Assembly (NCBI GenBank): GCA_016839945.1
Contig: JAEOTE010000083.1
Coordinates: 1-10,560 of the forward strand
Source: Candidatus Heimdallarchaeota archaeon
GTDB taxonomy: Archaea > Asgardarchaeota > Heimdallarchaeia > Heimdallarchaeales > Heimdallarchaeaceae
Reading direction: 5' to 3'
DNA length: 10,560 nt
Shown: piece after piece, positions 1 to 10,560 of the stretch
Layout: every line of letters begins with the position of its first letter
Position numbering within the stretch: position 1 is the first letter of the stretch
Notes under the pieces: model-generated
Seen by the model: only the letters and a program-made list of their open reading frames with translations
Database searches by the model: none
Told to the model about the DNA's origin: nothing
Made by a program: the position numbers and the translations under genes

Positions 1-363
1 CATAAATACATCTGCAATTGTTGTACTTGTTGTTGTGGAATACTTCGTGCTGTTACTGAATGGGACAAACCCAGAGCTATGGTTAAATCAGATTATGAAA
101 TCTTAGTGGATGAAGAATCATGCATGGGTTGTGGGAAATGCATTGATCGTTGTCAATTCAGTGCACTGGAAATAATGGATGGAAGATGTATTGTTAATGA
201 CAAATGTATTGGGTGCGGAGTTTGTGCACTTGTTTGCCCTGAGGAAGCATTAAGTTTGATTCATAGAGATTCTTCAGAGATAGAAGAACCTCCAAAGAAT
301 TTTCTCAAATGGATGTTGAAAAGAGCATTTACTAGAAGAGTTAACATATTTAAATTAATGTGA
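1..363 (+). CDS. 4Fe-4S dicluster (ferredoxin-type) domain protein, 5'-truncated by the window edge
   Basis: Frame 1 is open from base 1 (HKYICNCCTCCCGILRAVTEWDKPRA) into the listed ORF, so ATG79 is probably internal. It contains CNCCxCCC followed by two ferredoxin motifs, CMGCGKCIDRC and CIGCGVCALVCP. Stop TGA at 361-363. Confidence 0.88.
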   Translation, partial: HKYICNCCTCCCGILRAVTEWDKPRAMVKSDYEILVDEESCMGCGKCIDRCQFSALEIMDGRCIVNDKCIGCGVCALVCPEEALSLIHRDSSEIEEPPKNFLKWMLKRAFTRRVNIFKLM

Positions 364-497
364 GTAGTTATATTCAATTACTAGAAAAAAAGATATGTAA
401 AACCCCCTGTTTTTTGTTTTGGAAGTAGCATCATATATAAACTTTGGAATAAGATTTTTATTGTTCTAATTGCTATTTCTATTTTGGTAAACAAATA

Positions 498-502
498 GGT
501 GA
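498..502 (+). promoter_or_regulatory. Shine-Dalgarno-like site GGTGA
   Basis: GGTGA 5 nt before ATG508. The same motif precedes ATG10350. Confidence 0.55.
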
Positions 503-507
503 ATAAA

Positions 508-2343
508 ATGAAAATACAAACTAAAACTGTCATTTTATTATTTCTTATGATTTCTACACTACTATTTCTTACATCAACTGGTGTTTTAGAAACAAGTGGT
601 CAAAATCCAGAACCTGTTATCTATATTACTTTTCTAACACCCCAAACAAATCCAGAACGTATGCAATGGGCAGATTTAATTGAACAAGAAATTGCTAAAA
701 TAGGTATAAATGTCTCCTATGAAGAACTAGCTTGGTGGTCTGACATTGCTCCCCGAACCTGGGATTATCCGTATATTTACTATGATTATATCCCAACTTA
801 TAATGAAGGGGGATTTGATGTACTTTTTATTGGTTGGCCTTGGGAGTTAGACTGGGATCCAACTGGATGGTATGAAACTTCAAGTAGACCTCCTCATGGT
901 GAAAACTATTATCAATATTTTAATACAACATATAATGAGCTATATAATAATTATAAAAATGAATTTAATTACACAATAAGAACACCTTACGCTCATCAAA
1001 TGCAAGCAATATTACATGAAGATTTACCAGCAATTGGTATACTTTATTCTGGAGCACTTTATGGTTTTAGAAATTCCCTTAGTGGAATTGACGATATTCT
1101 ATTATATAATGTTGAACACCGTACAGAAGCTTGGGATGATTCTGATGATCATAAAATAAACATAGGAATCCCATTTAATCTTCAAGGATTTCACACCTTT
1201 CAGGCTGACAATTACATTGATTTGACATGGATGCGACCAGTTTATGGAGGATTATTCCAAAGAGGACAAACTCATCACAAATGGGAACCTGTGATTGCGA
1301 AAAACTATACAATTACTCCAATGGCTTATCATGGAGAAATAAACATAACTGTTTTTCTTGATCCTAATGCTAAATTCAGTGATGGTAATTATGTTCTTCC
1401 AGAAGATGTGATGTATACATATGAACTCCACATGGATACATTTGTAGCTTCAAATTATCGTGAACCAATAACAGATTGGCTTGGAACTACTGGTAATATG
1501 CATATCAAAAACAATGTTCCTGGTGGACAAATTAATTTTATAGTGGAAAACACAACTCAATATCCATTAAGTTTTCTAAGATTTGGAATAATTGATAAAA
1601 GTGAAGTGGAACCGTTAGTTTTAACTCAGGGATATAGTGTTTTTGGAGATTCCCCTGGAACTGGAAATGCTGGTTGGTCACTTGTCAAATCTTGTGGTCC
1701 TTTCAAGGTTTATGATGGTGGTACTCCTTCTGATGGTTATGATTATGTTTCCAGCATTGTCAATTTGGTTCCAAATGCTTTTTGGAATAATAACACTGTT
1801 TCAGGTGGTCAGCAACCATTTCTTACTAATCTTAATATCACATTCATAGGAAATCCAAGTACTGCTTTTGCTGAATTGCTTCTTGGAAACATTGATATTA
1901 TGGATTATGCATACGATTTAGATCCAGTAATCTTTGAAGGTCATGCAGATATTGCAGGAGTTGTAACAAAAACACCTGTGCATCAAGAGCTTTCAATCAA
2001 TATGAAACATCCAATCCTTGGAACAGGGGAATTAACACCTCTAGGTACTGCAGAAGCAGCTAAGAAAATAAGACAAGCTATAAGTCATGCAATTCCTAGA
2101 CAAACAATAATTGATGATATACTTAATGGAACTGCCTTTCCTGGAATTATATCTGTACCAGATTGTGTTATAGAGTTTAATGATGCTCTTCAGCCTTATT
2201 CATATGATATCTCTCTAGCCCTACATTTGATGGAACAAGCAGGATATATACATGTAATCTCAGAATACAACGAATTCAGTATAATTCTCATTGTGGTTTT
2301 TGGAGTTGTTTCAATATATTCTATAAGAAGAATCAAGAAATAA
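508..2343 (+). CDS. ABC transporter substrate-binding protein, family 5 (OppA/DppA-like), N-terminal signal sequence and C-terminal membrane anchor; apparently circularly permuted
   Basis: Family-5 motifs: VYGGL...EPVIAKNY...AKFSDG...PEDVMYTY; SCGPF; KIRQAISHAIPRQ; YSYDISLALHLMEQAG; LIEQEIAKIGINV; FDVLFIGW; QAILHEDLP. Hydrophobic N-terminus and C-terminal TM segment plus RRIKK. ATG508 is preferred over GTG499 because GGTGA (498-502) lies 5 nt upstream of it. Confidence 0.88.
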   Translation: MKIQTKTVILLFLMISTLLFLTSTGVLETSGQNPEPVIYITFLTPQTNPERMQWADLIEQEIAKIGINVSYEELAWWSDIAPRTWDYPYIYYDYIPTYNEGGFDVLFIGWPWELDWDPTGWYETSSRPPHGENYYQYFNTTYNELYNNYKNEFNYTIRTPYAHQMQAILHEDLPAIGILYSGALYGFRNSLSGIDDILLYNVEHRTEAWDDSDDHKINIGIPFNLQGFHTFQADNYIDLTWMRPVYGGLFQRGQTHHKWEPVIAKNYTITPMAYHGEINITVFLDPNAKFSDGNYVLPEDVMYTYELHMDTFVASNYREPITDWLGTTGNMHIKNNVPGGQINFIVENTTQYPLSFLRFGIIDKSEVEPLVLTQGYSVFGDSPGTGNAGWSLVKSCGPFKVYDGGTPSDGYDYVSSIVNLVPNAFWNNNTVSGGQQPFLTNLNITFIGNPSTAFAELLLGNIDIMDYAYDLDPVIFEGHADIAGVVTKTPVHQELSINMKHPILGTGELTPLGTAEAAKKIRQAISHAIPRQTIIDDILNGTAFPGIISVPDCVIEFNDALQPYSYDISLALHLMEQAGYIHVISEYNEFSIILIVVFGVVSIYSIRRIKK

Positions 2344-2365
2344 TTTTCTTTCTTTTCCTTTTTTT
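2344..2365 (+). terminator. Archaeal-type oligo-T terminator
   Basis: Pyrimidine/T-run (ttttctttcttttccttttttt) directly after stop 2343, in the 38-nt gap between convergent genes. Confidence 0.5.
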
Positions 2366-2381
2366 ACAATCTAAGCTCCGA

Positions 2382-3755
2382 TTATTTAAAAGGCCATTTC
2401 TCAAGCAGCTTCAGATTTTCTTCCAATTTTGCATCTTTGAGAATTTTGATTACTTCTGATTCCATAAGCTTTCTTGGTATCTCTTTCATACTACTTATTT
2501 TTTCTATTAAAACTAAAGCATAAGCTAGTGATAATTTAGCATCAACTTTGCTTATTTTGTCAAAAGTATCTGCAGTTGTGTGCCCCCAACCTCTTCCTAC
2601 TCTGGGATCTGGTTTCTCACCATAGACACACATATTAGGAATTCCTTTGCACATGAAAGGATAATTATCACTTGCAGTGATAATATCTTTTGCAATTATT
2701 GGTTCATATAACAACTCATCTTTAATCGCTTTGATAGAGTTGAAAAGATCTTCATATCCACTACATGTAATTTTTTTTGGAATATGCCCAACTAATCCAT
2801 CAAAATTGATCATTGCTACAACGTTGGAAAGGTCGACTTTATTTGCATAAATAGTAGATCCAACTACACCAAATTCTTCAACAGCAAATGCAATAAAACG
2901 AAGCGTTCTATAGGGTTTGACATTGAATTCCTTAAACAATCTAGTTAATTCTAAGATTACAGCAATTGATGCTGCATTATCTGTAGCACCTTGAGCTATA
3001 TCATGTCCATCATAATGGCCACCAATAACTATAACTTCATCTTCAATTTCTCCTGGTATATCCCAAATAATATGCTTTGATGTTGTTATTTCGGATTTAT
3101 TATTCACATTTATTCTACAATCCAATTCTTTCTTTCGTGATAATTTCTCTTTGATATACTCATATGATTCTTTTGAAATTCCTATTGCTGGTATCTCACC
3201 TATTCTGTTTGACCTTACAGACCCAGTTGGAAAAAGTTGTCCTGGGTTATGATTTGCAAAAACAAAAGCTGAAGCACCAAAATCATAAGCATTTGCGTAC
3301 TTTATTCTTCTGTGAAGCCAACCTTCCTCTGTATCTCCTGAATGAACCATTACAATGTTCCCTGGAATCTCATTCTTTATTCTATTAAGTTCTGTTTCTG
3401 ATCCACCATTTCCATTAATTATAGACCCACTTAACCCTTCGAATGATGTTGAAGGAGCTAAAACAAGTGAAATAGCTGGAAATTCTTGTTTTTCATTATC
3501 AATAATGAGAAATTTACATGCTCCTCTTTCCCATCCTTGATATTCAAATTCATATTCATCAAACTCTACACCTAGATTTGAGAGAAAACTAGTCATGTAT
3601 TCCTGAGCTTCTTTTTCACTTTCAGAGCCAGAAAAACGACTTCCTAATAAACAAAGATCTTTAATTCTGTCAATAATGGAATTTTCAGAAAAAATTCTTC
3701 CTAGAATTTTCTCTGTTTCTAATGATAAACTACCCATAATAAGAAGAAATCTCAA
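2382..3755 (-). CDS. M28 family Zn-metallopeptidase (aminopeptidase) with PA domain, probably cytoplasmic
   Basis: Metal/catalytic motifs GGHYDGH, GATDNAAS, AVEEFG, NFDG, SDNYPF, WGHTTADTFDK; PA-domain-like segment KYANAYDFGASAFVFAN...IPAIGIS. No clear signal peptide. Start is uncertain: TTG3755 or ATG3737. Confidence 0.9.
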   Translation of the reverse strand: MRFLLIMGSLSLETEKILGRIFSENSIIDRIKDLCLLGSRFSGSESEKEAQEYMTSFLSNLGVEFDEYEFEYQGWERGACKFLIIDNEKQEFPAISLVLAPSTSFEGLSGSIINGNGGSETELNRIKNEIPGNIVMVHSGDTEEGWLHRRIKYANAYDFGASAFVFANHNPGQLFPTGSVRSNRIGEIPAIGISKESYEYIKEKLSRKKELDCRINVNNKSEITTSKHIIWDIPGEIEDEVIVIGGHYDGHDIAQGATDNAASIAVILELTRLFKEFNVKPYRTLRFIAFAVEEFGVVGSTIYANKVDLSNVVAMINFDGLVGHIPKKITCSGYEDLFNSIKAIKDELLYEPIIAKDIITASDNYPFMCKGIPNMCVYGEKPDPRVGRGWGHTTADTFDKISKVDAKLSLAYALVLIEKISSMKEIPRKLMESEVIKILKDAKLEENLKLLEKWPFK

Positions 3756-3762
3756 GATAATT

Positions 3763-4029
3763 TTAATTTTGTCCCATGGTCATGAAAAACTGTAATTGCT
3801 CTCTTATGAACGCTTCATCTGCTCCACCAATGATTCTTTGATTGTTAGGTAAAATAATTGTAGGGATAGCAACAATGTCAAATTCCTCTGCTTTACTAAC
3901 ATCATCAGCAATATTGATTACTTCTAATTCCAAGTGACTAGCTTCTGAAATAATGTGCTTTAATACTCCTTCGATGTATGGACACCAGCTACATGTTGGT
4001 GAAGTAAAGAACATTATTTTTAATTCCAT
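3763..4029 (-). CDS. Small thioredoxin-fold protein (archaeal thioredoxin/glutaredoxin-like) with CxxC and KaiB-like C-terminal half
   Basis: FTSPTCSWCP dithiol motif, IVAIPT cis-Pro motif, RIIG; 88 aa; starts 9 nt after the stop of the KaiC-like gene. Confidence 0.88.
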   Translation of the reverse strand: MELKIMFFTSPTCSWCPYIEGVLKHIISEASHLELEVINIADDVSKAEEFDIVAIPTIILPNNQRIIGGADEAFIREQLQFFMTMGQN

Positions 4030-4038
4030 TTTATCTAC

Positions 4039-5451
4039 CTATCCAATAATATCAATTAGTGGTAACTTATCATTGAATTTCACAATCTTTGGTAAGAATG
4101 TAGCTCCAGTTGAACTTTTTACACATTCAATGTAATGATTATAATCTACTCTTGAAAATCTGATTATAATATCAGCTGTTGTTCTTAATCTTGCAAGAAT
4201 TTCTCTACTTATTGCATTGAAATTAAGGAAGGAATATGCAATTGAACCTCTTTCTTTGACATTGAATGATTGTAATGCAAAGTATCTTAAGAAATCTGAT
4301 TCAGTTAAAATATTAGCATCATCAGTTAAATCTCCATACAACACAACACTTTGTTTTCCTTTTCTAAAAGCTTCCATCAGTTCTACTGTAACAGAAATCA
4401 TATCATCTGTAGTCATCAGTTGACTCATTTCTCTAGCTTCTACAGCTGTAACTGAGCGATTATACTTATCGATGAAGACTACATTTCCTTCATTAAGGTG
4501 AGGTAGAATATCTTTCTCAGCTCTCTTGAATTCTTCAACTATACGTGCAGAATGCATATGTACATTGGAATGAATGATTACACCTTTTCCTTCCTCTAAA
4601 TGATGATTCAATGTTGTCAAGAAGAGAGGAAAATAATTTGTCTCACCATCTATCTCAATAAGCACTACGCTTCCTTTTGGAATACCTCCTCCCAATAATT
4701 CATCAAGTCTTAAGATTCCTGTAGTTTCTTCTCTAATTAGCGAAATTGGAGGTTGTTCAGACCTGAAGATTGTTATTCCTTCTTTGCTTATAATAAATCT
4801 ATTTTCAAAATGAGTAGGTTGAGCTGAACGTAATTTCGGCACTGATATTCGTTTAATTAACTGATTATTTTTCAATTCTGATCTTATTTTGATTACACCA
4901 TCAACAAGAAATTCCTCCAATGTTGCATATTCTTCAGTAACTTGAGATTCAGCTGTAAGGATTAAAGTACAACCTTCATTGGTTATCTCTCTAATGAAGT
5001 CAATAAAGCTGCTTCTTGCTGTTTTCTCATATTGGAATTCGGCAAAGAAAGCTGAAATAGAATCAAAAACAACAAGTTTAGCACCAATATCCTGTATTTT
5101 CTTCTTTACTCTAGCAATAATACCAGATAAATCAAATTTATCTGTCTGAACTAAACTTGTTCCAGCAGGTTTGAGTGACATTTTCTCAACAAGTAGAGTT
5201 TTATCTATATATGGTTTGAAATTCATTCCAAAGGACTCTACATAATCCACTAGTTTATCTGGATCAACTTCTGTTGATATAAACAAAACTGGGATTTCTT
5301 GTTTTAAAGCACCCATAGTTATAAAGAGTGAAAGAACTGTTTTTCCTGCTCCTGCTGTGCCTTTAATTGCATAACAAAAACCAGGACGTAATCCACCATC
5401 AATCATATTATCTAATTCTTCAATTCCAGTGGAAATAGTCATATTCCTCAT
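4039..5451 (-). CDS. KaiC/RAD55-family double-domain RecA-fold ATPase; second domain degenerate
   Basis: ISTGIEELDNMIDGGL, Walker A GTAGAGKT (aa31-38), ISTE, Walker B VVFDSIS, EEFLVDGVI, KLRS. A second repeat starts TTGILRLDELLGGGIPKGSVVLI (aa243-265) but has no GKT. Confidence 0.9.
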   Translation of the reverse strand: MRNMTISTGIEELDNMIDGGLRPGFCYAIKGTAGAGKTVLSLFITMGALKQEIPVLFISTEVDPDKLVDYVESFGMNFKPYIDKTLLVEKMSLKPAGTSLVQTDKFDLSGIIARVKKKIQDIGAKLVVFDSISAFFAEFQYEKTARSSFIDFIREITNEGCTLILTAESQVTEEYATLEEFLVDGVIKIRSELKNNQLIKRISVPKLRSAQPTHFENRFIISKEGITIFRSEQPPISLIREETTGILRLDELLGGGIPKGSVVLIEIDGETNYFPLFLTTLNHHLEEGKGVIIHSNVHMHSARIVEEFKRAEKDILPHLNEGNVVFIDKYNRSVTAVEAREMSQLMTTDDMISVTVELMEAFRKGKQSVVLYGDLTDDANILTESDFLRYFALQSFNVKERGSIAYSFLNFNAISREILARLRTTADIIIRFSRVDYNHYIECVKSSTGATFLPKIVKFNDKLPLIDIIG

Positions 5452-5542
5452 TAAGTAATACTAATTTCTTGTATAAAATTATATCTTAAGTATCAAACCA
5501 AAAACTGAATCTATTTATATCATAGTTATCGTTTTAAATTCA
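5452..5542. promoter_or_regulatory. Divergent promoter region (kaiC-like / endA) with TATA-like boxes
   Basis: 91-nt AT-rich gap. TTTATA on + at 5514-5519 is about 23 nt before ATG5543; TTTATA on - at 5477-5472 is 20-29 nt before ATG5451/ATG5442. The spacing fits short-leader or leaderless archaeal transcripts, but the AT-rich background makes this weak. Confidence 0.45.
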
Positions 5543-6094
5543 ATGGCTCCAAAATACACAGCACAACTTGTTGGTACAAGAATAATAGTGTGGGATATAG
5601 ATCAGAGTATGGAGCTATATTCTTCTGGTTTTTTTGGAAAACCAATAGGAGTTAGAAAACCTCAACTAGGGGATCAATTCAGAGATCCTTCAGAACTTTC
5701 TTATTTTGAAGCTGTTTATCTATTTGAAAATAAGAAACTAAGAATATTAGATGAAGATGGAAAAAAAATATCGAAAAAAGCTTTTCTTGAGAGATGTCAT
5801 GAACAGTATATGAATTTTGATAATAAAATGGGCGTATATAAATTCTTGAGAAACCTTGGGTATATAGTTAGACCTGGTTTGAAATTTGGTGTAGATTTTG
5901 CTGTGTATATTAAAGGTCCTGGACTTGAGCATTCACCATACATGGTTCAAATCATAGAAAAAGAAGGAAAGATTGACCCTATTGAATTAGTTAGGGCAGG
6001 AAGGTTAGCAACAACAGTTAAGAAAAATTTTGTTATAGCTTCTAAGATTAAGAACAAATTACATTTCTTTGTTTTTAACAGATACAAACCTTGA
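5543..6094 (+). CDS. endA: tRNA-intron (splicing) endonuclease, catalytic subunit
   Basis: LSYFEAVYL; YKFLRNLGYIVRPGLKFGVDFAVY...GPGLEHS; RLATTVKK. Putative catalytic triad Y122/H130/K161. Confidence 0.95.
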   Translation: MAPKYTAQLVGTRIIVWDIDQSMELYSSGFFGKPIGVRKPQLGDQFRDPSELSYFEAVYLFENKKLRILDEDGKKISKKAFLERCHEQYMNFDNKMGVYKFLRNLGYIVRPGLKFGVDFAVYIKGPGLEHSPYMVQIIEKEGKIDPIELVRAGRLATTVKKNFVIASKIKNKLHFFVFNRYKP

Positions 6095-6098
6095 TCAC

Positions 6099-6137
6099 TT
6101 TTTGGAGTTTTTTCTAGACGCTGTTTTGTCTTGTTTA
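6099..6137 (+). terminator. Possible oligo-T terminator after endA
   Basis: Several T-runs just after stop 6094. Confidence 0.3.
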
Positions 6138-6192
6138 CTTGGAGATTACCACAAAATTAAATAAAAGATATGCAATCCTTTATCTGTCATAA

Positions 6193-7380
6193 ATGAGTTC
6201 TCAAATGAGTTGGCAAGTTGATGTCTTAGAATTCGCACAGAAGTGTGTATACTGTGGTTATTGTTCAGTTTGTCCAACATACAAAGAGCTCAAATGGGAA
6301 AACTACCATCCAAGAGGTATTATAGACCAAATAAAACTCTATTTTACGGAGGGAACAAAAGATGATTTGCAGAAAGATGTATCCAAATCTCTTTTTGAAG
6401 CTATTTTCGCTTGTACTATGTGTAAAGCTTGTGAAAATATCTGTATAGTTGACTTACCTCTTTTGAAAATTTGGGAACAAGTCCGACAAGAAGCATTTAA
6501 ACGAGGAAGATGGAACCCTCAACTACTTTCTCTGTATAATAAAGCCAAAGATACTCACAATATTTATGGTCTCCCTGCTGAAGAAAGGCTTTCTTGGGCT
6601 GGTATGGTAGGAATGAATTTGGCTAGAAGAACACTAAAAAAAGCTCCTCTTGCTTACTTTGTAGGGTGTCAAGCTTCTTATTCAGGTAAAATGATAGATA
6701 TTCCTGCAAGTGTTGTTACAATCTTAAGAAAATCGAAAGTTCCTTTTACAGTATTAGGAAATGAAGAGTGGTGTTGTGGTTCTCCTATATTCTTAGCAGG
6801 TGGTTATTCTGTTGGAAAAACTTTTGCTAAACACAATCTTGAACAATTAAAGAAACTAGGAGTAAAAAGAATAGTTACAGCTTGTTCTGGATGTTACAGA
6901 GCATTCAAGGTTGTTTATCCACGAATTTTGGGAGAGAAGTGGGACATAGAGGTTCTCCATATAACAGAACTTACAAAAGAATTATTAGAAAACAAGAAAT
7001 TAAAGATAAAAAACAAAATAAGTGAAAAAATTACTTTCAAAGATCCTTGTGAATTAGTTAGACATTGTGGTTTAAGTGAGCCCTTAAGAGATGTGATAGA
7101 AAAAATTCCAAATGTAAGATTTGAAGAATTACCATCTAACCGAGATGATGCTTTGTGTTGTGGAGGAGGAGGGTTACTGAAACTCAATAACGCAGAACTA
7201 GTTAAGGAAGTTAATGATAGACTTATGACTGAAATAGAATTCACAGAAGCAGATATCGTTACAAATGGTTGTCCTACTTGCCTTGATACTATTCAATATG
7301 GTGCAAAACAACGGGGATTAGAGATTGAAGTAATAGATGTCTCTGAGCTTATAAAAAGACTTGTGGAGGATAAAAAATGA
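6193..7380 (+). CDS. Fe-S oxidoreductase, GlcF/GlpC/HdrD family (two 4Fe-4S motifs plus two CCG domains)
   Basis: CVYCGYCSVCP and CTMCKACENIC; CCG-domain motifs YFVGC, EWCCG, TACSGC, DPC, LCCGGGG, NGCPTC. Confidence 0.9.
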   Translation: MSSQMSWQVDVLEFAQKCVYCGYCSVCPTYKELKWENYHPRGIIDQIKLYFTEGTKDDLQKDVSKSLFEAIFACTMCKACENICIVDLPLLKIWEQVRQEAFKRGRWNPQLLSLYNKAKDTHNIYGLPAEERLSWAGMVGMNLARRTLKKAPLAYFVGCQASYSGKMIDIPASVVTILRKSKVPFTVLGNEEWCCGSPIFLAGGYSVGKTFAKHNLEQLKKLGVKRIVTACSGCYRAFKVVYPRILGEKWDIEVLHITELTKELLENKKLKIKNKISEKITFKDPCELVRHCGLSEPLRDVIEKIPNVRFEELPSNRDDALCCGGGGLLKLNNAELVKEVNDRLMTEIEFTEADIVTNGCPTCLDTIQYGAKQRGLEIEVIDVSELIKRLVEDKK

Positions 7381-8789
7381 CATTGAGAAAGAAAGCTCGG
7401 AATAAGTTTGTTAAGCATCTAGGCAAGCAATTTAGAGATGACAAAACTCTCCTTCAAGTCTACTCTCGTGATATGGCAGAATTACCTTCTACAACTAAAC
7501 TACTTATAAGAAATATTCCAGATGGAATTATACTTCCTAGAAATATAAAGGACATTCAACAAGCTTACAAAGTTGCAAATGAAACCAAAGTTCCTCTCAT
7601 ACCAAGAAGTGCAGGTACATCAGGATTTGGTGGAAGTATACCTTATAAAAAAGGTGTAATCCTTGACGGAAAGGGTTTAGAAAGTGATATTATTGTTGAA
7701 CCTTTTGATCAATCTGTTTTAGTTAGTCCATCAATGGTTTTCAGTGAATTACAAAGATACCTTAAGATGCAAGGTGTATCTCTTTGTGTTTTTCCTTCCA
7801 GCTACTATTCAGCTACTTTAGGTGGATTCATTGCTCATGGAGGATATGGTGTGGGTAGTGCACAATATGGCGGAGCGATTGATCAAATCTTAGCAATTGA
7901 AGTAGTCCTCCCTAATGTGGAATTAGTAAACTACACTGAAAGAGAAGATATTGAGCTTATAGTTGGTTCAAATGGAACCTTAGGTTTAATTACTAAAGTA
8001 CAACTAAAAATAAAATTCGATATACCCTTAAAACACCGAGGGTGTACATTTGATTCACCTAAAGAATTGGAAGATGGGTTGAAAGTTTTAGCAAGCATAA
8101 ATCCATACTCAATATGGATTTTAAATCCAAAACATGTTGCAGAAATGAATGATGCATTTGGTTTTACACTTCCAAATAGATACGTTGTTTTAATATCAAA
8201 AGAAGTGAGTTTTGAGGAAGAAGAGAGTGATTTTCACGCAAGTTTTAATCAAGCAATAAGAGATGGAGGAGGTCAAATTCTAGATAAAAGATATACTGAT
8301 AAAATCTGGGATATCAGATATAAGACATTTACAATGATAAAAGATTATCAAGATTTCCTTGTTTCAGAACTAATCCTCCCCATTGAAAAAAGTGGGAAGT
8401 ATCTCCAAAAACTTGCATCAGAGTTTAATGGACAACTCCATTTCGAAGGAGAGGTGATAAATAACAGTCATTTCTCTTTGCTCTTATTCTTATATTTTGA
8501 CGAGAAGTTAACTCCTTTAAAAAAGACAATAATAAATCTGAAATTATACAAAACAGTAATGAAGGGGAAGAAAGTTGGTGGATTTCCATATAGTACTGGA
8601 CTTTGGTTTTCAGGTTACTATTCAAAGATTTTCGGAAAAGAACAATACAAAAGATACAAAGAGCTCAAAAAGAAAGTTGACCCAAAAAATATCAGTAATC
8701 CTGGTAAGGTTATATCCCCAAGAGTTAGGATATTTCCATTAATTACATTTAAATTTGCTCTCAAAATAGCTAGTTGGTTAATAAGATGA
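7377..8789 (+). CDS. FAD-binding oxidoreductase, GlcD/D-2-hydroxyacid dehydrogenase-like (VAO/PCMH superfamily)
   Basis: PRSAGTSGFGG, PSSYYSATLGG, GSNGTLGLIT, C-terminal DPKNISNPGK. ATGA overlap with the upstream gene at 7377-7380. Confidence 0.9.
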   Translation: MTLRKKARNKFVKHLGKQFRDDKTLLQVYSRDMAELPSTTKLLIRNIPDGIILPRNIKDIQQAYKVANETKVPLIPRSAGTSGFGGSIPYKKGVILDGKGLESDIIVEPFDQSVLVSPSMVFSELQRYLKMQGVSLCVFPSSYYSATLGGFIAHGGYGVGSAQYGGAIDQILAIEVVLPNVELVNYTEREDIELIVGSNGTLGLITKVQLKIKFDIPLKHRGCTFDSPKELEDGLKVLASINPYSIWILNPKHVAEMNDAFGFTLPNRYVVLISKEVSFEEEESDFHASFNQAIRDGGGQILDKRYTDKIWDIRYKTFTMIKDYQDFLVSELILPIEKSGKYLQKLASEFNGQLHFEGEVINNSHFSLLLFLYFDEKLTPLKKTIINLKLYKTVMKGKKVGGFPYSTGLWFSGYYSKIFGKEQYKRYKELKKKVDPKNISNPGKVISPRVRIFPLITFKFALKIASWLIR

Positions 8790-9223
8790 AAGTTGATGAT
8801 TACTCATTTCCAATTGATTTATTTTATTTAATTAGAGAACCTGGTCATATTTGGATAAAAAAAATATCTGCTGAAGAGATCAAAATTGGTATTGATGATT
8901 ACGCATCAAAAAGAGCAGGTGACATAGAGTTTGTAAGAACAATAAAAGAAGGACAAAGAGTAAGAAAAGACCAAATAATTGGAACCTATGAGAGTGGGAA
9001 ATGGATAGGACAACTTAAAGCTCCTATAGCTGGTATTATCTCACAAAAGAATGAAGAGCTTAGATCTAATCCAGGATTGTTAAATACAGATCCTTATGGT
9101 GAAGGCTGGATTCTTTGTATTGAAGGAACTGATGTTGAAACTCAGTTAATTGAAGATAAAGAAATAATACCAGTAGGAGAAAAACTTGAGGAATATATTC
9201 GTTGGAGAATTAGTCAAGAATAA
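8786..9223 (+). CDS. gcvH: Glycine cleavage H-like lipoyl-carrier protein
   Basis: HIW, IGIDDYA...GDI, ESGKW (lipoyl Lys codon 8999-9001), APIAG, LNTDPYGEGW. ATG8786 overlaps the upstream stop as ATGA and is preferred over TTG8774. Confidence 0.88.
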   Translation: MKVDDYSFPIDLFYLIREPGHIWIKKISAEEIKIGIDDYASKRAGDIEFVRTIKEGQRVRKDQIIGTYESGKWIGQLKAPIAGIISQKNEELRSNPGLLNTDPYGEGWILCIEGTDVETQLIEDKEIIPVGEKLEEYIRWRISQE

Positions 9224-9244
9224 GAGTGTATTTTTGCATAATTT

Positions 9245-9251
9245 TTTATAA
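9245..9251 (+). promoter_or_regulatory. TATA-like box upstream of uppP
   Basis: TTTATAA 24 nt before ATG9276, consistent with a leaderless transcript. Confidence 0.35.
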
Positions 9252-9275
9252 GTCTTCCTGTTTTTTAATTATCAA

Positions 9276-10094
9276 ATGCTCATCTGGATTATACTAGGTT
9301 TTGCAGTTCTCCAAGGAATTTTGGAATGGTTACCTGTAAGTTCTAGTGGACAAACTGTTACTCTCCTTATTACTGCTCTAAATATGGATGCTGATGTAGC
9401 GTTTGCTCTATCTCTTTGGTTACACTTGGGAACTTTGATAGCAGTTTGTGTAAAATATCGCAAAGAATTGTGGTTATTTATTAATCCAAATGTAAAAGAT
9501 GAAGCAATAAAAAAATGGAGATTATTTTTATTACTCAGTACAATTGGAACAATCATTGTAGGAGTACCATGTTATTTTCTTGTAGATTACTTAATAGAAT
9601 CTCCCGATATTGGAGATTATATAATGCTAGTTATTGGGATTGCTTTGATAATCACAGCAGCAATTCTTTATTTCTCTAAAAAAGCAAATGTGGAAGGGGA
9701 AATGATAGAGGATATTTCTAAGAAAAAAATGATGGGAAGTGGATTATTGCAAGGATTTTCAATTATTCCTGGAATAAGTCGCTCTGGGATTACAATGGGT
9801 GGTCTTCTCTTCATGAATGTAGAAAAGAAAGATGCAGTAAAAGGCAGTTTCTTGATGAGTATCCCTGCAGTTCTAGGAGGTTTTGTCCTCTTGTTAATAG
9901 ATGCTGTAATTGAAGGTTCTCCGGTTCTTCCTATACCTTTTTGGCAGATGTTAATTGCAATTTTATTAACTGCAATAATTGGATATCTGACAATGGAATT
10001 GTTCATATTTGTTGCTCGAAAATACAATTTTGCAATTATATGCTTAATATTAGGATTAATCACAATAGCCTTTTTCTTTTTTAGATATTTTTGA
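9276..10094 (+). CDS. uppP: Undecaprenyl/polyprenyl-diphosphate phosphatase (BacA/UppP family)
   Basis: QGILEWLPVSSSG, HLGT, PGISRSGIT, SFLMSIPA; multiple TM helices. Confidence 0.93.
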   Translation: MLIWIILGFAVLQGILEWLPVSSSGQTVTLLITALNMDADVAFALSLWLHLGTLIAVCVKYRKELWLFINPNVKDEAIKKWRLFLLLSTIGTIIVGVPCYFLVDYLIESPDIGDYIMLVIGIALIITAAILYFSKKANVEGEMIEDISKKKMMGSGLLQGFSIIPGISRSGITMGGLLFMNVEKKDAVKGSFLMSIPAVLGGFVLLLIDAVIEGSPVLPIPFWQMLIAILLTAIIGYLTMELFIFVARKYNFAIICLILGLITIAFFFFRYF

Positions 10095-10349
10095 AAATTT
10101 AATGATGAATTTTTTACTCAATTTAAGCATTTTAAACAAGAAAAAAAATAGGGTAGAATTTCAGATTTCGTTAGTTCTGAAGGCTAAAACTATCTTAATG
10201 TTTAAATACATCGAACAGTATCAGAAATTATTCTAGAAAGCATCGGAAGTTACAATTAGCGAAACATTAAATTACTATGTTAAGATAATAAAATGTGACT
10301 AGATGTTATAGAAAATAACAGCTCAGTAGTATAGAAATCAGGTGAATGA

Positions 10350-10560
10350 ATGTCTTTCTATGAATTTCGAAAAAGAGTAATGGAAGAGAAGAAAAGAAGG
10401 GAACAACAAGAGAGACAGACGAAGGTAGAGAGCCCACAAGAATCTGTTGTTGGGAGAAATAAATTTAGTGTCGCATTATTAGGATTGGAAAGAGCTGGAA
10501 AAACATCATTGGTAAAAAAACTTCTAAAACAAGAAGATATTGTTGTAAGACCAACATATG
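10350..10560 (+). CDS. Arf-like small GTPase (Ras superfamily), 3'-truncated by the window edge; not in the ORF track
   Basis: Manual translation: MSFYEFRKRVMEEKKRREQQERQTKVESPQESVVGRNKFSVALLGLERAGKTSLVKKLLKQEDIVVRPTY. G1 is GLERAGKT (10482-10505) and the G2-like motif is RPTY. GGTGA RBS at 10341-10345. Confidence 0.8.
   Translation, partial: MSFYEFRKRVMEEKKRREQQERQTKVESPQESVVGRNKFSVALLGLERAGKTSLVKKLLKQEDIVVRPTY

Follow-up and report, generated by a model that had tools for sequence, protein, structure and literature searches.

Can a thioredoxin that keeps its redox chemistry serve a KaiC-family ATPase as KaiB serves KaiC? The question is raised by a 10,560-nucleotide window of archaeal DNA (the whole stretch analysed here), in which a gene for a KaiC-like ATPase is directly followed by one for a small protein with a CxWC motif. 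The original prediction, made from the letters of the sequence, had proposed a redox-gated switch or timer, built from a double-domain KaiC and a thioredoxin-to-KaiB intermediate. In archaea, KaiC-like ATPases are regarded as major hubs of signalling, and we know of almost none in this domain whose input is known. The host of the pair, rightly taken for a probable Asgard archaeon, belongs to Candidatus Heimdallarchaeota (family Heimdallarchaeaceae), where the close homologues are also found; this family counts among the nearest relatives of eukaryotes known so far.

Both genes lie on the minus strand (Table 1), the ATPase gene first and the thioredoxin gene second, and the sequence bears out the predicted coordinates and 9-nt spacing: a TAG stop, nine nucleotides and then the ATG of the thioredoxin. 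Among relatives of the pair, the two genes are separated by about 9 to 30 nt. The ATPase has an alternative start at a second ATG (position 5442), which is used by many orthologues. Farther downstream on the same strand, the gene for an M28 peptidase begins with a TTG 7 nt past the thioredoxin stop, and is possibly co-transcribed with the pair. It sits behind the pair in the loci of the genus and in locus L041, is absent from that place in loci L039 and L040, and lies outside the conserved pair.

Table 1. Coordinates of the ATPase–thioredoxin pair, its domains and motifs, and the neighbouring peptidase gene within the window
Feature	Position	Strand	Basis
Two-domain KaiC-like ATPase P0002, 470 aa	4039..5451	(-)	Pfam, PDB matches, AF2 model
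N-terminal catalytically competent KaiC/RecA domain, residues 1–235	4747..5451	(-)	Alignment to KaiC CI
Walker A (P-loop), N-domain residues 31–38	5338..5361	(-)	G31, A33, G34, G36, K37, T38 invariant
B-loop equivalent and start of FDLSG helix, residues 91–117	5101..5181	(-)	KaiC CI alignment; complex model
C-terminal pseudo-ATPase (inactivated KaiC-like) domain, residues 236–470	4042..4746	(-)	AF2 fold, Walker A missing
Degenerate P-loop position E-I-D-G-E-T-N-Y, residues 266–273	4633..4656	(-)	Family alignment
Intergenic spacer, 9 nt (gtagataaa), ATPase stop TAG to thioredoxin ATG	4030..4038	(-)	Sequence read
Small CxWC thioredoxin P0001, 88 aa	3763..4029	(-)	Pfam, PDB 1FO5, AF2, Foldseek
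CSWC active-site motif C13-S-W15-C16	3982..3993	(-)	Ortholog alignment
cis-Pro position P56 of A-I-P-T	3862..3864	(-)	Invariant; inside predicted interface residues 50–56
M28 peptidase with PA domain	2382..3755	(-)	Pfam PF04389, 103.6 bits

The pairing of the two genes is strongly conserved. Of 30 Heimdallarchaeaceae genomes, 28, covering all five genera, encode the ATPase, and the thioredoxin gene comes directly after it in every locus of the genus that reaches past the ATPase (18 of 22; in the other four, the sequence stops at the end of the contig or of the locus). Across full-length Heimdallarchaeota loci with downstream DNA, the pair is intact in 21 of 21, and it is kept in three loci whose flanks differ (L039, L040 and L041). 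The same arrangement recurs in three distant metagenomic pairs (ATPase identity 54%, 33% and 29%). Conservation of the pair, named as a check with the original prediction, is borne out. At the 55 other KaiC-like loci that served as a control, an adjacent thioredoxin-like ORF was found twice, both times in one lineage. Such persistence of adjacency – in spite of rearranged flanks, and with ATPases as little as about 30% identical – argues against the view that the small protein is an ordinary disulfide reductase, sharing an operon with the ATPase, forming no physical complex with it and acting on other substrates. Another Asgard family has an active KaiC-like gene preceded, 5 nt upstream, by one for a thioredoxin-fold protein with no cysteine; the partner slot is therefore kept across lineages.

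As to what the small protein is, P0001 scores above the Pfam gathering cut-offs of PF00085 (Thioredoxin; 30.0 bits, cut-off 23.5), PF13192 (Thioredoxin_3; 28.9 bits, cut-off 24.8) and PF05768 (28.6 bits, cut-off 26), and its best matches in the PDB are 1FO5 (E 5.9e-11) and 1NHO (E 2.8e-7). The AF2 model (pLDDT 90.4) has the β-α-β-α-β-β-α order of a thioredoxin fold, and all of the top 50 Foldseek matches are thioredoxins, at a TM of about 0.8. The best NCBIfam match is TIGR00411, the MJ0307 family, whose equivalog cut-off is not reached (53.6 bits against 92.75). Sequence and predicted fold thus assign P0001 to the thioredoxins, among them to the small archaeal MJ0307 type, within which it represents a divergent subfamily. 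The motifs first noticed in it are all present (LEVINI, AEEFDIVAIPT, LP..RIIG, and CSWC at residues 13–16, nt 3993–3982), and the CxxC, rightly described as kept, is part of a constant set: 20 orthologues all have C13, C16 and P56, which the distant members share, and W15 is nearly invariant, with CAWC replacing CSWC in the distant members P0164, P0166 and P0173. (Of the searches for homologues, a word-based one reached close relatives only, and a profile search reached further.) The β3–β4 hairpin, LPNNQRIIG, is conserved and specific to the family. This full set of catalytic hallmarks is what an ordinary reductase would possess; however, the same genome already encodes two canonical WCxPC thioredoxins (scores 93.7 and 86.6 bits; motifs WCGPC and WCAPC; contigs C78 and C62), beside which P0001 is an extra paralogue.

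Might P0001 nonetheless be a true relative of KaiB, or a stem intermediate that still holds its CxxC? When KaiB and thioredoxin profiles are set against each other, P0001 passes the thioredoxin cut-offs and falls short of those for KaiB, with 22.5 bits on PF07689 (cut-off 27; profile positions 18–70 only) and 12.2 bits on TIGR02654 (cut-off 145.3). Some signals do lean towards kinship: five orthologues exceed the cut-off of 27 (28.7–30.5 bits; profile positions 18–78, mostly 28–78), and hhalign aligns residues 32–70 of the family to KaiB with a probability of 93.8% (E 1.7e-7 over 39 columns). The same method, however, joins the family to small thioredoxins at E 4e-35, and generic small thioredoxins match KaiB better than the P0001 family does (E 1.2e-9 over 76 columns). 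Likewise, an HMM built from unrelated small thioredoxins gives the family 85–98 bits, and a custom KaiB HMM gives it 13–25 bits and other small thioredoxins as much as 24.7 bits. The genuine KaiB found elsewhere in the Asgard phylum, by comparison, scores 60–83 bits over its full length. Between PT and RIIG, P0001 is without three residues that KaiB has in addition, leaving a 3-residue gap in β3–β4 when the two are aligned, whereas the alignment to MJ0307-type proteins is gapless; nor do the leading Foldseek matches include anything but thioredoxins. AF2 predicts the thioredoxin fold alone, a result compatible with a second, fold-switched state.

A joint tree of the P0001 family, KaiB and small thioredoxins (88 rows, 98 columns, in a quick and a careful version) has a biased thioredoxin set, because its rows came from the family's own profile. 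Left free, it resolves no backbone for the thioredoxins, among which the P0001 family falls, and gives KaiB a branch of length 2.15. The AU test lets a clade of KaiB plus the P0001 family stand (p 0.87 in the quick version; p 0.49, delta lnL +0.41, in the careful one), but a control clade of KaiB plus an arbitrary thioredoxin group also escapes rejection (p 0.36), and the test is therefore powerless. Because the tree cannot place KaiB, it neither supports nor rejects an evolutionary intermediate. On the HMM, hhalign and fold evidence, membership of the KaiB family is rejected, and the supposed thioredoxin-to-KaiB intermediate is not supported, the protein being a thioredoxin with no greater likeness to KaiB than unrelated small thioredoxins show; a KaiB relative or stem form at this locus seems to us very unlikely.

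The ATPase is KaiC-like in sequence far above chance, with 173 bits on Pfam PF06745 (E 6.6e-51) and E values of 1e-31 to 1e-34 (best 4e-34) to KaiC chains in the PDB. All the motifs named for it beforehand were found (FDLSGIIARV at residues 106–115, FDSISAFF at 129–136, EEFLVDGVI at 179–187, and KLRS...FIISKEGITIF), and its N-terminal domain carries a Walker A sequence (GTAGAGKT, 31–38), E61, the Walker B residue D130, and K206 and R208 of the KLR motif, invariant in 21 orthologues. Just before FDLS, residues 94–105 (KPAGTSLVQTDK) form a loop that had been likened to the B-loop of KaiC CI, the site bound by fold-switched KaiB and by SasA's thioredoxin-like domain. Alignment agrees: the region aligns to KaiC CI almost without gaps, the loop being two residues longer and equal in length to that of KaiCs adjoining a true KaiB, and F106 and D107, invariant or nearly so, are the counterparts of KaiC F122 and D123. 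These two KaiC residues are required for the binding of both KaiB and SasA. The ATPase hence shows a CI-type B-loop with its F–D pair, a trait of circadian KaiC, although insertions of B-loop length are present, too, in some KaiC-like proteins that lack an adjacent thioredoxin.

For the second domain, the description of a double-domain KaiC stands as regards fold and fails as regards the nucleotide site. The AF2 model of the ATPase (pLDDT 83) matches full-length KaiC in Foldseek (E 1e-31 over ~490 columns), and the C-terminal domain, predicted at pLDDT mostly above 85, has the same order of secondary-structure elements as the N-terminal one. Alignment to KaiC, however, reveals no Walker A motif (G-x-x-G-x-G-K-T) in the C-terminal domain; in its place stands E-I-D-G-E-T-N-Y, of which E266, E270 and Y273 do not vary within the family, with Lys and Thr absent, and the site is likewise degenerate in homologues of 29–33% identity. 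Conservation of this domain is 0.78, against 0.75 for the N-terminal one, and strong matches to it are confined to its own family (f1) among the 301 Asgard genomes searched. The protein thus combines Walker A and B motifs, the catalytic Glu and the KLR motif with a P-loop-free second domain, as a PF06745 superfamily member with an inactivated half. It differs from circadian KaiC, which has two P-loop domains and a CII autokinase with S431/T432, and stays well below the corresponding NCBIfam cut-offs (TIGR02655, 107 against 546; NF006799, 154 against 408). With no P-loop in the CII-like domain, a cycle of KaiC-type autophosphorylation is not to be expected. The clock or timer reading was dropped because this domain cannot bind ATP canonically, and with it goes the 'timer' of the original prediction.

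A model of the complex places the thioredoxin where the original prediction had looked for it, with its active-site face on the B-loop of the ATPase. The model reached an ipSAE of 0.79, compared with 0.00 for the best of three controls, a score that may reflect the model's memory of solved KaiB–KaiC CI and SasA–KaiC CI complexes (5JWO, 5JWQ, 6X61 and 8FWJ). Among solved complexes, 58 of 80 reach the mark set for this score, and among mismatched pairs 2 of 110; these counts are only roughly valid because our own alignments were used. Three runs share at least 98% of contacts, with a partner pLDDT of at least 87, and the modelled interface comprises ATPase residues 91–117 and 148 and thioredoxin residues 8–15, 40–56, 63–70, 74 and 78. 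What the model shows is a likeness to the docking of KaiB and SasA, not binding. The ATPase residues at the interface show no excess of conservation over the average for the N-domain (permutation p 0.55), and those of the thioredoxin show a weak excess (p 0.06 after removal of the catalytic residues). A search of the ATPase for a disulfide target found the interface loop to be without cysteine; C26 and C443 lie outside the modelled interface and are conserved within the Heimdallarchaeaceae but, since they are Ser and Leu/Gln in 29–33% identical homologues, they do not amount to a conserved target.

For an ordinary reductase with other substrates, the lack of a conserved cysteine target in the ATPase and a loop conservation not detectably above that of the rest of the domain would both be expected. 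It would be harder to explain why the family-specific hairpin LPNNQRIIG falls within the modelled interface, or, subject to the caveat of remembered structures, why the complex outscores its controls, and we consider this account unlikely. A different possibility is that the thioredoxin sits on the loop as a structural, redox-independent subunit, its cysteines serving stability or metal binding, parallels being E. coli thioredoxin as the fixed accessory of T7 DNA polymerase, and KaiB. Docking through the active-site face in the model, a cysteine-free interface loop and the cysteine-free partner of the other Asgard family would all suit such a role. However, the family as a whole, down to members of about 40% identity, shows next to no variation, or none, in the Cys pair, the intervening Trp, the Pro that follows and the cis-Pro – the pattern expected from selection on redox chemistry – and a purely structural subunit appears to us decidedly improbable.

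Beyond the gene anatomy, family assignments and pair conservation, which are observed, the reading that we hold with moderate confidence to be the probable one is a dedicated two-protein module of the Heimdallarchaeaceae: a redox-linked ATPase switch with the thioredoxin docked on the B-loop. The ATPase would form a ring, as expected of its family, in which ATP would be bound and hydrolysed by the N-terminal domain only, the inactivated C-terminal domain probably making up a second, non-catalytic tier. As modelled, the thioredoxin would dock through its CxxC, helix 2, cis-Pro strand and β3–β4 hairpin onto the B-loop of the live domain, and its dithiol or disulfide state and the nucleotide state of the ATPase might control each other's access to the interface. 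Such a switch would be analogous to KaiB–KaiC with redox chemistry retained, both the redox gating and the direction of control being presumed; the module is most likely neither a member of the KaiB family nor a phosphorylation clock. More tentatively, and with some doubt, we suggest that the redox-active thioredoxin may regulate in the manner of KaiB: either the oxidation state of CxWC would gate its seating on the B-loop of a KaiC ring that is half dead, or its active site would be gated by the nucleotide state of that ring. Together with the cysteine-free partners and true KaiB of Asgard archaea, it might then belong to a living series from thioredoxin to KaiB-type regulator.

The module offers a testable candidate input to a KaiC-like ATPase – thiol redox state, conveyed by a dedicated thioredoxin – and the proposed site of delivery is the one used by KaiB and SasA in the cyanobacterial clock. 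Should binding and redox dependence prove true, the pair would provide the mechanism of a KaiC-type switch in archaea, a link in function from thioredoxins to KaiB, and a defined set of two small soluble proteins for biochemical and structural work; should they not, it would simply be a well-conserved operon.

Among known systems, the small protein by itself is closest to thioredoxins of the MJ0307 and MTH895 type (1FO5, 1NHO; TIGR00411), with which it shares a minimal four-strand fold, the CxxC, the cis-Pro and a gapless alignment, and from which it differs in its unusual C-x-W-C, its LPNNQRIIG hairpin and its fixed place beside a KaiC-like gene. With KaiB–KaiC, the pair has in common a small thioredoxin-fold protein encoded beside a KaiC-family ATPase and, in the model, the use of the same loop, contacted mainly by the C-terminal half of the partner and conserved in its F–D pair. 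Unlike KaiB, the Heimdallarchaeal partner keeps its CxxC and cis-Pro, is a thioredoxin by sequence and lacks KaiB's longer β3–β4 segment; the ATPase gene comes first, KaiA is absent and, in contrast to KaiC, the second domain has no P-loop, so that a phosphorylation cycle is not expected.

Within the Asgard archaea, the operons of two Atabeyarchaeia loci (L112 and L146) resemble the pair in that a CxxC thioredoxin adjoins an active KaiC-like gene with an insertion of B-loop length. There, the thioredoxin gene lies upstream and is followed by a gene for a single-domain KaiC-like protein and then by one for a small GTPase, whereas the Heimdallarchaeal module has two fused KaiC-type domains and no adjacent GTPase. 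More widely, a study from 2017 reportedly described KaiC-like ATPases with thioredoxin-family partners, and inactivated KaiC domains are said to exist. Compared with that pattern, the module described here is distinguished by an active and an inactive half fused throughout the Heimdallarchaeaceae, with a downstream partner that is, to judge from its residues, a redox-competent CxWC thioredoxin.

The gene pair described in the original prediction – a KaiC-like ATPase gene (P0002) followed by the gene for a small CxxC protein (P0001) – is confirmed as to genes, spacing and motifs, all of which were found in the window, including the CSWC at 3993–3982. The interpretation put on it stands in part: the thioredoxin and the KaiC-like ATPase form a conserved pair and probably interact, but the partner is a thioredoxin and not KaiB, the proposed intermediate is unsupported, and the timer is unlikely. 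The window is a complete contig (C55, 10,560 bases) of a 3.0-Mb, 88%-complete genome, and close homologs carry the names Candidatus Heimdallarchaeota or Heimdallarchaeaceae.

Genes and sequence features of the pair, its neighbours and the Asgard KaiB genes
Feature	Location	Strand	Remarks
KaiC-like protein (ATPase), 470 aa	4039–5451	−	first of three consecutive minus-strand genes
Small thioredoxin, 88 aa	3763–4029	−	9 nt after ATPase gene
M28 peptidase with PA domain	2382–3755	−	TTG start 7 nt past thioredoxin stop
tRNA-splicing endonuclease	5543–6094		upstream of ATPase gene, divergent
Walker A	ATPase N-domain		GTAGAGKT; invariant in 21 orthologs
Glutamate	ATPase E61		aligned to KaiC E77; invariant in 21 orthologs
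Walker B	ATPase N-domain, D130		invariant in 21 orthologs
K-L-R motif	ATPase N-domain, K206 and R208		invariant in 21 orthologs
F-D-L-S-G	ATPase N-domain		invariant in 21 orthologs
KaiB gene	L054 1465–1752	−	genome G202, Asgard family f14
KaiB gene	L055 1489–1740	−	genome G164, Asgard family f14

The M28 peptidase gene lies downstream of the pair in the genus and at L041, a locus from a relative outside it, but at neither L039 nor L040, two further such loci; it may be co-transcribed with the pair without being a constant part of the module. Genes for the tRNA-splicing endonuclease, a CCG/4Fe-4S protein and an FAD-oxidase (5543–8789 in the window) also occur near the pair at the distant L039 and L041, in a different order and orientation; at L041, a GcvH-like gene accompanies the latter two.

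The ATPase is a KaiC-family protein, probably two-tiered, with one live half, since a live N-domain is joined to a C-domain of the same fold that has lost the P-loop Lys and Thr. Residues 6–232 match PF06745 (KaiC) at 173 bits and KaiC chains in the PDB at E values from 1e-31 to 4e-34, and all five catalytic features of this domain are invariant across the 21 orthologs. Residues 236–470 are modelled as a second KaiC/RecA-like domain (AlphaFold2, pLDDT 83, with most C-domain blocks above 85), and the full model matches full-length KaiC (Foldseek E 1e-31). The P-loop site of this second domain reads E-I-D-G-E-T-N-Y; the degenerate domain is nonetheless conserved at least as well as the live one, and strong matches to it were confined, among the 301 Asgard genomes sampled, to the Heimdallarchaeaceae (28 of 28 genomes). 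Inactivated KaiC domains have been described (PMC5847659). The ATPase misses the circadian KaiC equivalog cut-offs, and the proposed timer is unlikely, as this protein cannot go through a CII autokinase cycle.

In the genus, every locus with enough DNA has the thioredoxin gene next after the ATPase gene, which means little on its own because synteny there extends over the entire neighbourhood. Relatives at 51–60% identity are more informative: their flanks differ, yet the pair is kept. In public genomes, the thioredoxin gene comes directly after the ATPase gene at 21/21 full-length loci with downstream sequence – all from Heimdallarchaeota – and the ATPase itself is found in 28 of the 30 Heimdallarchaeaceae genomes and all five genera. 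Further afield, searching 1.84 billion representatives by profile recovered three more distant family members of the thioredoxin (CAWC), each directly (some 10–30 nt) downstream of a two-domain ATPase homolog (54%, 33% and 29% identity). Among 55 other archaeal KaiC-like loci, just 2, both from Atabeyarchaeia, have an adjacent thioredoxin-like ORF. At L040 (Ca. Heimdallarchaeum aukensis CP084166, ~1,148,500–1,152,500; G065:C1), the thioredoxin gene and the stretch for the ATPase C-domain are present in two copies at a distance of exactly 3,000 bp; the second belongs to an 874–886-aa ORF whose start encodes an Orn/Arg decarboxylase N-domain. Either a tandem duplication created a fusion gene, or this is an artefact of assembly.

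Scored against both models, the small protein clears the Pfam thresholds of Thioredoxin, Thioredoxin_3 and Glrx-like but falls short of the KaiB one (22.5 vs 27). Its top NCBIfam match, though under cut-off, is the MJ0307 thioredoxin family; its nearest solved structures are 1FO5 and 1NHO, with KaiB absent from the best 60 PDB matches. A minimal thioredoxin fold is confidently predicted (AlphaFold2, pLDDT 90.4), whose best 50 Foldseek matches are all thioredoxins. Family members show no variation at C13, C16 and the cis-Pro P56 and almost none at W15 and P17. Two canonical thioredoxins (WCGPC and WCAPC) are encoded elsewhere in the genome, and the small protein is therefore an additional, specialised paralog. 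Within this genome, the paralog most similar to it is a Thioredoxin_3 domain at the N-terminus of a 521-aa protein that has V4R domains as well (G000:C186:2903–4465, or L002 1465–3027). The top match of the family profile search was the 3932-aa P0163, with 38 matching thioredoxin-like stretches, followed by several more multi-repeat proteins of 412–1741 aa.

That the protein is itself KaiB is rejected on cut-offs, profiles and fold. The KaiB model gives sub-cut-off matches in 10 of 14 control genomes (E up to 1), exceeding its cut-off in Synechococcus only, and yields 24–34 bits on many Asgard proteins of ~95–150 aa; sub-threshold matches are thus ordinary thioredoxin behaviour. Nor is an intermediate between thioredoxin and KaiB supported, because profiles place the family no nearer KaiB than other thioredoxins. 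With our own HMMs, the family scores 85–98 bits on unrelated small thioredoxins vs 13–25 bits on KaiB, and other small thioredoxins reach 24.7 bits with the KaiB HMM. Profile–profile comparison aligns the family gaplessly with small thioredoxins (E 4e-35, 84 columns) and less extensively with KaiB (E 1.7e-7, 39 columns, 3-residue gap), to which generic small thioredoxins align at E 1.2e-9 over 76 columns. In the joint tree, KaiB groups with good support at the end of a long branch, and the family forms its own clade in an unresolved backbone; neither the grouping of KaiB with the family nor a control grouping was rejected by AU tests, leaving the tree uninformative on KaiB placement. True KaiB does occur in the phylum (60–83 bits), adjoining ORFs alignable with KaiC: the only clear, full-length matches in the 301 genomes, at L054 and L055 (genome-search scores of 82.6 and 60.7 bits, and 83.1 for P0312 by hmmscan), each directly adjoin such an ORF of ~485 aa.

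The ATPase loop before FDLSG equals in length that of the KaiCs adjoining true KaiB, a loop absent from many other single-domain KaiC-like proteins but present in some without a partner. In KaiC, this B-loop docks both fold-switched KaiB and SasA's thioredoxin-like domain, with F122 and D123 important for binding (bioRxiv 10.1101/2020.06.17.158394; PMC6378743); their counterparts here are F106 and D107. Complex modelling with two alignments put the small protein on the B-loop, as predicted, scoring 0.79, whereas the highest-scoring of three controls reached 0.00 (58/80 solved complexes and 2/110 mismatched pairs attain this mark, counts that are rough here because our own alignments were used). 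Contact agreement over three runs was at least 98% and partner pLDDT at least 87. The modelled interface would join ATPase residues 91–117 and 148 to thioredoxin residues 8–15, 40–56, 63–70, 74 and 78, that is, the CxxC/cis-Pro face plus a family-specific hairpin. Since like complexes have been solved, this pass may reflect memory, and the model is a likeness, not a demonstration of binding. Independent conservation support for the interface is weak: the ATPase side shows no excess conservation, and the thioredoxin side gives p 0.011, weakening to 0.06 when catalytic residues are left out. Reduction of the ATPase by the thioredoxin would lack a target, because the loop contains no cysteine and those that Heimdallarchaeaceae conserve in the ATPase are missing from distant homologs.

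The pair may work like KaiB–KaiC with a redox input. Related arrangements occur in other Asgard archaea. In Atabeyarchaeia, at L112 (2673–4391) and L146 (chromosomes CP147779 and CP147780), the gene directly 5' of a single-domain KaiC-like gene (PF06745, 234 bits) is thioredoxin/glutaredoxin-like with a CGFC motif; a small Gtr1/RagA/Arf-like GTPase follows, and a gene for a 152-aa protein without Pfam match precedes. At L167 (969–2065; genome G067, Asgard family f23), a cysteine-free 97-aa thioredoxin-fold protein, in which FRTQRTPKYH replaces the CxxC segment, is encoded upstream, at a distance of 5 nt, of the gene for an active KaiC-like protein of 267 aa, itself followed by the gene for a 387-aa Walker A protein.
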